Source of the DNA: Candidatus Parcubacteria bacterium | GTDB taxonomy: Bacteria; Patescibacteriota; Minisyncoccia; Phycocordibacterales; Phycocordibacteraceae | Reading direction: 5' to 3' | DNA length: 64,000 nucleotides | Assembly: GCA_034666125.1 (NCBI GenBank) | Contig: JAXDML010000002.1 | Coordinates: 4,613 to 68,612 of the forward strand | Shown here: positions 1 to 64,000 of the stretch, one piece after another | Layout of the letters: each line of letters starts with the position of its first letter | Position numbering within the stretch: the stretch's first letter is position 1 | Made by a program: the position numbers and the translations under genes | Notes under the pieces: model-generated | What the model saw: only the letters and a program-made list of their open reading frames with translations | Databases searched by the model: none | Told to the model about the DNA's origin: nothing

Positions 1-248
1 TGGTCGATCTTCCCGTCCGGGAGGATCTTGCTCCGGGAGAAATAGTCGATCGCGCCGAGGATGAGCAGACGGACCGTCGGAGAGTGCATATGCTCCTCAA
101 CGTAACGCTTCAGATCGGCGACGGTCCTGATACCCTCCGTCTCGATCCACAGCCTGCGGAGCAGGTCGTAGTCGGTCGAATAGAAATAGGTGTGAGGCAA
201 TCCGCGCGTTCCGCTCGGAAGCCAGTGGGACTGCATGCCCATAGAACG
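1..248 (-). CDS. Hypothetical protein, 5' part only; ATG at 248-246 and the gene continues past the window start
   Basis: Open minus-strand frame reaching the window edge (MGMQSHWLPSGTRGLPHTYFYSTDYDLLRRLWIETEGIRTVADLKRYVEEHMH...). Third-position GC is high like neighbouring genes. No family recognised. Confidence 0.35.
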
Positions 249-305
249 CCTCCTGCGTGTTCGTGTCCGGTTAAAACCTAGCGGGAAACTCGGTCGCTGT
301 CAAAA

Positions 306-647
306 CTACAGATCCTTCCCGTGGTAGAGCTCCGGGGAAAGGGAAGAGGCGTCAACGCCGTCGAGGCAGCGAACGTTCACCATGACTTTCGGGAACGTAA
401 CTCCTTCGGCATACGGCTGCACGCCGCAGACGCGGCAGAAAAGATGCCGGATGGCCTTCTTGTTGAAGAAATATTCCATGAGCATATCTTCGCTCGTATG
501 GAGCGTGAACTTGTCCTTGTCGACCGCCGAAAGGATGAATCCTTTCTTGCTGCAGTGGGAGCAGTCGCATTCGATGACCTTGTCGAGATCGACTTCGGCC
601 TCGAACCTGACCGCGCCGCAGTGGCACCCGCCTTCGTATGTCTTCAT
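306..647 (-). CDS. GFA-family (CENP-V / glutathione-dependent formaldehyde-activating-like) zinc-binding protein
   Basis: 113 aa with the Cys motifs CHCGAV...CDCSHC...CRVCG typical of the GFA fold. Confidence 0.7.
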   Translation of the reverse strand: MKTYEGGCHCGAVRFEAEVDLDKVIECDCSHCSKKGFILSAVDKDKFTLHTSEDMLMEYFFNKKAIRHLFCRVCGVQPYAEGVTFPKVMVNVRCLDGVDASSLSPELYHGKDL

Positions 648-712
648 GCGGACATAGTACTATGAAGCCCGTATAGATTGCCATTTTCCGAAAAAGCTTC
701 TATAACTCCACC

Positions 713-1648
713 ATGGCCTCCATCCTCCAGTCCCTCGGCCGACCGCGCCCGCCCTTCGTCGTGGCGCTCGCCGTTACGCTGCTTTTCGCCGGCGGGCTTA
801 TCGTGGCCGGACGTTCGGGCAGCCTGGACCCTTCCGAGCCTGCGGATACGGCTGTCGCATCGGTGCTGCCGGGCGCCGTCGTCGCGCTTACGAACAAGGA
901 ACGCTCCAGCGACGGCCTCGGAACCCTGAAGGCCAGCGCGCTCCTGAGCAGTGCCGCGCAGCTGAAGGCCAACGACATGGCGGCGAAGAGCTACTACGCC
1001 CACGTGTCGCCGGACGGCACGATACCGCCGCAGTGGCTCAGTAAGGTCGGGTACAGGTTCCAGGCCATGGGCGAGAACCTGGTCGTGGACCGTGAAAGCT
1101 CGGCAGAGGTAGTGTCGGCATGGATGGGTTCTAACGCGCACCGCGAGAACATCCTGAACCCGCAGTTCACGGAGATCGGCATCGGCATCGCGTACGGCAA
1201 CTACAAGGGACGCGACACGACGTACGTCGTGCAGATGCTCGCGCGGCCGCAGCAGGCCGCGGCCGCTCCGAAGGTCGTCGTACAGCCGAAGCCGACGCCG
1301 CCACTGACTCCATCCAAGCCCCTCCTTCCTACGCCGGTACCGACCAAGAGCGCCGCGACCACGTCGGTGCTCGTGCGCCCGCCGACGCCGAAGCCGGTAG
1401 TGAAGGACAAGATCACGCCCATCCTCGACACCGTCGCCTCGACGACGCTCATGGAAGTGCCGAGCATCGTCGCGGACGTGACCATCCTTCCGGCACCGGT
1501 GACCACCCCGTACATGTCCGAGCCGATAGAGTTGAACGTCCAGGCCGTGGCGGAGGCGCCCGCACAGGCGCCGACGCGCTCCCGATTCAGCTCGTTCATG
1601 AGCGAAGTCGGCCGTCAGATAAGCAGCTTCTTCAGTCCGATCTTCTAG
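713..1648 (+). CDS. Secreted or membrane-anchored CAP/SCP (YkwD-like) domain protein with a Pro/Thr-rich C-terminal linker
   Basis: N-terminal hydrophobic segment, then a CAP-domain motif (GSNAHRENILNPQFTEIGIGIAYG), then a PT-rich low-complexity tail. The overlapping 374-aa minus-strand ORF is Arg-rich and rejected. Confidence 0.65.
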   Translation: MASILQSLGRPRPPFVVALAVTLLFAGGLIVAGRSGSLDPSEPADTAVASVLPGAVVALTNKERSSDGLGTLKASALLSSAAQLKANDMAAKSYYAHVSPDGTIPPQWLSKVGYRFQAMGENLVVDRESSAEVVSAWMGSNAHRENILNPQFTEIGIGIAYGNYKGRDTTYVVQMLARPQQAAAAPKVVVQPKPTPPLTPSKPLLPTPVPTKSAATTSVLVRPPTPKPVVKDKITPILDTVASTTLMEVPSIVADVTILPAPVTTPYMSEPIELNVQAVAEAPAQAPTRSRFSSFMSEVGRQISSFFSPIF

Positions 1649-1652
1649 CGAT

Positions 1653-2201
1653 ATGAACCGTATGCAAAACAGCCGCCCTATCATCCTCGGCGTTATCCTG
1701 ATCCTAGCGGTCATAGCCGCCCTGGCTTTCCATATGCATGCGGAGCGTCCAGAGGAGCGCGGTGTCACCGCCCGTGACGTGGTGAGCAGCGACTTTGACC
1801 ATATCTCGATCTTGAAGCTTTACGCGTATGATCCTCGTCTCGATACGGATGCGGACGGGAATATCGTCTGTAGCGAGAAGGGTCTCGTAGCCGTTGAACG
1901 TAAAATTCCGGGACCGGATGCGACGCCTCTCATAATGCTCGACCTCCTTTTCAAGGGCTCGCTTACGGAAGAGGAGCGTGCACTCGGCCTTACGACCGAG
2001 TTCCCGCTTGAAGGAGTAGAGCTTGATACGGTCACATCCGACGACGGGATCATGACCATCGGTATCCGCGATCCGAACCACAAGCTTTCCGGAGGAGCAT
2101 GCCGTATCAGCATCCTCCGCGCGCAGATAGAGGCTACGGCAAAGCAGTTCCAAGGAGTCTTGGAAGTACGCTTCGCGCCCGAGGGAATACTCGAACCATA
2201 A
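1653..2201 (+). CDS. GerMN-domain protein with an N-terminal TM anchor
   Basis: 182 aa, N-terminal TM helix, sequence pattern resembling GerMN (spore-germination-like) domains. 4-nt gap from the upstream gene. Confidence 0.5.
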   Translation: MNRMQNSRPIILGVILILAVIAALAFHMHAERPEERGVTARDVVSSDFDHISILKLYAYDPRLDTDADGNIVCSEKGLVAVERKIPGPDATPLIMLDLLFKGSLTEEERALGLTTEFPLEGVELDTVTSDDGIMTIGIRDPNHKLSGGACRISILRAQIEATAKQFQGVLEVRFAPEGILEP

Positions 2202-2662
2202 TGACGAAACAAAGCGCAGGGATCCTTTTATACAGGAAAGCAGGCGAGGGAATCGAGGTATTCGTCGCGCACCCGGGCGGGCCGTTCTTCGCGAAGAAGG
2301 ACGAGGGAGTGTGGTCCGTCCCGAAAGGCGAGTACGAGGACGATGAGGAGCCGCTTGCCGCGGCGCTCCGGGAATTCGAGGAAGAGATAGGGCAGAAGTC
2401 CCCCAGGGAAGGGTTCGAGCTGACTTCGGTACGGCGAAAGGACGGTAAGGTCGTGCGTGCGTGGGCGATCGAAGGCGATGCGGACCCGGCGGCCGTACAG
2501 AGCAACGAGTTCGAGATGGAATGGCCGCCGCGCACGGGCAGGAAGCAGTCGTTCCCGGAGATCGATCGCGCGGATTGGTTCACGCCCGAAGAAGCCAAGA
2601 AAAAGCTCTATCCGTACCAAGCGTCGCTCGTAGACGAACTCCTGGAGCGCCTCGGTCTATAG
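2201..2662 (+). CDS. NUDIX hydrolase
   Basis: Nudix box GEYEDDEEPLAAALREFEEEIG. Start moved to the ATG at 2201, which overlaps the upstream stop (TAATG); the ORF-track start at 2099 is rejected. Confidence 0.75.
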   Translation: MTKQSAGILLYRKAGEGIEVFVAHPGGPFFAKKDEGVWSVPKGEYEDDEEPLAAALREFEEEIGQKSPREGFELTSVRRKDGKVVRAWAIEGDADPAAVQSNEFEMEWPPRTGRKQSFPEIDRADWFTPEEAKKKLYPYQASLVDELLERLGL

Positions 2663-3424
2663 CACGAAGGCGAAGAATACCAGCGCGAGGAGGATGCGGT
2701 AGATACCGAACGGGATGAACGTGCGGGTCTTCACGAAATTCAGGAGGAAACGCAGCGAGAGCATGGCGACGACGAAGGCCGTCGCTATCCCGACCGCCAT
2801 GATACCGATGTCGCCCGTCTCGAATGTCGAGTAGGTTTTCAACAGGTCATACCCGGTCGCGGCGAGCATCGTCGGCACGGCGAGGAGGAACGAGAATTCC
2901 ACGATGGCGGCGCGGCGCATGCCGAGCAGGAGTCCGCCCACGATCGTCGCGCCCGAGCGAGATACGCCGGGAATGACCGCGATGGACTGGAAGAGGCCGA
3001 TGGTAAAGGCCTGGCGGTACGAGATGGCGCGCAGCGAGTCCGTTCCGTCAGCGCGCTCGGTATGGAAGTATTCGAATACGATGAGGAGGATGCCGCCTAC
3101 AAGAAGCGCGATGACGACCGTAAGCTCGCTGCCCAACAGGAATCCTTTGATCAGCTTATACAGGACGAAACCGATGATGGCCGTAGGAATAAAGGCCGTG
3201 AGAAGCCGCTTCAACACTTCGAGGTCGAGGAACGAGCGCCAGAAGGACACGATGACGGCGGCGATAGCACCGAGCTGGATGGCGATGAGGAAACTCGTCG
3301 TGAACGGGCTCTCGACGACGCCGAGAAGGTGCTGCGCGAGGATGAGATGCCCGGTCGAGGAGACGGGAAGGAATTCAGTCGCGCCTTCAAGGAGCCCGAG
3401 GAGGACGGCATCAAGAAAACCCAT
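2657..3424 (-). CDS. uppP: Undecaprenyl-diphosphatase (BacA/UppP)
   Basis: 255 aa polytopic membrane protein with N-terminal ...EFLPVSSTGHLIL... and the later GVSRSGATI motif characteristic of UppP. Confidence 0.85.
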   Translation of the reverse strand: MGFLDAVLLGLLEGATEFLPVSSTGHLILAQHLLGVVESPFTTSFLIAIQLGAIAAVIVSFWRSFLDLEVLKRLLTAFIPTAIIGFVLYKLIKGFLLGSELTVVIALLVGGILLIVFEYFHTERADGTDSLRAISYRQAFTIGLFQSIAVIPGVSRSGATIVGGLLLGMRRAAIVEFSFLLAVPTMLAATGYDLLKTYSTFETGDIGIMAVGIATAFVVAMLSLRFLLNFVKTRTFIPFGIYRILLALVFFAFVL

Positions 3425-3478
3425 CCCGTGATTGTACCGTATGGTGCCCTTCGGACGTGTTACCGTACGGACACATTC

Positions 3479-4213
3479 ATGGAACGCGATTGGAAGGAAT
3501 TACTCGACAGCAGGCTGGACACCTTCTGGGGGTATGGGAATCTGGACGGGAAGCACTGGTTCGTGGGGATGGAGGAAGGCCACGATCTGGATATGGAAAG
3601 CCTGAAAGGCAGACTGAAGGATACACAGGGGAAAAGCATCGTGGACATCGTGGAAGGGAACCCGTCCTTCGTCAAGAAGCTCAGGTGGTTCGTACCGCCC
3701 GCCCCACCGATCCAGAGGACGTATAAGGGGTACATAGCGATACAACTCTTCCTGGAACTCGGGAGAATGCCGACTACGATAGAAATACGCGAATATCAGC
3801 TCACCAGGCTCGGCCGCACGTACGTAGATGGCTTGCCGAACGATCATGCCATCTTGGAACTCATGCCCCTGCCCGCTCCTTCCCTTGCGGAAAGGCATTG
3901 GCCCTATGGGAATCTCGGTATAGCCGGTCTCGAGAACCGGAAAAAGTATCTGGCGACATACAAGCCGGTCCAATGCGAAAAGCTCAAGGCCATGATCGAG
4001 GACTATAAGCCGGCACTGGTGGTCTTCTATTCCCTGACCTATCTCGGGGACTGGCAGCGCATCGTTCCTGGAAAGTTAGAAGAGGTCGCCGATCGCCAAT
4101 TCGTATATGAAGATGCGGGTACGATATATTGCGTACTGCCGCATCCGGTTTCCCGAAATATACGGAACGCCGACTGGGAGACTTGGGGAAAGGAACTGCT
4201 CCGGAGGCTCTAA
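3479..4213 (+). CDS. Hypothetical protein (244 aa)
   Basis: Start reassigned to the ATG at 3479 (MERDWKELL...). The upstream part of ORF 3062-4213 lies antisense to uppP and is rejected. No recognisable domain; GC is moderately lower than neighbours. Confidence 0.4.
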   Translation: MERDWKELLDSRLDTFWGYGNLDGKHWFVGMEEGHDLDMESLKGRLKDTQGKSIVDIVEGNPSFVKKLRWFVPPAPPIQRTYKGYIAIQLFLELGRMPTTIEIREYQLTRLGRTYVDGLPNDHAILELMPLPAPSLAERHWPYGNLGIAGLENRKKYLATYKPVQCEKLKAMIEDYKPALVVFYSLTYLGDWQRIVPGKLEEVADRQFVYEDAGTIYCVLPHPVSRNIRNADWETWGKELLRRL

Positions 4214-4234
4214 TCGTCTTGCTACAATACCTCC

Positions 4235-6937
4235 GTGACTCAACTTTGGCATACGCTCGCGAGCGGCGAGGTGCTTCGCGCGCTCGAAACGACCGAACAG
4301 GGGCTTTCGAAGGGCGAGGCGGCACGGCGCCTCGCCGTGTACGGGGAGAACCGCCTGCCTGAGGCGAAGACCGAAGGGTACCCGACCATCTTCCTGCGGC
4401 AGTTCGCGAGTCCTCTCGTCTATCTTCTCTTCGTAGCGGCGGTCATCGTATACCTTACGGGCGGCCGCGGGGACGCGCTTATCATCCTTTTCGTTCTCGT
4501 ATTCAACAGCATCGTCGGCACGATCCAGGAGGGGCGGGCACAGAACGCGCTGCGGGCCCTCAAGCGCTTCGCCGAGACGAATGCCACGGTCGTACGCGAC
4601 GGGCAGGAGCTCATCGTGCGCGATGCCGAGATCGTGCCCGGGGACGTCATCATCCTCGCGGAAGGGGCAAAGGTGCCGGCCGACGCACGCGTCATCATGT
4701 CACGGACGCTCCGCGCGGACGAGGCGTCGCTTACGGGCGAATCGGAACCCGTGACCAAGCGGACGGAGCCGGTGCGCGGGGAGCGAGCATCGCTCGGCGA
4801 CCGGATCAGCATGGTGTTCAAGGGCACGAACGTGACCAGCGGTTCTGGACGCGCGGTGATCGTGGCGACCGGCATCGACACCGAGATCGGGAAGATCGCC
4901 CAGAAGCTCAGCGGCATCGACACGGAGATGCCCCTCAAGGAGAACGTCAAGAACCTGTCGCGCGCGATCATGTATGTCGTCGGGATAGGCGGCGCATTGC
5001 TGTTCCTCGTGGGGCTCGCCTTCGGCAACGCGCCCGCGACAATGTTCTCGATCGTGATATCCCTCGCGGTGTCGGTCATCCCGGAAGGACTGCCCATCGT
5101 CATGACCCTCGTGCTCGCTACGGGCGTATATCGCATGGGAAAGCGGAACGTGCTCGTGAAGAAGCTCCAGGCAGTGGAGGCGCTCGGCCAGGCGCGCATC
5201 ATCGCGGTCGATAAGACGGGAACGATCACGAAGAACGAGCTCATGGTCGAACGCGTGTGGACGCCGGAAGCGCTGTTCTCGGTCTCCGGGGCTGGATACG
5301 AGCCCGTAGGAGCGTTCACGCTCGACGGGAGCGTCGTTGACGCGGCGAACCATCCGGAGCTTCTTTTTGCCGGCAAGCTCGCCGCGTACTCCGCGAGCGC
5401 GCAAACGATGTACTCGAGCGAGGAGAAGCGCTGGCGGATATCGGGGGATCCGACGGAGGCGGCGCTCCTAGTCTTCGGAGAGAAGACCGGTTTTACGAAG
5501 GCCGAGCTCGAGCACGAGTCGGCGCTCCTCTCCGAGATGCCGTTCGACTACCGCCTCAAATACCGCGCGACCCTGCACCGGGACGGCGACAAGAACATTG
5601 CTACCGTCACCGGCGCGCCGGAAAGCGTACTGGCGCTTTGTGACAGCATCCGCGTCAACGGGAAGGACGTGTCGTTCCATAAGGACTGGCGGCACAACGC
5701 GGAAGCCGCGATACAAGGGCTTTCAAAAGAAGGGCTTCGCGTGATCGCGTACGCCACGAAGCGCACGGAGCACAAGGAACTCGAGGAACGCATGCTCGAC
5801 CGCCTCAGCCTCGGCGGCCTGTATGCGATGCGCGATGCGCTGCGCCCCGAGGCCAGGGACGCGGTCGCGCGCGCGGAAGCAGCCGGCATCAGGGTTGTCA
5901 TGATCACGGGCGACCATAAGCTGACGGGCGCGGCCCTGGCGAGGGACGTAGGCATATTGAGGGAAGGTGACGAGGTACTGACCGGAGAGGATATCGAGAA
6001 GATGAATGACGTCGAGCTTGCTCATGCGCTCGAGCGCGCGACGGTCTTCGCTCGGGTCACTCCCGATCACAAGCTCCGTATCATTAACGCCTACCGTAAG
6101 AGGGGGGACATAACGGCGATGACCGGGGACGGCGTGAACGACGCGCCCTCGCTCGTCGCTGCGGACCTGGGGGTCGCGATGGGGGGGATAGGCACGGAAG
6201 TAGCGAAGGAGGCGGCCGATATCCTGCTCATGGACGATAACTTCGGAAGCATCGTGACCGCGGTCGAGGAGGGACGCAGCATCTACAAGACCATCAAGAA
6301 GGTCGTCCTGCACCTCTTCTCGACGTCGGTCGGCAAGGCGTTCACCATCATCGCCGCGATCTTCATCGGCTTCCCGCTGCCGCTGCTCGCCGTCCAGATC
6401 ATCTGGCTCAATTTCGTTACGGACACATTCCTCGACGTATCGCTCGCGATGGAGCCGAAGGAGAAAGGCCTGCTTTCCGAGAGCTTCAGGGGAACCGGGC
6501 GGTATATCATCGACCGGCTCATGGTCGTGCGGATGCTCTTCATGACCGCGCCGATGGTCGTGGGCACGCTCTGGGTCTTCTCGACCGCCATCGGCCCCGA
6601 CCTGACGAAGGCGGGGACGCTCGCCATGACGACGCTCGCGGTCTCCCAGTGGTTCAACGCATGGAACTGCCGCTCGGAGACGGAGTCCCTCTTCCGGATG
6701 AACCCATTCGGGAACGTGTACCTCATCGCCGCGACATGCGTCGTCGCGCTGCTCCAGGTGCTCGCGCTCACGGTGCCGTTCCTACAGAGCATGCTGCATA
6801 CGATGCCGCTCTCGCTTTCCGAGTGGCTCCTCTGCATCGGGGTCGCGACCAGCGTCATCTTTACGGAGGAGATACGGAAGTTCTTCCATCGCCGGATGCT
6901 CCAAAATCGCGTGCAGGTATCGCCCATAACGGCTTAA
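4235..6937 (+). CDS. P-type cation-transporting ATPase (P2-type, Ca2+/Mg2+-ATPase-like)
   Basis: 900 aa with the DKTGTIT phosphorylation motif and the TGDGVNDAPSL hinge motif; about 10 TM segments. Confidence 0.9.
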   Translation: MTQLWHTLASGEVLRALETTEQGLSKGEAARRLAVYGENRLPEAKTEGYPTIFLRQFASPLVYLLFVAAVIVYLTGGRGDALIILFVLVFNSIVGTIQEGRAQNALRALKRFAETNATVVRDGQELIVRDAEIVPGDVIILAEGAKVPADARVIMSRTLRADEASLTGESEPVTKRTEPVRGERASLGDRISMVFKGTNVTSGSGRAVIVATGIDTEIGKIAQKLSGIDTEMPLKENVKNLSRAIMYVVGIGGALLFLVGLAFGNAPATMFSIVISLAVSVIPEGLPIVMTLVLATGVYRMGKRNVLVKKLQAVEALGQARIIAVDKTGTITKNELMVERVWTPEALFSVSGAGYEPVGAFTLDGSVVDAANHPELLFAGKLAAYSASAQTMYSSEEKRWRISGDPTEAALLVFGEKTGFTKAELEHESALLSEMPFDYRLKYRATLHRDGDKNIATVTGAPESVLALCDSIRVNGKDVSFHKDWRHNAEAAIQGLSKEGLRVIAYATKRTEHKELEERMLDRLSLGGLYAMRDALRPEARDAVARAEAAGIRVVMITGDHKLTGAALARDVGILREGDEVLTGEDIEKMNDVELAHALERATVFARVTPDHKLRIINAYRKRGDITAMTGDGVNDAPSLVAADLGVAMGGIGTEVAKEAADILLMDDNFGSIVTAVEEGRSIYKTIKKVVLHLFSTSVGKAFTIIAAIFIGFPLPLLAVQIIWLNFVTDTFLDVSLAMEPKEKGLLSESFRGTGRYIIDRLMVVRMLFMTAPMVVGTLWVFSTAIGPDLTKAGTLAMTTLAVSQWFNAWNCRSETESLFRMNPFGNVYLIAATCVVALLQVLALTVPFLQSMLHTMPLSLSEWLLCIGVATSVIFTEEIRKFFHRRMLQNRVQVSPITA

Positions 6938-7152
6938 TCGTACGTTCACCGAGGGTCCGTCATACTTCCTCTCGGAACGCCGATACGGGCTACGCACTCG
7001 ATGCACAGCGAATCCAAGCGAATAACGCTTCTCCACTTTTAACCCCGCATTCCGGCACCCTGTCCTTTGACTTGGGAGGTAACGCAGCGCACCAACGCGC
7101 GGCCGCTTCCTCCCGCCCCGGGTACCGCGTATTGCGGACCCGCACTACTAGC

Positions 7153-7185
7153 AAAGGCCCGGCCGCTTTACGCGGCCGGGCCTTT
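7153..7185. terminator. Bidirectional intrinsic terminator between the convergent ATPase and response-regulator genes
   Basis: Perfect 11-bp GC-rich stem (GGCCCGGCCGC / GCGGCCGGGCC) with a 5-nt loop, flanked by AAA on the 5' side and TTT on the 3' side. Confidence 0.6.
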
Positions 7186-7196
7186 GCGCTTCTTAG

Positions 7197-7874
7197 TTAA
7201 TACGCTGCAAGGTCGAGCTTGTACCCGCGCCCGGGCACGGTATGTATGAGGTTCTTATTCCCGGGCAGGTTCAGCTTCTTACGGAGCCCGCGGATATGCG
7301 ACTCGATGGTATTCGAGAACGGGTCGCTCACCATATCCCAGACGTGTTCCATGATCATGCCGCGTGAGAGCACGGTTCCCTGGTGGCGCATCAGGTACGC
7401 AAGGAGCATGAATTCCTTTCGGGTGAGGTATACGCCGCGTTCGCCCCGCTTCACGTTCTGCTGCTTCACGTCGACCGTGAGATCGTCGACGGTCATGATG
7501 TCCCCGACGAGGTTCGACGGCCGCCGCAGGAGCGCCCGCACGCGGGCCATGAGCTCGTCGAACGAGTACGGCTTTATGAGATAGTCGTCGGCGCCGGCGT
7601 TCAGGAGCTGCACCTTCTGCCAGCTATCGTTCAGGACGGAAAGCATGAGGATGGGAACGGTGCGCCCGGTACGGCGTATCTCCGTGCAGACCGTGGTGCC
7701 GGCCTTCTCGGGGAGCATATTGTCGAGTATGACGATGTCGTAGTCGTTCGTGCGCGCCATGTACGAGCCCTCGGTCCCGTCGGCGGCCGTATCGACCGCA
7801 AAGCACTGAGTGCGCAGGTTATCGGCCAGCATCTCCCGCAGCGCATCCTCGTCCTCCACTACCAGTGCTCTCAT
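7197..7874 (-). CDS. OmpR/PhoB-family response regulator (receiver plus winged-helix), no adjacent kinase
   Basis: N-terminal receiver (MRALVVEDEDALREML..) and C-terminal trans_reg_C-like wHTH (LTRKEFMLLAYLMRHQGTVLSRGMIMEHVWD). No histidine kinase within several kb on either side. Confidence 0.85.
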   Translation of the reverse strand: MRALVVEDEDALREMLADNLRTQCFAVDTAADGTEGSYMARTNDYDIVILDNMLPEKAGTTVCTEIRRTGRTVPILMLSVLNDSWQKVQLLNAGADDYLIKPYSFDELMARVRALLRRPSNLVGDIMTVDDLTVDVKQQNVKRGERGVYLTRKEFMLLAYLMRHQGTVLSRGMIMEHVWDMVSDPFSNTIESHIRGLRKKLNLPGNKNLIHTVPGRGYKLDLAAY

Positions 7875-8119
7875 ATATTCGTTTCGGTTAAACCTGTATT
7901 ACCTCATTCTAAAGAGGAGACAGAGCCAGTCGTCGTTCACCTGAACCGAATCGGGGATAAATATCGTCTCGCCAAGAACTCTCGTGAAAACAACACGTAT
8001 TTGCTAACCCAAACCTTAAGAAAAGCTGCAGAAGAATATCAAGAATAAAAAGAAAAGACCGCGGCGCCGACGGAGAAGGCGCGTTGGTCTTCTCACGGTC
8101 GGGCCGCGGTCGTAATTGG

Positions 8120-8404
8120 TCAGCCGGCCGCTTGGCGCGCCGGGGTCCGGTCGGTTTCGTAGAGCACGATCCCGAGCATCGAGCCGACGATCATGCTGAG
8201 GCCTCCGACGACCTCCAGCATCAAGCCGAGACTCTCGAGGCTATCGATGCCGAGCACGCGCCCGACCCCGAACATCGCGAGGCCGATCAGCATGATGCAG
8301 GAACTGCAGATCGCCGCCAGCGCTTCGCTGGGGGAGAACCCGTACGCTATCAAGATCTTCCGCATCTTCTCCTCCTCAATCGCGGTGTGAGATATTGATA
8401 ACAT
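8120..8404 (-). CDS. Small two-TM membrane protein, divergent from lexA
   Basis: 94 aa (alternative start at 8365, MRKIL...). Two hydrophobic helices. Shares its upstream region with lexA. Confidence 0.45.
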   Translation of the reverse strand: MLSISHTAIEEEKMRKILIAYGFSPSEALAAICSSCIMLIGLAMFGVGRVLGIDSLESLGLMLEVVGGLSMIVGSMLGIVLYETDRTPARQAAG

Positions 8405-8446
8405 ACATAGCAGGTTTTGTCAAAGAACGTATCCTACAGCATGTAT

Positions 8447-8460
8447 TATTGGCTATCGAA
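8447..8460. promoter_or_regulatory. Cheo-box-like LexA operator (CGAACAGTTGTTCG)
   Basis: Perfect palindrome matching the Gram-positive-type SOS box CGAAC-N4-GTTCG. It lies in the divergent intergenic region just upstream of the reassigned lexA start. Confidence 0.55.
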
Positions 8461-8478
8461 CAGTTGTTCGAGTATGCT

Positions 8479-9051
8479 ATGGGTATGCAGGACGGACACG
8501 CGGAGAAGGTGCGGAAGTTCTATCGGCGGCACAAGCGGATGCCTTCGATCACCGAGCTCATGGGCATATTCAAGCTCGCCTCACGGAGCTCGGCGTTCTA
8601 TGTGGCGAACAAGCTCGTGGAAGCGGGCGTGCTCGAGAAGGACCGGACGGGAAAGCTCGTGCCGGGAAGCGCTTTCCATGCGGTGCCGGTCGTGGGTCAT
8701 GTCCGCGCGGGCTTCGCCGCGCCCGCAGAGGAGGAGCTCGCGGACACCATCAGCATCGGGGAGTATCTGCTGCGGCGCCCCGAGGCGAGTTACCTCCTTA
8801 CGGTCGAAGGGGACTCCATGCAGGACGCGGGCATTCATCACAAGGACATGGTGGTATTCGAGCGGACGCAGGAGTATAAGGTCGGAGACATCGTGGTCGC
8901 GCTCACCCAGGACGGCTACACGCTCAAGTATCTGCGCAAGAAACAGGGGACGTATTATCTCGAAGCGGCGAACGAGGACTTCCCGGATATCCATCCGCAG
9001 GAAGGAGAGATCGTCGGCGTCGTGACCGCCACGTTCAGGAAGTATGGATAG
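8479..9051 (+). CDS. lexA: LexA repressor (S24 peptidase)
   Basis: N-terminal wHTH plus C-terminal S24 domain with VEGDSM (Ser nucleophile) and a downstream Lys. Start placed at the ATG at 8479 so the operator is not inside the CDS. Confidence 0.85.
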   Translation: MGMQDGHAEKVRKFYRRHKRMPSITELMGIFKLASRSSAFYVANKLVEAGVLEKDRTGKLVPGSAFHAVPVVGHVRAGFAAPAEEELADTISIGEYLLRRPEASYLLTVEGDSMQDAGIHHKDMVVFERTQEYKVGDIVVALTQDGYTLKYLRKKQGTYYLEAANEDFPDIHPQEGEIVGVVTATFRKYG

Positions 9052-10342
9052 GAATTATACGGAGCAGTATCCACGAGCGATCCTACACATGGATGGGGAC
9101 TCGTTCTTCGCCTCCGTCGAGCAGGCGCTCGACTGGAGGTTACGCGGGAAACCGGTGGTAACAGGCGGGGAGCGCGGCGCGGCGACGGCCATGTCGTACG
9201 AAGCCAAGAAGATGGGCGTGCGGCGCAGCATGACCATGCGGGAGATTAAGAGGGTCTGTCCGGAGGCGATCGTCGTGCCGTCGAACTACACCGCGTACTC
9301 CATATACGCGCACCGCATGTACAAGATCGTGCGGTCCTTCACCCCGGAAGTGGAGGAGTACAGCATCGATGAATGCTTCGCGGATATCACGGGGCTCACC
9401 GAACGCTACGGCAAAACATACGAAGAGATCGGACAGATGATTAAGGCGCAGCTCGAACAGGACCTCGGCATCACCTTCGGTGTGGGGCTGGCGCCGAACA
9501 AGACCCTCGCGAAGGTGGCATCCTCGAAGAACAAGCCCGCAGGCTTCACGCCGCTACCGAGGGAAGCAATTCCGGAATTTCTCAAGGACCTGCCGATGGG
9601 GGCGATATGGGGCGTCGGTTTCTCGACCTCGATGCAGCTCGAACGCATGGGCGTGCGGACCGCGCTCGACTTCGCGACGAAGGACCGCGCGTGGCTCAAG
9701 GAGAAGAAGGTGAGCCTCCCTTACCAGAAGATATGGGCGGAACTGAACGGGGGATTCGCGCGTCGGCTCGGCGAGGACGGCGACGAGCGCATCGGCAGCA
9801 TCATCAAGTCGCATACCTTCAGGCCGACGCGCGACCGCGACTACATACTCTCGCAGCTATCCTCGAATCTCGAGGCCGCGTGCGCCAAGGCGCGACGCCA
9901 CAACGTGAAAGCGCGCTTCTGCCGCTTCTATCTCAAGACCCAGGATTTCACGTACGCGGGACTGACCCTCGATCTCACCGTGCCGCTCACGGATCCGCGC
10001 GAGTTCTTACGGGCCATAGAAGCGCGCTTTGATGATATCCACGACCCGGGCGAGACCTACCGCGCCACCGGCATCGGTCTCTATGCCCTTACGCGCGATG
10101 ACTCGGTCACTCCCGACATCTTCGGGGAAAGCGTCCGCGTCGAACAGGAAGCGCCGCTTATCGATGCCATCGACCACCTGAACCACAAGTACGGCCGACA
10201 CACCGTCTTCCTGGGCGAGAGCTTCGGCGCGGTCACGGACGGGGAAGCGTCGCGCAGGGAACGCGAGGAGCGCCGGTTCGCGCTCCCCATACACCAGCGC
10301 AAGAAGACGATTTCTATTCCGCATTTAGGCGTGGTGCGTTGA
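9044..10342 (+). CDS. dinB: DNA polymerase IV (Y-family, DinB)
   Basis: N-terminal ILHMDGDSFFASVEQ catalytic motif of Y-family polymerases. Overlaps the lexA stop by 8 nt, so lexA-dinB form an operon. Confidence 0.85.
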   Translation: MDRNYTEQYPRAILHMDGDSFFASVEQALDWRLRGKPVVTGGERGAATAMSYEAKKMGVRRSMTMREIKRVCPEAIVVPSNYTAYSIYAHRMYKIVRSFTPEVEEYSIDECFADITGLTERYGKTYEEIGQMIKAQLEQDLGITFGVGLAPNKTLAKVASSKNKPAGFTPLPREAIPEFLKDLPMGAIWGVGFSTSMQLERMGVRTALDFATKDRAWLKEKKVSLPYQKIWAELNGGFARRLGEDGDERIGSIIKSHTFRPTRDRDYILSQLSSNLEAACAKARRHNVKARFCRFYLKTQDFTYAGLTLDLTVPLTDPREFLRAIEARFDDIHDPGETYRATGIGLYALTRDDSVTPDIFGESVRVEQEAPLIDAIDHLNHKYGRHTVFLGESFGAVTDGEASRREREERRFALPIHQRKKTISIPHLGVVR

Positions 10343-10560
10343 AAGCTCAAAACTTAGCTGGCTAATAGACGCGAAGCATGATGATTCTATTTGACTATAA
10401 CTATATAGTGTACTACTATATTGCTGGTCTGTTTGTACCTTGGCAGATCGGGAGAATGAAGAAACGTCTAGGCGGACTGGAATCCGCCTGTGCGTGAGGC
10501 CCGGAAAACCTCCATATCTCAAGGCCACGGACGGCCAATCCACAAGGTAGGAGACGGTTC

Positions 10561-11217
10561 ATGTCCAAGATCGAAAACCTTGACCAATTTCTTGGCCTCG
10601 TCGAAGCAAAAGCAATTCCCGGACACCTGTGCGAAGCCTGGGGCGGCAAAGACCCGCGTCAGATCGCACTCAAAGCGAAGTCTGCGGGCTGGTTTCGTCG
10701 ACACCCAGTATTGATGGGTACGCTGGTCTTCGCATTTCTGATGGTCATCAGCTTCATGCCCTTTGTCATTGGGAGATCCGCTACCTCCATCCTCATAAAT
10801 TATTTTGGATGGTGGCTTGCCATGAGTGCCGTCCTCATCAGCATCGCCATGGCGCTGTGGCATACGAGTTCCGCAAAGGAAAACGCCTGGCTGAAGGTCG
10901 GACCCTTTGCCGAAACCTATGACCAGATGCTGGAAACCCTCGGCCTCACGGCCGCGGAATGTGCCGTCATGGAGGAGGAAGCCCTGCGTCTCCTCGCAGA
11001 GCGCGAAATGGTCGACGCATGCAAGGATGTCCTCGAATATCAGCGCAGGACGCATAAGCTTCCGCCGACCGATAAGAAGCTCGATCGTGAGAAAGAACTT
11101 CGTAAAAAGGTCGCGCAGACCTACGACGCTCTCATTCCGTTCGAGCTCGTCTCGGCCGACGGCTTCGGGCCTTATTACGAGATGGCGGCTAACGAGCTCT
11201 ACGGCGAAGCCGCCTGA
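10561..11217 (+). CDS. Hypothetical membrane protein (2-3 TM, C-terminal charged helical region)
   Basis: 218 aa with AGGAGA RBS. Preceded by a 220-bp low-GC leader carrying TTGACT-17-TACTAT promoter-like hexamers (about 10392-10420). Confidence 0.45.
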   Translation: MSKIENLDQFLGLVEAKAIPGHLCEAWGGKDPRQIALKAKSAGWFRRHPVLMGTLVFAFLMVISFMPFVIGRSATSILINYFGWWLAMSAVLISIAMALWHTSSAKENAWLKVGPFAETYDQMLETLGLTAAECAVMEEEALRLLAEREMVDACKDVLEYQRRTHKLPPTDKKLDREKELRKKVAQTYDALIPFELVSADGFGPYYEMAANELYGEAA

Positions 11218-11519
11218 CTCCCGACTAATTGAAGCAGTGCGCCCGGCTGGACCAGTTCCGGTCGGGCGTGCACTTTATATAAATTCCGAAATCGTTCCAA
11301 ACTGCTTTTGAATTCACCATCCGTTCACTACCTTATATATACACTTTCCGCATGGCATTCCGAACCGACAACCGTCATAGCATGCGCTTTCGCGCCCGCA
11401 GGCAGCTGCGGAGGTTCCGCGCCTCGCTCGATGCGGCCATAGACGGCCTGTTCACTGAGCGAGGACGACGGGCTGCTATCTAATATCGGCCCTTTAGAAC
11501 GAGGTGCTACCATGTACGC

Positions 11520-12521
11520 ATGGGGGCGCTCCGTTCTTTATCCGCGCGCATAGGCCGGCACAAGCGCCGCGCACGCAACATTCTCCTCAGCGCGATCACC
11601 GCGCTCATCGTCGTTGCCGTCCTGTATTCATACCTGTTCGGACCGAGTGCGAAATACGCGAAGGCCGAGCAATTCGTCATTACTCCCGGTACGCCCACCA
11701 GCGAGGTCGCGCGACAGCTGAAGGACCAGGGTTTTGTAAAAAGCGCGTGGGTCGCGCGCGTTGTTCTTGCAAGTAAATCAAAGGAAGGAGTACGTCCCGG
11801 AGGGTACGATATCAGCAAACATATGGACCTCTGGACGCTGTCCGAGAAGTTCGCCGCTCCTCCGTACATGGTGTTCGTCACGATACCGGAGTCGGTGCGC
11901 AAGGAAGAAATCGGCGAGATACTTGCGCGGGAGCTTCGTTGGGACGAGGAGCAGAAACAGGAGTGGGAACGCGCGACCACGATGGACGCGGACCTTACCG
12001 AGGGCGTCTACTATCCGGACACGTATCTCATCCCGGGCGACCAGCCGCCCGCAAGCATTGCCGCCCGCCTGCGCGGACGCTTTGCCGACGTATTCGCGGC
12101 GTACGCCGACGAGGCGCGAGCGAAAGGTATGGACTGGAACGACGTGCTCACGCTCGCATCCTTGGTGGATAAGGAAGCGGCTGCCGACGATAAGCATCTG
12201 GTCGCGGGCATCCTCTGGAATCGCGTGGAGAAGGGAATGCTCCTCCAAGTGGATGCGACGCTTCAGTACATACGCGGGAACGAGGACGACTGGTGGCCGG
12301 TGCCGCGGTCTTCCGACAAGTACCTTGATTCACCTTTCAATACGTACCAGCACGGGGGGCTCCCGCCGCATCCGATCAACAATCCGCGCGTGGAGTCGGT
12401 CGAGGCGGTGCTCAACCCGACGTCCACCGACTGTCTCTTCTATATCCATTCAAACCAGCAGATATATTGCTCGGTCACGTACGCGGGGCAGGAAGCGAAC
12501 GTGGATAGGTACTTGCGGTAG
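11520..12521 (+). CDS. mltG: Endolytic murein transglycosylase MltG (YceG family)
   Basis: N-terminal TM anchor; YceG signature region NTYQHGGLPPHPINNP. Confidence 0.85.
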   Translation: MGALRSLSARIGRHKRRARNILLSAITALIVVAVLYSYLFGPSAKYAKAEQFVITPGTPTSEVARQLKDQGFVKSAWVARVVLASKSKEGVRPGGYDISKHMDLWTLSEKFAAPPYMVFVTIPESVRKEEIGEILARELRWDEEQKQEWERATTMDADLTEGVYYPDTYLIPGDQPPASIAARLRGRFADVFAAYADEARAKGMDWNDVLTLASLVDKEAAADDKHLVAGILWNRVEKGMLLQVDATLQYIRGNEDDWWPVPRSSDKYLDSPFNTYQHGGLPPHPINNPRVESVEAVLNPTSTDCLFYIHSNQQIYCSVTYAGQEANVDRYLR

Positions 12522-12561
12522 GTTCAGAACCTAACCTGTCAGCAGTGTTAAGCTGGTCCGT

Positions 12562-13104
12562 ATGACGGAAAACAATGTCATCTTTGATTTTGATTTGACG
12601 ATCGGACGCCTGGTAACAGACTGGGCTGAATGGCGAAAGGCAGTCTGGGAACTAGTAAAAACATTTGATTCCTCTTCTACCTACGGGCTAGAGCAAATCA
12701 CCCACGCTTCTCAGAATGACTTAATATTAAAATACGGCCCGGTCTTCAAAAAAGATCTCGACGAGGTAAATGAGAAGCTCGAGTCGAGCTCTATCGATAG
12801 TTTCGTGCCTAACGACAAGGTGGTCGCTTTTATACAAAGCACAGACAAGAATCTATATCTTTGGCCCTCTAATTCACATCCAACTGTATCAAAATATCTG
12901 AAGCCTCTCGGCATAGAAAAGAAGTTCCAAGCGATAGTCACGCGCGAACAGGTATCTCTACTTAAGCCTGACCCGGAAGGATTTTCTTTGATCCATAACT
13001 CCATCAATGCTCTTCATGACTACGTCCTTGTTGGAGATAGTCAATCTGACGCAACTGCTGCTTTAAATGCTGGAATGCGTTTCGTTCACGTAGACTCCTT
13101 CTAA
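12562..13104 (+). CDS. HAD-superfamily hydrolase
   Basis: HAD motif I FDFDLT and motif IV VGDSQSD. GC is markedly lower (roughly 40%) than flanking genes. Confidence 0.7.
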   Translation: MTENNVIFDFDLTIGRLVTDWAEWRKAVWELVKTFDSSSTYGLEQITHASQNDLILKYGPVFKKDLDEVNEKLESSSIDSFVPNDKVVAFIQSTDKNLYLWPSNSHPTVSKYLKPLGIEKKFQAIVTREQVSLLKPDPEGFSLIHNSINALHDYVLVGDSQSDATAALNAGMRFVHVDSF

Positions 13105-13150
13105 AAATGTTTCAACGTCGCCCCAAACGGTCAGTCTGAAATAACGCGGT

Positions 13151-14401
13151 ATGGTTAGGGAAATGAAGGAGACTAAATACGACGTGGTCGTCATCGGAGG
13201 AGGAGCCGCGGGGACGATGGCTGCTGGCAAGGCCGCACAACAAGGGAAGCACGTACTTCTCCTTGAGCGCAACACGCGCCTCGGCGAGAAGCTCCGTATC
13301 TCGGGAGGCGGACGCTGCAACATCACGAACGCGGAACCCGACGAACGGAAACTCCTCAGCCACTACGGCCCAGCTGAGAAGTTCCTCCACTCCGCGTTCT
13401 CGCAGTTCGGTATGCGGGATACGTTCTCGTTCTTCGAGTCGAGAAGTCTTTCTCTCAAAGTGGAGACGAATAACCGGGCGTTCCCAGAGAGCGAGAAAGC
13501 GAGTGATGTAGTGCGCGTACTTGAGGAATATCTCAAGGAGGGGAAGGTCGAAGTACGTACCGAGACGGGCGTAGACAATATCGAGACGAAGAACGGTCGG
13601 ATAGAAAGAGTCGTTGCAGGAGGGAAGACATTCAGCGCCGATTCGTATATCCTCGCGACCGGCGGGCTCTCGCATCCGGAAACCGGTTCGACCGGAGACG
13701 GCTTCTCGTGGCTGCGCTCGCTCCGTCATATGATAGAGGATCCGACCCCCACCATCGTGCCGCTTAAAGTTAAGGAAGTATGGGTGAAGAAACTCTCGGG
13801 CGTAAGCGCGGAGGCGAAGCTCACATTCTTCGTGAACGGTAAGAAGAAGTTCTCAAAAGTAGGTCCTATGCTCTTTACGCACTTCGGCATATCGGGCCCC
13901 ACGGTATTGAACTCCTCAAGCAAAGTCGCCGATCTCCTTCAGGAGGGGGAAGTACGCGTGCGCATCGACCTGTATCCGAAGCTCGATCTCGGTGTACTTG
14001 ATAAGCGGATAGCGGGGGTATTTGATACAGGGAAGAACCGTCTTCTGCGGAATGCTTTCAAGGAGATCGCGCCTCCGGGAGCATCCGAGGCCCTCCTATC
14101 ACTCCTTCCCTCCATAGATCCGGAGAAGAAGGTGCATAGCGTGCTCAAGGAACAACGTCGGATGCTCGCGGAACTCTTAAAGAACCTCGAGCTTACGATA
14201 ACCGGCCTTCTCGGTTTCGAGCGCGCGGTGGTCGCGGATGGCGGACTTGTCCTGAACGAAGTCGATATGCGCACGATGCGCTCGAAGAAGTTCGAGAACC
14301 TTTTCGTGACGGGTGACTTACTCCATATACCCAGGCCTTCAGGCGGATATTCGCTGCAGCTTTGCTGGACGACGGGGTACGTGGCCGGGAGCAACGCTTA
14401 A
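13151..14401 (+). CDS. FAD-binding flavoprotein (HI0933/BaiN-like, aminoacetone-oxidase family)
   Basis: N-terminal Rossmann YDVVVIGGGAAGTMAA and ...ISGGGRCNITN typical of the HI0933-like family. Confidence 0.75.
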   Translation: MVREMKETKYDVVVIGGGAAGTMAAGKAAQQGKHVLLLERNTRLGEKLRISGGGRCNITNAEPDERKLLSHYGPAEKFLHSAFSQFGMRDTFSFFESRSLSLKVETNNRAFPESEKASDVVRVLEEYLKEGKVEVRTETGVDNIETKNGRIERVVAGGKTFSADSYILATGGLSHPETGSTGDGFSWLRSLRHMIEDPTPTIVPLKVKEVWVKKLSGVSAEAKLTFFVNGKKKFSKVGPMLFTHFGISGPTVLNSSSKVADLLQEGEVRVRIDLYPKLDLGVLDKRIAGVFDTGKNRLLRNAFKEIAPPGASEALLSLLPSIDPEKKVHSVLKEQRRMLAELLKNLELTITGLLGFERAVVADGGLVLNEVDMRTMRSKKFENLFVTGDLLHIPRPSGGYSLQLCWTTGYVAGSNA

Positions 14402-14462
14402 TTGACCCGGCGCTTAAATAAAGGTATTTTATACATAACCGCCCGCAGGGCATTTTTATTTT

Positions 14463-16265
14463 ATGGAGATACGGAACATAGCGATCATCGCGCACGTGGA
14501 CCACGGCAAGACCACGCTCACTGACGCCCTCATGCGCCAGACGGGAGCCGTTGCCGACGGGGTGTCGATGGATAGCAATACGCTCGAGCAGGAGCGCGGC
14601 ATCACGATCTATTCCAAGAACACCTCCATCGAATACAAGGGGACGAAGATAAACATCGTCGATACCCCGGGACACGCGGACTTCGGCTCGGAGGTGGAGC
14701 GCGTGCTCCGCTCCATCGACTCGGTGCTCCTGGTCGTGGACGCCCAGGAAGGGCCGATGCCGCAGACGCGCTTCGTGCTCAAGAAGTCTCTGGAACTGGG
14801 TTTGAAGCCCATCGTGGTGCTCAATAAGATAGATAAGCCGGCGGCCGATCCCGATCGCGCGGAAGAGCAGGTGCTGGAGCTTTTCCTCGAGCTCGGTGCG
14901 ACCGACGAGCAGGCCGACTTCAAGGTCCTGTACGCTATCGGCCGCGACGGGGTTGCGGGAAGGAAGCTCGAGGACATGCCGAGTAACGGCGGGGAGGCGC
15001 GCGACCTGAGGGCGCTTCTCGACCTTATCCTCGAGGAGGTACCGTCCGCAGTCACGCCGGAAGCGCTTGGGAAGCCTGTCCGCCTTCAAGCGTTCAATCT
15101 CGCGTACGACAACTTCCTCGGACGTCTCGCTATCGCGCGCGTGTACGAAGGTACTGTCCGTACCGGGGAGACCGTGACGGTGCTAAAACCCGACGGTGCG
15201 GCGCGCACCGGCAAGATCACGAAGGTCTTCACTTTCAAGGGCATCGAGCGCGTCGAGGTACCGGAGGCGCAGGCTGGCGACATCGTCATGATCGCGGGAC
15301 TTCCGGATATTTACATAGGCGAGACCGTGACGACCGACGCGGGCGTGGAGCCGCTTCCGGCCATCGCCATCGACGAGCCGACCATCACCGTGAACTTCCT
15401 CGTGAACAACTCGCCTTTTGCCGGACGCGAAGGGAAGTACGTGACGAGCCGCCAGCTGCGCGAATACCTCGAACGGGAGCTCGAGGTGAACGTGGGACTC
15501 AAGGTGGACTTCGTGTCGCCGGATTCCTTCAAGGTATCGGGACGCGGCGAGCTTCACATCGCGATCCTTCTTGAGAACATGCGCCGCTCCGGATACGAGA
15601 TGCAGGTGTCTCAGCCGCAGGTCATCATCCGCGAAGAGGAGGGGAAGAAGCTTGAACCTTTCGAGGAGGTCATCATCGATACGCCGAGCGCGTACCAGGG
15701 CGCGATCATCGAACGCCTCGGCACCCGCGCCTTCGTGCTCCAGAACATGGTGCAGCACGACGACCTCGTGCGCCTGACGCTCGAAGGTCCTACCCGCGGA
15801 CTCCTCGGCTACCGCAACCAGTTCGTCATCGATACCAAGGGCGAGGGCATCCTCTCCTCCCGGGTGCTCGGCTTCAAGCCGTTCGCAGGCGAGATCAAGA
15901 AGCGCGCGGTGGGCTCCATGATTTCCATGGCTACGGGCAAGGCGCTTGGGTACGCGCTCTGGGGGCTCCAGGAACGCGGCCTCCTTTACATAGGTCCGGC
16001 TACCGACGTGTATGAAGGCATGGTGCTCGGAAACACCTCGAAGGGCGAGGAGATGGTCGTGAACCCGACCAAGGGCAAGAACCTCACGAACGTGCGCTCC
16101 TCGGGCAACGACGAAGCGATCAACCTCGTGCCGCCGTTCACGCTCACCATCGAGCGCGGACTCGAAGTGATGGCAGGGGACGAGTACCTCGAGATCACGC
16201 CGGAAAGCGTCCGGCTGCGCAAGCAGCAGCTGACCGAGAGCGGTCGTGCGAAGGCGAAGCGATAA
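14463..16265 (+). CDS. typA: Translational GTPase TypA/BipA
   Basis: N-terminal G domain IRNIAIIAHVDHGKTTLTDALM, 600 aa; EF-G-like domain order without domain IV, as in BipA. Confidence 0.9.
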   Translation: MEIRNIAIIAHVDHGKTTLTDALMRQTGAVADGVSMDSNTLEQERGITIYSKNTSIEYKGTKINIVDTPGHADFGSEVERVLRSIDSVLLVVDAQEGPMPQTRFVLKKSLELGLKPIVVLNKIDKPAADPDRAEEQVLELFLELGATDEQADFKVLYAIGRDGVAGRKLEDMPSNGGEARDLRALLDLILEEVPSAVTPEALGKPVRLQAFNLAYDNFLGRLAIARVYEGTVRTGETVTVLKPDGAARTGKITKVFTFKGIERVEVPEAQAGDIVMIAGLPDIYIGETVTTDAGVEPLPAIAIDEPTITVNFLVNNSPFAGREGKYVTSRQLREYLERELEVNVGLKVDFVSPDSFKVSGRGELHIAILLENMRRSGYEMQVSQPQVIIREEEGKKLEPFEEVIIDTPSAYQGAIIERLGTRAFVLQNMVQHDDLVRLTLEGPTRGLLGYRNQFVIDTKGEGILSSRVLGFKPFAGEIKKRAVGSMISMATGKALGYALWGLQERGLLYIGPATDVYEGMVLGNTSKGEEMVVNPTKGKNLTNVRSSGNDEAINLVPPFTLTIERGLEVMAGDEYLEITPESVRLRKQQLTESGRAKAKR

Positions 16266-16356
16266 AGACAGAAGCGCCGGGAGGCGTTTCTTGCTTCATG
16301 CAGGCTTCAGGGATAAAGCTCTAAAGTTACGGCATTACTCATTTACCGTTACGCAT

Positions 16357-16509
16357 ATGCTGATTACCATTGCCGCACTGCTTCTCGTCCTCTGGGTGCT
16401 CGGACTCGTAAGCTCGTACACGATCGGGGGCTTTATTCACATCCTCCTGGTCATCGCGATCATCATCGTCCTCGTGCGGATCATCCAGGGACGCAATCCG
16501 GTACCTTAG
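16357..16509 (+). CDS. Small hydrophobic membrane protein (50 aa)
   Basis: MLITIAALLLVLWVLGLVSSYTIGGFIHILLVIAIIIVLVRIIQGRNPVP. Start reassigned to the ATG at 16357, inside ORF 16246-16509. Confidence 0.45.
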   Translation: MLITIAALLLVLWVLGLVSSYTIGGFIHILLVIAIIIVLVRIIQGRNPVP

Positions 16510-16512
16510 CGT

Positions 16513-17037
16513 ATGCCGCGCGGCGAGAAGCGCGCATCTTTTGACTATTCGATCGACTTCGCGAAGACCGATTTCCGCAAGCACCCGGAACTCTATCGCA
16601 TCGGGAAGGGAGAGCGGGGGGTACTGCTGGTAGAGCCATACAAGTCGGAGATCCTGCCTCACTGGAGATTCAAGACGCCCGAGATCGCGAAAGCGTCGAG
16701 CGAGAAGATCCAGAGGATCTTCCTCGGCTATAAGCGAAAGAAGGATTTCGTCGGCATGGACATGGCGCGGAAGTTCCTGCAGATGGGCTATACCCGCGCG
16801 CGTCGCTATGCGAACCATGCGTCGGGACGGAAGTACGCATCGAATCCGCAGAACGAACGTACCGAGAAGCTTGAGCGTAAGGCGCGCACTAACGTACGGC
16901 CCCAGGAGACGGATTGGGATACGAACGAGAAGGCGCAGGCTGCGCGCATCTTCTATGAAGCGTACCTGAAGGTTCGGGAAGATCCCTCATACAAGACACT
17001 TAAAGCGGAACACGCCGCGCGTGAGAAAGGAACCTGA
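16513..17037 (+). CDS. Hypothetical protein (DUF4385-like)
   Basis: 174 aa basic protein; 4-nt gap to the upstream small gene. Family assignment is from memory only. Confidence 0.45.
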   Translation: MPRGEKRASFDYSIDFAKTDFRKHPELYRIGKGERGVLLVEPYKSEILPHWRFKTPEIAKASSEKIQRIFLGYKRKKDFVGMDMARKFLQMGYTRARRYANHASGRKYASNPQNERTEKLERKARTNVRPQETDWDTNEKAQAARIFYEAYLKVREDPSYKTLKAEHAAREKGT

Positions 17038-17045
17038 TTAAGCAT

Positions 17046-17492
17046 ATGCCTAAGAAGCACAACACTACCGCGTTGCTTATCGTAGACCTGCAGAAAGGAT
17101 TTGGCACTACCGACAAGCTGGTCAAGGGGATCCTCAAGGCTGCGTCCGGGTACGATGTCGTAGTCGCGACGGAATTCGTGAACGGTCATGCCTTCTCCCC
17201 AAGAGCTTCAAGGGAGGACCTCAGGCTCGGCCCGCTTCCTCCCTCGGCAAAGGTTTTCAGGAAGAACACGTACGGCGTTCCTCCCGCGCTCATCGGCTAT
17301 CTTAAGAAGAAAGGAGTGCGGCATATCGATATCTGCGGTTTGGAGAGGGAAGCCTGCGTACTCGCGGCGGCCTTCAACCTGTGGGATGCCGAGATCCGGC
17401 CGCGTATCCTGAAAGACCTCGTAGGGACCAATAAGGGGAATGAGAACCTGCGCAAGCCCGCATTGCTCGTCATCCGTAAGAATTTTGAATAA
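17046..17492 (+). CDS. Isochorismatase-family (cysteine hydrolase) protein
   Basis: LLIVDLQKGF N-terminal motif and DICGLEREACV (catalytic Cys region) typical of the isochorismatase fold. Confidence 0.65.
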   Translation: MPKKHNTTALLIVDLQKGFGTTDKLVKGILKAASGYDVVVATEFVNGHAFSPRASREDLRLGPLPPSAKVFRKNTYGVPPALIGYLKKKGVRHIDICGLEREACVLAAAFNLWDAEIRPRILKDLVGTNKGNENLRKPALLVIRKNFE

Positions 17493-17693
17493 CCTTCTTG
17501 CGCATCCAAGAGCAATCTGCTATAATGCATCCACAATCGTTCTCCTAGTTTTGGCGTAGGTAGCCCCTATTGCCCCGGGAAATCGCCCCAAAGGCCAGCC
17601 CACGAAACTCTTGAGACCGCTTGGGTCTGGTTTAGAGCACCAGTATTACCATCCGCTCCGATCAGTTTTCGGGGCCACTTAGTTACAACCATA

Positions 17694-18986
17694 ATGGCAA
17701 CAGTATATATACGCCGTACAGACGGCAAACGCCCTCCGCGTACCGGAGGATACGGCCGCTCCGCAGGCGCTTCAAGTTCGCGCAGTTCGGGAAGCCGCTC
17801 GTATTCCGCAGGGCGCCCCGCTTCAGGCGGACAGCGCGGATCGCAGGGTCGCGGAGCCGCTCCCCGCGGCAAGCGCAACTTCCAGGAGATGTCGATAGAC
17901 CTCTCCAAGCTTATCAACAAGGCGCAGCCCCTAGAGGACAGCGAACCTTTCGCTCCGATTCACACGTTCGCCGACTTCAAGGTCGACGAGCAGCTGAAGG
18001 ACAACATCGTCGCCAAGGGATACGCGCTCCCGACCCCCATCCAGGACCAGTCGATACCGCACGTGCTCAAAGGCTCCGATATCGTCGGCATCGCGAACAC
18101 CGGCACCGGCAAGACCGCGGCCTTCCTCGTGCCGCTCATCAACAAGGTACTCAAGAACCGCGACGAGCGCGTGCTCATCATGGTACCGACCCGCGAGCTC
18201 GCCATCCAGATCGAGGAGGAGTTCTACGGCTTCGCCAAGCGCCTCCAGATACACGCGGTGACCTGCGTGGGCGGTGCCGGCATCGAACCGCAGCTCCGCG
18301 GACTCCGCCGCGCTCCGAACTTCGTCATCGGAACGCCGGGACGCCTGAAGGATCTTATCGAGCGCCGTGCGCTCAACCTCGGGAAATTCGCCACCGTCGT
18401 ACTCGACGAGGCCGATCGCATGCTCGACATGGGATTCATCGGCGACATGCGCGAGATCATGGCGCTCATGCCGCGCGTGCGCCATACGCTCTTCTTCTCA
18501 GCGACCCTGTCGCGCGAGATCGAGGGGCTCATCGGCGAGTTCCTGAACGACCCGGTGCGGGTGTCGGTGAAGACGCGCGATACCGCGCATACCATCGACC
18601 AGGATGTCGTGCGCGTCGAGGCCGGACGCAAGTTCGAGCAGCTCGTCGAGCTTCTCAATGAGCCGGGCTTCGACAAGGTTCTCGTCTTCGGACGCACCAA
18701 GCACGGCGTCGAGCGGCTCACGAACGACCTCAACCGCGCGCGCGTCCCGGCAGAGAGCATCCATGGCGACAAGCCCCACGGACGCCGCCAGAAGGCTCTC
18801 GGCCTCTTCAAGCAGGACAAGGTACGGGTACTGGTCGCGACCGACGTGGCCGCTCGTGGATTGGACATCTCGGGCGTGTCGCACGTCATCAACTACGACC
18901 TGCCCGCGACCTACGAGGATTACACCCACCGCATCGGTCGCACGGGCCGTGCAGGGAAGGCAGGGAAGGCGCTTACCTTTATTTAA
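17694..18986 (+). CDS. DEAD-box ATP-dependent RNA helicase with an N-terminal Arg/Gly/Ser-rich extension
   Basis: Q-motif, GTGKTAAF (motif I), VLDEADRMLDMGF (DEAD), SAT and HRIGRTGRAG motifs. The first ~65 aa are an RGS-rich low-complexity region. Confidence 0.9.
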   Translation: MATVYIRRTDGKRPPRTGGYGRSAGASSSRSSGSRSYSAGRPASGGQRGSQGRGAAPRGKRNFQEMSIDLSKLINKAQPLEDSEPFAPIHTFADFKVDEQLKDNIVAKGYALPTPIQDQSIPHVLKGSDIVGIANTGTGKTAAFLVPLINKVLKNRDERVLIMVPTRELAIQIEEEFYGFAKRLQIHAVTCVGGAGIEPQLRGLRRAPNFVIGTPGRLKDLIERRALNLGKFATVVLDEADRMLDMGFIGDMREIMALMPRVRHTLFFSATLSREIEGLIGEFLNDPVRVSVKTRDTAHTIDQDVVRVEAGRKFEQLVELLNEPGFDKVLVFGRTKHGVERLTNDLNRARVPAESIHGDKPHGRRQKALGLFKQDKVRVLVATDVAARGLDISGVSHVINYDLPATYEDYTHRIGRTGRAGKAGKALTFI

Positions 18987-18996
18987 ACGCCTACAT

Positions 18997-19036
18997 AAAA
19001 CAAGACCGCCCGACGTAGTCGGGCGGTCTTGTTTTA
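18997..19036 (+). terminator. Intrinsic terminator after the helicase gene
   Basis: AAAACAAGACCGCCCGAC-GTAG-TCGGGCGGTCTTGTTTT: an 18-bp stem followed by a T-run. Confidence 0.65.
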
Positions 19037-19510
19037 TTGTTGACCATTTGGAACGAGGCTGGAACCCGAATACAAAAAGAGCTGCTTCGCGCAGCTCCAT
19101 TAAAGAGATGAGTGGGTTAAGGCTTGGAAGTGACCTCCCATGTTCAGACGATTGGCTCGCCCTACTCAATCCTCCGGTCAGTCGCCTGCCAGTATAGCTG
19201 TCGCGCCATGCGTCGTAACTAGTCCTGGAGAGGAAAGGCCCCATGCACAAGTGCGTGGTTGTTCCCATTCGGGAATCGCCATATTTGGTCTTTTCCCACT
19301 CATCCCTGTCGAGTCAATTGGTGGCCTGTCACGGCATCTTTAACGGCTGGCTGCTTCTAAGCCGACCGCCCAACGTATCGACAATCTATTTATATCAAAA
19401 CCCTAAGGAGTATCAAGTTGGGAGACCAGGTCCCGCTCTATTAAAAGAGTCCTCTATATTAACCATAACCTCAGCATTACGGGGTATACTAAATCCGTTC
19501 ACCGGAACCC

Positions 19511-19768
19511 ATGACCGACTTCTTCAAGATGGACGCGTTCTTCGTCGTCGCTACCGTAGCGACGGTGGTCATCGCGCTTATCACGATAGTCGCGCTCGTG
19601 TATGCCGTCCGTTTCCTGCGGACGATCAACCGCGTCGCCGATTCCGTCGAGGAAGAAGCCGAAGCGATACGCGAGGACATCAAGGACGCGCGGAAGAGCG
19701 TGCGCGGGTTCCGGATAAGCGACGTGTTCTCGCTCTTCAAGAAAAGAGCATCTCGCAAGAAGAAATAA
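19511..19768 (+). CDS. Small single-TM protein with a charged helical tail (DUF948-like)
   Basis: 85 aa: N-terminal TM, then EEEAEAIREDIKDARKSV..., then a KKRASRKKK tail. The overlapping 184-aa ORF in another frame is rejected. Confidence 0.5.
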   Translation: MTDFFKMDAFFVVATVATVVIALITIVALVYAVRFLRTINRVADSVEEEAEAIREDIKDARKSVRGFRISDVFSLFKKRASRKKK

Positions 19769-19787
19769 CCACTAACAACTTTTACGT

Positions 19788-20234
19788 ATGGCATTGAAGA
19801 AAGGAACGAAGACAGCGATGGAGGTCGGCGCAGGCGTGCTTGCCGCAGCGGCGGTCGCCGGCGCAGGCTACTGGTTCTATGGCGACAAGAACGCGAAGAA
19901 GCATCGCAAGGCCGCGAACGTCTGGGTGAAGAATATGAAAAAGGACGTTGTGAAGAACGCCAAGAAGCTGAAGCGCCTCGACCAGAAGGCGATGGCTCGC
20001 ATCGTGGACGAAGCGTCCGCCCTGTATGAAGGTGCCCGTTCGGTAGACCGCAAGGATCTCCGCCAGGCGGCCAACGAGCTGAAGCGCAACTGGGAGGTCG
20101 TAAAGGCTGAGGTCCGAGGACGTGTCGGAGGCGCGAAGCGCGTGGCAAAGCGAAGCGCCAAAAAAGCGGTCAAAAAGACCGTGAAGAAGGCGGCTCCCAA
20201 GCGCGCTCGGAAGGCCGCAAAACGCTCCCGGTAG
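19788..20234 (+). CDS. YtxH-like protein with a lysine-rich histone-H1-like tail
   Basis: Glycine-zipper hydrophobic N-terminus (GAGVLAAAAVAGAGYWFY) as in YtxH, then a K/A/R-rich tail (AKKAVKKTVKKAAPKRARKAAKRSR). Confidence 0.5.
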   Translation: MALKKGTKTAMEVGAGVLAAAAVAGAGYWFYGDKNAKKHRKAANVWVKNMKKDVVKNAKKLKRLDQKAMARIVDEASALYEGARSVDRKDLRQAANELKRNWEVVKAEVRGRVGGAKRVAKRSAKKAVKKTVKKAAPKRARKAAKRSR

Positions 20235-20284
20235 AGGGGTGCTAGAATAGCGGGATAACAGGCAACTAACAGATTCCGGCAATT

Positions 20285-20998
20285 ATGGCTTCAGAAAATA
20301 ACAACGAGTTCATGCAGAAGTACCTGACCCCGATAGCGGTGCTCCTCGGCGCAGGGCTCATCGCCGTCGCGCTCATCTGGGGCGGAGGCGTGCGCGGCAC
20401 GAACCCGAACGATCCGAACGCGGCGGCGCCCGAGGTGGATATCAAGGACGTGGCGACCGACAACAGCCCGTTCATCGGGAGCAAGGACGCGCCGACGGCC
20501 GTCGCGGTCTACTTCGACTACCAGTGCCCGTTCTGCAAGCAGTTCGAGCTCTCGGTCACGCCCGAGCTCATGGAATACGTGACGTCCGGCAAGACGAAGA
20601 TCGTCTTCAAGGACTTCCACTTCCTCGGCGAGGACTCGCTCGCGGCGGCGCTCTTCGGACGCGCGCTGTTCGAGGCATATCCTGACCGCTTCGGCGAATG
20701 GTTCCAGCTGATGATGGTCGCGCAGGACGACGAGGGCGACGAAGGCTTCGGCGACCTCGCCTCGATCCAGGAAGTTACGTCGAAGATGGAAGGCGTGGAC
20801 GTCGCGCGCGTCGTGGCGCTCATGAACGAGAAGAAGGAGGTCTACAACGCGGCTATCGAAGCCGACTATAATGAAGGCGTGTCCTTCGGCGTGAACGGCA
20901 CCCCGACGATCATCGTGGGCAAGAAGCTCCTTTCGGGAATGTCGCCCGCGCAGTTCACGGCGGCTATCAAGGCCGAGCTGGACGCGCAGCTTCAGTAG
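20285..20998 (+). CDS. DsbA-like thioredoxin-fold thiol:disulfide oxidoreductase, membrane-anchored
   Basis: N-terminal TM, CPFC active site (FDYQCPFCKQFE), thioredoxin-like length. Confidence 0.75.
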   Translation: MASENNNEFMQKYLTPIAVLLGAGLIAVALIWGGGVRGTNPNDPNAAAPEVDIKDVATDNSPFIGSKDAPTAVAVYFDYQCPFCKQFELSVTPELMEYVTSGKTKIVFKDFHFLGEDSLAAALFGRALFEAYPDRFGEWFQLMMVAQDDEGDEGFGDLASIQEVTSKMEGVDVARVVALMNEKKEVYNAAIEADYNEGVSFGVNGTPTIIVGKKLLSGMSPAQFTAAIKAELDAQLQ

Positions 20999-21013
20999 CG
21001 ATTCCTCCAGTGA

Positions 21014-21049
21014 AAAAGCACGCGGCCCCGCAGGGGCCGCGTGCTTTTT
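21014..21049 (+). terminator. Intrinsic terminator after the DsbA-like gene
   Basis: AAAAAGCACGCGGCCCC-GCA-GGGGCCGCGTGCTTTTT. Confidence 0.6.
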
Positions 21050-21077
21050 CGTACGAGCGCGGTATCGTAGACGCATC

Positions 21078-21689
21078 ATGCGAACCTGGCGGATCACGGG
21101 TATGCTTTCGTCGCTTCTTTTCATTGCGCTTTGCGTCGTGCTTCATTTCGCGCCGCACGCCCTCGCGCTTATTGATGCCCGCGCGAGCTTGGCCGTAGCT
21201 CCGCTCCAGACCCTCAGCGGTATTCAGTTCTTCCTTGTGGCCACGGCATTCGGAAGCGCCTTAGGCGTCATCGCCATAGGCATCGGTTTCGCCTACATCG
21301 GACGCCTGGATACCGCGAATACGTTACGGCTCATATTCCTGCTTTCTGCGGTCATCGCTGCCAACAAGTTCCTCAAGGAGCTTTTCATACGCGCCCGACC
21401 CGACGCGCTTGCCTGGTTCGACAGCCTGGCATCGTTCTCGTTCCCGAGCGCCCATGCTTCGGCAGCGGTCGCGCTGTACGGATTCATCGCGGCAGTGCTC
21501 TATGCGCGTACGGGCCGTTTGGCGTACGTTTTCCTCCCGGTGGTCGCGATACTGCTCGTCGGGGCGAGCCGCGTCGCGCTTAACGCGCACTATTTCTCGG
21601 ACGTGATCGGCGGGTGCCTGCTCGGCGGCGCGTTGCTCGCGTTCGCGTTCCTGTTCCCGTTCGAACGGCTGGTCAACCGCTATGAATGA
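21078..21689 (+). CDS. PAP2-family phosphatase (membrane)
   Basis: PAP2 motifs KELFIRARP, SFPSAHAS and SRVALNAHYFSDV. Confidence 0.75.
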   Translation: MRTWRITGMLSSLLFIALCVVLHFAPHALALIDARASLAVAPLQTLSGIQFFLVATAFGSALGVIAIGIGFAYIGRLDTANTLRLIFLLSAVIAANKFLKELFIRARPDALAWFDSLASFSFPSAHASAAVALYGFIAAVLYARTGRLAYVFLPVVAILLVGASRVALNAHYFSDVIGGCLLGGALLAFAFLFPFERLVNRYE

Positions 21690-22107
21690 AACGGCCTTTC
21701 GCGCGATCGTCGAGGACGAGTGGGCGAAGGTCCCGCCACCGTACCGGGAACGCATCGAGAATGTCGCGCTTCTCGTCGAGGACGAGCCGAGCGCCGAGGT
21801 CCGCAAGGCGGAGGGGCTTGAGGACGGAGAAACCCTCCTCGGCATCTATCAGGGCATACCGCTTACCGGGCGAGGCGAGGGATACGGCACCGGGGGAACG
21901 CTTCCGGACACGATAACGGTCTATCGCATCCCGACGCTGCTTGAAGCCGAAGATCTGGTACGTGAAGGGGGCGGGGAACTTGCCCAGCATGTCCGACGCG
22001 TCGTCCGGGACACTGTCTGGCACGAGTTGGGCCATTATTTCGGTCACGATGACGAGCACATCCATCGCCGGGAGGACGAGGGAACGAACGAATTCAGGCC
22101 TTCCTAG
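21682..22107 (+). CDS. Small zinc metallopeptidase-family protein (HExxH)
   Basis: HELGHYFG zinc-binding motif near the C-terminus; 141 aa; overlaps the PAP2 stop by 8 nt. Confidence 0.6.
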   Translation: MNETAFRAIVEDEWAKVPPPYRERIENVALLVEDEPSAEVRKAEGLEDGETLLGIYQGIPLTGRGEGYGTGGTLPDTITVYRIPTLLEAEDLVREGGGELAQHVRRVVRDTVWHELGHYFGHDDEHIHRREDEGTNEFRPS

Positions 22108-22223
22108 GCTATCCACAGGGGTCTACGGTTCAGCTTTCCCTCATATTACGGGGGCTATACTTAAGGGCAATGATAGGGCTCCGTCCCGTATCAGCCGTTT
22201 ATTATCACCACTAACCAATCCTA

Positions 22224-22624
22224 TGGCTAAAACGCTCGCAATCGTGTTCGGTATCGTATTCGTGCTCGTAGGCATCCTCGGCTTCATGGGAAGCGGTATC
22301 GCCGGCCCGATGGGCGTATTCCAGACGAATACGCTTCACGACCTTGTGCATCTTCTGTTCGGCCTCATCCTTCTTGTCGTCGCCTTCACGGCGCCTGCAG
22401 GCTCGGCGAAGTGGCTCAAGATCCTCGGTATCGTGTACCTCGTGCTCGCGGTACTCGGCTTCCTGCTCATTCCGAGCGGCGGCCTGCTCCTCGGTATCGT
22501 GCTCATGAACGGCAACGATCACTGGCTGCATCTCGTTCTCGGTATCGTGCTCGTCATTGCCGGCATGTCCGGCAGGAAGAGCGGCGTGTCGGGAGGCATG
22601 CCGATGTCGAGCCCGTCGATGTAA
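22224..22624 (+). CDS. DUF4383-like small polytopic membrane protein
   Basis: Start reassigned to MAKTLAIVFGIVFVLVGILGFMG at 22224. Four hydrophobic helices; HDLVHLLFG motif. Confidence 0.5.
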
Positions 22625-22644
22625 CACGGAGGCTCATCCCTTTG

Positions 22645-22676
22645 AAAAGAGCGGCGCCATGGGCGCCGCTCTTTTC
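22645..22676. terminator. Intrinsic terminator (perfect 14-bp stem) after the DUF4383 gene
   Basis: AAAAGAGCGGCGCC-atg-GGCGCCGCTCTTTT with flanking A and T runs; could act bidirectionally. Confidence 0.6.
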
Positions 22677-22721
22677 GTATATAAATACACAAGACCGGAC
22701 ATAGGTCCGGTCGGTGGTTTA

Positions 22722-22982
22722 TTAGAAGCGAACGACTTGCGGTGCTTGCGGGAGGGACAGGCGGCGTGGAGCAACGGGAGTACTGGAGGCATCGAGCGTG
22801 CCGGTCGATAGCGATGGCGACGACGTAGCCTGTTCGATAAGTCCGGTAGCGGCAGTTGCACTTACACCGGCACCGCGAAGGAACAGCACGGCGGTACGCT
22901 CAGCTTCGTGAAGGACTTCGGGGACGAGGAATCCGAGAATGACGATCAGTATTCCAAGTCCGATAGCTCTGAATATACGCAT
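22722..22982 (-). CDS. Possible small membrane protein (86 aa)
   Basis: MRIFRAIGLGILIVILGFLVPEVL... hydrophobic N-terminus; codon usage acceptable. No homology recognised, so it could be spurious. Confidence 0.25.
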   Translation of the reverse strand: MRIFRAIGLGILIVILGFLVPEVLHEAERTAVLFLRGAGVSATAATGLIEQATSSPSLSTGTLDASSTPVAPRRLSLPQAPQVVRF

Positions 22983-23128
22983 ACAGAAGTGATGAGGAAT
23001 AAATCGCGCGCACGGGATGTGGCGCAATGAGACAGCAGGTGCTTCCGGTCGTCATTTCAAGGATCCGACTCCCTCCGTTCCTTAAAAGCCCTGATGGTCC
23101 CGACAGGTTTCAGGGGTATAGTAATCAT

Positions 23129-23599
23129 ATGAATAAGGCGTATTTTGCGGCCGGCTGCTTCTGGGGCGTGGAGGACGCATTCCGGAAGACGCCGGGCGTC
23201 ATCGAGGCCGTAAGCGGCTATCAGGGAGGACATACCGAGAACCCGACGTACGAAGCCATCTGCAGCGGAGCGACCGGACACGCCGAAACGGTGGAGGTCC
23301 TGTATGACCCCGAAAAGGTCACCTATAAGGACCTCATACGGAAGTTCTTCTCGCTCCACGATCCGACGCAGATGAATCGGCAGGGGCCGGACATTGGCAC
23401 CCAATACCGCTCCGCGATCTTTTATAAGACCGACGAGGAGCGCGCTGTCGCGGAGAAAGTGAAAGAGGAGCTAACACCGAACTATTTCCCGAAGGCCATC
23501 GCCACCGAGTTCACGAAAGCCGCAGTCTTCTATCCCGCCGAGGAATACCACCAGCGATACTTCGAGAAGCATCCGGGGAGAGCGATCTGCCACGTATAG
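23129..23599 (+). CDS. msrA: Peptide-methionine (S)-S-oxide reductase MsrA
   Basis: AYFAAGCFWGVEDAF active-site motif. Start at the ATG at 23129; the upstream extension of the ORF is rejected. Confidence 0.85.
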   Translation: MNKAYFAAGCFWGVEDAFRKTPGVIEAVSGYQGGHTENPTYEAICSGATGHAETVEVLYDPEKVTYKDLIRKFFSLHDPTQMNRQGPDIGTQYRSAIFYKTDEERAVAEKVKEELTPNYFPKAIATEFTKAAVFYPAEEYHQRYFEKHPGRAICHV

Positions 23600-23640
23600 G
23601 GTTCGAGACGTATCCTCCCAACGCGAGATATACTCACGAT

Positions 23641-24387
23641 ATGAAGTCCGCACAAGTGCTTGCCCTGGGAAAATTCAAGCCAGAAGACTTGCTCGTTACG
23701 GTAAGTAAATCAAACAGAAAGATCAATCCTGCCATCGAAGAGCAGGTCGATGCCATATGGGAGGCTACTCGGAAGAAAGCGGCTGAAGAAGGCCGAGTAT
23801 GCTACAACGGAACGTCATATCGCCTGAACTCCCTTAGGGTGGAAGGAAATCAAATCAGGATAGATTTCGGATTGCTTGAATATAAAGCGCGTCAAGCACT
23901 CCCGACCATTCCAGGATATTTCGATTTGCCTGACGAGTATTATAGAAAAGGTTGCTATAGCGGAGCTACCGTGAAGTCCAGTGATGGCCGGTATCTGATC
24001 GTGGAACTCTCCGGGAAATCCATGAACATGAACAGAATTGACGTGCTTGGTGGGATCATCGAGAAGCCCACGGAGATAGTAAATGGAGGAGATGTCTTTA
24101 AAGCCCTCTACGACGAACTCGAAGAAGAGGGCTGTATACGCCTAGCGGATATCGAGGAATCCTATCTGCGTGCCATTTATATGGAAGCTAAGACGAACAT
24201 AGGTTTTTACTTTGAAATACTCTTAGGTATCTCATCCAAAGAAGTGCTAGAACGCTTTGACCGGGAAATGGACGATCAGGATATAAAGTCATTGCAATCG
24301 CTCACGTACGAAGAGTATATGCACGTGCTCCATACAGAAACGAATTCCGCAGGCAAACAACTTATGGCAGAGATCATAGCCATATAA
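23641..24387 (+). CDS. Hypothetical protein with a degenerate Nudix-box-like segment; low GC
   Basis: 248 aa; segment GGIIEKPTEIVNGGDVFKALYDELEEEG resembles a Nudix box with substituted catalytic residues. GC is roughly 48%, against about 65% in flanking genes. Confidence 0.45.
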   Translation: MKSAQVLALGKFKPEDLLVTVSKSNRKINPAIEEQVDAIWEATRKKAAEEGRVCYNGTSYRLNSLRVEGNQIRIDFGLLEYKARQALPTIPGYFDLPDEYYRKGCYSGATVKSSDGRYLIVELSGKSMNMNRIDVLGGIIEKPTEIVNGGDVFKALYDELEEEGCIRLADIEESYLRAIYMEAKTNIGFYFEILLGISSKEVLERFDREMDDQDIKSLQSLTYEEYMHVLHTETNSAGKQLMAEIIAI

Positions 24388-24421
24388 AAGTCCCGATAGC
24401 CCGCATGCTAGGGTATAGCTA

Positions 24422-25672
24422 ATGTCCCACAAGGAGCGGCCTCTGATCTCTGCGCGCGAGCACGTCATGCAGTGCGACATCAGCGGGTTCCCGCCGGGTG
24501 TGAAGCTCCTGATGTGGACGCGGTTCGTCAGATGGATCGGGTGGGGATTCGGCGAATCCCTCATCCCGATCTTCATCTTCACCCTTTCTGTCTCATACGC
24601 GGAAGCGGGCCTGATCAATTCGTCATACAATCTGGTGCTCTTGTGCGCGCTTCCGGTCATCGGCGCTCTTGCGGATCGCATGAGCGCGAAGCTCCTCGTT
24701 ATCATCGCGCTCGTCCTCTACCCGTTCGTCGGCATCGGGTACTTCCTCGCGGGAGCGAGCGGTCTTGCCGTATACGTGATCCTCGCCCGCGGCCTGAACG
24801 GTCTCACGTGGGCCATGGAAGGCGTCGGCGTCGATACCTACTACCGGCGCACGACCAACCGTGAGTGCCTGGCATCGTCGTTCGGTTATATGGATACCTA
24901 TACGAACCTTGCCTGGATCCTCGCGGCGGTTGCCGGCATCTTCCTTCTCGAGTACGTGCCGCTTCACTACCTGCTCCTCGCCATCGCGCCGTTCTCCTTG
25001 CTCGCGCTCCCGTTCGCGCTCAGGGTCCCGAAGGACAACATCAAGATACGCCTGCCCGCGCTTCCGAGTCTCGGCTCATATGTTGCGGCATTCGATGAGT
25101 TCAAGAGATGGAATATCCACCTGCATCTGCTTGCCGCGCTCGTCCTCGTCATGGGCATCATCTCGTCGCTTATCGGATTCTTCGTGCCCATCGACGCGTA
25201 CGTGGAAGGCGCCGACCTCGGCATGGTCATGCTTCTCGGCATCGTTGCAGCCACTCCCACGCTCTTCGGGTTCTCCTTCGGGAAGATCGCCGACCATCAT
25301 AACAAGTATGTGTTAGCGGCAGTCACGCTCGTGGTGAGCGCGCTCATTGTGGCCGGGCTCGCGGCCTTCCCGTTCTATTGGTACAAGCTCGTCGCCAGCT
25401 TCCTGCTCGGCGTTCTTGCGGAGCTTCTCGTGGTGGTCGGGAAATCGCTCGTTACTACCCTCGGTCCCGTGGAGACCTATGGACTGCGGGGAAGCGTATT
25501 CGAGAGCATCTCCACGATCGGCAAGCTTGCCGCGCCACTCCTTATCGGCGTTTCGCTCGACGTCATGGGCTTTGCGAACATGAGCCTGATAACCGCCGCG
25601 ATCGCGATCGTCCTCGGACTCGCGTTCATCATGCTTGAGCGGGATTTCCTCCGGGGGTATGTGAAGCCGTAA
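24422..25672 (+). CDS. MFS transporter
   Basis: 416 aa, about 12 TM segments, MFS-like loop motifs (e.g. GALADRMSAK between TM2 and TM3). Confidence 0.7.
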   Translation: MSHKERPLISAREHVMQCDISGFPPGVKLLMWTRFVRWIGWGFGESLIPIFIFTLSVSYAEAGLINSSYNLVLLCALPVIGALADRMSAKLLVIIALVLYPFVGIGYFLAGASGLAVYVILARGLNGLTWAMEGVGVDTYYRRTTNRECLASSFGYMDTYTNLAWILAAVAGIFLLEYVPLHYLLLAIAPFSLLALPFALRVPKDNIKIRLPALPSLGSYVAAFDEFKRWNIHLHLLAALVLVMGIISSLIGFFVPIDAYVEGADLGMVMLLGIVAATPTLFGFSFGKIADHHNKYVLAAVTLVVSALIVAGLAAFPFYWYKLVASFLLGVLAELLVVVGKSLVTTLGPVETYGLRGSVFESISTIGKLAAPLLIGVSLDVMGFANMSLITAAIAIVLGLAFIMLERDFLRGYVKP

Positions 25673-25678
25673 CGAACG

Positions 25679-26065
25679 TCAGTCCTTATCTTTCTCGAAC
25701 TCCAGGCACACTGAATTGATGCAATACCGCTTGCCGCCCGCATCCTTGGGACCGTCGTCGAAGACGTGGCCGAGATGGCTGTCGCAGTTCTTGCAGTAGA
25801 CCTCCGTGCGGCGCATACCATGTGAATCATCCAAACGCGTCCCGACGTTCTCGGCGACCGCTGGATCGGTGAAGGAGGGCCAGCCCGAGCCGGAGTCGAA
25901 CTTCTTGTCGGACGAGAAGAGGGCCGCGCCGCAGGCGCGGCAGTGATACATCCCGTCCTCGTGGTTGTTGACGTACGCGCCCGAGAACGGGGCTTCGGTC
26001 CCGCCCTTGCGGAGCACCGCGTACTCCTCGGGCGTAAGCTTTTCCTTAAATTCCTCTTCGTTCAT
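25679..26065 (-). CDS. msrB: Peptide-methionine (R)-S-oxide reductase MsrB
   Basis: SelR domain with two CxxC pairs (CRACGAALF ... CKNCDSHLGHVFDDGP). Start reassigned to MNEEEF at 26065. Confidence 0.85.
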   Translation of the reverse strand: MNEEEFKEKLTPEEYAVLRKGGTEAPFSGAYVNNHEDGMYHCRACGAALFSSDKKFDSGSGWPSFTDPAVAENVGTRLDDSHGMRRTEVYCKNCDSHLGHVFDDGPKDAGGKRYCINSVCLEFEKDKD

Positions 26066-26099
26066 ACGAGAAGCATACCGTATGGTACGATACCTGCAC

Positions 26100-26549
26100 A
26101 TGAGTCGCTCCATGCTACTGGCCATCATCCTCGTGCTGGCCTTTTTGGGTCTCGCTGACACGTGGTATCTCGCGCAAGCGGCGCTTACGAACACCGATCT
26201 CAACTGCGGCATCGAAGCGCTCGACCATTGCAATACGGTCGCGCAGAGCGAATACTCGCGCGTCTACGGCATCCCGCTTGCGCTCTACGGCTTCGCCTTC
26301 TACGTCATGTTCTTCGTACTCGCCGCCATCATCACGACCCTATCGCGCCCGATATTCGTGAAGCTCCTGTTCTGGATAAGCGCGCTTGGGTTCCTATTGT
26401 CCCTCTACTTCCTATACCTCCAGATCTACGTCATCGAGGCGCTCTGCATCTATTGCCTTGCGTCCTTCGTGATCGCCACGCTCCTGTTCCTCGCGACCAG
26501 GACGCTCAGGACCCGGGAACTTGCCATCCGGCACCCCGTGATACCATAA
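26100..26549 (+). CDS. Vitamin K epoxide reductase (VKOR)-family membrane protein
   Basis: About 4 TM; loop Cys pair (LNCGIEALDHC) and active-site CIYC in the last TM (ALCIYCLASF). Divergent from msrB with a 34-bp spacer. Confidence 0.75.
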   Translation: MSRSMLLAIILVLAFLGLADTWYLAQAALTNTDLNCGIEALDHCNTVAQSEYSRVYGIPLALYGFAFYVMFFVLAAIITTLSRPIFVKLLFWISALGFLLSLYFLYLQIYVIEALCIYCLASFVIATLLFLATRTLRTRELAIRHPVIP

Positions 26550-26559
26550 GCTCATCCTT

Positions 26560-27720
26560 ATGAAGCGAATCTTCTTAACGCTTCTCATCCTCTTATTCCC
26601 GCTTACGGGCCTGGCGGCGACATTCGTCAGCGAGAACGAGCTCACGCTTTCCGAACCCGTGCCGGATAACGCGTACGTCGCGGGAGCGAACGTGAGCGTA
26701 TCGACCGACCTGCCCGCCGATCTTACGGTCGCGGGAGGCACGGTCGGCATCTATGCGCCCGTTACGGGCGACGTGCTCGCCGCAGGCGGCACTGTCGTCA
26801 TCGAGCGCCCGGTGGGAGGCGATGTACGTGCGGCGTCAGGAAGAATCAACATCTCAAGCGACGTCGCCGGGGACGTGGCTGCAGCCGGGGGTACGGTCAC
26901 CGTATCGGGCAAGGCGCGCGGGGTGTACCTGTTCGGCGGCACGCTCGCGGTTACGGGAGGCGCCTCCGGTCCCGTCACGCTTTACGGAAGCGACATCACC
27001 CTCTCGGGCGACTTTTCAGGCGACGTCGAGATCATCGCTTCCGACCATTTCACCATCGGGGAGAACACGCACATCGCAGGAACCCTGCGCTATAACGCGC
27101 CCGAGCAGGCGGCCATCCCGGCCTCGGCGAAGATCGACGGGGGAGCGACGTACACCGGCTCGTATGCGTATGTCCCCACGAAGGAAGAGGCCCGCAAGTT
27201 CGCCCTTGCCGGCGCCGGCATCTTCCTGGTCGTGCGTACGCTTGCCGGCATGATCGTCGCGGGGCTTTTAGTAGGGCTCTTCCCGACGTTCGCCGGACGG
27301 ATCGCCGACCTCGCGCTTACGTCCGGAGGACGCCGCACGGCCCTGTTCGCCCTTCTGGGATTCGGATTGTTCGTCGCCTCGCCGCTTTTGATACTCTTGC
27401 TCCTGCTTTCGTTCGTAGGCGCCGGCATCGGGCTCCTGCTCGGCATCCTCTACCTCCTGCTCCTCCTGCTCGCGTACATCTATGCGGGCATCATCGCCGG
27501 AGCCGCTCTTCGCCGCCACGCGCTCGCGCGTTTCTCCTCACGCACTGAGATTTCCTGGCGCGACGCGGTCCTCGGTGTCCTCGTGCTGAACCTCATCGGC
27601 TTCGTTCCCGTCGTGGGACCGTTGGTCAAGTTCTTCCTCGCGATCGCCGCCGCCGGCATCCTTGCGAGCCTCGCGTACCGCTTCGCTTTCCGTTCGCTCG
27701 ATACCCAAGAGACGGTGTAA
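26560..27720 (+). CDS. Bactofilin-like beta-helical repeat protein with signal peptide and a C-terminal polytopic membrane domain
   Basis: Signal peptide MKRIFLTLLILLFPLTGLAA; about 200 aa of GDV/AGG-type repeats (VAGANVSV..LTVAGGTVGIYAPVTGDVLAAGGTVV..) like bactofilin (DUF583) windings; then about 4 TM helices. Confidence 0.55.
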   Translation: MKRIFLTLLILLFPLTGLAATFVSENELTLSEPVPDNAYVAGANVSVSTDLPADLTVAGGTVGIYAPVTGDVLAAGGTVVIERPVGGDVRAASGRINISSDVAGDVAAAGGTVTVSGKARGVYLFGGTLAVTGGASGPVTLYGSDITLSGDFSGDVEIIASDHFTIGENTHIAGTLRYNAPEQAAIPASAKIDGGATYTGSYAYVPTKEEARKFALAGAGIFLVVRTLAGMIVAGLLVGLFPTFAGRIADLALTSGGRRTALFALLGFGLFVASPLLILLLLLSFVGAGIGLLLGILYLLLLLLAYIYAGIIAGAALRRHALARFSSRTEISWRDAVLGVLVLNLIGFVPVVGPLVKFFLAIAAAGILASLAYRFAFRSLDTQETV

Positions 27721-27730
27721 GCTAATTTGA

Positions 27731-28966
27731 ATGGAAGCATACGATGTAGTTATAATCGGAGCCGGTGTAGCCGGGCTTTCCTGCGCGAAGGCCCTTACTG
27801 AAGGAGGGAAGAGAGTCATCTTACTTGAAGCACAGGAATATATAGGAGGGCGTATCAAGACCGATCGTATGTACGATACCGTGGAAATCGGTGCCGAATT
27901 CGTGCATGGCGAGAACGCCACAACCTGGGAAATCATTCGGGCAGAAGGACTGACTGCCGAGCCCTGGTCATTCAAGGGAATGTCCGACTATCGGGTATAC
28001 GGCGAAGACGGTCGAATTCGCCCAGACAGCAAGGAAATGATGGCGGCCATGTATGCCGCTGAGGAAGATCTATGGGAGTGCGAAGACCCGGCCATATCGG
28101 TGAACGCTTATGTAAATGCCCAAGACGTGCCCGAAGAGATTCGCTTCTATGCGAAACGGCATATAGGGGACGTAGAGGCTGCGGACACCGAAGACTTGAG
28201 TGCGGCCAAACTTGCTGCAGCAAGTCGAAGGTCGACCAATGGTGAGGAGAATTTCCGCATACTCGACGGCTACGACCGTATCCCTGAGGCGCTCGCGCGC
28301 GGGTTGGAAGTGCGCGTTGGCCACCCAGTGACGCAAGTCAATTGGAAAAGAGGATCCGTTGAAGTGCTCTGTGCAAACGGTGCGACATTCGTGGCACCTC
28401 GCCTGGTCTTCACCGTCCCGCTGGGCGTCTTGAAGAAGGATCTGTTGAAGTTCTCACCCGCTCTTCCTTCATCATTCACTGGAGCGGTGTCTCGTATAGG
28501 GTTCGGTGATAATTGCAAGATCCTTCTTTGGGTCGATTCCGAAGTTCCAGAATTTCGTATGATCGATACCAGGGGTTGGTACGGTCATTTTTGGCAACAG
28601 AAGAAAAGGAACGAAACGATTATCACCGGTTATTGCGGTGGCTCTCGCGCAACGAAACTTACGAATATGGGCGAGGCTGCGGCGATAGAAGTAGGTATCG
28701 AAGATATCGCAAGTGCGCTCGGCGAAGATATCCGTGCTCATGTCAAACAAGCTCGGTTTTGCTCTTGGTCGGATAACCCCTACATTCTCGGATCATATAG
28801 CTATCCGAAGCTCGGCATGGGCAACGCACGCACGGAAATTCAAGAGCCGGTTGCGGATACGCTTTACTATTGCGGCGAAGCGTCGCACGATAAAGGGCAC
28901 GCTTCGACCGTACACGGGGCGATCGAAATGGGTCGGGCGACCGCAAAACAAATACTTTATGGATAA
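27731..28966 (+). CDS. Flavin-containing amine oxidase (polyamine/monoamine-oxidase family)
   Basis: N-terminal YDVVIIGAGVAGLSCA Rossmann, amino_oxidase-like length (411 aa), conserved C-terminal FAD-binding region (YYCGEASH..GHASTVHGAIEMG). Confidence 0.75.
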   Translation: MEAYDVVIIGAGVAGLSCAKALTEGGKRVILLEAQEYIGGRIKTDRMYDTVEIGAEFVHGENATTWEIIRAEGLTAEPWSFKGMSDYRVYGEDGRIRPDSKEMMAAMYAAEEDLWECEDPAISVNAYVNAQDVPEEIRFYAKRHIGDVEAADTEDLSAAKLAAASRRSTNGEENFRILDGYDRIPEALARGLEVRVGHPVTQVNWKRGSVEVLCANGATFVAPRLVFTVPLGVLKKDLLKFSPALPSSFTGAVSRIGFGDNCKILLWVDSEVPEFRMIDTRGWYGHFWQQKKRNETIITGYCGGSRATKLTNMGEAAAIEVGIEDIASALGEDIRAHVKQARFCSWSDNPYILGSYSYPKLGMGNARTEIQEPVADTLYYCGEASHDKGHASTVHGAIEMGRATAKQILYG

Positions 28967-29624
28967 AACTATTGAAAGGAGGGACCGCGCCGCCAAGCTC
29001 GTCGCGTACCTGAAGGACGCTTACCCGAAGCCGAAGACCGAGCTGCATTATGAAACCCCGTTCCAACTCGTTACCGCAGTCATGCTCTCCGCGCAGTGCA
29101 CGGATAAGAAGGTGAACGAGGTGACGGACGCGCTGCTGTTTAAGAAATATAAGACAGCGAATGATTTTGCGAATGCCGACCTCGATACTCTTATAAGCGA
29201 AACGCGCGGCATCACTTTTAATGCAGCGAAGGCGAAGAATCTCATCGCGGCCGCTACGCTTGTGCGGGACAACTTTGGGGGAGACGTACCGAAGACTCAG
29301 GAGGAGCTCATAACGCTCCCGGGAGTCGCGTACAAGACCGCGCATGTCGTGCTCGGTGAGCTGTATGACCTCTGGGAGGGCATCCCGACCGATACTCATG
29401 TGCGTCGTTTTTCGATCCGCTTCGACCTCACCGATAACACCGATCTTACGAAGATATCAAAGGACCTGGAGCAGCTCATCCCGAAGGCGGATTGGCGGTA
29501 CGTGAACAACGGCTTCGTCCTCTACGGCCGGTACGTTTGTCCGGCACGTCCGCACGAGTGCGACGACCATCCGCTCACGCTCCTATGGCCTCCCGCCGCG
29601 CATATCTGGCCGAAGGCGAAATAG
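28959..29624 (+). CDS. nth: Endonuclease III (Nth)
   Basis: HhH-GPD core (LITLPGVAYKTAHVVL) and C-terminal 4Fe-4S Cys ligands (CPARPHEC). Start at the ATG at 28959, overlapping the amine-oxidase stop by 8 nt. Confidence 0.85.
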   Translation: MDKTIERRDRAAKLVAYLKDAYPKPKTELHYETPFQLVTAVMLSAQCTDKKVNEVTDALLFKKYKTANDFANADLDTLISETRGITFNAAKAKNLIAAATLVRDNFGGDVPKTQEELITLPGVAYKTAHVVLGELYDLWEGIPTDTHVRRFSIRFDLTDNTDLTKISKDLEQLIPKADWRYVNNGFVLYGRYVCPARPHECDDHPLTLLWPPAAHIWPKAK

Positions 29625-29866
29625 CTTGACAGGCGGAAATCCTTCGGTTAGAGTCTCCTTAGGTCCGGTCTCCGAAGCAGTTGGCCCCGTGATGCTCCCT
29701 CCGGAGAATGGCAGCACGTGTGTCTGTGTGATGGCTGTGGCGCCTCGGCGTCTCTGGCTGACTAATCAGCATGCTTGTCATTGGGCTTTGAATCATTGAA
29801 GCCAATTACCACGAGGCCGGACCGCCTCACCCTAGTTCATTCGTTCGCTTTATATGTTCTCTCAAA

Positions 29867-29895
29867 ACAAGGCACCGGTGGTGCCTTTTTCGCTT
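29867..29895 (+). terminator. Intrinsic terminator closing the leader/sRNA candidate upstream of the HAD-PiT operon
   Basis: GGCACC-GGT-GGTGCC hairpin followed by TTTTTCGCTTTT. Confidence 0.55.
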
Positions 29896-29928
29896 TTATC
29901 TATTCGCGCAAGACGGTACCATTAACTA

Positions 29929-30621
29929 ATGGAAATGGAACGGCCGGTAGCAGTGTTCGATATCGACGGAACGGTCTTCCGCTCGTCGCTCCTGATCGAG
30001 CTCGTTGACCGCCTGGTGCTGCGCGGCGTCTTCCCCGAGGCCGCGCGTGTCTATTATGAGAAGGCGCGGGAGGAATGGCTCAACCGCGAGGGCGACTACG
30101 AGCCCTATATTAAAAAAGTTGTCCTGGCGTTCGCGAAGCACCTGAAAGGCATTCCGTTCGGCGACGTGGCCGATGTCGCGGGCGAGGCCATCGAGGAGAC
30201 GCGCTACCGAACGTACCGCTACACGCGCGACCTCATCCAGGAGCTTAAGGCCAAAGGCTACTTCCTCCTCGCGGTGTCGCATTCACCCAAGTTCATCGTG
30301 GACGGCTTCTGCTACGAACTCGGCTTCGATAAGTCGTACGGCTCGTTCTATGACACTGGCGCCTCCAACCGCTTCACCGGCGAGATAGTCGACGAGCATC
30401 TCATCATGAATAAGGCGGCGATACTGAAGCGTGCCGTCGAGAAGGAGAACCTTACGTTCAAAGACTCGGTCGGCGTGGGCGATACCGAGAGCGACGTCTC
30501 GATGCTTTCGCTCGTGGACGAGCCCATCGCTTTCAATCCGAACCGCGGCCTCTATCGCCACGCCAAGCAGCACCAGTGGAAGATCGTCGTGGAGCGGAAG
30601 GACGTGATTTACGAGATCTAA
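29929..30621 (+). CDS. HAD-superfamily phosphatase (subfamily IB-like)
   Basis: FDIDGTVF motif I and GVGDTESD motif IV; 230 aa. Confidence 0.65.
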   Translation: MEMERPVAVFDIDGTVFRSSLLIELVDRLVLRGVFPEAARVYYEKAREEWLNREGDYEPYIKKVVLAFAKHLKGIPFGDVADVAGEAIEETRYRTYRYTRDLIQELKAKGYFLLAVSHSPKFIVDGFCYELGFDKSYGSFYDTGASNRFTGEIVDEHLIMNKAAILKRAVEKENLTFKDSVGVGDTESDVSMLSLVDEPIAFNPNRGLYRHAKQHQWKIVVERKDVIYEI

Positions 30622-30727
30622 AGAGATCCGCCGCGACGCGACTGAAACGGGATCCGTGCTATTGTTTCTGCGGATGAACGCCGCATGGTGCGGCCGATGT
30701 GTCCATTTATGACGGGAGGGACTGGGC

Positions 30728-31768
30728 ATGGACTGGTCACAGCTTTCGCTCATTGCCGCATTGGTGCTTTTCCTCGTGCTTGCGGCCGAATGTTCGAACG
30801 GCTGGAGCGACGCGCCCGTCGGGACATCCGCGGCAGTCGCTTCGGGAGTGCTCACCAGCAGCCAGGCACTCCGTGTTACGGCTGTCGGAAATTTCCTGGG
30901 CGTGCTGGCGGGAGTCCTGCTCGGTGCAGCGGTCGCAAAGACGATCGGGACCGGCATCGTCAGGCCGGAGATGGTCTCGATCAGCTCGATCGGCATCGCC
31001 ATGGGCACTACCATCGCGTGGGCCGGAATTGCGCTCGTCCTCGGCCTTCCGGTGAGCAAGACGCATTCGCTCCTGGCAGCCCTTGCCGGAATCGGGTTCG
31101 CCCAGGGCGGGTTCGACGCACTGACCCCCGCAAGCGGCAACTGGCGCGACAGCGGCTGGGTAGCCGTGGGTATCGGCATGTTCCTTGCCATCGTGTGCGG
31201 GTCCGCCATAGCGTGGTTCGCCGCGAGCGTGGTGACGAAGCTCGGATGGCACGAAAAAGTCACCGACCAATGGTGGCGCCGCCTGCAGCTCTGCACTGTC
31301 TGGGGCGTATCTTCCGGGCATGGTTTCAACGACGGACTGAAATACGCCGGCATCTTCACGCTCGTGCTCTACAAGGCCGGCGCGATACCGGAGTTCCACG
31401 TCCTTCCGGAGGTCATCGCGCTATGCGCGGTGGTCATGGGCTTGGGAACGCTCCTGGGTGGCTGGAGGATCCATCAGCGACTGGACGGAATGGTCAACCA
31501 GCAAGAGCAAGCCGGTTCGCTCAAGAAGCCGTTCAGGCCGTATATGGGCGTCTGTGCCGAGAGCACCTCCGCTTTCTTCATCTGGCAGACCGGGTGGCTG
31601 GGCATTCCCATGAGTACCAACCACGGGGTCGTGTCCTCTATGGCGGGCGCCAAGTCGGCGGAGGGCAAGGTTCACACCTCTTCGATCATCAGGATCGTAT
31701 GGGGATGGGTCGTAACCTACGTGTTCTGCTTCATTATCGCGAACCTGCTCGCTGCGTCGATGCTCTGA
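30728..31768 (+). CDS. Inorganic phosphate transporter, PiT family
   Basis: Duplicated PiT signature regions (ECSNGWSDAPVGTSAAVASGVL in the N-half; GHGFNDGLKYAGIF in the C-half); about 10 TM. Confidence 0.75.
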   Translation: MDWSQLSLIAALVLFLVLAAECSNGWSDAPVGTSAAVASGVLTSSQALRVTAVGNFLGVLAGVLLGAAVAKTIGTGIVRPEMVSISSIGIAMGTTIAWAGIALVLGLPVSKTHSLLAALAGIGFAQGGFDALTPASGNWRDSGWVAVGIGMFLAIVCGSAIAWFAASVVTKLGWHEKVTDQWWRRLQLCTVWGVSSGHGFNDGLKYAGIFTLVLYKAGAIPEFHVLPEVIALCAVVMGLGTLLGGWRIHQRLDGMVNQQEQAGSLKKPFRPYMGVCAESTSAFFIWQTGWLGIPMSTNHGVVSSMAGAKSAEGKVHTSSIIRIVWGWVVTYVFCFIIANLLAASML

Positions 31769-31850
31769 CACACGCGGGCTCTGGGGGTCGTGGCGCATGC
31801 CGCGGCCCTCGTTTTTTGTAGCTGACTTGATAATTCGCTATACTAGCCGC

Positions 31851-32096
31851 ATGGAAAAGAAGCTCTATCGCAGCCGCGAGCATCGCGTCGTTTCGGGGGT
31901 GCTGGGAGGATTGGGGGAATATTTCACTATCGACCCCGTCATCGTGCGGCTTCTGTTCATCATCGTTACCCTCGCGACGGGATTCTTCCCGGGGCTCATC
32001 GCGTACGTCGTCGCGGTATATATCGTTCCCGAAGTGCCATTCATCGTTCATTCGGCTCCGATATCGGCAGAAGGGGATGACACTCCCGCAGTTTAG
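31851..32096 (+). CDS. PspC-domain protein
   Basis: MEKKLYRSREHRVVSGVLGGLGEYFTIDPVIVRLLFI matches the PspC domain. Start reassigned from 31797 to 31851. Confidence 0.6.
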   Translation: MEKKLYRSREHRVVSGVLGGLGEYFTIDPVIVRLLFIIVTLATGFFPGLIAYVVAVYIVPEVPFIVHSAPISAEGDDTPAV

Positions 32097-32946
32097 GAGG
32101 ATCGTCTGGAAGCACGCCGTCGCGCACGGACGGCGTGCGTTGCCGTGGCGCAGACGTTCGGCAACGCCATACGCCATCCTCGTATCCGAGATCATGCTTC
32201 AGCAGACGCAGGTGGACCGGGTCGTCCCGTACTACCGAGCCTTCCTGAAGCGTTTCCCGACGGTGCGCTCGCTCGCGAACGCACCGCTCGGCGACGTACT
32301 CAAGGTCTGGCAGGGGCTCGGGTACAATCGCCGCGCGAAGATGCTGCACGAGGCGGCGGAGGCGATAGTTCGTACGCAGGGCGGAAGAGTACCCCACGAC
32401 GCGCGGTCGCTCGAAAAGCTTCCCGGTATCGGTCCTTACACGGCGCGCGCTGTCATTGCTTTCGCATACAACGAAGATGCGGTGTTCATAGAGACGAACC
32501 TGCGCACAGCGGTCATCCATCATTTCTTCCCGGGCCAGGAAAAGGTAGAGGATACGGAACTGCTTGCGATACTCGCAAAAGCGCTTCCGAAAGGCCGCGC
32601 GCGCGAATGGTACGCCGCGCTCATGGACTATGGCGCGCATCTCAAGCGCTCGGGAGTCCGCGTGAATTCCCGCTCCGCGACCTATACGAAGCAGAAAGCA
32701 TTCAAAGGATCGAACAGGGAAGCGCGCGGCGTCATCCTCAGGGCTCTCGTGAACGGTCCGCAGACCTCCCGGAAGCTCTATACGCTTCTCGGGGGCGAAC
32801 GCCGGGAGCAAATGAAGCTCGCGCTCGCTACGCTCGTCCGCGATGGCATGCTCCAAGCAGCAGGCACAGCATACCGCCTTCCGAGCGCGGGTCGCGTATC
32901 ATCCGCGCGCTCCACAGGCCGACCAAAAGTATCCCGGCGCCGGTGA
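32077..32946 (+). CDS. HhH-GPD DNA glycosylase, MutY-like (A/G-specific adenine glycosylase family), no obvious Fe-S Cys cluster
   Basis: N-terminal HGRRALPWRR...YAILVSEIMLQQTQV is the MutY/Nth family signature; HhH-GPD region; the C-terminal region lacks the Cx6Cx2Cx5C motif. Confidence 0.7.
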   Translation: MTLPQFRRIVWKHAVAHGRRALPWRRRSATPYAILVSEIMLQQTQVDRVVPYYRAFLKRFPTVRSLANAPLGDVLKVWQGLGYNRRAKMLHEAAEAIVRTQGGRVPHDARSLEKLPGIGPYTARAVIAFAYNEDAVFIETNLRTAVIHHFFPGQEKVEDTELLAILAKALPKGRAREWYAALMDYGAHLKRSGVRVNSRSATYTKQKAFKGSNREARGVILRALVNGPQTSRKLYTLLGGERREQMKLALATLVRDGMLQAAGTAYRLPSAGRVSSARSTGRPKVSRRR

Positions 32947-34087
32947 TCGCGAAGAAGGTCGCGTAGCTCGTGACCGATAGGAGCACGCTGCCGATGATCG
33001 GGGCGATAAGCGCGCCGCCCGGGCGCATCATGCGGAAGACGCTCAGCGTATTGGTATCGTTCACGGATACGCGCCTGAAGAAGTGCCCTTCCACCATCGC
33101 CTCGACGAGCGCCGCGCCGGTGCGGGACAGGACGAGCAGGACCATGATGGACGCGAACGGCGTCGCTTCCGTGATGAGCCCGGTCGCCGCGAGCGCGAGT
33201 CCCATGATCACGAAGCCCGCGATGAGGATGCGCTTGTCGCCAAGCTTGGTGTCGGCGAGCCATCCGGCCGGGAACTCGAGGAGCACGAAGGGGACGAGCA
33301 TCACCGCGAATATCCAGCCGAGCTCGCTCCAGGGGATACCGAGTACCGTGTGGAGATAGAGCGGGATATAGAGCGGTGCCAGGTGGAAAAATATCTGGAG
33401 CACTGCGGCGGCAAGCGCGATGCCCCGCAGGTCCTTGTCCTTCATGATGCACAGGCACGCCTTCTTCACGTTCGTCTGCATGGGCGCGGTATCGGGCCGG
33501 GGGAGGGACTTGAGCGACATGAGGAGTATGAAGGGCACGAGCGTGAGCGCGGCGACCAGGAAGACGAGCCCGTATTGGTTAGAGCCGTCAAGCAGGAAGC
33601 CGGTCACGATCGGAGCGAGTACGAGCGCGACGTTGCCGGCAGTGAGGAAGGCCGTGCGGATGCGTCCCGTGAAGCTCTCATCGGTGACCGCGGCCTCGAG
33701 AAGCAGGTCCTGCTGGTATCCGATGAACGGCGAGTTCGCACAGGCAAGCGCGGCCAATAAGACCGCAAGGAGCGGCATCGGATCAAAGGCAAGCGCGAGC
33801 AATATCGCTATTTCGAGCAGGGAAAGGACGATGACGAGCTTCTGCGGCCCGTACTTCGCGACAAGCTTCGGCATGAGGGGGTAGATGCTGAGCGTGACGA
33901 CCGCACCCAGGGATATCGCAAGCCCCGACACCGCGGCCGGCATCAGCGTCGCCAGATACGGCGCGAGAATATAGATGATCAGGAAGAAGTGCGCGGCGGA
34001 AAAGAAGTTCCCGAGCGAAAGAACAGCGATGCGTCGCATATGGAGGGATTGTAGCATTGGCTGAAGGCTCGGAACCCCGCCCGCCAT
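32828..34087 (-). CDS. MFS transporter
   Basis: 419 aa, about 12 TM. Its 3' end overlaps the 3' end of the MutY-like gene by about 119 nt, so one of the two termini may be mis-called. Confidence 0.65.
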   Translation of the reverse strand: MAGGVPSLQPMLQSLHMRRIAVLSLGNFFSAAHFFLIIYILAPYLATLMPAAVSGLAISLGAVVTLSIYPLMPKLVAKYGPQKLVIVLSLLEIAILLALAFDPMPLLAVLLAALACANSPFIGYQQDLLLEAAVTDESFTGRIRTAFLTAGNVALVLAPIVTGFLLDGSNQYGLVFLVAALTLVPFILLMSLKSLPRPDTAPMQTNVKKACLCIMKDKDLRGIALAAAVLQIFFHLAPLYIPLYLHTVLGIPWSELGWIFAVMLVPFVLLEFPAGWLADTKLGDKRILIAGFVIMGLALAATGLITEATPFASIMVLLVLSRTGAALVEAMVEGHFFRRVSVNDTNTLSVFRMMRPGGALIAPIIGSVLLSVTSYATFFAITGAGILLVGLWSARMIRDPRSEGGMLCLLLGACHRGRA

Positions 34088-34107
34088 CTACGATATACTT
34101 CGAGCAA

Positions 34108-34629
34108 ATGGAAATACCGCCGGGAACTCCGGAGTTTGGCATACGAAGAGAGAACGAGGAACGCCGGGACGGGGGATGCGGCGTCGTGTTCGACCCTGGT
34201 AGCCAGAAGTATGCCGTCGGCCGCAGGGATGCTGACGGCCATCTGCTCCTGTTTTCCGGAGGAGTCGATACCGACGAAGATCCTCAGGCCGGGATCCTTA
34301 GGGAGGTCACCGAAGAAAGCGGGCTTTACGATTTCATCTACGTAGAGAAAGTAGCGGATGCGCTTACCCACTATCACAACGTCCTGAAGGGAGTGAACCG
34401 TGTCGCCTACGCGACCTGCTACCTCGCCATTCTCGGCAGTTCGAAGCAGTTGCCGCTGAAGCTCGAAGAACACGAAAAGTTTTCTCTTTGTTGGAAGACT
34501 GCGGATGAGATACTCAAAAGCTGGGAAGAAAACAACGAGGACAAAAGTTACGACCACTGGATTTATTTCTTCAAGAAAGCGGTTGATCGCGTAGCAGCCC
34601 TGGACTACGGCGTCAGTAAGGGCGGCTAA
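34108..34629 (+). CDS. NUDIX hydrolase
   Basis: Nudix box GGVDTDEDPQAGILREVTEESG. Alternative start at 34057 would overlap the MFS gene start. Confidence 0.7.
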   Translation: MEIPPGTPEFGIRRENEERRDGGCGVVFDPGSQKYAVGRRDADGHLLLFSGGVDTDEDPQAGILREVTEESGLYDFIYVEKVADALTHYHNVLKGVNRVAYATCYLAILGSSKQLPLKLEEHEKFSLCWKTADEILKSWEENNEDKSYDHWIYFFKKAVDRVAALDYGVSKGG

Positions 34630-34675
34630 GCGTAAGCCAGTTCCGGCATCGTTCCGGACTGCCGCGGATAAGACA

Positions 34676-34706
34676 AAACAGCCCCGCAGAAAGCGGGGCT
34701 GTTTTG
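34676..34706. terminator. Bidirectional intrinsic terminator between the convergent NUDIX and RNase J genes
   Basis: AAAACAGCCCCGC-AGAAA-GCGGGGCTGTTTT: 13-bp stem flanked by A and T runs. Confidence 0.65.
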
Positions 34707-34719
34707 AGTACGGTATGGA

Positions 34720-36726
34720 CTACACCCCGATCAGCACCGGAATGACCATCGGCGCCTTGTTCGTGCGGCTGAAGAGGTAGCCCGCCATCACGTCCGCAAG
34801 ATTGTTCTTCACGTAGTCAAGGTCGACGGGATTCATCCCGTGGGTCGAGTCCTCGACCGTCTTCTTGATAAGAAGACGCGCTTGGTTCAATAGGTCCTGC
34901 GATTCGCGGAGGTAGATGAACCCCCGCGAGATAATGTCCGGGGATTTCCGGAGCTTCCCGGTCTTGAGCGCGACGGTGGCGATGATGACAAACATGCCGT
35001 CCTTCGAGAGCATCTGGCGGTCGCGGATGACGACCTCCTGCATGTCGCCGATGGCGAAGCCGTCCACGACCAGCGGCGCCGACGGCACCTTCTCCTTGTG
35101 GACCTCCATGCGGTCGCCGTCGATGATGTCGATGACGCTGCCGTTATCGGCCACGACGATCGTCTCCTTCGCGCGCCCGGCCTGCTCCACGGCCTTCGCG
35201 TGCGACTTGGTCATGGAGTAGTAGCCGTAGGCGGGCATGAAGAACTTCGCGTTCACCTGCTGGTTGATCCAGATGAGCTCGCCCGTGTTGCCGTGCCCGG
35301 TCGAGTGCACGTCAGAGGAGCGGTAGTGGATGAGGGTCGCGCCGTTGCGGAACAGGTTGTCCTTCAGGCGCTGCACGCTTATCTCGTTGCCCGGGATGAC
35401 CGAGGACGAGAGGACGATGGTGTCGCGCTCGGTGAGCGTGATGGACTTATGCTGCTTGGTCGCGATGCGCATGAGCGCGGCGAACTCCTCGCCCTGGGCG
35501 CCGGTGGCGAGAATGACAATCTTGTCCGGAGGATAATCGCCGATCTCCTGCGCGGGGATGACGGTGTCCTTCTTGAGGGTCAGGAGGCCGGTCTTCTGCG
35601 CGATCTCGAGGTTCGTCTTGATGGAACGGCCCTCGGTGACGATCTTCTTGCCGAGGCGCTCGGCGGTCATGATGATATGGATCATGCGGTCGAACTGCGA
35701 GGCGAAGGTGCCGATGACGAGGCGACCTTTCACGGTGCGGATGATCTCCTCGAGAGTCTCGTGCACGCGCTTCTCCGGGATGGAGAAGCCGTCGCGCTCG
35801 GCGTTGGTGGAATCGGCGATGAAGAAGAGGTTCTTCTCCTTGCCGAGCCCGCCCCACTTCTTCTGCTCGGCGTCCGTAGGAATGCCGTTCTCGTGCTCGA
35901 GCTTCAGGTCGCCGGTGGCGATGACGTTGCCGTACGGCGTGCCGATGGCGATGCCCATGGCGTCCGGGATCGAGTGGGTCACGGGGAAGAAGTGCACCTT
36001 GCTATCGCCGATGGTGTGGGTGCTTCCCGGCTCCACGACTATGATATTAAGTTCGGGCATGTCCGGGTATTCCTCCTGGCGCTTCTGGATCATGACGGCA
36101 GAGAGGTTCTGCGTGTAGATCGGGGGATTCCCGAAGCGGTTCATCAAGAAGGGGATGCCGCCGATGTGGTCGAGATGACCGTGCGTGATGAAGACGGCGC
36201 GGACGCGGTCCTTGTTGTGCTCGAGGTACGCGGTGTTCGGGAGCATGTAGTCGACTCCCGGGGCGGACTCCTCCGATACGAACTGGAAGCCGGCGTCGAA
36301 GACGAAGATGTCGTTCTTCGTCTCGACGGCGATCATGTTGCGGCCGACCTCTTCGACGCCGCCGAGGGGTACGATGCGCACGACGTTCTCGGCTGCTGGT
36401 GCAGGGAAGTAGTCGGCACCGCGCGGCTTCGAGGCTGTAGGGCCCGGACGGCGCATACCCATGCCGCGGCGCGCATCGCGCATGCCGCGGTTACCGCCTC
36501 CTCCACGGCCTCCGCTATTCCTGCGTTGGCCATTCTGTCCGCCGGGACCTCCCGGACCGCGACGCGGGGGACGCGACGAAGGTCCTCCCTGGGGCCGGGA
36601 TACGTCGCGTGCCTGTGCGGGGCGGGGCGGGGCCGCGCTTCGATTCATGGCCGGGCGGGGTCCTGGACGCGATGCGCTCCCTCCTCGGGATTGCGGTGCG
36701 GGGGCCGGTGCTGGTGCTGGACTCAT
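34720..36726 (-). CDS. rnj: Ribonuclease J (metallo-beta-lactamase/beta-CASP) with an N-terminal Arg/Gly/Pro-rich disordered extension
   Basis: HxHxDH motif (THGHLDHIGG), beta-CASP region and C-terminal domain; the first ~130 aa are R/G/P-rich low complexity. Start chosen at MSPAPAPAP (36726); the ORF could extend to 36816. Confidence 0.85.
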   Translation of the reverse strand: MSPAPAPAPAPQSRGGSASRPGPRPAMNRSAAPPRPAQARDVSRPQGGPSSRPPRRGPGGPGGQNGQRRNSGGRGGGGNRGMRDARRGMGMRRPGPTASKPRGADYFPAPAAENVVRIVPLGGVEEVGRNMIAVETKNDIFVFDAGFQFVSEESAPGVDYMLPNTAYLEHNKDRVRAVFITHGHLDHIGGIPFLMNRFGNPPIYTQNLSAVMIQKRQEEYPDMPELNIIVVEPGSTHTIGDSKVHFFPVTHSIPDAMGIAIGTPYGNVIATGDLKLEHENGIPTDAEQKKWGGLGKEKNLFFIADSTNAERDGFSIPEKRVHETLEEIIRTVKGRLVIGTFASQFDRMIHIIMTAERLGKKIVTEGRSIKTNLEIAQKTGLLTLKKDTVIPAQEIGDYPPDKIVILATGAQGEEFAALMRIATKQHKSITLTERDTIVLSSSVIPGNEISVQRLKDNLFRNGATLIHYRSSDVHSTGHGNTGELIWINQQVNAKFFMPAYGYYSMTKSHAKAVEQAGRAKETIVVADNGSVIDIIDGDRMEVHKEKVPSAPLVVDGFAIGDMQEVVIRDRQMLSKDGMFVIIATVALKTGKLRKSPDIISRGFIYLRESQDLLNQARLLIKKTVEDSTHGMNPVDLDYVKNNLADVMAGYLFSRTNKAPMVIPVLIGV

Positions 36727-36840
36727 AGTATGTAAGGTTAGGTTAATCGTTCGTATAATTTTTCTTGGTAGATTGGTACGTACCGTACCGTGATCAATCC
36801 ATGCAGCCTCGCACAAGGGTCATGAAGTGATCACGAAGCG

Positions 36841-38568
36841 CTACTTAACTAAGAAGGGCCAGATGAATTCGGTACGCCGGTACCAGTACCGCGCGCCCTG
36901 GAAACGGTCCGACGGCTCGATGATGTGCGCGAGCGCGACGCCCCTCAGGTCCTCGGGTATCGAATACAGGAAATCAGGCGTATGAGTGAAGACAGCCGGG
37001 AAGTCGCTGGCGATACGCTCGTTCGCGCGCGCGAGATCGGCAAGCGCCGCGTCACGATCGGTCTCCGTCCGCGCCCGTTCGAGAAGCTCGTCCACCTCGT
37101 CATTCGCGTATCCGGCGACGTTAAGACCCGGATCCTCGCGCTCGTCCGAATGCCAGAAGGCGTACAGGTCGGGATAGCTGCCGACGACCTCGCCGAAGAG
37201 GAGCGCGCCGTAGTCGCGGGGACGGATGACCGATTGGGTCAGTTCGCCCGGCGGATACAGCTCCACCGTTACCGGCACGCCGATGGCGTTCCAGTCGCTC
37301 TCGATCTTCGAAGCAAGGCCCTTCAGCTCCGGAACGTTCGAGGTCTTGAGCGTCACGGCGAGCGCCACGCCGTCCCTGCTCCACGACTGCAACTCGCCGT
37401 TCCACTCCCAGCCGTCCTCCTCGAGCATCGCGCGTGCAGTCTCGACGCGCATCGAAGGGTCAGGAAGAAGAAGGTCCGGGACGCCGGTCCCGGCAGGCAC
37501 CGGCCCGATGCTCGGCGTGGCGTACCCGCCGAGCACGTCCCGCACCAGGGCGGGCCGGTCGATGGCCGTCGAGAGCGCGTGGCGCACGGCCTCGTCCGCG
37601 AACAGCGGTTCGGCCGCCGGGTTGAAGAACACGCCGAAGATGCGGGAATAGGGAGCGCGAAGCGCGCCTTCTCGCGCTACGCCGTACGCGCTCTCGACCT
37701 GGCCGCCGCGCAGTCCCGAAAGGAGCGAGGCGTTATCCTCGAAGACGACGAAGCGGATGCGGTCGAGGTACGGGCGCCCGAGCACGTAGCCGGGGTTCGC
37801 CACGAGATCGTACTGCGTGATGCGCCCGTCGCCGTCCCGCGTTACGCCCGCCATCTTGAAGGGTCCCGCGCCGACGGGCTCGCTTGCGTACGGCGAGAAC
37901 GCAAACTCCTCGCTCGATACGCCTTGCCATACGCTTGAGGGCAGGATGCCGAGCGTCGCGTCCTCGAGGAACGGCGCATACGGCTCCGGCAGCGTGAAGC
38001 GTACCGTTCGGGCGTCGGTCGCTTCCACCTCGATATTCGCCCAGTTCGAGAGCACGGGGCTCTTAAGCGCCGGGTCCTTCGCTTTTTCCACGGTGAACAC
38101 GACGTCATCGGCGGTCACGGGACTGCCGTCCGAGAACTTCGCGTCCGCGCGGAGCGTGAACGTATACGTGCGCTCGTCTTCCGAACGCGCGAAACTCTCG
38201 GCCAATACCGGAACGGGATTGCCGTTGGCGTCATATCCCATGAGTCCCGCATACGCCAGGGCGGTCAGGTCGCGATCAGTGTCGGACAAGGCAAGCAGCG
38301 GATTCACGAAACGCGGGGCGCCTATGACCCCCTCCGTAAGAGTGCCGCCATATACCGGTACTTCCACCTGATACGCGCGCTCAAGCGCGACGATGCCCGC
38401 GAGGCTCGTGATCACGACGGCGAGTCCGAGCACGCGCGCGATGAGGCGGTCGCCGGGCGGGAGGCTCCGCAGATACGCGTTCAGCCGCGCGACGGGGCCG
38501 TGCCCGTATCCGGTCAGACTTTTTATGCTCCGGAACGTCCGTCCCGGTATTTCGGTAAAGGGAGCCAT
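36841..38568 (-). CDS. ABC-transporter solute-binding protein, family 5 (peptide/nickel type), TM-anchored, solitary
   Basis: 575 aa with an N-terminal TM helix. SBP_bac_5-like architecture; no permease or ATPase genes adjacent. Confidence 0.7.
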   Translation of the reverse strand: MAPFTEIPGRTFRSIKSLTGYGHGPVARLNAYLRSLPPGDRLIARVLGLAVVITSLAGIVALERAYQVEVPVYGGTLTEGVIGAPRFVNPLLALSDTDRDLTALAYAGLMGYDANGNPVPVLAESFARSEDERTYTFTLRADAKFSDGSPVTADDVVFTVEKAKDPALKSPVLSNWANIEVEATDARTVRFTLPEPYAPFLEDATLGILPSSVWQGVSSEEFAFSPYASEPVGAGPFKMAGVTRDGDGRITQYDLVANPGYVLGRPYLDRIRFVVFEDNASLLSGLRGGQVESAYGVAREGALRAPYSRIFGVFFNPAAEPLFADEAVRHALSTAIDRPALVRDVLGGYATPSIGPVPAGTGVPDLLLPDPSMRVETARAMLEEDGWEWNGELQSWSRDGVALAVTLKTSNVPELKGLASKIESDWNAIGVPVTVELYPPGELTQSVIRPRDYGALLFGEVVGSYPDLYAFWHSDEREDPGLNVAGYANDEVDELLERARTETDRDAALADLARANERIASDFPAVFTHTPDFLYSIPEDLRGVALAHIIEPSDRFQGARYWYRRTEFIWPFLVK

Positions 38569-38618
38569 GCTTTTTGCACGTAAGGACAGATGGGGCAGCG
38601 TGGCAGCCCGACCGTACG

Positions 38619-38852
38619 TTAGAACGTAAGGAAGTGGGTGATCGCGGTCAGCACGAACAGGACCGCGACGACTATCGTGGCGTTGAAAAGGAATTTCTCG
38701 GCGCCGCGCCGCTTATAGAACGTCGATGCGAAATTATCGCCGCCAAAAGCCCCTCCGAGGCCCGCGCCGCGCTGCTGGAGCACGATGCCGGCGATGAGGA
38801 GAAGGGAGAGCGTTATTTCTGCGTAAGGCAGGAATGCCATGAGTGACTCCAT
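38619..38852 (-). CDS. secG: Preprotein translocase subunit SecG
   Basis: 77 aa from MESLMAF...; two TM helices separated by LQQRGAGLGGAFGG, the SecG glycine-rich signature. Confidence 0.6.
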   Translation of the reverse strand: MESLMAFLPYAEITLSLLLIAGIVLQQRGAGLGGAFGGDNFASTFYKRRGAEKFLFNATIVVAVLFVLTAITHFLTF

Positions 38853-39070
38853 CTGTAGCTGAGAGAATACCATACATAGAGGAAAATGGGCAAGATACGC
38901 ATAGGCAAACAGTGCCCCGGTCGAGGCGACGCTGCCCTGTTTGCCTATGCGTGCCGCATCCGCTTGGCGGCCGATATCCTTTTCTATATACTGCAAGTAC
39001 TTCGGCAGGTTCCTGCAGGAATGTGCGATTTATTAGGAAGCCGCCAGGCGGCGCATAACTGAATTTCAAC

Positions 39071-39385
39071 ATGGCTAAGGCAACAAAAAATATCGCACTG
39101 TCCCCGCTCGGGGACCGCGTCGTGGTAGAGCCCGCGTCCAAGGAGGAGGTGTCGGCGTCCGGCATCATCATCCCGGATACGGCGAAGGCCGAGAAGCCGG
39201 AGCGGGGCACCGTCATCGCGGTCGGCCCCGGGAAGTTCGGCGACGATAACGAGCGCGTTCCGATGACCGTGAAGGTCGGGGATACGGTCATCTTTTCAAA
39301 GTACGGGTTCGACGAGGTGAAGGTCGATGGGAAGGAATACCTCATCCTCTCGGAATCCAGCGTGCTCGCGGTTGTTAACGATTAA
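39071..39385 (+). CDS. groES: Co-chaperonin GroES
   Basis: 104 aa: LSPLGDRVVVEP...GIIIPDTAKAEKPERGTVIAVGPG... Confidence 0.9.
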   Translation: MAKATKNIALSPLGDRVVVEPASKEEVSASGIIIPDTAKAEKPERGTVIAVGPGKFGDDNERVPMTVKVGDTVIFSKYGFDEVKVDGKEYLILSESSVLAVVND

Positions 39386-41032
<1,647 letters not shown>

Positions 41033-41050
41033 GATAGTAAGGACAAATGC

Positions 41051-41082
41051 AAGAAGCCGCGGCTATAGGCTGCGGCTTCTTG
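41051..41082 (+). terminator. Imperfect hairpin terminator after groEL
   Basis: AGAAGCCGCGGC-TATAG-GCTGCGGCTTCT then TTGATATT; one mismatch in the stem. Confidence 0.4.
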
Positions 41083-41115
41083 ATATTCCCGCGCAGAGTC
41101 GTACACTATAGATAT

Positions 41116-41676
41116 ATGACTATCCTTTATATCCTGATCGCCATCCTGGTGGTGCTCGTGCTCTGGGTGATATTCGCGTACAACGGCTTCGTCGCCAAGG
41201 TGAACCGCGCGAAGGAGGCCTGGGCCGACATCGACGTGCAGATGAAGCGCCGCTACGACCTCATCCCGAATCTCGTGGAGACGGTGAAGGGATACGCGAC
41301 ACACGAGCGTGCGACCCTCGACAGCGTGACTGCCGCGCGTGCGAACGCCATGAACGCGCAGTCGATAGGGGAGCACGCGGAAGCCGAGAACATGCTCTCG
41401 GGCGCGCTCAAGTCCCTCTTCGCGGTCGCTGAGGCCTACCCGGACCTCAAGGCGAACACGAACTTCCTCGAGCTTCAGCGCGAGCTCTCCGACACCGAGA
41501 ACAAGATTATGGCCTCCCGCCGCTTCTACAACAGCACCGTGCAGGAACTCAATACGTCGGTCGAGTCGTTCCCGGGGAACGTCATCGCCGGCTCCTTCAG
41601 CTTCTCGAAGATGGACCTCTTCGAGCTCGCCGATGCCGATAGTGCTGCCCGCGAGCCCGTAAAGGTCGCTTTCTAA
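41116..41676 (+). CDS. lemA: LemA-family protein
   Basis: N-terminal TM (MTILYILIAILVVLVLWVIFAYNGF) then the LemA domain (NRAKEAWADIDVQMKRRYDLIPNLVETVKGYATHE). Start reassigned from 41047. Confidence 0.8.
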   Translation: MTILYILIAILVVLVLWVIFAYNGFVAKVNRAKEAWADIDVQMKRRYDLIPNLVETVKGYATHERATLDSVTAARANAMNAQSIGEHAEAENMLSGALKSLFAVAEAYPDLKANTNFLELQRELSDTENKIMASRRFYNSTVQELNTSVESFPGNVIAGSFSFSKMDLFELADADSAAREPVKVAF

Positions 41677-41678
41677 TC

Positions 41679-42536
41679 ATGAACGAAAAGAAGATCGGTA
41701 GGTTCCGCGCGAGCTACCTGCTCGCGGCGGAAAGCTTCGAGTTCCTGCGCAAGGACAAGGAGATGCTCTGGGTGCCCTTAATGTCGTGCGCGGCAAGCTT
41801 CATCCTCGCTGCTGCGGTCATCGGACTCGGCTTCACTTATATACTGATGTTCGAGAACGTGTCTCCGCAGACGGACGATGCCATCTTCTACGTATTCCTC
41901 TTCCTGTTCTACATCGGAGCGACCTTCATTTTCACCTTCTTCCAGGGCGTCATCGCGGCCATGGTGCATATACGGGTCGGGGGCGGCGATCCGATGCTTT
42001 CCGATGGGCTTGCGAACTCCCTTAAGCGCACGGGCAAGATATTCCGCTGGTCGGTCGTAGCGGCGACCGTGGGGGTCGTCCTCAATCTCATTCAGGAGAA
42101 GCTCGGCTGGCTCGGAAGGATCCTCGGCTTCGCCGGCTCGGTCGCCTGGTCGGTGCTCACGTTCTTCATGGTACCCGTGCTCGTCCTCGAGGAAGGCACG
42201 ATCAAAGGCTCGCTCGAGCGCTCGGGCCGCCTCTTCAGGGAGGCCTGGGGCGAGACGCTCGTCATGAATTTCTCGCTCAGCCTCTTCTTCACGGCGCTTC
42301 ATCTCGTATGGATCGTCCTGTGCGGTGTTATCGTCTTCTTCTCTGCGGACAGCCTGGCGGCCCTCATACCCGTGGGAATCGCCTTCCTTGCCGGGTTCAT
42401 CCTCCTGGCGGTCGTCGGTTCCGTGCTCTCGGCGATATTCAAGACCGTGCTATACGAGTACGCGTCGAGCGGCAGGGTTCCGGATACCTTCACCCCGGAG
42501 CTCATCATGGGCGCGGTCAAGAAGAAGGGAGCATAA
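41679..42536 (+). CDS. Polytopic membrane protein of unknown function, downstream partner of lemA
   Basis: 285 aa, about 6 TM; 2-nt gap to lemA suggests an operon. Confidence 0.5.
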   Translation: MNEKKIGRFRASYLLAAESFEFLRKDKEMLWVPLMSCAASFILAAAVIGLGFTYILMFENVSPQTDDAIFYVFLFLFYIGATFIFTFFQGVIAAMVHIRVGGGDPMLSDGLANSLKRTGKIFRWSVVAATVGVVLNLIQEKLGWLGRILGFAGSVAWSVLTFFMVPVLVLEEGTIKGSLERSGRLFREAWGETLVMNFSLSLFFTALHLVWIVLCGVIVFFSADSLAALIPVGIAFLAGFILLAVVGSVLSAIFKTVLYEYASSGRVPDTFTPELIMGAVKKKGA

Positions 42537-42563
42537 CCCGAAGGCCGTTTTGCTATACTACGC

Positions 42564-43073
42564 GTGATGGCACCCGGCGTACCGACACCCGTTCACGACG
42601 AGCTCCACCGCGTCGACGTTACGGGCATCATCTGGCGCAAGGACGAGGACGGGAAGTACCGCTACCTCATCACGAAGCGCGCGCCGCATAAGAAGGCGTG
42701 GCCGGGCAAGTGGACCGTTCCCGGAGGCGGCGTCCATGTCCATGACTACGTCAACGGCGAGGCGACGTACCAGAATGACGAAAGCCCGCAATGGTACAAC
42801 GCGATCGAGAAAGCGCTTCGCCGCGAATGCCTGGAGGAAGTCGGCGTCGAGGTAGACAGTGTCCAGTATCTGCTCGATGTCGCTTTTATCGGGCCTGACG
42901 GGATCCCGCGACTGGTCCTCAGTTATTTCTGCAGGTACGTACGCGGGGAAATAGCCCTTGACGACTCCGCTACCGAACACGCCTGGGTCACTGCGGAAGA
43001 AGCATCGTCGTACGACCTCATCCAGGGCATCGACCATGAAATACTCGAAGTGGAGAAACGTCTTTCTAATTAA
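42564..43073 (+). CDS. NUDIX hydrolase
   Basis: Nudix box in GGGVHVHDYVNGE...ALRRECLEEVGVEV (Gx5Ex7REuxEExGu pattern). Confidence 0.7.
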   Translation: MMAPGVPTPVHDELHRVDVTGIIWRKDEDGKYRYLITKRAPHKKAWPGKWTVPGGGVHVHDYVNGEATYQNDESPQWYNAIEKALRRECLEEVGVEVDSVQYLLDVAFIGPDGIPRLVLSYFCRYVRGEIALDDSATEHAWVTAEEASSYDLIQGIDHEILEVEKRLSN

Positions 43074-43078
43074 TACCT

Positions 43079-43963
43079 ATGGCAACCCTGTACCAAGACC
43101 GCTCGAATAACCTCTTCAAGACCTGGGCCCTTATGATCGGTTTCTTCATCGTGGTCATCCTGATCGGCTGGGTCATCGCCCTCTACTACAACGACTCCTC
43201 CATCCTGTATATCGCCGTCGCTTTCGCGCTCGTCATGAATGTCGGAAGCTACTGGTTCTCGGATAAGATCGTACTCAAGATGACGAACGCCAAGCCCGCG
43301 AGCCGCGAGGAATTCTTCGACCTCTATACCGTCACCGAGAACCTCGCCATCACCGCAGGGCTCCCGATGCCCAAGCTCTACGTCATCGACGATCCGGCGC
43401 CGAACGCCTTCGCAACCGGCCGCAATGAGAAACATGCCGTCGTCGCGGCCACTACCGGACTGCTCCAGCGGCTCGACCGCACCGAGCTCGAAGGGGTCAT
43501 CGCGCACGAGCTCTCGCACATCAAGAACCGGGACATGCTCGTCATGACGGTCGCGGTCGTGCTTGCGGGCTTCGTCGCCATCGTCGCCGATATCTTCCTG
43601 CGCATGTCCATGTTCGGCGGGGGAGATCGCGATAACGGGAAGGCGGGCGCACTTTTTGCCGTACTTGCCATCGTCGCCGTCATCCTTGCGCCTTTCGCGG
43701 CACAGCTCATCAAGCTCGCCATCTCACGCAGGCGGGAATATCTTGCCGATGCCTCGGGAGCGCTTCTGACCCGCTATCCGGAAGGGCTTGCGTCAGCGCT
43801 CCAGAAGATCAGCGCGGCAGCGACGCCCATGAAAAGCGCGAATCACGCGACCGCGCACCTCTTCATCGCCAATCCCTTCGGCGCGCAGGCGGGGAAGTTC
43901 GTGAATAAGCTCTTCTCCACGCATCCCCCGGTCGAAGAGCGCGTCAAGGCGCTGCTCACGTGA
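43079..43963 (+). CDS. htpX: Membrane zinc metalloprotease HtpX (M48)
   Basis: HELSHIKNRD HExxH motif; TM helices on both sides; 294 aa. Confidence 0.85.
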   Translation: MATLYQDRSNNLFKTWALMIGFFIVVILIGWVIALYYNDSSILYIAVAFALVMNVGSYWFSDKIVLKMTNAKPASREEFFDLYTVTENLAITAGLPMPKLYVIDDPAPNAFATGRNEKHAVVAATTGLLQRLDRTELEGVIAHELSHIKNRDMLVMTVAVVLAGFVAIVADIFLRMSMFGGGDRDNGKAGALFAVLAIVAVILAPFAAQLIKLAISRRREYLADASGALLTRYPEGLASALQKISAAATPMKSANHATAHLFIANPFGAQAGKFVNKLFSTHPPVEERVKALLT

Positions 43964-44110
43964 TACTTTTCCGATCAATACCCTGAAAATACGGGGCTCC
44001 AGCAGGCTACGCCTCCGGTTCCAAATCATTACGATATACTTGACATTCTGTCTATAACCTATATATAATATATCCAGTTTGAGAGTACCTTGCCAATAGA
44101 GGTATTTCTG

Positions 44111-44165
44111 GGCGGTTTCAGCCATAAGCGGCTTATATACTAGGCCTTTTACGGCTGAAACCGCC
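44111..44165. repeat. Perfect 13-bp inverted repeat (GGCGGTTTCAGCC ... GGCTGAAACCGCC) with a 29-nt AT-rich spacer
   Basis: Read directly from the sequence, inside the AT-rich 300-bp gap between htpX and the cassette at 44262. Confidence 0.5.
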
Positions 44166-44261
44166 AACCATTGATGGTGGACGGGCAGCTAGGGACCGAA
44201 GCAATCGCTAGGCTCCGACACAACCTCCACCATCCAAGCATCACCACGAAGGGAGAAGGAC

Positions 44262-45827
44262 ATGCGCTTTCCGTTCCTCGGTCGCAATCGCGACGAAGAA
44301 GAAATCGAAGATGATGAAACGATCGACGCCGGACCCGTTACGTTCGCTCAGAACAGCCTGGACCCCAGGGCGGTCGTCGGCGAGAATGCGATCGGCCAGC
44401 TCGAGGCCGCAAGCATGGCAGCGGGGCAGAGAAAGCCTCAGCCGCCTTGCGGCGATGCGGTCCGCGACCTGGTCGGCCTGACCAACGAAGTGGCGGCAGA
44501 CTATTACGACCTCAGCCGCCGGGCCCTCGACGATCTCGGCGCCCAGTTCAGGGCTATCCGCGATTCGTCCGAGCAGCCGATCGAGGGGACCAATGCCCCG
44601 AGGCTGGACCGGTTGCGTGAGAGCGCGACCGCCATCCTCAAGCAGCGGGCCGCACGGCAGGTCAAGGCCGCAAGCCGCATCAATGAGCTTGCGGCCAAGA
44701 TCCGCATCCTGACCATCGGGATCGTCGGGGACCCTGGCCGCGAGGTCAAGTCCCTGAGAGCGCTGCTCGCGCTGATCCTGATCCCGTTCGCCACGGTCGC
44801 CTTGATCCTGGAGTTCATGTTGAACTTCGACGTCGTCCGCTTTGCGAGCGATCGCATGGTGTCCACGGCGTTTTCGGTCGCGGTCTCGATCTTCGGGATC
44901 TTGTTCGCCCACCTCGCGGCCACGGGCTACCGGGTGTGGGCCACGAATCGCGACGCCAAGGCCGCGTTCCTCGACCGCTTCGGTCCGGGACGAATGGCGA
45001 TCGACCAGGAAACCGGCCAGCGCGTCAACGTCCTGCCGATCGATGCAAAGCAGCGGCGGTTGAGCACCATCGGCCACGTCGGGCTCTTCGCCCTCGTGAG
45101 CTCGGTGCTCCTCTTCCGTCTCTATGTCATCGGGACGCAGGACGACCCCAATCTGGGGTCGATCGCCGGCACCCTCGCGTTTGCGTTCACCGTGTTCGGG
45201 CTCTACGCATTCGAGCTCTCGATGCCGGGGATCGAACATCCCCGACTGAAGGAGCTCCTCAGCATGAAGGAGGAGATGAACGACCTCCAGGGCGAGATGA
45301 GCGACCTGGAAAGCGGGGCCGACGAGTTCCGCGAGGAGCTCGACGGTCTCGTCGCCGAATACCAGCGCGACGCCGAAGCCGGGGCCGACCAGTCCCGCGC
45401 GAAGGCCGAGCAGGGCAGAGCGATCCGGGACGATTTCCTGGCGCGCTACGCCGAGCTCCAGGGGGCCAACCCCTGGTTCCGCGATCTCGCGGGGCAGCAG
45501 CTCGACGTGTTCTTCAAGTGGGTCGGGATCTCGCATCCTGACCTGCGCGAAGATCCGGCCTACCAGCCGTCCCCGGAGAACATCCGGGCGATAGTGGAGG
45601 GCAACCTCCAGCTCGAGGACGTGCCGGACTATGCCGACATCGTGAACTATGAGCCCCAGGCGGCGGACTCGACGGCAGCGGCGGGCGTGAGCTCGCAATC
45701 GCTGTTCGACGAGATCTGGTCGTCGGTCATCGGCAGCGCCGAAGCGCGCGTCCGCAAACCGGATGCGCCCGTCGTCGCGGGAATTCCTCACCCGAGGATC
45801 CGTTTGGCCGGCGTCTCCCGCCGTTAG
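44262..45827 (+). CDS. Hypothetical 4-TM membrane protein with helical N-terminal domain and C-terminal coiled-coil region
   Basis: 521 aa, strong GGGAGAAGGA RBS. About 160 aa soluble N-terminus, four hydrophobic helices (about aa 165-325), then an acidic coiled-coil-like tail. Codon usage differs from neighbours (CTG, GGG and CCC are frequent). Confidence 0.5.
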   Translation: MRFPFLGRNRDEEEIEDDETIDAGPVTFAQNSLDPRAVVGENAIGQLEAASMAAGQRKPQPPCGDAVRDLVGLTNEVAADYYDLSRRALDDLGAQFRAIRDSSEQPIEGTNAPRLDRLRESATAILKQRAARQVKAASRINELAAKIRILTIGIVGDPGREVKSLRALLALILIPFATVALILEFMLNFDVVRFASDRMVSTAFSVAVSIFGILFAHLAATGYRVWATNRDAKAAFLDRFGPGRMAIDQETGQRVNVLPIDAKQRRLSTIGHVGLFALVSSVLLFRLYVIGTQDDPNLGSIAGTLAFAFTVFGLYAFELSMPGIEHPRLKELLSMKEEMNDLQGEMSDLESGADEFREELDGLVAEYQRDAEAGADQSRAKAEQGRAIRDDFLARYAELQGANPWFRDLAGQQLDVFFKWVGISHPDLREDPAYQPSPENIRAIVEGNLQLEDVPDYADIVNYEPQAADSTAAAGVSSQSLFDEIWSSVIGSAEARVRKPDAPVVAGIPHPRIRLAGVSRR

Positions 45828-45855
45828 CACCGCTATGCGGTAGAAAGGAGCAAGC

Positions 45856-46926
45856 GTGAGAAGCAATCGTAAGGTCGCCACCAAGGGGCGCTGGAACACC
45901 TTGGCCATTACCGCAGCGGGAATTGCCGCTGTGGTCGTCGCCGGCCTCGTCATCTGGTTTCTCGTCTTTAGCGGCGCTTACGCGTCGCGGGCCGACAGCC
46001 TGGTGTTCGAGCGGGACATCGCCGTGGATCAGGGCGCGAGCCTCGATCCCACGAAGGTGCTCTCGACCGGCACGAGCCGGATCCGGCTCAACGACCTCTG
46101 TTCGGAAGAGCTCCGGAATCGCTGGGGCGCGGACGGACAGGGGGAGGACGGGGTCGGCCTCACGGCCGTCTTCGTGCGGAAGTCGGGAACGCGGATTATC
46201 TCCAGGGATACGGTCACGATTCCGTCGTGGCAGTATGCCGACGAGACCGCGCTTCCGGACCGCCGGGCGCTCGTGAGGGACCGGTGCGAAGCGCTTCGCG
46301 CGCAGAGCACCGCCTTCATGGCCCCCGTCTCGCGCAAGTGCGTGATGGCCGTGGTGGTCGACACCACGAGTGGCATGAACGCGATCCTGAGCCGGCGTGC
46401 TCGCGAGGTCATCACCGACTCGAGCGAGCGCCTCACCGGCCGGACCTGCGGGGCGGGCGGCTTCTACGCCTACCGCCTCACCGCCACCCCCTCCCAGGGG
46501 GACCGGTGGAGGGTCAATCGCGGGCCCGGCTTCGGGGCCGAGATGCGGGGGGTCGAATCGTGGCTCCTCGAATCCCAACCCGAACAGGCGGAATCCTCGG
46601 TCTTGCGGGGCCTCGCGGCCTCGCTCGTCGAGATCTCCCGCCTGCAGCCGGCCGACATTATCCGGGTCGACGTCTTCACCGACGGGCTCGAGAATGTCGG
46701 GGATCGCTCCGTTTATCGCGATCAGACCCTCCTCGATGGGGGCAACTGGCCGCGGCTCGACGTGGCATGGGATCCGAGGAGCCTCCAGCTCCGCGGATTC
46801 GATATCCACCTGCATCCGCTCCCGGGCCAGAGCGACAGGACCGCGGCTCTCACCGCCCGCGCCTTCCAATATCTGAAGGACCGTCTCGAAAGGGCGGGCG
46901 CAACGGTCACGATCGACACGCTCTAG
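45856..46926 (+). CDS. Hypothetical membrane-anchored protein with a possible vWA-like fold
   Basis: GTG start with AAAGGAG RBS. N-terminal TM (LAITAAGIAAVVVAGLVIWFLVF). VVVDTTSGM and, about 100 aa later, VDVFTDGLEN resemble vWA beta-strand / MIDAS-region motifs. Same atypical codon usage as the upstream gene. Confidence 0.45.
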   Translation: MRSNRKVATKGRWNTLAITAAGIAAVVVAGLVIWFLVFSGAYASRADSLVFERDIAVDQGASLDPTKVLSTGTSRIRLNDLCSEELRNRWGADGQGEDGVGLTAVFVRKSGTRIISRDTVTIPSWQYADETALPDRRALVRDRCEALRAQSTAFMAPVSRKCVMAVVVDTTSGMNAILSRRAREVITDSSERLTGRTCGAGGFYAYRLTATPSQGDRWRVNRGPGFGAEMRGVESWLLESQPEQAESSVLRGLAASLVEISRLQPADIIRVDVFTDGLENVGDRSVYRDQTLLDGGNWPRLDVAWDPRSLQLRGFDIHLHPLPGQSDRTAALTARAFQYLKDRLERAGATVTIDTL

Positions 46927-46963
46927 AAGGCGGTCGACGGAAATACCTCTATTACCCAAAGCC

Positions 46964-46998
46964 TGGCGCCCCTCACCGTGAGGGGCGCCTTCTTTTTA
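46964..46998 (+). terminator. Intrinsic terminator after the two-gene cassette
   Basis: GGCGCCCCTCA-CCG-TGAGGGGCGCC then TTCTTTTT. Confidence 0.6.
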
Positions 46999-47037
46999 TA
47001 TGTACAGAGGATAATTTATGCTATAACTGCGACGCAC

Positions 47038-47127
47038 GGAGACGTCGCATAGTGGTCTAGTGCACCGCCTTGGAAAGGCGGCAGGCTCGAAAGGGTCTCG
47101 AGAGTTCGAATCTCTCCGTCTCCGCCA
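47038..47127 (+). tRNA. tRNA-Ser (anticodon GGA), long variable arm, CCA encoded
   Basis: Cloverleaf read by hand: acceptor GGAGACG/CGTCTCC; anticodon stem CCGCC/GGCGG with loop TTGGAAA; long extra arm; T-arm GAGAG-TTCGAAT-CTCTC; 3' GCCA. Confidence 0.85.
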
Positions 47128-47402
47128 ACCAACCCAGGCCCTATCCACAGGTTATACAGGCTTATACACACCCCATGCTCGTCAGGAGCTGTACTTACGT
47201 TAAGAGCCGACGGCCTTACCGAAAGGCTTTATAAAAATTTCATTGACGCTTCATATCCAGAGTGCTCTACTCAGCAATAGTACGGTTCCGGGCAGGAACG
47301 ATATAGAACCCTTACCTCCTCAAAGACATGATTTTGAGGCGTTCTGTGCGTTTATTTGAAACTCATCGCGCGCTCTTCGCGTACATAAAACTATATAGAC
47401 CT

Positions 47403-50400
47403 ATGCAAAAGTCATGGACCGGGCACGTACTTCGCGCCCTACAGGCAAGCCTTTTGGGGCTCAGCCTCGTGGCGATGAACCTCGCGCCAATTACTAGCGC
47501 GCTCGCTCAAACAACCGACTCGCCCCAGCCAATTGGTCCCGAGATTAGCGACACCTCTTCTCTTACCGTAGAGGACGAAACGGAAGATGCAGAAGATGTG
47601 ATCGAGATAACGGACCCCGTCGTAGACGAGGAGACCGATACCGACGTAGGCCCTGACATCGGTGACGAGTTGGGCGACAGCGATGAATTCGGTAGTGAGT
47701 TCAAAGCGCTCTTTGCGCCCCTTGTTTCGGGCCTTACAGTGGCGGCCCAGGACGTGACGGTCCACATCTATAAGTACGTCGCGAGCCCTTCGGGAGAGGC
47801 CCTCGCTACGGGAGGAGATTCCTTCCCGATGCAGTCGAGCTGGGATGCTGAGAGCCTGGGTGGTCCAGGCGCAGGAACCTACTCGCTTTCATCCCCGACC
47901 TACAACGCCGACACCGCCCCCATGACCTCGGGAGCCGACTACGCCACCAATGAGGTTACCGGAGGCGATATCCTGCCCATAGGCGCTACGTGCGAGGCTA
48001 ATAAGTATCGCCTTGTCGGCTATCGCGACGGAACGAGCCTCTCGGCAGCCCAGAGCGATTCCATCTCCACAGCGTCCCCGAATTACAGCGACCTGACGGA
48101 AGACATGTACGTCATCGTCGTGAACGAGGACTGCGATAACCTGCCCCCTCCGCCCCCTCCTGAAATTCCTGCGTGTAACCTCGGTGACGATACGACCTTC
48201 GATACGTTCACCCTTGGTAGCGTGCATGGCCAGCATGGCTGGAGCTCTACAGGCCCCTACGACCAGGAAGTCGTTGATAACACCTACGGGTACAGCACCT
48301 TCGGGTGTAAGTCATTGCGCCTTTCGAACGCCGTCACGAGCGATTCGTTCGGAGACCAGACGTTCTCGTATTCGATCGCGAACGAAGCCGGTGAAACTGA
48401 CGCTCTGAACGATGGGATGTCTGGAGGTACGCGCCAGAATCACTTCGATGCGCAGTTTGATCTCGGTACGGCCATGGCTACCGTACAGCCAGAAATGGCG
48501 CTCTCCGTCTCTCCGGACCGTGGTGACGGCGCCCGCATGAGCTACCTCCGCTTCGAAGACCAAGCCGACGGTATCCACGTGTTCTTCTATGACGTGCAGG
48601 GCACTGACGCATCGGCTAACTTTGTCGAAACAGAGCTTCCGGGGAGCCTCAGCCGTACTGACGCGCACACCATCAAGTTCTCGATCGATTTCGTCGATGG
48701 TCCTTCAAACGACGTTGTCGAGATCTATATCGATGGTACGCCCGTTCACACGGGTACTACCTGGGAGAATTATTACCGTTTCGATCCGGAGTCGCAGGGA
48801 ACCCCTCACGACCCAGCCCTTGAGAACAAGAGCCGGACCGTCGATTCGCTTCTCTTCCGCGCAGGCGGAGGGCCTGTTCCCGCTAATGACGAGAACGGAT
48901 TCCTGTTCGACAACGTCTCGATCACCTCAGACACCGAGGCACCACAGATGTGTTCGCTCGTAAGCGATGACGTGCACACCTTCATTGGCACCATCCCGGC
49001 AACGGCTACCTTCGAGCACAATGCCTGGAGCGATGAGCTTGATGGCGACGGAGCGCTATGGATCTGGAACGCACCGCTCGTAACCGATCCAACCCAGCCC
49101 GAGACGGTTACCTTCACCCGCACCTTTGACGTTACGGGTACGCCGGGAGCAGCGACGCTTGAAATCGCGTCCGATAATATCCACACGGTCAACGTGAACG
49201 GCACAGAAATCGCTTGTGGTGGAGCTACGCAGCCTAACTACGCCTCGGTAGGCGGAGACAATACCTGCTCGATCCCCGTGGTAAGCGGTGAGAATACGAT
49301 CACCTTCACGGTGACGAACGAGGCGACACCGACCGATTCCAATCCTCAAAACAATCCAGCTGGTCTCTACTACAAGATCACTGTGCCGCAGGCATCCTGC
49401 GCCGACGTGCCTCCGGTACCGACATCTGACGTCCTGCTCTGTAAGGTAAGCGATGACGGAGTACCGCTCGCAAATTGGCAGCTCTACCTCATCAAGAACT
49501 TCGACACCGAAGGCTTCGAGGTGCCTACGAACGATCCGTCTGGAGTCAATTCGGATACGCTTACGGATGGCGTGTCGTACCTCCTCAGCGGTATCGGTAG
49601 CTGGACCAACCAGAACGGCGCGAATCCGGCCGATGCTGAGTACTCGACCACTAACGATTGGGATACGCATATGGACGGCTACGACGGCTATGGCACCGGC
49701 ATCCTCGAACTCGAAGTAGATGAAACGGATAGGAGTTGGGGTCCTTACAACGATTCCCATTCCTACAGCCAGCTCTTCGAGGGAACCGGCAGTCCCGTCA
49801 ACTTCCGCATATTCGACGGCGATACCGGCTCGCACGAGCAGAACCTCGACTGGTTCGGCGACAACGAGGGCTTCCTTCAGGTCTACGTCGACGAAGAGGT
49901 CTATGGCGGAACGACCGGAAACGACGGATGCATCACAGTTACCGACGTACCGTTCGGCGATTACACCCTCTACGAGGTGCCGCAGAGCGGCTGGTATCCG
50001 AGTGACTTCAAGGACGGCGAAGAATCCGTCGGACAGGAAGTTACCGTAGACGAAGAGCAAGAGACGTTCACGTTCGTCAATACGCCCGTCGGTAGCCTCA
50101 CCATCGTGAAGCACACGACCGGCGGCGACGGCACCTTCACCTTCGGCGTCTCCGAAGTCGATGACTACGACGACGAAGAGGAACCGGTACTTGATGCCCT
50201 CACGACCTATTCCCTGAGAGGTGTAGCGGCCCTCGCAGATGCAGAGGAAGATGAAGACGACTACGGCCCGCTCTCATTCGATATCACTACTGAAGGCGGT
50301 ACCGGATCGACGGGTTCCATTCCGCTTGATGGAGGAACGTACGACGTGACGGAAGTTGTTCCTAATAACTGGGACCTTACGGACTCGTACTGCGAGTACG

Positions 50401-52943
50401 ACGGCGGTGGGGCCGGCATCAGTATCGACCAGGGCGAACAGATCTACCTTGGCGCAGGAGACGAAGTAACCTGTCACTTCTTCGACAACAAGACCGCGGA
50501 AATAGACCAGGTAAAGGTACACATCTTCAAATATCTCTGGGAAGAGAATGAAGAGACCGAGGAGGAAGGCGACGGCGAAGCCATACCGGTCGCTGACGGC
50601 TCTGGACTCCCGCAGTTCCCGATGACCTCGACCTGGCAGGCAGCGAATCTTAACAACGGCGACTCCACGAGTGGCAGCTACGTTCTTGGCAATAACCATG
50701 GCGGAAGCAGCAGCCAATACGGCGCGGATACGAGTCCTATGGACGCTCCTGCCGACTACACGACGACCGAAACCACCGATGGCAGCGTAGTCGTGGCAAG
50801 CAAGGACCAGTGCTCGCCTGGGAAGTACGTACTTCTCGGGTACAAGTCCGGCAATACGCTCGCACAGGCTGAGGATGCTTGGATCGAAGAAACTGCACCC
50901 GTATACGAGGATCTTACGAGCGACCGCTATATCATCGTCGTGAACGAACCATGCGACGGCGAACCGGAGGAACCGGGGTCCTGCGTCATTGAAAGCGATG
51001 CGACGACGCTTGAGAGCGACGAGCCTTCCTTCATCGCGCAGTTCATCCACAGCTCGTGGACGGCGATCATCGAAGGCGCTGAATGGATCTGGGGAGATGA
51101 GGCCATAGTTGACCCTGTGGGTACCGAGACCCAGGTCTTCACCAAAACCTTCTGGATCGACAGCCTTCCGGCAACGGATGGGGAACTCCAGATCGCTGCT
51201 GATAACACGTATTCAGTCACGCTCAACGGATCACCGATCGGTGCAAGCTCAGACGAGGACAACTACACCTCAGCAAGCCAGGACACGCTCAATGTCCCGA
51301 CAAGCGCGCTCCAGCTCGGACAGAACACCCTTGAGATCACCGTGACGAACCTGCCTATGGAAGGCGGCACTGAAGAAACGAATCCCGCAGGGCTCAAGTA
51401 CAAGCTCACGCTTGACGGAGCCGACTGCTCGAACCTTCTCAAGGTGCACATCCTCAAGTACCTCGACCTCGGAGAAACGGAGGTGCAGGTCGCTGACGGC
51501 TCAGGCGCGCCAGCCTTCCCGATGCGCTCGAATTGGGATGCTGAAAACATAGGGGCAGGCTCGGGCAGCTACGTTCTTGGTGACAACCATGGCGGTTCAC
51601 CCAGCACGTACGGCGCAGATACCTCAGCGATGAGCGCTCCTGCCGACTACACGACCTATGAGGTTACGACCGGAGACGCCGACGAAGCAACGGTTAACGA
51701 CGAGAATAGCCCGGTACTCTCGGTAGGGGCTGTGTGCGTTGCTGACAAATACCGCCTCGTCGGATATCGCAGCGGCACCACGCAAAGCGGGGCTGAAACC
51801 GCGCCCCTCTCAACGACCGCGCCCGTGTTCACTGACATCACGAACGATCGCTATGTGCTTGTGATCAACGAGGATTGTGACGATGTGCTTGACGAAGGGG
51901 GAGGTAACGGCGATGAGAGCGCTACGCTCACCATCGTGAAGGAGACGCAGGGCGGTGACGGCACCTTCACCTTCGACGTTGCCGAAACAAGCATCGAGAC
52001 CGTCCTCATTGCTGACGATAGCCCGGAGGCGACGATAGCCACTTCCGAAGGGGCGGGTACAAGTGCCCCCATTACGCTCGACCCAGGTACGTATGACGTT
52101 ACCGAGAACATTCCTGAGGGATGGGACCTCGTGAATGTTTCCTGCGTGTATGACAACCAGGCGACCGGCGATGTCATCGAGGATCCGCTCGTTGGCGAGA
52201 CCATAACCGTCGACGACGGCGACGAGGTAACCTGCACCTTCACGAACGCGGTGAGCGATGGAGGGGGAGAGAATCCCGGAACGCTCCATGTGGTGAAAGT
52301 GATAGAAGGCGGTAACGGGATACCGACCGACTTCAGCTTCCAAGTCAATGGAGGTGCGCCAATCCAGATTGAAGGAGACAGCCAGAATGACCTCTCTATT
52401 GCGGCCGGTGCCTATTCGGTTATCGAAGTGGAGTCGAGCGTATATGACGCCACGTATTCCGAAGGCTGTTCGGGAACGATGCCGGCAGATGGCGACATAA
52501 CCTGCACCATTACCAACACCGCAACCGCGAATGGTGGAGGCGGCGGAGGTGGCGGAGGTGGAGGCGGTAACTCAAACAACAATAACGGACAGGTCCTCGG
52601 CGCATCGACCGAAGGACAGGTCCTCGGCAGCGAGTGCACGCTCCTCACGGCATTCATGCGCGAGGGTATGGCGAACGATTCGGCACAAGTCACAATGCTC
52701 CAGGCCTTCCTGAACGGAGAAATGGGCTCCGGCCTTCCGACCAGCGGATTCTTCGGCCCGCTCACGACCCAGGCGGTCAACAGCTTCCAGCTCAAATACT
52801 GGGAGGAGGTGCTGAAGCCATGGGCCGACATCGGTCTCGGAGAAGACCACAAGCCGACCGGCTACGTCTTCAAGACCACGCTCTGGAAGATCAACGACAT
52901 CCAGTGTCCTGACTTGGATGCACCGTTCCCGACCCTTCCGTAA
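47403..52943 (+). CDS. Giant secreted modular surface protein (1,846 aa) with C-terminal peptidoglycan-binding domain
   Basis: Start placed at MQKSWTGHVLRALQASLLGLSLVAMNLAPITSALAQ (signal peptide), inside ORF 47328-52943. Contents: acidic N-terminal region; three diverged ~130-aa repeats (VHIYKYV/VHIFKYL/VHILKYL ... VIVVNEDCD/IIVVNEPCD/VLVINEDCD); two 'WIW' beta-sandwich-like modules; three 'TIVK..GGDGTFTF'-type (DUF11 / prealbumin-like) modules; a poly-Gly/Asn linker; a C-terminal PG_binding_1-like segment (TMLQAFLNGEMGSGLPTSGFFGPLTTQAVNSFQ). Confidence 0.7.
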   Translation: MQKSWTGHVLRALQASLLGLSLVAMNLAPITSALAQTTDSPQPIGPEISDTSSLTVEDETEDAEDVIEITDPVVDEETDTDVGPDIGDELGDSDEFGSEFKALFAPLVSGLTVAAQDVTVHIYKYVASPSGEALATGGDSFPMQSSWDAESLGGPGAGTYSLSSPTYNADTAPMTSGADYATNEVTGGDILPIGATCEANKYRLVGYRDGTSLSAAQSDSISTASPNYSDLTEDMYVIVVNEDCDNLPPPPPPEIPACNLGDDTTFDTFTLGSVHGQHGWSSTGPYDQEVVDNTYGYSTFGCKSLRLSNAVTSDSFGDQTFSYSIANEAGETDALNDGMSGGTRQNHFDAQFDLGTAMATVQPEMALSVSPDRGDGARMSYLRFEDQADGIHVFFYDVQGTDASANFVETELPGSLSRTDAHTIKFSIDFVDGPSNDVVEIYIDGTPVHTGTTWENYYRFDPESQGTPHDPALENKSRTVDSLLFRAGGGPVPANDENGFLFDNVSITSDTEAPQMCSLVSDDVHTFIGTIPATATFEHNAWSDELDGDGALWIWNAPLVTDPTQPETVTFTRTFDVTGTPGAATLEIASDNIHTVNVNGTEIACGGATQPNYASVGGDNTCSIPVVSGENTITFTVTNEATPTDSNPQNNPAGLYYKITVPQASCADVPPVPTSDVLLCKVSDDGVPLANWQLYLIKNFDTEGFEVPTNDPSGVNSDTLTDGVSYLLSGIGSWTNQNGANPADAEYSTTNDWDTHMDGYDGYGTGILELEVDETDRSWGPYNDSHSYSQLFEGTGSPVNFRIFDGDTGSHEQNLDWFGDNEGFLQVYVDEEVYGGTTGNDGCITVTDVPFGDYTLYEVPQSGWYPSDFKDGEESVGQEVTVDEEQETFTFVNTPVGSLTIVKHTTGGDGTFTFGVSEVDDYDDEEEPVLDALTTYSLRGVAALADAEEDEDDYGPLSFDITTEGGTGSTGSIPLDGGTYDVTEVVPNNWDLTDSYCEYDGGGAGISIDQGEQIYLGAGDEVTCHFFDNKTAEIDQVKVHIFKYLWEENEETEEEGDGEAIPVADGSGLPQFPMTSTWQAANLNNGDSTSGSYVLGNNHGGSSSQYGADTSPMDAPADYTTTETTDGSVVVASKDQCSPGKYVLLGYKSGNTLAQAEDAWIEETAPVYEDLTSDRYIIVVNEPCDGEPEEPGSCVIESDATTLESDEPSFIAQFIHSSWTAIIEGAEWIWGDEAIVDPVGTETQVFTKTFWIDSLPATDGELQIAADNTYSVTLNGSPIGASSDEDNYTSASQDTLNVPTSALQLGQNTLEITVTNLPMEGGTEETNPAGLKYKLTLDGADCSNLLKVHILKYLDLGETEVQVADGSGAPAFPMRSNWDAENIGAGSGSYVLGDNHGGSPSTYGADTSAMSAPADYTTYEVTTGDADEATVNDENSPVLSVGAVCVADKYRLVGYRSGTTQSGAETAPLSTTAPVFTDITNDRYVLVINEDCDDVLDEGGGNGDESATLTIVKETQGGDGTFTFDVAETSIETVLIADDSPEATIATSEGAGTSAPITLDPGTYDVTENIPEGWDLVNVSCVYDNQATGDVIEDPLVGETITVDDGDEVTCTFTNAVSDGGGENPGTLHVVKVIEGGNGIPTDFSFQVNGGAPIQIEGDSQNDLSIAAGAYSVIEVESSVYDATYSEGCSGTMPADGDITCTITNTATANGGGGGGGGGGGGNSNNNNGQVLGASTEGQVLGSECTLLTAFMREGMANDSAQVTMLQAFLNGEMGSGLPTSGFFGPLTTQAVNSFQLKYWEEVLKPWADIGLGEDHKPTGYVFKTTLWKINDIQCPDLDAPFPTLP

Positions 52944-52957
52944 GGAAGCAACAGATA

Positions 52958-52995
52958 AAGCAACAGGCCCGCGCACTGCGCGGGCCTGTTGCTTT
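52958..52995 (+). terminator. Intrinsic terminator after the giant gene
   Basis: AAAGCAACAGGCCCGCGC-ACT-GCGCGGGCCTGTTGCTTT. Confidence 0.6.
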
Positions 52996-53117
52996 AAGCA
53001 GCGTCGTAAAATGCGAACGTGTCAAAAACTCCTGAAAAGGACCGTCTGTTGGCGGCTGCGGACCGGTTCCTCTTCCCGACGCTCGTGATCGGGCAGACGG
53101 TCGAGTAATCTAACTAG

Positions 53118-53435
53118 TTATTTCGGCTTCCACCCAGACTTCGCGAGGTCCACGCTCGCGCCTTTGAATACGACACCCTCCTTCTCGAGCAGCTTCTTCT
53201 TGGTGGGGAGGCCGGTGCCGTAGGCATAACCGGTGAGCTTCCCGGTCGAGCCGATGACTCGGTGGCAGGGGACTTTCTTGGTGTCCTTGTTATGGCGCAT
53301 GCACATGCCGACCGCGCGGGCCGCTCCGGGGCTTCCGGCGAGCTTCGCCACCTGGCCATAGGTCGCCACCTTGCCCTTCGGGATCGCCGCGACGACTTCG
53401 TGTACCCGTTCGCTGAATTCGTTCGTTCTTTTCAT
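53118..53435 (-). CDS. MGMT-family protein (O6-alkylguanine-DNA alkyltransferase DNA-binding domain, PCHRV)
   Basis: 105 aa from MKRTNEF...; HTH, then PCHRVIGSTGKLTGYAYG with the active-site Cys in the PCHR motif. Confidence 0.7.
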   Translation of the reverse strand: MKRTNEFSERVHEVVAAIPKGKVATYGQVAKLAGSPGAARAVGMCMRHNKDTKKVPCHRVIGSTGKLTGYAYGTGLPTKKKLLEKEGVVFKGASVDLAKSGWKPK

Positions 53436-53469
53436 GCGTGCAGTATAGCAAACCTGATACAATGGATTC

Positions 53470-54018
53470 ATGACGAGTAAGAGACACCTTGTCCTTTACG
53501 GTATCGGAGCGGTCGTGCTCCTCGCCGTCGCCCTTGTCTTTTTGATTGTCCGAAAGGACGACCTGTCCGACATCCCCGAAGCCTCGGATATCGCCACTAC
53601 TTCGGCGCTTGTTGCCCCGCCGGCTCCCGCGCCAGCCGTTCCGGAGACGAAGCCGGCTCCCAAGCCCTTCCGATTCGAGGTCGTAACCACCCAGGCCGCA
53701 CAGGCGAAGGGGCTGGGAGGTCGGACCGAGATACCGAGCGATTACGGCATGCTTTTCGTGTTCAAAGAGAAGGCGACGCAGAACTTCTGGATGAAGGATA
53801 TGCTCGCGCCCATCGATATTCTCTGGGTCAGGGACGACGGCGTGGTCGCCGGAGTCGAGAGGGAGGTCGATCCCAAGACGTATCCCTCCAGCTTCATGTC
53901 TCCCGAGCCGGTGCGATATGTCCTTGAAACCAGGGCCGGAGAAGCAAGCCGCCTCGGCATCTCGACCGGAACAAGACTCAATTTGCCCTTGCCTTATGGT
54001 CGGACTGTTTCGGAGTGA
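53470..54018 (+). CDS. DUF192-domain protein with N-terminal TM anchor and Pro/Ala-rich linker
   Basis: GMLFVFKEKATQNFWMKDMLAPIDILWVRDDGVV resembles the DUF192 core. Confidence 0.55.
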   Translation: MTSKRHLVLYGIGAVVLLAVALVFLIVRKDDLSDIPEASDIATTSALVAPPAPAPAVPETKPAPKPFRFEVVTTQAAQAKGLGGRTEIPSDYGMLFVFKEKATQNFWMKDMLAPIDILWVRDDGVVAGVEREVDPKTYPSSFMSPEPVRYVLETRAGEASRLGISTGTRLNLPLPYGRTVSE

Positions 54019-54136
54019 CCCCTATCCCCAAGACGAGCTTGGCGCGGTTCGCGCTAAAATAGACCTACGTCGAATCTCCTCCTGCCCCGCCCTCGACGCC
54101 GCTTATCACTCGCTATTTAATTACCCGGTATTTCCC

Positions 54137-56476
54137 ATGCCTAAAACCGCCAAGTCTCCCGTACGTGCTTCGAAGACTGCCATGAAAAAACCATCTCCTG
54201 TCGCCACCGAAAGCAAGGAGACGAAACGGTACCGCGAACTCATTCCGCAGATAGAGAAGCGCGACGGCCGCATCGCCTCGTTCAACTTCGAGAAGATCGT
54301 GGAGGTGATCCACAAGGCGATGAATGCCGCGGACGAGGGCTCGCACGACGATGCGGTCCTGGTCGCGCATCAGGTGGCGGGAGAGCTCGCGCGCATCGCG
54401 AAGAAGCATAAGAATTTCCTCCCTACTGTCGAGAGCATCCAGGACGACGTCGAGAAGGCGCTCATGTTCAACGACTTCACGGCGACCGCGAAGGCGTACA
54501 TCCTCTACCGCGACAAGCGCGCGCAGATGCGTACGGAGGAGGCGGCTATCCCGGCAGCAGTGCGTGCGAAGATCAAGGACAGCAGCAAGTATTTCGACAC
54601 GGCGTATCAGGAGTTCATCTTCTACCAGTTCTATTCGCGATGGAGCGACGAGCTCGGACGCCGCGAGACCTGGGAAGAGGCGATCGACCGCTTCATCAGT
54701 TTCATGAAAGAGCGGCTCGGCAACAAGCTTACCGAGAAGGAATACGCGGAGGTACGCCAAGCGATCCTCGAGCGTCAGGTCTGTCCGTCGATGCGCCTAC
54801 TCTGGGGTTCGGGCAAGGCGACGCGCGCTACCGACGTGACCGCGTACAACTGCGCGTACATCGCGCCCACGAACTGGCGCGACCTTTCCGAGATCATGTA
54901 CGTCTCGATGTGCGGCGCGGGCGTCGGCTTCGCGGTCGAGCCGCAGAACGCGGAACAGTTCCCGCAGATACAGAAGCAGAGCGGCAAGAAAGCCGAGACC
55001 GTCGTCGTGGAGGACAGCAAGGTCGGCTGGTGCACCGCATACGTGAAGGCCTGCGAAGCGTGGGCAGCCGGTCTTGATGTCGATATCGACTACTCGAAGA
55101 TCCGCCCCGCAGGCGCGCGTCTTGAGACCATGGGCGGCCGCGCATCCGGCCCGGCCCCGCTTCAGGAGCTCATGCAATTCACGCGCCGCAAGATGCTCGC
55201 GCGCCAGGGCCGTCGCCTCACCCCGCTCAACCTCCACGACATCATCTGCCAGATCGGTCTTATCGTGGTCGCCGGGGGAGTCCGTCGTTCCGCGCTCATT
55301 TCGCTCTCGTCGCTCGACGACCTTGAGATGCGGGACGCTAAGAAGGGAGCCTTCTGGCAGGCGGAAGGCCAGCGCTCGATGGCAAACAACTCGGCCGTAT
55401 ACGAAGCCAAGCCATCCGCAGCCGAATTCCTCGAAGAGTGGACGGCGCTCGTGACGAGCGGCTCGGGCGAGCGCGGCATCTTCAACCGAGGCGGGCTCGA
55501 GAAGCAGGTCCCGGCACGCCGATGGGCGAAGCTGAAGGGCCAGACCCAGGTCGGCGTGAATCCGTGCGGCGAGATCTATCTCCGCTCGAAGCAGTTCTGC
55601 AACCTGACGTCCATCGTCGTGCGCCCGGCCGATACCATGGCGTCTCTCAAGAAGAAGATGCGCATGGCGACCATCCTCGGCACGTACCAGGCGACGCTCA
55701 CGAACTTCGAGTACCTTTCCAAAGACTGGAAGAACAATTGCGAGGAAGAGCAGCTCCTCGGCGTCTCCATCACCGGCTACTACGACAACGCGATCATCCG
55801 CAATGACAAGAATCTCGACACGCTCCGCGAGGAAGCGCTCGTGGTGAACAAGGAGTACGCGAAACGCTTCAAGAGGAACCCGTCGAGCGCCATCACGTGC
55901 GTGAAGCCGCACGGCAACTCAGGACAGCTCCTCGGCGTGGGCTCCGGCATGCATCCCTGGTTCTCGCCGTACTTCATCCGCCGCGTGCGCATCAGCGTGA
56001 ACGACCCGCTCCTGAAGCTCGCTGAGGAGCAGGGAGTACCGATACATCCGGAAGTCGGCTATTCGACCTCGAACGCGACCACCATGGTGCTCGAGTTCCC
56101 GGTAAAGGCGCCCGAGGGAGCGGTGCACTCGAAGGAAGTATCGGCGCTTACCATGCTCCATGAGTGGAAGCGCCTCAAGGAGCACTTCACCGAGCACAAC
56201 CCGTCGGTCACTATCTACGTGAGCGACGACGAATGGGTACACGTCGCGAACTTCGTGTACGAGAACTGGGACATCGTAGGCGGCCTCTCGTTCCTGCCCC
56301 GCAACGACCACGTGTACCAGCTCGCTCCGTACCAGGAGATCACGAAGGAAGACTACGACAAGCGGCGGAACGCGCTCGGCGAGATCGACTTCTCGAAGCT
56401 CCCGCTCTACGAGAAGACCGACAACACTGCAGGCGCGAAGGAGTTGGCGTGCGTCGCCGGCATCTGCGAGATCTAA
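54137..56476 (+). CDS. Ribonucleotide reductase catalytic subunit with N-terminal ATP-cone (probably class II, adenosylcobalamin-dependent)
   Basis: ATP-cone (IEKRDGRIASFNFEKIVEVIHKA). Active-site NPCGEI...CNL motif (VNPCGEIYLRSKQFCNLTSIV). C-terminal redox Cys pair (CVAGICEI). No nrdB-like gene nearby. Start reassigned to MPKTAKSP at 54137. Confidence 0.75.
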   Translation: MPKTAKSPVRASKTAMKKPSPVATESKETKRYRELIPQIEKRDGRIASFNFEKIVEVIHKAMNAADEGSHDDAVLVAHQVAGELARIAKKHKNFLPTVESIQDDVEKALMFNDFTATAKAYILYRDKRAQMRTEEAAIPAAVRAKIKDSSKYFDTAYQEFIFYQFYSRWSDELGRRETWEEAIDRFISFMKERLGNKLTEKEYAEVRQAILERQVCPSMRLLWGSGKATRATDVTAYNCAYIAPTNWRDLSEIMYVSMCGAGVGFAVEPQNAEQFPQIQKQSGKKAETVVVEDSKVGWCTAYVKACEAWAAGLDVDIDYSKIRPAGARLETMGGRASGPAPLQELMQFTRRKMLARQGRRLTPLNLHDIICQIGLIVVAGGVRRSALISLSSLDDLEMRDAKKGAFWQAEGQRSMANNSAVYEAKPSAAEFLEEWTALVTSGSGERGIFNRGGLEKQVPARRWAKLKGQTQVGVNPCGEIYLRSKQFCNLTSIVVRPADTMASLKKKMRMATILGTYQATLTNFEYLSKDWKNNCEEEQLLGVSITGYYDNAIIRNDKNLDTLREEALVVNKEYAKRFKRNPSSAITCVKPHGNSGQLLGVGSGMHPWFSPYFIRRVRISVNDPLLKLAEEQGVPIHPEVGYSTSNATTMVLEFPVKAPEGAVHSKEVSALTMLHEWKRLKEHFTEHNPSVTIYVSDDEWVHVANFVYENWDIVGGLSFLPRNDHVYQLAPYQEITKEDYDKRRNALGEIDFSKLPLYEKTDNTAGAKELACVAGICEI

Positions 56477-56496
56477 CTGTATCGATAGGGAATAGC

Positions 56497-56524
56497 GAAA
56501 ACCCGCCGTTAGGCGGGTTTTCGC
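56497..56524. terminator. Bidirectional terminator shared by the RNR gene (+) and RNase P RNA (-)
   Basis: GAAAACCCGCC-GTTA-GGCGGGTTTTC; U-runs follow in both orientations. Confidence 0.65.
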
Positions 56525-56529
56525 ATCTC

Positions 56530-56858
56530 GTGAGACCGGTCCGATAAGCCGAATTCTGTCCCACCGAAGTGAGGACGGTCATCTATCTGGGGTACCTGTT
56601 ACCAGGCACCTCGAGCGGCGCTCCCTATCGCTAGGGCACGGCCTTGCTCCGGGGTAAGGATTTAGCCGTTTCAGCCTGAAATCGCTCTCAGGACGCTCTG
56701 CGGGAGAGCCCCTAGCCTTTCGGCATCGGGCGTTTCTGTTCGCACCTCGCGGATCGCTCCGGACGGGCGTTACCCGCTACCTTGCTGCCTCGTAAAGAGG
56801 CCGGAGTTCGGACTTTCCTCTGGCTTGTGCCAGCGACCGTCTGGGCCGGTCTGGGAGG
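56530..56858 (-). ncRNA. rnpB: RNase P RNA (type A), rnpB
   Basis: Minus-strand transcript contains GAGGAAAGUCCGAACUCC (P4 5' strand), GGUAACGCC, CCCGGAGCAAGGCC and 3' ACAGAAUUCGGCUUAUCGGACCGGUCUC. These align collinearly with E. coli M1 RNA (GAGGAAAGUCCGGGCUCC ... CAGGUAACGCC ... CCCGGAGCAAGGCC ... ACAGAACCCGGCUUAUCGG). P1 pairing is AGACCGG/CCGGUCU. The region is about 330 nt and free of ORFs. Confidence 0.8.
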
Positions 56859-57015
56859 GAATATAGCATGAAATGGAGGGCACGAAACCTATTCTCTCGG
56901 CAGGCTCTTCCTTAGGCTGTCCCCACGCCCCAAAACGTTCATTTTTATACGCGATATACTAGATACGTTACTAGTTGTGCAGGGTTAATCCCGTAATTAC
57001 GGAGTAAAAAATCAT

Positions 57016-59427
57016 ATGGAACCAACAGCTTCCGCATCGACGGCGTCTCACCCGCGACGTACCTCGTTCGATGCGCTGGCCTTGTGGACGTTGACGATCA
57101 CCGCGGCGCTCGCGACTGTAGTCTTCGTCCCCTCGGCGAATATACCGTTCATCTATAGCAAGGTGACCGTGCTCGCGCTCGGCGGGCTCATCACCCTCGG
57201 TTTGTACATCCTCGCGCGTCTGACACGCGGCAACATCATCGTGCCGCCGCTTACGCTCGTGGGTGCGTTCTGGCTCGTGCCGCTGGCGTACGCCCTGTCG
57301 GCCCTCTTTTCGGGGGCGGGACTCGGCTACGGGCTCTTCGGTACGGCACTCGAGACCGACACGCTCGGCTTCATGATCATGCTCGCATCGTTCGCGACGC
57401 TCGCAGCGCTCACGTTCCGCCGTTCGAGCCAGTACCGCATCTTCTTCAAGGTGGGAATCGTGACGCTCGGCATCGTACTCGTCGCGCAGGTGCTCTTCCT
57501 CATCGTCGGGAACCTGTCCACGTCGCTTTCGCCGACAGCGAACCTCGTGGGCTCGTTCTCGGACCTCGGCATGCTCCTGGGCCTCGGAATTGCGCTCGTA
57601 TTGCTCGCATTCAGGTTCCTTACGCTTCCGGAGAAGCTCGTGAAGGTTCTCTGGGGCATAGAGATCCTGAGCCTCTTCATGCTCGCGCTCGTGAACTCGC
57701 GCGTCGTGTGGGTGCTGGTCACGCTCGTCGCGCTCGGCCTCTTCATCGAGGCCATCATGCGCCGGCAGGGCGCTTCGTCCGATGAGGATCTCGAAGGCGT
57801 CGCCATGATCGATTCGGACCGCGAGAACGCGCCGAGGAACGACACGCACGGCCTCGCCGCGCCGTTGGTGACGCTCGTGGCGGCATTGTTCTTCCTGGTT
57901 GGCGGCAACACGCTCGGCGCCTCGCTCGCGGGGGGCCTCGGTACCAGCTATCTCGACGTGCGCCCATCTTGGCAGTCGACATTCGCCGTGGGGGGACACA
58001 CGTACGCGTCTGCGCCGTTGTTCGGCTCGGGCCCTGGTACGTTCGCTCAGGAATGGCTCAAGTTCAAGGACAGGTCCCTGAACGACACGATCTTCTGGAA
58101 CGTTGATTTCACGTCGGGCGTCGGCTTCATCCCGACCTCGTTCATCACGACGGGCATCGTGGGAGCGCTCGCCTGGCTCGCGCTCATCGTCCTGTTCTTC
58201 TTCATCGGTATCCGGTTCCTCCTGTTCCGTGCGCCCGAGGAGCCGTTCGCCAGGTTCGTGGCCATCGCCAGCTTCGTCGGCACGATCTATATCATGCTGC
58301 TCGCGATCTTCGCGATACCCGGCCCGGTAATCCTCACAATAGGGTTCGTCCTCGCCGGACTCTTCGTATCGTCGCTCCGCTACGGCGGTACCCGCAAGGA
58401 GTGGGGTCTCATCTTCTCGCGTAATCCGCGCGTCGGCTTCGTCATAGTCTTCGGGCTCACGCTCATGCTGCTCGCGGCGGTCGTGACGGCATACGTCGTC
58501 ACCGAGCGGTACCTCGCCGACGTGTCGTACCAGAAGGCATCCGGGCTTTTGAGAGCCGGCGACCTTCAGGGCGCGGCGCAGGCGGCGAATCGTTCGCTCA
58601 CCTTCGCCCGGAGCGATCGCTCGTACCAGCTTATGGCCGCCGTGGGCATAGCGCAGATGAACCAGATCGCCTCGAACACGACCCTCTCGCCGTCCGAAGC
58701 CCAGCAGCAGTTCCAGGCGGCGCTCTCAGGCAGCATCGAGGCGGCGCTCGCAGCGACCCAGGCGCGCCCGGACAACTACCAGAACTGGATCGCGCTCGGG
58801 AACGTGTACCAGACCGTCGTGCCGCTCCGCATCGAGGGGGCGTACGAGAACGCGAAGGCAGCCTACGAACGCGCCGCCGCGCTCAACCCGACGAGTCCGG
58901 GGCTTCCGTACATCATGGCGCAGCTCGAGATCGCGCAGGGGAACGGTGCCGCAGCCGAAGAACAGCTGACAAACGCCATCGGCCTGAAGCGCGATTTCAC
59001 GCAGGCGATATTCCTCTTGTCGCAGCTCGAGGTCCAGCTCGGGAAGGCCAAGGAGGCGCTCCAGGCTGCGGAAGCAGCGGCGTACTTCGCGCCGAACGAC
59101 CCGGTCGTGCTCTTCCAGGTCGGCATCCTTCGCTCGAGCACCGGCAACCTCGACGGGGCCATACAGGCACTGTCGCGCGCGGTGGAAGTCAATCCGCAGT
59201 ACGCCAACGCCCGATTCTTCCTGGCCGTGCAGCTCGCCGCAAAGGCGCAGTACGCGCCTGCGATCGAGCAACTGAATGCGGTCGCCGCGCTTTCCCCGGA
59301 GAACGCGCAAGCGGTCGACGGTTATATCACGGTGCTCGGGCAAGGCAGAAATCCTTTCCCTCGTCCGGGTACGGCCGCAAGCGGCTTCCCACCGGAGGTC
59401 TCCGACGGAAGCGCAGGTGCGCAATAG
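57016..59427 (+). CDS. Polytopic membrane protein, O-antigen-ligase (Wzy_C)-like, with C-terminal TPR repeats
   Basis: 803 aa: about 12 TM N-terminal half with a large loop containing GGHTYASAPLFGSGPGTF, then about 250 aa of TPR-like repeats (ALGNVYQ..., AKAAYERAAALNP..., AIQALSRAVEVNP...). GGAG RBS. Confidence 0.6.
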   Translation: MEPTASASTASHPRRTSFDALALWTLTITAALATVVFVPSANIPFIYSKVTVLALGGLITLGLYILARLTRGNIIVPPLTLVGAFWLVPLAYALSALFSGAGLGYGLFGTALETDTLGFMIMLASFATLAALTFRRSSQYRIFFKVGIVTLGIVLVAQVLFLIVGNLSTSLSPTANLVGSFSDLGMLLGLGIALVLLAFRFLTLPEKLVKVLWGIEILSLFMLALVNSRVVWVLVTLVALGLFIEAIMRRQGASSDEDLEGVAMIDSDRENAPRNDTHGLAAPLVTLVAALFFLVGGNTLGASLAGGLGTSYLDVRPSWQSTFAVGGHTYASAPLFGSGPGTFAQEWLKFKDRSLNDTIFWNVDFTSGVGFIPTSFITTGIVGALAWLALIVLFFFIGIRFLLFRAPEEPFARFVAIASFVGTIYIMLLAIFAIPGPVILTIGFVLAGLFVSSLRYGGTRKEWGLIFSRNPRVGFVIVFGLTLMLLAAVVTAYVVTERYLADVSYQKASGLLRAGDLQGAAQAANRSLTFARSDRSYQLMAAVGIAQMNQIASNTTLSPSEAQQQFQAALSGSIEAALAATQARPDNYQNWIALGNVYQTVVPLRIEGAYENAKAAYERAAALNPTSPGLPYIMAQLEIAQGNGAAAEEQLTNAIGLKRDFTQAIFLLSQLEVQLGKAKEALQAAEAAAYFAPNDPVVLFQVGILRSSTGNLDGAIQALSRAVEVNPQYANARFFLAVQLAAKAQYAPAIEQLNAVAALSPENAQAVDGYITVLGQGRNPFPRPGTAASGFPPEVSDGSAGAQ

Positions 59428-59433
59428 CAGTGC

Positions 59434-61128
59434 ATGGTGCGGCGGATATTCAGCAGATTAACCGCCCCGGTACGCGGCCTTCATCAGGCCGCGTACTTGC
59501 TGGCTGGGCTGACTCTCGCGTCGCAGGTGCTCGCTCTTTTGCGCGACCGCTTATTCGCTCACCTCTTCGGCGCGGGCGAGGTCCTCGACCTCTACTACGC
59601 GGCGTTCAGGATACCGGATCTCGTCTTCGCTCTCGTGGTATCGCTCGTATCGGCCTACGTGCTCATCCCGCGCATCGCGGGGCTTACGGAACAGGGCGAG
59701 AAGAAGAAGGCGCGCGAACTCATGTCGCAGACCGCGTCCTTCCTCCTCATCGGTGCCGGACTGATAGCGCTCGTACTTGCCATCGTCGCACCGCATGCGC
59801 TCTCCGCGCTCTTTCCGGCCTTCAGGGACTCGGCGCATGCGGCGGACTTCGTCCTCCTGTCCAGGCTCCTCCTGCTACAGCCAATCTTGCTCGGACTCTC
59901 GAGCATCCTGTCGAGCGTGACGCAGCTGAATCGCCGATTCTTTCTGTTCGCGCTCTCGCCGGTGCTGTATAACCTGGGGATCATCCTCGGAACGGTGCTG
60001 CTCTACCCCTACTACGGGCTTATCGGCATCGGCATCGGGGTCCTTATCGGCGCGGTCGCGCACCTGGCGGTGCACGTGCCGGTGGTGCAGAGGGCGGGGC
60101 TCCTGCCGCGGCTCCTGTTTCCGGATCTGCGGCTCCTCTGGGGAATCGCGCGTGACTCGGTACCGCGCTCGCTCGCGCTCGCGCTCGGATCGTTCTCGAC
60201 CCTGCTTCTGGTCTCGCTCGCATCCCGCACGGGGGAGGGGGGCGTCGCGGTCTTCACGATCGCGGGGAATCTCGAGACGGTCCCGCTTTCGCTCATCGGT
60301 GCGGCGTACGCGACCGCGGCTTTTCCCGTCCTTGCCGAACAGATGGGCGGGAAGCATGTAGAGGCCTTCCGCACGACGCTCATCGTCGCCTTCAGGCACG
60401 TCATCTTCTGGTCATCGGTCATCACCGTGCTCGCTATCGTGCTGCGCGCGCACATCGTGCGCGTCCTCTACGGCACCGGGGCCTTCGGCTGGGATGACAC
60501 CCGCCTCACCGCGGCCATCTTCGCCGTGCTCGTCGTGGGACTCCTCGCCCAAGGCATCGTGCTTCTGGCTTCGCGCGCGTTTTACGCCTCCGGACGTTCC
60601 TGGAATCCGTTCCTGGTACAGCTCTGCGGCCTTGTCCTCTCGATCGTGAGCGCGTACGGGCTCTTGAAGCTCGCGTGGGAAGTCCCCATGGTACGCTACT
60701 TCTTCGAATCGATGCTCCGCGTATCGGATGTGCCGGGATCGGGTATCCTCCTCATCGCCCTCGGCGCTACCCTGGGACAGGTCGCGATGGCCGTGCTCGC
60801 GCTCCTGTCGCTTCGCCAGGTCGCCCCGGGCGTCGCCAGGTCGCTCGCTCGCCCCCTCTTCGAAGGGCTCGGCGCGGCCATCCTGGGAGGCGCCGCCGCG
60901 TACGGAGCGCTCGCGCTCATGGGCGCCATCGCGCCGCTCACGAAGGTCCTCATCGTGGTTGCGGAAGGCGCCGTAGCTGGTATCGTGGGCTTACTTGTAG
61001 CCGGCACGGTGCTGAGCGTCCTCGAGAACCAGGAATTCCGGGATCTCGCCTCCTCCTTGAGGCGAATGACCACCGCGAAGGCGCTGCAGCCGCACGGCGC
61101 CATCATCAATGACCAGACAAATACGTAA
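59434..61128 (+). CDS. murJ: Lipid II flippase MurJ (MviN)
   Basis: 564 aa, about 14 TM. N-terminal LLRDRLFAHLFGAGEVLDLYYAAFRIPDL region typical of MurJ. Confidence 0.85.
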   Translation: MVRRIFSRLTAPVRGLHQAAYLLAGLTLASQVLALLRDRLFAHLFGAGEVLDLYYAAFRIPDLVFALVVSLVSAYVLIPRIAGLTEQGEKKKARELMSQTASFLLIGAGLIALVLAIVAPHALSALFPAFRDSAHAADFVLLSRLLLLQPILLGLSSILSSVTQLNRRFFLFALSPVLYNLGIILGTVLLYPYYGLIGIGIGVLIGAVAHLAVHVPVVQRAGLLPRLLFPDLRLLWGIARDSVPRSLALALGSFSTLLLVSLASRTGEGGVAVFTIAGNLETVPLSLIGAAYATAAFPVLAEQMGGKHVEAFRTTLIVAFRHVIFWSSVITVLAIVLRAHIVRVLYGTGAFGWDDTRLTAAIFAVLVVGLLAQGIVLLASRAFYASGRSWNPFLVQLCGLVLSIVSAYGLLKLAWEVPMVRYFFESMLRVSDVPGSGILLIALGATLGQVAMAVLALLSLRQVAPGVARSLARPLFEGLGAAILGGAAAYGALALMGAIAPLTKVLIVVAEGAVAGIVGLLVAGTVLSVLENQEFRDLASSLRRMTTAKALQPHGAIINDQTNT

Positions 61129-62905
61129 CTTCAGCATCATCGCGCACATAGACCACGGGAAGTCGACGCTTGCCGACCGGATGCTCGAACGTACCGGCAC
61201 GATCGAGGCGCGGAAGATGCGCGACCAGGTGCTCGATTCGATGGACCTCGAACGCGAACGCGGCATCACGATCAAGATGCAGCCTGCGCGCATGAAATAC
61301 CGCGCACCGGACGGTGAGGAATACGTATTGAATCTCATCGACACTCCGGGACATATCGACTTCGCGTACGAGGTCTCGCGCGCCTTATCGGCGGTCGAAG
61401 GAGTCATCCTGCTTGTCGATTCGACACAGGGCGTGCAAGCGCAGACCCTGACGACGCTCGGCATGGCGCGAAAGGCCGGCTGCGTCATCATCCCCGTCCT
61501 CTCGAAGGTCGATTCGCCGTACGCGCGCATCGACGACGTGCGGTTCGAGCTCGCAGAACTCCTTTCCGTGCCTGAGGAGACCGTGCTCGCCGTTTCGGGA
61601 CGGACGGGCGAAGGGGTCGAAGAGCTGCTTCGGAAGGTCGTGGATATCGTCCCGCCGCCGCGCGCGAGCGCCGGAGGCGCGGCACGCGCCCTCATCTTCG
61701 ACTTCTCGTACTCGACGCATCGCGGGGTCGCGGTGTATGCGCGCATCTTCGACGGCACGCTTAAGAAGGGCGACGTACTCGAGTTCAAGGCCGCGGGGAA
61801 GCGCTTCACGACGCTCGAGACCGGCATCTTCATGCCCGACGAGACCCCGACGGAAAGGCTCGAGACGGGAGAGATCGGATACATCGTGACCGGCATTAAG
61901 GAGCCGGGCGTGGTGGCGGTCGGTGATACGATAGCCACCGACAAAGCCGGAGCGGAAGCGCTCGCGGGATTCGAGCGTCCGCGTCCGGTCGTCTGGGCCT
62001 CGGTCTATCCGAAGAACCAGGACAGCCTGCCCGATCTGCGCCAGGCCCTAGAGCGTCTTCGCCTTACCGACTCGTCCTTGTCCTTCGAGGAGGAATCCTC
62101 GGGCGTCCTTGGGCGCGGCTTCCGTTGCGGCTTCCTCGGCATGCTCCACCTCGAGATCATCACCGAGCGCCTGCGCCGCGAGTTCAGCCTCGACCTTATC
62201 GTCACGATACCGACCATCGCGTACAGCGTCACCACCAAGAATGGCCAGAAGGAAGTAGTCTATACACCATCCAAGTTTCCGGCGTACGGCGAGACCTTCG
62301 CCGTCGAGGAGCCCTGGGTGAAGGTCATCCTCATTACGCCCAACGAATCCCTATCGGGCATGATCCAGCTCTTTCAGGACCACGAAGGAGCGATCGAGAA
62401 GACCGAGACGCTGATCGACGGGCGCATCGAGCTCATCGTCGAGATGCCGCTTCGGGAGCTCATGCGCGGTTTTTTCGACCGGGTCAAGAACGTGTCCTCG
62501 GGATACGCCTCGCTTTCATACGAATTCCTCGACGAGCGTCCGGCAGACGTAGTGAAGCTCGAGATCGTCGTCGCTGACGAGGCGATCCCGGCATTCGCGC
62601 GAGTGGTCAGCCGTCGCCGCGTCGAGGAGGAGGGCGAGCGCATGGTGGAGAAGCTCCACGGCATCCTCCCGCGCCAGCAGTTCGTGACGAAGATTCAGGC
62701 GCACGCCCTCGGCCGCATCCTCTCCTCCAAGACCCTCTCAGCGTTCCGCAAGGACGTGACGGGATACCTTTATGGCGGTGATATCACCCGCAAGATGAAA
62801 CTCCTCGAGAAACAGAAGAAAGGGAAGAAGCGGCGCGGCGTGCACGCCAAGATGGACATCCCGCAGGAGGTGTTCATGAAGATGGTGCAGGATTCGGAAC
62901 GCTAG
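61109..62905 (+). CDS. lepA: Elongation factor 4 (LepA)
   Basis: IRNFSIIAHIDHGKSTLADRMLERTG G1 motif, 598 aa, LepA-specific C-terminal domain. Overlaps murJ by 20 nt. Confidence 0.9.
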   Translation: MTRQIRNFSIIAHIDHGKSTLADRMLERTGTIEARKMRDQVLDSMDLERERGITIKMQPARMKYRAPDGEEYVLNLIDTPGHIDFAYEVSRALSAVEGVILLVDSTQGVQAQTLTTLGMARKAGCVIIPVLSKVDSPYARIDDVRFELAELLSVPEETVLAVSGRTGEGVEELLRKVVDIVPPPRASAGGAARALIFDFSYSTHRGVAVYARIFDGTLKKGDVLEFKAAGKRFTTLETGIFMPDETPTERLETGEIGYIVTGIKEPGVVAVGDTIATDKAGAEALAGFERPRPVVWASVYPKNQDSLPDLRQALERLRLTDSSLSFEEESSGVLGRGFRCGFLGMLHLEIITERLRREFSLDLIVTIPTIAYSVTTKNGQKEVVYTPSKFPAYGETFAVEEPWVKVILITPNESLSGMIQLFQDHEGAIEKTETLIDGRIELIVEMPLRELMRGFFDRVKNVSSGYASLSYEFLDERPADVVKLEIVVADEAIPAFARVVSRRRVEEEGERMVEKLHGILPRQQFVTKIQAHALGRILSSKTLSAFRKDVTGYLYGGDITRKMKLLEKQKKGKKRRGVHAKMDIPQEVFMKMVQDSER

Positions 62906-62930
62906 GTTCGGTCTTGGTATACTGGCGAGG

Positions 62931-63287
62931 ATGATCCGCCGGACCGCAAAGAATCGCGCACGCGAGTACGCCACCGCAGTCGTGCTCGCGCTCCTCATCA
63001 TCTGGCTCCTTTCGCTCATCTGGAACATCGCGCGGAAGGAGGAGATCGCGCGCGGTACGGTGAGGGAAACGCAGGCCGAACTCGCCCAGACCAAGGAGCG
63101 TGAGGCGATACTCGAGTCGAACCTCGCGGAACTCGGTACCGACCGCGGCCAGGAGGCGTCGCTCCGCCAGACCTTCGGGGTTGCGAAGCCCGGCGAGGAG
63201 GTTATCATCGTCGTGCCCGAGAAGGAGGTTGCGGCGCCCCCGGAACTGCCGTGGTGGCGGAAGGCGCTCGATTTCATAGGGCTCTAG
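62931..63287 (+). CDS. Septum-formation-initiator-like (FtsB/DivIC family) protein
   Basis: 118 aa: N-terminal TM, then a coiled coil (ARGTVRETQAELAQTKEREAILESNLAEL). Family call from architecture only. Confidence 0.5.
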   Translation: MIRRTAKNRAREYATAVVLALLIIWLLSLIWNIARKEEIARGTVRETQAELAQTKEREAILESNLAELGTDRGQEASLRQTFGVAKPGEEVIIVVPEKEVAAPPELPWWRKALDFIGL

Positions 63288-63288
63288 A

Positions 63289-63359
63289 GCGGGATTCGTT
63301 CAGTGGCAGGACGCGACCTTCCCAAGGTTGAGACACGGGTTCGATTCCCGTATCCCGCA
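63289..63359 (+). tRNA. tRNA-Gly (anticodon CCC)
   Basis: Acceptor GCGGGAT/ATCCCGC; D-arm GTTCAGTGGCAGGAC-like; anticodon stem CGACC/GGTTG with loop TTCCCAA; T-arm GGGTTCGATTCCC. Starts 1 nt after the ftsB-like stop; no encoded CCA. Confidence 0.8.
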
Positions 63360-63649
63360 CAGATCATACACACGCACTCATAAGGCACGGCCTTGATACG
63401 GCTAATTGATGCGAAACGTCTTCGACGACGAATCGGGTATATTTCCGAGGTAGACCTCTTTTCATTAAAAGGAAGACTCACGGCATTGCTACCTTGAGTT
63501 CCTTGTTCCTCCGCAAACGCGGAGTAGCGCCGAAGCGATTTATACCATCAGGATAGCTTGAAGTGGAAGATGGTCAATAAAAAATTATTCTAGATCAACC
63601 AATCCTGTTGATAACCCGAAATGCTATACTACGTGCCTAATACGAATCT

Positions 63650-63892
63650 ATGGACAAAACAGTCACCATCTACAGCACCCCGACCTGCCATTTTTGCCAG
63701 CTTGCAAAGGAATTCCTTACCCAGAACAACGTTGCGTACACGGAGCACAATGTCGCTTCGGACCTGGAGAGGCGCCAGGAGATGATCGAGAAGAGCGGCC
63801 AGATGGGCGTTCCGGTCATCGTCGTGGGCGACGAGCTGATCGTGGGCTTCGACAAGGAGAAGCTCGCCACTGCGGTCGGAGTTCCTGCGTAA
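63650..63892 (+). CDS. Glutaredoxin-like small redoxin (NrdH/YruB-like)
   Basis: 80 aa: TIYSTPTCHFCQLAKEFL CxxC motif plus the glutaredoxin-fold C-terminal GVPVIVVGDELIVGFD. Confidence 0.7.
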   Translation: MDKTVTIYSTPTCHFCQLAKEFLTQNNVAYTEHNVASDLERRQEMIEKSGQMGVPVIVVGDELIVGFDKEKLATAVGVPA

Positions 63893-63904
63893 GATAGGTC
63901 GCAC

Positions 63905-63932
63905 AAAAGGCCCTCCCTCGGAGGGCCTTTTG
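63905..63932 (+). terminator. Intrinsic terminator after the redoxin gene
   Basis: AAAAGGCCCTCC-CTCG-GAGGGCCTTTT. Confidence 0.6.
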
Positions 63933-63949
63933 TGTTAGTCTCGGTTTGA

Positions 63950-64000
63950 GCCCTCGTAGTTCAATGGATAGAACATCTCACTCCTAACGAGATAATGTAG
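63950..64000 (+). tRNA. tRNA-Arg (anticodon CCU), 5' part; continues beyond the window end
   Basis: GCCCTCG-TA-GTTC-AATGGATA-GAAC-A-TCTCA-CTCCTAA-CGAGA-TAATG... Close to E. coli tRNA-Arg(CCU) (GUCCUCUUAGUUAAAUGGAUAUAACGAGCCCCUCCUAAGGGCUAAUUG...). Confidence 0.6.

Follow-up and report, generated by a model that had tools for sequence, protein, structure and literature searches.

A putative LexA operator in the promoter of a Parcubacteria lexA-dinB operon, and an orphan divergent gene most likely outside its control

A perfect palindrome, CGAACAGTTGTTCG, at 8457-8470 is read here as the autoregulatory LexA operator of a Parcubacteria lexA-dinB operon, and the small gene that diverges from lexA as a real orphan which most likely lies outside the SOS regulon and is not a division inhibitor. 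The probability of this reading as a whole was put at about 0.72. All coordinates refer to the window, ie the complete 64-kb stretch of DNA that was analysed. What is proposed for the operator and for lexA-dinB is well supported but ordinary, the operator being of the type known from B. subtilis.

Conservation of the operator

The palindrome was present and perfect, as had been claimed from a first inspection of the sequence, but its position is ten bases off the interval given for it at that time (8447-8460). Its 16-bp extended form is TCGAACAGTTGTTCGA, at 8456-8471, and neither form is assigned to a strand. Firstly, the frequency of such sites in the window was determined. Two exact matches to CGAAC-N4-GTTCG were found against 0.27 expected, and two or more were obtained in 5 of 100 shuffled sequences. 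Matches with one mismatch were uninformative (5 against 4.9 expected). The second exact match, at 37599-37612, was rejected as a chance occurrence; it lies inside a 575-aa open reading frame, in a GC-rich coding region, and scores less than 12 bits with the clade matrix described below.

Relatives were collected by a scan of one genome per species, which gave 38 loci with a LexA 63-84% identical to that of the window. All 38 come from metagenome-assembled genomes of Parcubacteria, Paceibacterota or other Patescibacteria. Of these, 37 carry GAAC-N4-GTTC at the corresponding position ahead of their lexA, and the remaining locus is truncated at its 5' end. Because the motif is kept at an orthologous position, the site at 8457-8470 is not a product of chance. 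The aligned sites gave the clade consensus TCGAACAATTGTTCGA, in which the GAAC and GTTC halves are invariant. The operator of the window scores 27.9 bits with the corresponding matrix and is the sole site of 12 bits or more within the 64 kb. The matrix from the 38 genomes can be used for SOS-regulon scans of complete genomes of uncultivated relatives.

The original prediction of a Cheo-box-type LexA operator for lexA-dinB agrees with the exact match and with its retention in the orthologous promoters. The operator type was also said to be informative about the organism, and it suits a window from the Parcubacteria (Patescibacteria), in that the motif is the one given for the SOS boxes of B. 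subtilis and S. aureus in Table 1 of PMC9578287. The core motif is identical to the Cheo box of those two species, where the palindrome likewise lies inside the repressor's own promoter; the clade consensus is longer than their box. A comparative study of the SOS network in Patescibacteria, ie the same superphylum and the same regulator, has been published (Sanchez-Osuna, Barbe and Erill, Environ Microbiol 2017, 19:3465, cited in PMC8565304 and PMC7739468). Judged by its title and by these citations, a LexA-controlled network in this group is already on record.

The lexA promoter

The operator occupies the spacer of the candidate lexA promoter. The -35 hexamer, TTGGCT (8449-8454, forward strand), aligns with a conserved TTGACn found directly 5' of the box in the relatives. 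The -10 hexamer, TATGCT (8473-8478, forward strand), corresponds to a TAnnnT hexamer located 2-3 nt past the box, which reads TATACT in 21 of the 38. The spacer is 18 nt in the window and 17-18 nt in 30 of the 38 relatives, with the box filling it. Automatic calls placed the lexA start codon 6-8 nt after the -10 in 31 of 38 loci, the remainder being mostly calls of an alternative hexamer or of an upstream ATG; in the window, ATG 8485 sits 6 nt after TATGCT. Across the clade, the order is -35, box, -10, 6-8 nt and ATG, and in most loci there is no space for a ribosome-binding site. When the window was compared with its closest relatives, sequence conservation was seen to start only at the -35 of lexA.

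As a consensus match the lexA promoter of the window reaches just 8/12, and it is the comparison with relatives that backs it. A standard promoter and terminator scan of 7800-8600 listed nothing, its thresholds being such that an 8/12 promoter like that of lexA, a TATCAA -10 and a long-stem terminator are all excluded. The lexA promoter, the promoters of the small gene and the terminator were judged instead by comparison, by our own scan and by folding.

The promoter geometry of the relatives makes ATG 8485 the most likely start of lexA, rather than the alternative in-frame ATG 8479, and the gene (8485-9051, forward strand) then codes for 188 aa. An ATG 6-8 nt past the -10 implies a leaderless mRNA, so that lexA of the window is probably expressed in this way, and the conserved geometry, with the operator in the spacer, predicts leaderless expression of lexA throughout the clade. 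The placement of the operator is that expected of a repressor which blocks polymerase binding: a LexA dimer bound in the 18-nt spacer between TTGGCT and TATGCT would exclude RNA polymerase. Compared with LexA autoregulation in B. subtilis and S. aureus, the particular feature here is an operator that fills the -35/-10 spacer of an apparently leaderless lexA mRNA. To our knowledge, neither this promoter geometry nor the orphan neighbour was described in the 2017 study of the Patescibacteria.

LexA and the translesion polymerase

The lexA product was examined by domain search and by alignment. Its C-terminal S24 domain matches Pfam Peptidase_S24 (PF00717, 6.2e-26), while the N-terminal LexA winged helix, PF01726, gave no Pfam match at E <= 0.01, so that S24 alone was detected. 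The protein aligns with positions 18-201 of the 203 in the TIGR00498 (lexA) model and scores 98.7 bits, under the cut-off of 110.95, and the NCBIfam UmuD model matches the C-terminal domain with 95 bits, also under its cut-off. With phmmer, residues 10-186 align with residues 15-195 of the Thermotoga LexA 3k2z, DNA-binding domain included. Numbered from ATG 8485, Ala75-Gly76, Ser110 (in GDSM) and Lys147 (in TLKYL) are in register with the E. coli and Thermotoga LexA. From these alignments the S24 protein is read as a somewhat divergent but complete LexA. It shares the domain order, the Ala-Gly site and the Ser/Lys dyad with the LexA of B. subtilis and S. aureus; unlike that protein, it narrowly misses the NCBIfam cut-off for LexA, and its DNA-binding domain is unseen by Pfam. 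Following DNA damage, RecA would be expected to stimulate self-cleavage at Ala75-Gly76 by the Ser110/Lys147 dyad, and this would derepress both lexA and the translesion polymerase coupled to it.

That polymerase is a Y-family (DinB/Pol IV-like) enzyme of 432 aa, identified by Pfam, NCBIfam and PDB matches and encoded at 9044-10342 on the forward strand, the first 8 nt of its gene being shared with the end of lexA. The Pfam matches are to IMS and IMS_C, with IMS_HHH and DUF4113 sub-threshold, the DUF4113 match being carried by a longer C-terminus. The best matches in both NCBIfam and the PDB are to DNA polymerase IV. An orthologue lies directly 3' of lexA in each of the 36 relatives whose sequence extends far enough, which points to lexA-dinB as a fixed operon in the clade; in several relatives the two genes do not overlap and are separated by 140-190 nt. 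A translesion polymerase belongs to the core SOS set according to PMC8565304, and in B. subtilis and S. aureus it is under the same type of control; here the two genes form what appears to be one operon clade-wide. A Gram-positive-type LexA operator, together with a lexA-polymerase operon, is thereby placed in a single group, at family level, within the candidate phyla radiation.

The same arrangement could be produced by a local repressor of a translesion-polymerase cassette, comparable to HdiR-umuC or UmuDAb, in which case the protein would not be a global SOS regulator and its cleaved C-terminal domain might act as a UmuD'-like partner. This we consider rather improbable. Local regulators of mutagenic cassettes are documented, according to PMC8565304, for HdiR-umuC in streptococci and for UmuDAb in Acinetobacter. 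There, a self-cleaving S24 repressor stands beside a Y-family polymerase which it presumably controls, and the window is alike in this respect: the S24 gene and the polymerase gene are linked in 36 of 36 cases, their stop and start codons overlap in the window, and the UmuD score over the S24 domain comes near the LexA score over the whole protein, both being below cut-off. The scarcity of operators also fits a local repressor. The 64 kb hold one, and a scan with the clade matrix, run over the window plus some 300 kb of flanks from the relatives, returned the lexA sites and one weak match (in L032). However, recA, uvrA and the other uvr genes were not found within the 64-kb window, nor recA or uvrA elsewhere in the sequence examined, so the lack of further boxes is uninformative. 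An exact scan of metagenome contigs for the 16-mer gave 120 loci, mostly intragenic or foreign matches, of which 3 have a LexA of the window type downstream and 11 a Y-family polymerase; no recA was found at any of the 120. Most of the remaining loci lie inside long open frames, which is a rough guide only, as the motif itself is free of stop codons in all frames.

Against a local repressor, the alignment of the N-terminal domain is to the winged helix of LexA and not to an XRE-type helix-turn-helix, and neighbouring phyla have this operator as their canonical LexA box; in both features the window differs from HdiR and UmuDAb. The polymerase resembles Pol IV more closely than UmuC, unlike that of HdiR-umuC. 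The separation of lexA and the polymerase gene in several relatives also counts against a tightly coupled cassette, as does the publication of a comparative study (cited in PMC8565304) on an SOS network in Patescibacteria. A DNA-binding domain of the LexA type, like the canonical box, speaks for the protein being an orthologue of LexA proper.

The divergent small gene and its promoters

The small gene (8120-8365, reverse strand; public locus tag QOE22_55) codes for 81 aa, predicted from hydropathy and AlphaFold2 to form a two-helix membrane hairpin. Its most likely start is ATG 8365, as in the public annotation, which corresponds to M14 of the 94-aa reading made earlier. This start was preferred because GGAGG is found 5 nt before it, in the Shine-Dalgarno sequence GAGGAGGAG (8369-8377, reverse strand), and because ATG 8404 would lie 5' to the best promoter candidate. 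The divergent layout of lexA and the small ORF was correctly described in the original prediction, but with starts at 8485 and 8365 the region between them is 119 bp (8366-8484) and not 74 bp.

Two promoter candidates for the small gene, both on the reverse strand, were obtained with our own scan. The better one, P1 (8395-8423), consists of TTGACA (8423-8418), 17 nt, and TG-n-TATCAA (8400-8395). It has 10/12 matches and an extended -10 TG, and was missing from the standard scan because its -10 is without the conserved terminal T. The operator lies 33 bp beyond the -35 of P1 and does not overlap it. The weaker alternative, P2 (8431-8459), consists of TCGATA (8459-8454), 17 nt, and TAGGAT (8436-8431), with 8/12 matches, and its -35 runs into the edge of the operator. 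P2 would be the sole arrangement giving direct repression of the small gene by LexA; such control is not predicted by P1. A sharing of the operator between the two genes, as had been proposed, does not follow from the sequence: the site is in the spacer of the lexA promoter, at a distance from P1. On the preferred reading, the small gene would be served by its own ribosome-binding site, its own terminator and the operator-free candidate P1.

The position upstream of lexA was compared among the 38 relatives, and its occupant was found to differ from one to another and to be co-directional with lexA in about half. In the window, the gene beyond the small gene is that of an OmpR-type response regulator (7197-7874, reverse strand; Pfam Response_reg and Trans_reg_C). 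A homologue lies upstream of lexA on the opposite strand in 12 of the 38, and directly adjoins lexA in at least six (L007, L010, L011, L021, L022 and L024). By this comparison, the divergent neighbour of lexA that more members of the clade have in common is the response regulator and not the small gene. Other upstream neighbours are a GDSL lipase, GFA, VTT/DedA, HTH_3 regulators, TsaD and an M50 peptidase. Given this variability, the stretch between the response regulator and lexA, where the small gene sits, is read as a slot with changing content.

No counterpart of the small gene was found in these loci. The best match of the small protein among the six-frame ORFs of the 38 had E = 1.2, and a search free of any longest-ORF filter found a small membrane ORF divergent from lexA in 0 of 38 relatives, the few matches being antisense frames of a conserved upstream gene. 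In a word-indexed search of 5.8 billion protein clusters the small protein matched only itself. A full HMMER pass over 1.84 billion representatives gave no homologue, nor did a tblastn-confirmed scan of metagenome contigs, and no match was obtained in Pfam, NCBIfam or PADLOC. Matches to a PHROG (E = 0.084) and, in the PDB, to a MORN-repeat protein (E = 0.22) were not significant. A VTT/DedA gene fills the same slot in L008, and the possibility that the small ORF is a remnant of such a gene was rejected for want of any similarity. The small gene is a strain-specific orphan of a single genome.

Comparison with SOS division inhibitors

The small protein had been put forward as a candidate SOS-induced division inhibitor, on the grounds that the gene divergent from lexA typically has this function in SOS systems of the Gram-positive type. 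The generalisation holds for YneA (B. subtilis), SosA (S. aureus), ChiZ/Rv2719c (M. tuberculosis) and DivS (C. glutamicum), whose genes adjoin lexA and whose sequences are unrelated to each other (PMC6851548); in the Parcubacteria clade it meets a variable slot. That the gene divergent from lexA is a division inhibitor is therefore an unsafe rule outside the lineages that established it.

In the proposal as weighed here, one operator governs both divergent promoters and the small membrane protein is a recently arisen SOS-induced effector, either YneA/SosA-like or membrane-depolarising in the manner of TisB. The small gene is real, its product is small and predicted to be membrane-embedded, and, being adjacent and divergent to lexA, it has the synteny of the four inhibitor genes. 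The -35 of P2 overlaps the operator. The small protein has no sequence similarity to any of the four, which is usual between members of this class, and since SOS division inhibitors are unrelated between lineages (PMC6851548), little can be concluded from the missing homology by itself. The missing positional counterpart, even in the closest relatives, carries more weight. SosA is found at the lexA-adjacent position across staphylococci with 25-60% identity (PMC6851548), whereas the small gene has no conserved position in the 38 relatives, an outcome which the original prediction had itself named as speaking against it. The lexA-upstream neighbour is variable and often co-directional, the operator has its position set by the lexA promoter whatever lies upstream, and the stronger promoter candidate, P1, stands clear of it by 33 bp. 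The topology differs as well. The class has one transmembrane segment and an extracellular C-terminal part, with LysM in some members (PMC6851548), whereas the small protein is predicted to have two transmembrane helices joined by a loop of about 10 residues on the far side, with neither an extracellular C-terminal domain nor LysM; both of its charged termini would, as a consequence of the hairpin, be on the same side of the membrane. An SOS-induced effector under a shared operator was judged unlikely on this evidence.

The small protein should not be filed in the YneA/SosA/ChiZ/DivS class, since it has just the position of its gene in common with these proteins and fails on topology and on conservation, and a functional analogy to these inhibitors has a low probability. 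More speculative, and in our estimate very doubtful, is an orphan, codon-adapted 81-aa protein recruited beside lexA in a Parcubacteria bacterium of reduced genome and induced through P2 as a newborn effector that halts division or depolarises the membrane. If true, a two-transmembrane hairpin without an external domain would be an architecture unlike that of any characterised inhibitor, and the small protein, if under SOS control, would be one of the few cases in which a very young gene has joined a stress regulon.

Evidence for a real gene

The small ORF looks like a real gene. Its codon log-odds of 0.584 bits/codon match the mean of the confident genes (0.588), and no wrong-frame chunk exceeded 0.398. 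Its GC3 is 0.85, like that of the neighbouring genes, and its flanks are AT-rich. An intrinsic terminator (8043-8111, reverse strand) starts 9 nt past the stop codon and is made up of a GC-rich hairpin, 8111-8057, followed by the U-run in UCUUUUCUUUUUAUU. On folding, the hairpin gave -37.7 kcal/mol (z = -5.2), and none of 200 shuffled sequences was equally stable. The two hydrophobic segments noticed in the product at the outset were confirmed by hydropathy at residues of about 15-34 and 45-67, and the AlphaFold2 model is a helical hairpin of residues 12-37 and 43-80 with a pLDDT of 75. The gene was annotated by independent gene callers. Over 10.7 kb, another assembly (Logan SRR24887408) has the same sequence and so contributes no independent variation.

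That the small ORF is instead a chance open frame in an intergenic spacer, as its orphan status in every database searched and the many spurious ORFs of similar length in this GC-rich window might suggest, is highly improbable in view of codon usage equal to that of confident genes and above every wrong-frame chunk, a GC3 that follows the neighbours despite AT-rich flanks, the GGAGG at a proper distance from ATG 8365, the strong terminator directly past the stop codon, the coherent two-helix hairpin predicted for the product and the agreement of independent gene callers.

A second orphan membrane-protein gene, of 218 aa, lies at 10561-11217, just downstream of dinB; on the very doubtful reading of a newborn SOS effector, it might be part of the same strain-specific addition as the small gene. 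It is also carried by a JGI contig of 1.6 kb, which ends short of the small gene. The flanks of the lexA-dinB operon gather strain-specific orphan membrane-protein genes, at 8120-8365 on one side and 10561-11217 on the other.

Results and discussion

The lexA mRNA appears to be leaderless throughout the clade, judging from the promoter and start regions of the window (8449-8485) and of the 38 related Parcubacteria/Patescibacteria loci (L001-L038, around position 4001). The lexA start codon lies only 6-8 nt past the -10 hexamer in most of the related loci, the hexamer being TATACT in 21 of the 38, and no Shine-Dalgarno sequence was seen before lexA either in the window or in L001-L038. The small gene divergent from lexA in the window, in contrast to its neighbour, has a strong GGAGG.

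Genome bin RYN_396 (JAQBRJ01) contains two separate lexA-polymerase loci, L004 and L009, whose LexA proteins are 74% and 71% identical, respectively, to that of the window. Either the locus has been duplicated or the bin combines two strains. At about 4500-5700 in L037, the polymerase downstream of lexA is matched by two overlapping open frames, suggesting that the gene carries a frameshift or is a pseudogene, or that the assembly is in error here.

A second orphan is found between dinB and yceG, on the plus strand at 10561-11217 (public tag QOE22_58). It encodes a 218-aa protein with a hydrophobic stretch in its centre, and the sole match to this protein was itself; the gene was not found in any of the 38 related loci searched. 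The gene also has a promoter-like site of its own (TTGACT-17-TACTAT, 10391-10419). The distance between dinB and yceG is shorter in L001 and L003, at approximately 140-210 nt.

On the other side of lexA, an OmpR-type response regulator is encoded on the minus strand at 7197-7874, convergent with a P-type ATPase gene, and there is no histidine kinase beside it in the window. Directly after the response regulator gene, L022 and L024 encode a multi-TM protein of 665-693 aa. Close to the window start is a GFA-family (glutathione-dependent formaldehyde-activating-like) gene (306-647, minus strand), whereas in L005 and L015 a homologue of it is the gene next to lexA, in divergent orientation; this illustrates the shuffled synteny around the lexA operon.

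The HAD-family hydrolase gene at 12562-13104 (plus strand) has an atypically low GC3 of 0.46, compared to about 0.8 in its neighbours. Its codon score is -0.08, and it may be a recent acquisition. Elsewhere in the window, one open frame (47328-52943, plus strand) is very long, at 1871 aa, and has a moderate GC3 of 0.68. The RNA genes are those for an RNase P RNA of bacterial class A (56529-56852, minus strand) and for three tRNAs, at 47038-47124, 63289-63359 and 63950-64000; the third tRNA gene is truncated where the window ends.

Follow-up and report, generated by a model that had tools for sequence, protein, structure and literature searches.

Does the interval between the endonuclease III gene nth and the downstream HAD-family hydrolase gene of a Candidatus Parcubacteria bacterium hold a leader RNA that sets the expression of the hydrolase operon, or an RNA gene in its own right? 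The interval (29626-29895) lies in a 64,000-nucleotide stretch of contig JAXDML010000002.1, referred to here as the window, and carries a promoter, a candidate structured RNA and an intrinsic terminator just ahead of genes for a HAD phosphatase, a PiT phosphate transporter and a PspC protein. From this layout, the original prediction had proposed a riboswitch-like attenuator, with an independent small RNA (sRNA) among the alternatives. To our knowledge, the non-coding RNA biology of the candidate phyla radiation (CPR) is almost unexplored, and full-text searches of the literature for CPR, Patescibacteria or Parcubacteria sRNAs or 6S RNA returned nothing relevant. CPR genomes are tiny, at roughly 0.6-1 Mb, and have little spare DNA.

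We conclude that 29626-29895 is probably a self-contained gene for a structured non-coding sRNA of ~235 nt. The RNA would be independently transcribed, stable and trans-acting, and would represent an RNA family not described before and confined to one clade of Paceibacteria (CPR). The sRNA alternative is the one that held up, since the locus is conserved as a transcription unit complete in itself, whose closing helix covaries.

Organization of the locus

All features described here are on the + strand. The 3′ part of nth (endonuclease III, HhH-GPD), at 28959-29624 in the table of open reading frames, was recognized by Pfam (HhH-GPD, E = 8.6e-14), and its stop codon ends 1 nt ahead of the -35 element of a sigma-70-type promoter (29626-29654). 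The promoter hexamers, TTGACA (29626-29631) and TAGAGT (29649-29654), are present with their 17-nt spacer exactly where they had been described, and the promoter scored 10/12 in a consensus scan. Two promoter-like sites were seen in the surrounding 1.5-kb region against 0.7 expected, and the pattern TTGACN-16..18-TAnnnT occurred six times when both strands of the whole window were searched, against 2.2 times in shuffled sequence. Judged from the spacing, transcription would start at 29661, the A of 'AG|GUCC', 7 nt past the -10 element.

The predicted transcript opens with the 5′ arm of a closing helix, P1 (GGUCCGGUCUC, 29662-29672), from which weaker pairing runs inward to ~29695. It continues through an enclosed interior (29673-29812), where the minimum free energy (MFE) fold places the inner extension of the closing stem and about five short hairpins, to the 3′ arm of P1 (GAGGCCGGACC, 29813-29823). 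This is followed by a pyrimidine-rich, G-poor single-stranded tail (GCCUCACCCUAGUUCAUUCGUUCGC..., 29824-29868), partly conserved with a close relative, and by an intrinsic terminator with an 8-bp stem (AAGGCACC/GGUGCCUU), a GGU loop and a U-tract. At the DNA level the terminator reads AAGGCACC-GGT-GGTGCCTT, with the stem at 29869-29887 and then a T-run. First placed at 29871-29895, it was confirmed at 29869-29895 and is the sole terminator-like site in 29000-30500. The whole window was surveyed for helices with a G-rich 5′ arm and a length of 10 bp or more, and P1 alone had both a promoter just 5′ and a terminator just 3′ of it.

The flanking genes are as originally described. On the same strand as the RNA and 33 nt past the terminator, a HAD-IB hydrolase gene begins (29929-30621; Pfam PF12710, E = 6e-19), preceded by a predicted leaderless promoter (29917-29931) that consists of the -10 element TACCAT (29917-29922), 6 nt and the ATG at 29929. 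The PHO4/PiT gene (30728-31765) and the PspC gene (31797-32093) come after it. Judged by homologues of its HAD protein, the window belongs to Candidatus Paceibacterota and there to the Kaiserbacteria-like Parcubacteria of the CPR.

A covarying helix closes the predicted RNA

An 11-nt pairing between 29662-29672 and 29813-29823, enclosing ~140 nt, had been noticed in the sequence. We found that the match of GGTCCGGTCTC with GAGGCCGGACC is perfect over 11 bp, including one G·U, that this helix closes the MFE fold of the window RNA, and that it covaries in relatives. Because the folding energy of the window RNA was ordinary when compared with dinucleotide shuffles of this single sequence (z = -0.26), a structured RNA is unproven from the window sequence alone and the proof comes from the relatives. 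These comprised 51 loci from species-representative genomes, 58 from metagenomes and 11 (L110-L120, six of them near-identical) that were obtained by exact-protein look-up as the closest HAD homologues.

The same module was found in ~30 distinct related genomes, mostly at the same place 3′ of nth. It consists of a promoter, a 5′/3′ closing helix, a multi-hairpin interior, a pyrimidine-rich linker of 0-45 nt and a strong terminator. Nearly all of the ~30 members have a promoter of the form TTGnnn-16/17-TAnnnT with the same spacing to the 5′ arm; the predicted transcript start is 'CAG|GUCC' or similar, and the CAG or UAG right ahead of the 5′ arm is conserved among the relatives. The closing helix is contiguous over 9-14 bp in 20 of 26 members, with arms 145-212 nt apart, and its pairing usually extends inward with bulges to 20-30 bp. 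The first 40 nt also tended to form a more stable duplex with the rest of the RNA than in dinucleotide shuffles, with a mean duplex-energy z of -1.34 (n = 30) and p <= 0.05 in 11 cases.

For scoring covariation, the two arms of 20 members were aligned without gaps and anchored by homology (alignment A2), giving GGUCCUGG/CCAGGACC as the arm consensus across the family. Standard pairs filled 89.6% of the cells, a percentage that is inflated as the 3′ arms had been found by complementarity. Changes on both sides were present in 12/12 pairs (57 cells), and the covariation score was 0.723, against 0.233 for shuffled alignments (0/500 reached 0.723) and at most 0.155 when the partner was slid. The check for covariation in orthologous regions that had been suggested for this locus thus came out in favour of the closing helix. 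Choosing arms by complementarity would leave unexplained why such diverse arms have matching partners.

Inverted-repeat ends around a variable interior are also what one would see if the locus were a DNA element or a by-product, that is a miniature inverted-repeat mobile element, a protein-binding palindrome, or simply the 3′ untranslated region of nth with its terminator. The last of these has in its favour that the nth stop codon abuts the RNA promoter, so that nth transcripts must also stop at the RNA terminator. Against a DNA element, G·U exceeded A·C by 23 to 1 at the outer nine helix positions. DNA palindromes and transposon inverted repeats are strand-symmetric, so this excess excludes them and points to strand-specific selection on the + strand RNA. 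Hence the sequence data indicate selection for the closing stem in the + strand RNA.

The interior appears folded and nearly free in sequence

Within the window RNA, the MFE fold contains the hairpins CUCC-CUCC-GGAG, GGCGC-CUCG-GCGUC and GCUGA-CUAA-UCAGC; the last of these, which had been pointed out before, is at 29757-29770. The closest RNA-bearing relative (L111) has a HAD protein 88% identical to that of the window. The promoter, the first ~15 nt, the 3′ arm, the tail motif UUCAUUCGUUC and one hairpin (CCUCYC...GGAGRAUG) recur in both loci; no alignment is possible for the other ~120 nt of their interiors. Similarity searches behaved accordingly in this divergent family: blastn of the window RNA against the 51 related loci and the wider locus set gave no match, and an nhmmer search with a profile of the 5′ block was too weak, with a best E of 0.03.

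When whole subgroups were aligned with MAFFT and folded with RNAalifold, the ends and a few hairpins aligned and the interiors did so poorly. In a subgroup close enough to align, the consensus had five local hairpins with compensatory changes. Most members have 4-6 hairpins in their MFE folds, and many interior loops are of the GNRA or UNCG type. Interior length varied from 60 to 220 nt across members, and L044/L070 carry a tandem of two short variants, whose arms are separated by ~52 and ~68 nt.

We found no conserved open reading frame among the members: the longest ATG frames averaged 18.2 amino acids, against 18.3 in shuffled sequence, seven members had none at all, and the frames were not homologous. 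A small protein encoded by an L-S-P-E frame around CUCYCNCCGGAG was considered and rejected, as the motif folds into a hairpin in which a C-G pair has been replaced by U-A, a compensatory change, and no consistent frame covers it. The interior thus appears, from these comparisons, to be folded yet essentially free in sequence.

Distribution, genomic neighbours and probable loss of the module

The module was present in 19 of 50 species-representative genomes, in all of which except L048 the HAD protein is at least 63% identical to that of the window, and it is kept in about half of the Paceibacteria clade. Genes found around these loci include nth, HAD, PHO4, PspC, HhH-GPD, MFS, VKOR and DUF8173. 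In four loci (L006, L013, L016 and L062) the upstream gene differs and the RNA still adjoins a co-oriented HAD gene. Overall, the RNA is always co-oriented with, and directly 5′ of, a leaderless gene, which is HAD in ~30 cases with three upstream contexts. In the more distant L048, nth and the RNA are followed by a protease gene with TATAAA, 6 nt and ATG, and the HAD gene is 1 kb further on.

Presence of the module differs even among close relatives, another observation that a mobile DNA element could account for, as it could the two different short versions in tandem. Two close relatives are without the RNA: in L112, nth and HAD are separated by 19 nt, and in L110 the gap holds another HAD gene. 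In L025, the only sequence between nth and HAD is 'GCACTTTTTCCTTTCCCC', the distal half of the terminator with its T-tract as in L004 and L010, and this remnant argues for loss by deletion from an RNA-bearing ancestor. Empty sites therefore resemble deletions with terminator remnants and not the precise excisions of a mobile element. Copies were searched for with a strict promoter plus AGGUCC pattern and with a custom scan for promoter, helix and terminator. Beyond the syntenic sites and L048, neither the window nor 643 kb of related loci contained a second copy, and the RNA had no similarity to sequences in phage and plasmid collections. With a near-consensus promoter conserved in nearly all members as well, we regard a DNA element or by-product as highly improbable.

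The distribution suggests, as we infer from these sequences, that the ancestor of the clade had the RNA gene and that repeated deletions have since removed it from some lineages. Its patchy presence means that the function of the RNA is dispensable.

The HAD gene has a predicted leaderless promoter of its own

Could the RNA be the 5′ leader of HAD(-PiT-PspC), in which a ligand or protein sets the balance between termination at 29869-29895 and read-through? The linear layout fits this cis attenuator or riboswitch well, with promoter, structured RNA, terminator and, 33 nt on, a gene on the same strand, and the RNA adjoins a co-oriented HAD gene in nearly all members, even those with another upstream gene. 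Three lines of evidence speak against it.

The first concerns the RNA itself. A riboswitch would have a conserved core, whereas the window and L111 interiors are unalignable except at the ends, interior length ranges over 60-220 nt, and no riboswitch in Rfam matched. Nor did pair probabilities for the full transcripts reveal any alternative pairing or antiterminator that competes with the terminator in the 28 full-length members; the terminator stem had a pair probability of 0.96 in the window and of at least 0.88 in 23 of the 28.

The second is the start of the HAD gene. Of 84 distinct HAD loci, both RNA-bearing and RNA-less, 74 have an in-frame TAnnnT followed by 5-7 nt and the start codon; the gap is exactly 6 nt in 64 of them and the box is TACCAT in 41. 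The box is kept even where nth abuts HAD without an intervening RNA. In the window, the same leaderless signature was present at 10 of 49 crude gene starts against ~2 expected, and Shine-Dalgarno-like sequences were rare (4 of 49). No Shine-Dalgarno sequence precedes the HAD ATG of the window, so that read-through RNA would be poorly translated. These observations support separate transcription of HAD from its own predicted leaderless promoter.

The third is the downstream gene content. PiT, on which the idea of a leader sensing phosphate-related metabolites was based, comes after HAD in this window alone; PemK, MFS or PspC takes its place in syntenic relatives. In the window itself, a gap of 106 nt precedes PiT, which is equipped with a GGGAGGG ribosome-binding site of its own. 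In L048 it is a protease gene and not HAD that lies 3′ of the RNA. Control of HAD by the RNA is not supported by the present evidence, and we consider the attenuator proposed for the HAD/PiT/PspC genes very unlikely, given the lack of a conserved core and of an antiterminator and the leaderless HAD promoter. Since the RNA always lies directly ahead of a co-oriented leaderless gene, it may have some cis effect of another kind, for example by promoter interference or by shielding the leaderless HAD promoter from transcripts that run through from nth, but a purely cis role would be minor.

A predicted trans-acting RNA and its possible modes of action

We propose the following scheme for the sRNA. 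A strong sigma-70 promoter would fire ~1 nt ahead of the conserved 'GGUCC' box, and the 5′ end of the RNA would pair with a segment 145-220 nt downstream to form a long imperfect closing stem around several short hairpins. The transcript would end in a pyrimidine-rich linker followed by an intrinsic terminator that works constitutively, and it may then act in trans as a stable RNA. The sequence-specific GGUCC/GGACC closing stem would be the selected feature, placing the two ends side by side and protecting both. Most plausibly the stem would serve as a protein-recognition or scaffold element, as the terminal stems of Y RNA and 6S RNA do, and the interior would be a folded spacer that need only stay folded and can evolve almost freely.

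Recognition of the stem by a protein is favoured because only the terminal stem, its sequence included, is constrained across the family. By analogy with known RNAs, protein binding or scaffolding is our leading guess for the role of the RNA. More speculatively, and with only a modest chance of being right, the RNA might be the first known example of a class of stable ribonucleoprotein RNAs specific to CPR, a functional analogue of 6S/Ms1 or Y RNA whose GGUCC/GGACC stem would be read by a protein (RNA polymerase, an RNase or a quality-control factor) and whose interior would be a fast-evolving folded spacer.

The main alternative to recognition of the stem by a protein is base-pairing through unpaired C/U-rich segments. 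Here the pyrimidine-rich, anti-Shine-Dalgarno-like segments of the RNA (the tail CCUCACCC and the CUCCCUCC hairpin) would occlude purine-rich ribosome-binding sites of mRNAs, for which RsaE/RoxS, RNAIII and a betaproteobacterial toxic sRNA are precedents. Tail composition agrees with such a role: across the family the tails, 0-45 nt long, are 70% pyrimidine and 11% G and contain neither GGAG nor GAGG. Motifs of the CCUC/CCUCA type occur in the window, L048, L006, L029, L021 and others, the tail motif shared by the window and L111 is kept while the interior is not, and the GGGAGGG ribosome-binding site of PiT is complementary to UCCCUCC of the RNA. However, six members have a tail of just 0-7 nt, and only 5 of the 29 tails contain CCUC, on which grounds we rejected an anti-Shine-Dalgarno tail as a universal seed. 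The genome also has few Shine-Dalgarno-like sequences, at just those 4 of 49 crude gene starts. Matches to the complement of the tail were no more frequent in the window than expected (14 against 16.4), and pairing of tails with the HAD 5′ region showed no cognate preference (-18.45 kcal/mol for cognate and -19.06 kcal/mol for non-cognate pairs). Base-pairing as the mode of action is therefore in our estimate unlikely.

Search for known RNA classes

We compared the locus with all of Rfam 15. At the gathering score nothing was found at the locus in the window, nor in 20 related loci. When the threshold was lowered to E <= 10 for the window RNA, ten other members and L048, nothing relevant appeared and the only hits were chance terminator-type matches. 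The sole near-match, in the part of the toxic sRNA model next to its terminator, would suit a base-pairing sRNA and is not significant (E = 8.7). The absence of a family match agrees with the original failure to assign a riboswitch class by eye.

A divergent housekeeping RNA of known class (6S, SRP, Y or tmRNA) that the Rfam models miss in CPR would explain the strong promoter, and its 5′/3′ closing stem and size of 160-235 nt would match 6S RNA. The GGUCC box at the 5′ end resembles the Ro-binding box of Y RNAs, GGUCCGA, and also recalls the closing stem of 6S-1 RNA from B. subtilis. Human Y RNAs begin with GGCUGGUCCGA... at their 5′ ends. In the window RNA, AGGUCCGG...GAAGCAG recalls helix 8 of SRP RNA, a resemblance that had been noted before as weak.

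This resemblance did not survive comparison with the relatives. Rather than capping a hairpin, GAAGCAG is part of the closing stem, on its 5′ strand; it is absent from L111 and most other members, and neither SRP model (RF00169 or RF01854) matched; SRP RNA was thus rejected, and absence at the locus in close relatives would in any case be unexpected for it. We likewise rejected tmRNA, for which there was no Rfam match and which ARAGORN did not find, detecting only two tRNAs in the window. More generally, no 6S, SRP, Y/YrlA or tmRNA model scored at E <= 10 in the 12 members searched, and the interior is predicted to form a series of 4-6 local hairpins in most members, where 6S RNA has a rod with a central bubble. 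A TROVE/rsr gene, which would suit a Y RNA, was not found within about 4 kb in the window or in the relatives' loci. A missed housekeeping RNA is, on this evidence, distinctly unlikely. The proposal of a 6S-like closed long helix fares better in part: size and closing stem fit, and the predicted multi-hairpin interior and the model scores do not.

Discussion

The ~270-bp module, with a near-consensus promoter, a covarying terminal helix of 10-14 bp and its own terminator, is absent from Rfam 15 and makes a good candidate for a new class of functional RNA. Conserved ends around an essentially free interior are an unusual pattern of constraint and suggest that function resides in the terminal stem. 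The object would be of an ordinary kind, a bacterial sRNA gene, and its interest would lie in a new family from a lineage in which almost none is known. For the window locus, the lead of a phosphate-related riboswitch is corrected. The leaderless arrangement of TAnnnT, 6 nt and ATG is common in the lineage and affects the reading of any "leader RNA" there.

Compared with known systems, the window RNA shares with attenuation riboswitches and leaders the linear order of promoter, structured RNA, intrinsic terminator and co-oriented gene. It differs from them in having no conserved core and no antiterminator, and in that the downstream gene has a leaderless promoter of its own. Like the C-rich anti-Shine-Dalgarno sRNAs (RsaE/RoxS, the RNAIII hairpins and the betaproteobacterial toxic sRNA RF02278), it comes from an independent gene with a terminator and has unpaired segments, CCUCACCC and CUCCCUCC among them, that are rich in C/U and free of G. 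The family differs from these in that it has the motifs in a minority of its tails, is much larger, has a long-range enclosing stem and faces few genomic Shine-Dalgarno sites.

The likeness to 6S RNA (ssrS; RF00013) and actinobacterial Ms1 covers several features: a stand-alone gene with a strong promoter and a product of 160-235 nt, a long imperfect 5′/3′ closing stem, weak sequence conservation with a covarying stem, and dispensability. Unlike these RNAs, the window family does not score with RF00013 at E <= 10, is predicted to have several short hairpins in place of a central bubble and terminal stem, and carries a pyrimidine-rich linker and an encoded terminator after the stem. The Y RNAs that associate with Ro/Rsr (Y_RNA, YrlA) differ from the family, whose helix is fully paired without a conserved bulge and which has no tRNA-like module and no Rfam match. 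They resemble it in that the terminal 5′/3′ stem is the sole strongly conserved part, with a GGUCC-type box in the 5′ strand, a variable interior and a pyrimidine-rich stretch.

Probable loss and tandem versions of the RNA gene

The intergenic position between nth, which encodes endonuclease III, and HAD, the gene for a HAD-IB hydrolase, varies among related Paceibacteria genomes. At one locus (L025, ~2950-3000; likewise in L074), the gap between the two genes is reduced to 'GCACTTTTTCCTTTCCCC'. Because this remnant in L025 matches the distal half of the terminator and the T-tract of L004 and L010, two loci that carry the RNA, sequence comparison argues that it is a scar left by deletion of the RNA gene. 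At another locus (L044, 1520-1880; the sequence in L070 is identical), the space between nth and HAD contains two distinct short forms of the RNA, arranged in tandem, each with its own terminator and with the arms of the closing helix separated by ~68 and ~52 nt; single copies of each form are found in L024 and L022. In a more distant Kaiserbacteria genome (L048, HAD identity 55%), the RNA module lies immediately 3′ of nth at 1760-2020 and is followed first by a gene for a trypsin-like protease, which carries a TATAAA + 6 nt + ATG box of its own, and then by HAD.

Gene turnover and leaderless starts

The protein-coding neighbors of nth and HAD vary as well. In close relatives (L110-L119), whose loci are otherwise syntenic, both the flavin amine-oxidase gene (window 27731-28963), with a GC content of 0.48-0.56 that is below that of its neighbors, and the phosphate transporter gene PiT (30728-31765) are missing, and PemK toxin or MFS genes adjoin HAD instead. 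The surroundings of nth and HAD thus resemble a hot spot of gene gain and loss.

Across the window, 10 of 49 crude gene starts are preceded by a TAnnnT box 5-7 nt (mostly 6) upstream of the start codon, where ~2 would be expected (for example at 4235, 11520, 12562, 16513, 23641, 24422, 26560, 27731, 29929, and 62931), and Shine-Dalgarno-like motifs are rare (4/49). Leaderless mRNAs therefore appear to be common in this Paceibacteria genome.

Candidate leader RNAs and RNase P RNA in the window

A near-consensus promoter, TTGACA-N18-TATAAT, is present on the plus strand at 44040-44069. The ~190-nt non-coding stretch directly after it contains a long hairpin (GGGCGGTTTCAGCC...GGCTGAAACCGCC) and leads to a 521-aa ORF with a ribosome-binding site, GGGAGAAGGA, and an ATG at 44262/44263. 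This region (44040-44265, +) had no Rfam match at the gathering score and may represent a structured 5′ leader or a cis-regulatory element. A possible leader RNA is located at 10391-10563 (+), where a TTGACT...TACTAT promoter is followed by a ~135-nt leader with a GGCGGACTGGAATCCGCC hairpin, a ribosome-binding site, GGTAGGAGA, and an ATG at 10561; it also had no match in Rfam. Class A RNase P RNA was identified on the minus strand at 56529-56852. Its score is low, at only 132 bits (gathering score 100), and large segments of the model are missing from it, a typical feature of the reduced RNase P RNAs of CPR bacteria.

What the first reader, a model, noticed from the sequence alone, without database searches (positions are those of the whole stretch)
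44262..46926. Two-gene membrane cassette with foreign codon usage between htpX and tRNA-Ser: an uncharacterised 4-TM coiled-coil protein plus a TM-anchored vWA-like protein
Seen in sequence: both genes use CTG, GGG, CCC and GAC much more than neighbouring genes, which use CTC, GGC, CCG and GCG. This suggests acquisition from a different, higher-GC donor. The cassette sits in its own unit: an AT-rich 300-bp upstream gap with a perfect 13-bp inverted repeat, strong RBSs, a GTG start on gene 2 with AAAGGAG, and a clean terminator at 46964-46998. It lies directly 5' of tRNA-Ser. Gene 1 (521 aa) is a soluble helical N-domain, then four TM helices, then an acidic coiled-coil C-tail. Gene 2 (356 aa) is an N-terminal TM anchor plus a domain carrying VVVDTTSGM and, about 100 aa later, VDVFTDGLEN, which is suggestive of a vWA/MIDAS fold. 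I do not recognise this pair as any described system. A polytopic coiled-coil membrane protein paired with a membrane-tethered vWA protein, in a compositionally foreign cassette next to a tRNA, fits a mobile defence or envelope-stress module. It does not match the Zorya MotA/MotB architecture: there is no conserved plug Asp and no OmpA-like domain.
Basis: partly seen in the sequence, partly recalled or inferred. Interest (0 to 1): 0.72.

Follow-up and report, generated by a model that had tools for sequence, protein, structure and literature searches.

The report
Orphan membrane operon with structured leader
The two genes are a real, always-paired membrane protein plus surface-tethered vWA protein found only in a few Patescibacteria-type genomes; they are not a foreign defence island, and the surprise is a new conserved structured leader RNA whose 5' box co-evolves with a matching box in the 3' UTR.

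Summary

The pair is adjacent in all 11 distinct related loci examined, down to 20-35% identity. Neighbours are housekeeping genes, there is no integrase or att repeat, and PADLOC gives no significant hit.

"Foreign codon usage" is mostly wrong. The preferred codons and GC3 (0.85) match the genome. Only GGG and GCC are enriched, and relatives show the same GC offset.

New findings:
- The 300-bp "gap" holds a perfect sigma-70 promoter and a ~160-nt three-hairpin leader RNA. It is absent from Rfam, more conserved than the proteins, and has 12 compensatory pairs in 9 loci.
- A 13-16-nt box in hairpin P1 is complementary to a box between the gene 2 stop and the terminator. Both boxes co-vary in 7 loci.
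- One metagenomic variant keeps this frame but carries an unrelated gene.

Function is unproven. The best guess is a lineage-specific envelope adhesion or sensing complex under post-transcriptional control.

The parts
44040..44069 (+). Sigma-70-type promoter TTGACA-18 nt-TATAAT, 12 of 12 consensus positions. The transcript is inferred to start near 44076.
   Evidence: TTGACA and a TATAAT-like -10 box are kept at the same position in L003, L006, L007, L008, L018 and L022.
44082..44237 (+). Conserved structured leader RNA, about 156 nt. It has three hairpins, P1, P2 and P3 (P3 holds a variable inner hairpin), joined by C/A-rich linkers.
   Evidence: The covariance model R1 scores it at 150.6 bits. 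The window leader folds at -77.1 kcal/mol, z = -6.5 against shuffles. In 9 loci, 96.9% of cells are paired and 12 pairs show compensatory changes. No shuffle out of 500 reached the observed score, and slid controls scored 0.046 or less against 0.180. No Rfam family matches at E<=1.
44084..44106 (+). Hairpin P1 (AGUACCUU ... GAGGUAUU). Its 3' strand overlaps the 5' box.
   Evidence: helix 1, with two covarying pairs. The hairpin alone folds at -8.6 kcal/mol.
44095..44108 (+). 5' box AATAGAGGTATTTC. It is perfectly complementary to the 3' box 2.8 kb downstream.
   Evidence: (I6). The cognate 5'/3' boxes are the longest complement in every locus with its own box sequence (13-16 nt), with mirrored substitutions. 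Duplex energy is -23.3 kcal/mol.
44110..44167 (+). Hairpin P2, a long irregular stem.
   Evidence: I1; helix 2: 24 pairs, 5 of them with compensatory changes; G.U pairs are tolerated.
44173..44234 (+). Hairpin P3. The closing stem is GAUGGUGGA/UCCACCAUC, with a conserved internal loop ACGGRCAGCUAGG and a variable inner hairpin.
   Evidence: helices 3 and 4. The closing stem shows U-A to C-G and A-U to G-C changes in L016 and L022. The inner hairpin covaries even between L003 and L015.
44262..45827 (+). Gene 1, 521 aa. A cytoplasmic N-terminal helical bundle (about 35-155), four TM helices (about 166-320, with conserved E184 and invariant R286), and a cytoplasmic helical, acidic C-terminal domain.
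45844..45850 (+). RBS AAAGGAG for gene 2. The intergenic spacer is 28 nt; in relatives the two genes are 28-42 nt apart or overlap.
45856..46926 (+). Gene 2, 356 aa, GTG start. A basic N-terminus is followed by one TM helix (about 15-38, inferred N-in) and an extracytoplasmic part. That part comprises a beta-rich domain (46-125), a long helix, and a vWA domain (about 160-356). The MIDAS-like residues are D169-x-T171-x-G173, S247/S248 and T275-D276. Three Cys positions are conserved in most homologues (a fourth in 5 of 7).
46940..46953 (+). 3' box GAAATACCTCTATT, the reverse complement of the 5' box. It lies 14 nt after the gene 2 stop codon and 11 nt before the terminator stem.
46965..46999 (+). 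Intrinsic terminator: an 11-bp G+C-rich stem followed by a T-run.
   Evidence: An equivalent hairpin plus T-run follows the 3' box in L003, L007, L008, L010, L015 and L018.

Best explanation
This is a chromosomal operon restricted to a small clade of Patescibacteria (CPR)-type bacteria. It is not an acquired island.

Proteins (inferred model)
- The operon most likely encodes a two-subunit envelope complex.
- Gene 1 is a 4-TM protein whose large N- and C-terminal helical domains face the cytoplasm.
- Gene 2 is anchored by one N-terminal TM helix. It displays a beta domain plus a vWA domain, with a partly preserved metal-ion site, outside the membrane.
- The tight, often overlapping gene order suggests that the two are made and assembled together.
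- The inferred working model is integrin-like or PilY1-like. The exposed vWA domain would bind a ligand, such as a host-cell surface or envelope component. Binding would be coupled through the membrane helices, which hold conserved E184 and invariant R286, to the cytoplasmic helical domains.

RNA (structure shown; mechanism inferred)
- Expression comes from the operon's own consensus promoter, through a ~160-nt three-hairpin leader RNA that belongs to no described family.
- The 3' strand of hairpin P1 is complementary to a box just before the terminator.
- The finished mRNA could therefore swap the weak P1 hairpin (-4 to -15 kcal/mol) for a 13-16-bp 5'-3' duplex (-22 to -28 kcal/mol), closing the transcript into a panhandle.
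- I infer that this duplex, together with factor binding at the invariant loops of P2 and P3, sets mRNA stability, processing or translation.
- The promoter, leader, 3' box and terminator behave as a reusable expression frame. In one related genome the same frame carries an unrelated membrane coiled-coil gene.

Status of each step
- Shown here: gene structure, vWA fold, pair conservation, RNA secondary structure, co-variation of the boxes, and the alternative cargo.
- Inferred: membrane topology, complex formation, ligand sensing, and any RNA-level mechanism.
For: Pair conservation
- Gene 2 homologues are preceded by a gene 1 homologue in all 11 distinct related loci examined. This holds down to about 20% identity for gene 1 and 33-37% for gene 2.
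- Spacers are short, or the reading frames overlap.

Chromosomal, vertical inheritance
- L003, L008 and L018 share DEAD helicase ... pair ... Zincin_1 synteny.
- All neighbourhoods are housekeeping genes.
- L013 is a Candidatus Liptonbacteria genome, in the Parcubacteria group of Patescibacteria.
- Codon choice is native.

Proteins
- D169, T171, S247, S248, T275 and D276 are invariant. They sit at the beta1 end, before a helix, and at the beta4 end, as MIDAS residues do.
- Three Cys positions are conserved in 6 of 7 homologues (a fourth in 5 of 7), and a DsbA gene lies next door in L003 and L008. Both fit an extracytoplasmic location.
- Gene 1 AF2 model has pLDDT 86.7, with four TM helices. 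Basic residues flank the predicted cytoplasmic sides.

Leader RNA
- Supported.

5'/3' boxes
- Mirrored substitutions occur in win, L003, L006, L007, L008, L015 and L018.
- The cognate duplex is the most stable in every row of the matrix except L015, whose box is identical to L003's.
- Both boxes always lie inside the predicted transcript, after the -10 box and before the terminator.
- The remote locus L012 has an unrelated 11-nt 5'/3' complement, matched by 1 of 300 shuffles.

Alternative cargo
- L015 compared with L004: the leader is 98.2% identical up to the end of P3. The stretch from the 3' box through Zincin_1 is 91.5% identical. The cargo between them is unrelated.
Against: - No experiment or transcript data exist. 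Function is inferred from fold and topology only.
- The vWA fold is generic, and the MIDAS site is non-canonical because the second Ser is Gly.
- Complex formation was not modelled.
- The 5'/3' boxes are perfectly Watson-Crick in six loci and show no G.U pair in any of the seven loci examined, although the leader stems tolerate G.U. This would also fit a DNA-level inverted repeat. L018 does have one U.C mismatch.
- A 13-16-bp duplex is short for an RNase III site.
- The alternative-cargo case rests on one 2.9-kb metagenomic contig.
- The leader was not detected in the most remote pairs (L012, L013, L017), so it is not obligatory for the proteins.
- The cassette is the top tetranucleotide outlier in the window (z 3.3).
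Confidence: 0.5

Rival explanations
1. The boxes act at the DNA level. They would be inverted-repeat recombination sites, making the whole operon an invertible (phase-variable ON/OFF) or exchangeable cassette downstream of a fixed promoter. This is how some surface adhesins are switched.
For: - Perfect inverted repeats bracket the cargo exactly, with the promoter outside them.
- No G.U pair occurs in about 100 box base pairs, although G.U pairs are common in the leader stems.
- The cargo differs between L004 and L015 exactly between the end of the leader and the 3' box.
- The product is a surface-exposed vWA protein, the kind of protein that is often phase-varied.
Against: - All 8 loci with both ends, or with the leader, show the same orientation.
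- No recombinase appears among the genes called in any locus table.
- Box identity ends sharply at 13-16 bp, with no flanking binding arms.
- L018 has a central mismatch, which would block a crossover that needs core identity.
- Both boxes always sit within the transcript, and the 5' box is half of a covarying RNA hairpin.
- The cargo swap leaves P2 and P3, which lie inside the repeats, unchanged.
Confidence: 0.13
2. Envelope-stress or quality-control module. The pair would be induced, through the leader, when the membrane or envelope is damaged. It would act alongside neighbours such as HtpX, DsbA and MsrA/MsrB. In this reading it is not an adhesion or ligand sensor.
For: - In the window, the pair follows groES-groEL-lemA-DUF6159-NUDIX-htpX.
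- In L003, L008 and L009 it follows dsbA. In L008 it is near PAP2, VTT, Zincin_1, msrA and msrB.
- The alternative cargo in L015 is also a membrane coiled-coil protein.
- An elaborate leader implies conditional expression.
Against: - The association is only positional, and neighbours differ in other loci: L32 and RNase HII, RNase III, TatD-S6-SSB, UvrA and UvrC.
- No domain in either protein points to proteolysis, folding or repair.
- Small Patescibacteria genomes pack unrelated genes tightly together.
Confidence: 0.17
3. One reading: a horizontally acquired anti-phage defence (or similar accessory) module inserted next to tRNA-Ser.
For: - It is a two-gene orphan cassette with its own promoter and terminator.
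- It has the highest tetranucleotide deviation in the window and raised GC.
- It sits next to a tRNA.
- The family is tiny and patchy: 42 clusters.
- Genomic contexts vary, and the cargo is replaceable.
Against: - PADLOC gives nothing at E<=0.001 for the pair (best: a weak BrxHII coiled-coil match, E 0.006) and nothing at E<=0.01 for relatives and the alternative cargo; PHROGs has no hit at E<=0.05.
- The leader pattern has no hit in viral contigs.
- Preferred codons and GC3 are native.
- Most relatives show the same GC offset in their own genomes.
- There is no integrase, no att repeat, and the cassette is on the 5' side of the tRNA.
- Synteny is conserved across diverged genomes.
- No defence genes lie nearby.
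Confidence: 0.06
4. Ion-driven stator-like machine analogous to MotAB, ExbBD, TolQR or ZorAB. A polytopic A subunit with long cytoplasmic helices would pair with a single-pass B subunit carrying a periplasmic domain.
For: - The overall two-gene architecture fits: a polytopic helical protein followed by an N-terminally anchored protein with an outside domain.
- Conserved charged residues lie inside the gene 1 membrane helices. E184 is present in 23 of 29 sequences and R286 in 29 of 29.
Against: - PADLOC Zorya models are silent.
- The gene 2 TM helix has no Asp or Glu in any homologue.
- The outside domain is vWA, not OmpA-like or peptidoglycan-binding.
Confidence: 0.05

Closest known systems
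Bacterial surface and pilus-associated vWA proteins. Examples are the GBS104 tip pilin, PitA, the PilB minor pilin of S. sanguinis (PMC8179133) and the PilY1 vWA surface sensor (PMC9210963).
   Different: Sequence identity is only 8-13%, and Pfam VWA models give no hit. The MIDAS is DxTxG instead of DxSxS. The protein is anchored by its own N-terminal TM helix, with no sortase or pilin signal. It has an obligate 4-TM partner that those systems lack.
Zorya ZorA/ZorB and the MotAB / ExbBD stator family
   Same: The gene order and gross architecture match: a polytopic helical membrane protein with a long cytoplasmic helical tail, followed by a single-pass protein with an outside domain.
   Different: No sequence or fold similarity. 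No TM Asp in the small subunit. The outside domain is vWA, not OmpA-like. There are no ZorC or ZorD genes and no defence-island context.
mRNAs with a 5'/3'-UTR interaction: S. aureus icaR (PMC3868564) and B. subtilis hbs (PMC5737220)
   Same: Complementary segments in the 5' and 3' UTRs of one transcript are expected to pair and affect stability or translation. The 3' box (UACCUCU) looks like an anti-Shine-Dalgarno sequence, as in icaR.
   Different: Here the 5' partner is not the gene's RBS. It lies about 150 nt upstream, inside a leader hairpin. The pairing spans a 2.8-kb two-gene operon. It is embedded in a larger conserved structured leader, co-varies across genomes, and the frame is reused for a different cargo. 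Nothing has been shown experimentally.
Cis-regulatory structured leaders, such as riboswitches and protein-binding leaders catalogued in Rfam
   Same: It is a 5' UTR element of about 160 nt with covarying stems and invariant internal loops, upstream of membrane-protein genes.
   Different: No Rfam 15 family matches, even at E<=1. No ligand or binding protein is known. No obvious terminator or SD-sequestering expression platform was found. It has an added long-range partner in the 3' UTR.
Invertible DNA switches flanked by inverted repeats, such as fimS and the C. difficile cwpV switch. This comparison rests on my own knowledge of those systems.
   Same: Short inverted repeats sit downstream of a fixed promoter, and the system controls a surface protein.
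   Different: The repeats enclose the whole 2.8-kb operon. Only one orientation is seen, in 8 loci. No recombinase is nearby. The 5' repeat forms part of an RNA hairpin that covaries.

Membership tests
von Willebrand factor type A (vWA) domain superfamily (gene 2) | Alpha/beta Rossmann-like vWA fold | tested here: met
von Willebrand factor type A (vWA) domain superfamily (gene 2) | Significant match to curated sequence models (Pfam VWA families, NCBIfam) | tested here: not met
   No VWA family appears even at E<=1. A profile search of PDB sequences also finds none.
von Willebrand factor type A (vWA) domain superfamily (gene 2) | Complete MIDAS motif DxSxS ... T ... D | tested here: inconclusive
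   D169-T-T171-S-G173 lies at the end of beta1. Invariant S247/S248 lie before a helix. T275-D276-G lies at the end of beta4. The first Asp, a hydroxyl residue and the last Asp are kept, but the second Ser is Gly. Metal binding was not testable here.
Zorya type I/II (ZorA/ZorB) and MotAB-like stators | ZorA/ZorB (MotA/MotB-like) sequence models | tested here: not met
   PADLOC returns only weak coiled-coil matches to BrxHII and LmuB (E 0.006 and 0.12). No Zor model is hit.
Zorya type I/II (ZorA/ZorB) and MotAB-like stators | MotA/ExbB-type fold of the large subunit | tested here: not met
Zorya type I/II (ZorA/ZorB) and MotAB-like stators | Conserved protonatable Asp in the TM helix of the small subunit, plus an OmpA-like or peptidoglycan-binding outside domain | tested here: not met
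   No D or E occurs in the TM helix of any of 7 gene 2 homologues. The outside domain is vWA.
Known anti-phage defence systems (PADLOC-DB 2.0) | Any component model hit, or location in a defence island | tested here: not met
   No hit at E<=0.001 for the window pair (best: BrxHII coiled-coil match, E 0.006); none at E<=0.01 for the L012 or L018 pairs, the L015 cargo or the 87-aa protein. Neighbours are housekeeping genes in all loci.
tRNA-associated genomic island | Integrase gene, direct repeat of the tRNA 3' end, and insertion at the tRNA 3' side | tested here: not met
   No repeat of the tRNA-Ser 3' end within 64 kb. The cassette is upstream (5') of the tRNA. No integrase appears among called genes. 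Orthologous pairs elsewhere are not next to tRNAs.
tRNA-associated genomic island | Foreign nucleotide composition or codon usage | tested here: inconclusive
   The tetranucleotide distance is the highest of 205 windows (z 3.3). However, GC3 and preferred codons are native, and five of six relatives compared show the same GC excess in their own genomes.
Rfam RNA families (leader RNA) | Covariance-model match | tested here: not met
   No hit at E<=1 in 43800-47400. No hit at gathering score in the window or in 7 related loci.
5'/3'-UTR-pairing mRNAs (icaR / hbs type) | Complementary 5' and 3' UTR segments within one transcript, maintained by selection | tested here: met
   A 13-16-nt complement lies inside the promoter-to-terminator span in 7 loci, with mirrored substitutions. 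The cognate pairing is best in every locus with its own box sequence.
5'/3'-UTR-pairing mRNAs (icaR / hbs type) | Pairing occurs in the RNA and changes translation or decay; in icaR the 5' partner is the SD | not testable with these tools
   No transcript or probing data exist. The 5' box is about 150 nt upstream of the start codon, so it is not the RBS.
Invertible DNA switch | Both orientations present in populations, and a cognate recombinase | tested here: not met
   Only one orientation appears in 8 assembled loci. No recombinase is seen in the locus tables. Read-level data were not available, so rare inversion is not excluded.

The most novel reading that the evidence does not exclude
The promoter, three-hairpin leader, 5'/3' box pair and terminator together form a previously undescribed, portable RNA-level 'expression frame' in Patescibacteria. 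The frame circularises its mRNA by a co-evolving UTR clamp. It responds to an unknown signal through the invariant loops of P2 and P3. It can be loaded with different membrane-protein cargos. The gene 1 / gene 2 pair would be its main cargo and a new kind of outside-in surface sensor used by these episymbiotic bacteria.
Probability: 0.25. Interest if true: 0.85.

Novelty: new variant of a known kind. Interest (0 to 1): 0.62.

Why it matters
**Proteins.** Patescibacteria (CPR) make up a large share of bacterial diversity. Those cultivated so far live attached to other cells, yet most of their envelope proteins have no known function. This work gives two things:
- a confidently modelled, strictly paired membrane complex with an exposed vWA domain, which is a concrete candidate for host or surface contact;
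- a 4-TM protein with a fold not seen in the PDB.

**RNA.** The RNA finding is the more general one. It is a new structured leader family with strong covariation, joined to a co-evolving 5'/3' UTR clamp that spans a whole operon.
- Only a few bacterial examples of 5'/3' UTR pairing are known (icaR, hbs).
- As far as I know, none of those is conserved with compensatory changes across genomes or reused for different cargo.
- If the pairing is real, it is a clean natural system for studying mRNA end-to-end communication in bacteria.

**Limits of composition evidence.** The case also shows that raised GC and a tRNA neighbour are not enough to call a region foreign.

Tried and rejected
**Family and structure searches**
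- Pfam, NCBIfam, PADLOC and PHROGs gave nothing significant for either protein, the alternative cargo or the 87-aa protein.
- PDB sequence-profile searches gave nothing.
- The AFDB50 fold library was unavailable.

**Homologue searches**
- The word-indexed homologue search found only one gene 1 relative, even with a 7-sequence profile.
- The exhaustive representative search was needed to find the gene 1 family.

**Leader DNA pattern scans**
- GTDB species representatives: 0 hits.
- Viral contigs: 0 hits.
- JGI metagenomes: 2 hits.
- The frame's wider distribution is therefore unknown.

**Ideas rejected**
- A small peptide encoded in the leader, starting at the ATG inside P3. Rejected because there is no RBS, indels between loci are not multiples of three, and third positions are invariant.
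- A tRNA-linked island. Rejected.
- Extra near-copies of the 5' box at 2251 and 14417. These look like chance.
- The 570-aa antisense ORF at 44241-45953. It is an artefact of high GC: its GC3 is 0.68 against 0.85 on the sense strand, and homologues support the + strand.
- Homology between the L015 cargo and gene 1. Rejected (hhalign probability 0.2%).

**Not possible**
- MAFFT could not place the paired 1-nt indel of L006 in the box alignment. The box co-variation was therefore counted by script.
- The R1 leader was not detected in L012, L013 or L017.

Full report
**1. The observation**

The window has two co-directional ORFs at 44262-45827 (521 aa, ATG) and 45856-46926 (356 aa, GTG). They are separated by 28 nt carrying AAAGGAG. 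A 298-bp gap with GC 0.48 precedes them. A strong intrinsic terminator follows at 46965-46989 plus a T-run, then tRNA-Ser(GGA) at 47038-47127.

Upstream lie groES, groEL, lemA, DUF6159, a NUDIX gene and htpX. Downstream lies an 1871-aa protein with no family match.

The perfect 13-bp inverted repeat exists and is part of a longer hairpin at 44111-44165. A 570-aa ORF antisense to gene 1 is a high-GC artefact. Its GC3 is 0.68, against 0.85 for the sense frame, and all homologues are on the + strand.

**2. Composition**

CTC, GGC, CCG and GAC remain the preferred codons in both genes, at about genome frequency. GC3 is 0.85, against 0.82-0.84 in the neighbours. Only GGG (0.41 and 0.37, against 0.20), GCC and GTC are enriched. 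The per-gene codon G-statistics (95 and 94) are at the high end of the range for genes of similar length (44-113), but inside it.

The cassette is nevertheless the most deviant 2.7-kb tetranucleotide window of 205 (z 3.3), and its GC is 0.66-0.68. The excess lies in codon positions 1 and 2, reflecting Arg/Ala/Gly/Asp-rich, Lys-poor proteins. In five of the six related loci compared, the pair is likewise GC-richer than its surroundings. This is a property of the protein family, not a mark of recent transfer.

The window holds no copy of the tRNA 3' end. No integrase appears among the called genes. The cassette also lies on the 5' side of the tRNA.

**3. The proteins**

Neither protein matches Pfam, NCBIfam, PADLOC or PHROGs at a meaningful level, nor PDB sequences by profile.

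*Gene 2*
- Modelled from 7 homologues (pLDDT 82.9), it has a basic N-terminus and one TM helix (about 15-38).
- The rest comprises a beta-rich domain, a long helix and a C-terminal alpha/beta domain.
- Invariant residues sit at the MIDAS positions: D169-x-T171-x-G173 after beta1, S247/S248, and T275-D276-G after beta4.
- This gives a vWA fold with a non-canonical metal site.
- The positive-inside rule places the vWA domain outside the cell. Three Cys positions conserved in 6 of 7 homologues (a fourth in 5 of 7), and an adjacent dsbA in L003 and L008, fit this placement. The placement is an inference.

*Gene 1*
- Modelled from 29 homologues (pLDDT 86.7), it is all-helical.
- It has an N-terminal bundle (35-155), four hydrophobic helices (166-320) and a helical acidic C-terminal domain.
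- R286 and G156 are invariant, and E184 is present in 23 of 29 sequences.
- An exhaustive HMMER scan of 1.84 billion representatives finds only 42 related clusters, nearly all about 500 aa long.

**4. Conservation of the pair**

The pair is conserved in every locus recovered.
- All seven gene 2 homologues from the word-indexed search are directly preceded by a gene 1-like ORF.
- The two relatives among GTDB species representatives also have the upstream partner. One is a Candidatus Liptonbacteria MAG in the Parcubacteria group of Patescibacteria. The other is a MAG labelled Bdellovibrionales.
- Remote gene 1 homologues P0012, P0013, P0014, P0016 and P0024 were traced to contigs. In every contig long enough to show the downstream gene (all except the P0012 contig L016, which ends after 33 codons of the next ORF), it is a gene 2 homologue.
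- In the L012/L017 clade, a conserved 87-aa protein (67% identity between the two) precedes the pair.

Neighbourhoods are housekeeping genes and differ between lineages. However, L003, L008 and L018 share DEAD helicase ... pair ... Zincin_1 synteny, although their gene 1 proteins are only 25-41% identical to the window protein. This argues for vertical chromosomal inheritance. No defence genes, phage genes or mobile-element genes accompany the pair in any locus.

**5.

The upstream 'gap' is the most conserved part of the locus.
- It holds a 12/12 consensus promoter at 44040-44069.
- From about 44082 to 44237, a sequence follows that is far more conserved across loci than the proteins.
- RNAalifold predicts three hairpins, P1, P2 and P3, with an inner hairpin in P3.
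- The window sequence folds at -77 kcal/mol, z = -6.5.
- A covariance model finds exactly one copy per pair locus. It also finds more divergent copies in L016, L018 and L022, where gene 1 is only 20-26% identical.
- On nine leaders, 96.9% of cells form standard pairs, and 12 pairs in all four helices show compensatory changes.
- No shuffle out of 500 reaches the observed score, and slid controls fall to 0.046 or less against 0.180.
- Internal loops and parts of the stems are invariant, which suggests specific recognition by a protein, a ligand or tertiary contacts.
- Rfam 15 has no match, even at E<=1.
- A leader peptide is unlikely. There is no RBS, and indels between loci break the reading frame.

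**6. The 5'/3' boxes**

A 14-nt box in the 3' strand of P1 (44095-44108) is the perfect reverse complement of 46940-46953. That second box lies between the gene 2 stop codon and the terminator.

The same arrangement occurs in L003, L006, L007, L008, L015 and L018. The substitutions, and one paired 1-nt indel, are mirrored between the two boxes:

| Locus | 5' box | 3' box |
|---|---|---|
| L006 | ATACGAGGTATGT | ACATACCTCGTAT |
| L007 | CAATAGAAGTATTC | GAATACTTCTATTG |
| L018 | CAATAGAGGTTAGTAC | GTACTACCCTCTATTG (one U.C mismatch) |

- Cognate pairs give the longest complement (13-16 nt) and the most stable duplex (-21.7 to -28.3 kcal/mol) in every row of an all-against-all matrix, apart from L015, whose 5' box is identical to L003's.
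- The competing P1 hairpin is worth only -3.8 to -15.2 kcal/mol.
- Both boxes always lie inside the predicted transcript.
- The remote locus L012 lacks this leader but has an unrelated 11-nt 5'/3' complement in the equivalent places, matched by 1 of 300 shuffles.
- I therefore favour RNA-level pairing of the mRNA ends, in the manner of icaR (PMC3868564) and hbs (PMC5737220).
- The absence of any G.U pair in the boxes keeps a DNA-level explanation alive, with the boxes as inverted-repeat recombination sites.
- Against that explanation: only one orientation is seen in eight loci, no recombinase is nearby, and L018 has a central mismatch.

**7. Alternative cargo**

The leader pattern found a second contig, L015, in the same metagenome as L004.
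- Its leader is 98.2% identical to that of L004 up to the last base of P3.
- From the 3' box through the terminator and the Zincin_1 gene it is 91.5% identical.
- Between these points lies a single unrelated 382-aa membrane coiled-coil gene instead of the pair.
- The promoter, leader, 3' box and terminator thus behave as a frame whose cargo can differ.
- This rests on one contig and needs confirmation.

**8. Interpretation**

The data refute 'foreign, tRNA-linked, mobile defence cassette'. They support a lineage-restricted chromosomal operon for a two-subunit envelope complex under elaborate post-transcriptional control.

The most likely role is binding or sensing of an external ligand by the exposed vWA domain, coupled through the 4-TM partner to the cytoplasm. 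This rests on fold, topology and the lifestyle of these bacteria, and it is unproven. An envelope-stress role is a reasonable alternative, given recurring neighbours such as htpX, dsbA and msrAB. A MotAB/Zorya-like stator is disfavoured by every test run.

**9. Novelty and score**

- The protein pair is an undescribed family pair: one vWA-fold member and one fold without a PDB relative.
- The leader is a new RNA family.
- The co-varying operon-spanning UTR clamp with exchangeable cargo is a new variant of a rarely documented kind of regulation.
- Interest is 0.62.

Noticed in passing
L015:1-1400 (JGI Ga0172380_10068275), compared with L004/L003: The same leader (98% identical) and the same 3' box, terminator and Zincin_1 gene (91.5% identical) enclose an unrelated single 382-aa membrane coiled-coil gene instead of the pair. 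Both contigs begin at the identical leader base, which suggests an assembly-graph fork at that point.
   Followed up: partly
L012:4116-4376 and L017:771-1031: In the most remote clade, a conserved 87-aa protein (67% identity between the two loci, no family match) precedes the pair, making a three-gene operon. That clade lacks the R1 leader but has its own conserved upstream sequence.
   Followed up: partly
L012:3943-3953 and 7021-7031: An 11-nt perfect complement (TAAAAGCTGTT) links the start of the predicted transcript to the region between the gene 2 stop and the terminator. It is unrelated in sequence to the window's boxes and was matched by 1 of 300 shuffles.
   Followed up: partly
window 12562-13104 and 23641-24387: Two ORFs have GC 0.435 and 0.459 and GC3 about 0.46-0.51, in a genome with about 0.60 GC. 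They are much clearer compositional outliers than the cassette under study.
   Followed up: no
window 47328-52943: An 1871-aa protein has internally repeated segments, acidic stretches and a poly-Gly run. It has no NCBIfam hit and is nearly as deviant in tetranucleotide composition as the cassette. It may be a giant surface protein.
   Followed up: no
window 56529-56852 (-): A bacterial class A RNase P RNA (132 bits). Also present are tRNA-Gly(CCC) at 63289-63360 and a truncated tRNA at 63950-64000.
   Followed up: no
window 44095-44108 / 46940-46953: The 5' box contains an SD-like GAGGU and the 3' box an anti-SD-like ACCUC. The freed 5' strand of P1 (ACCUU) could in principle pair with the AAGG of the two RBSs. 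No conserved start codon follows the SD-like box.
   Followed up: partly
window 44241-45953 (-): A 570-aa ORF lies antisense to the whole of gene 1. It is judged spurious on GC3 pattern and homologue strand, and it would mislead a longest-ORF gene caller.
   Followed up: yes
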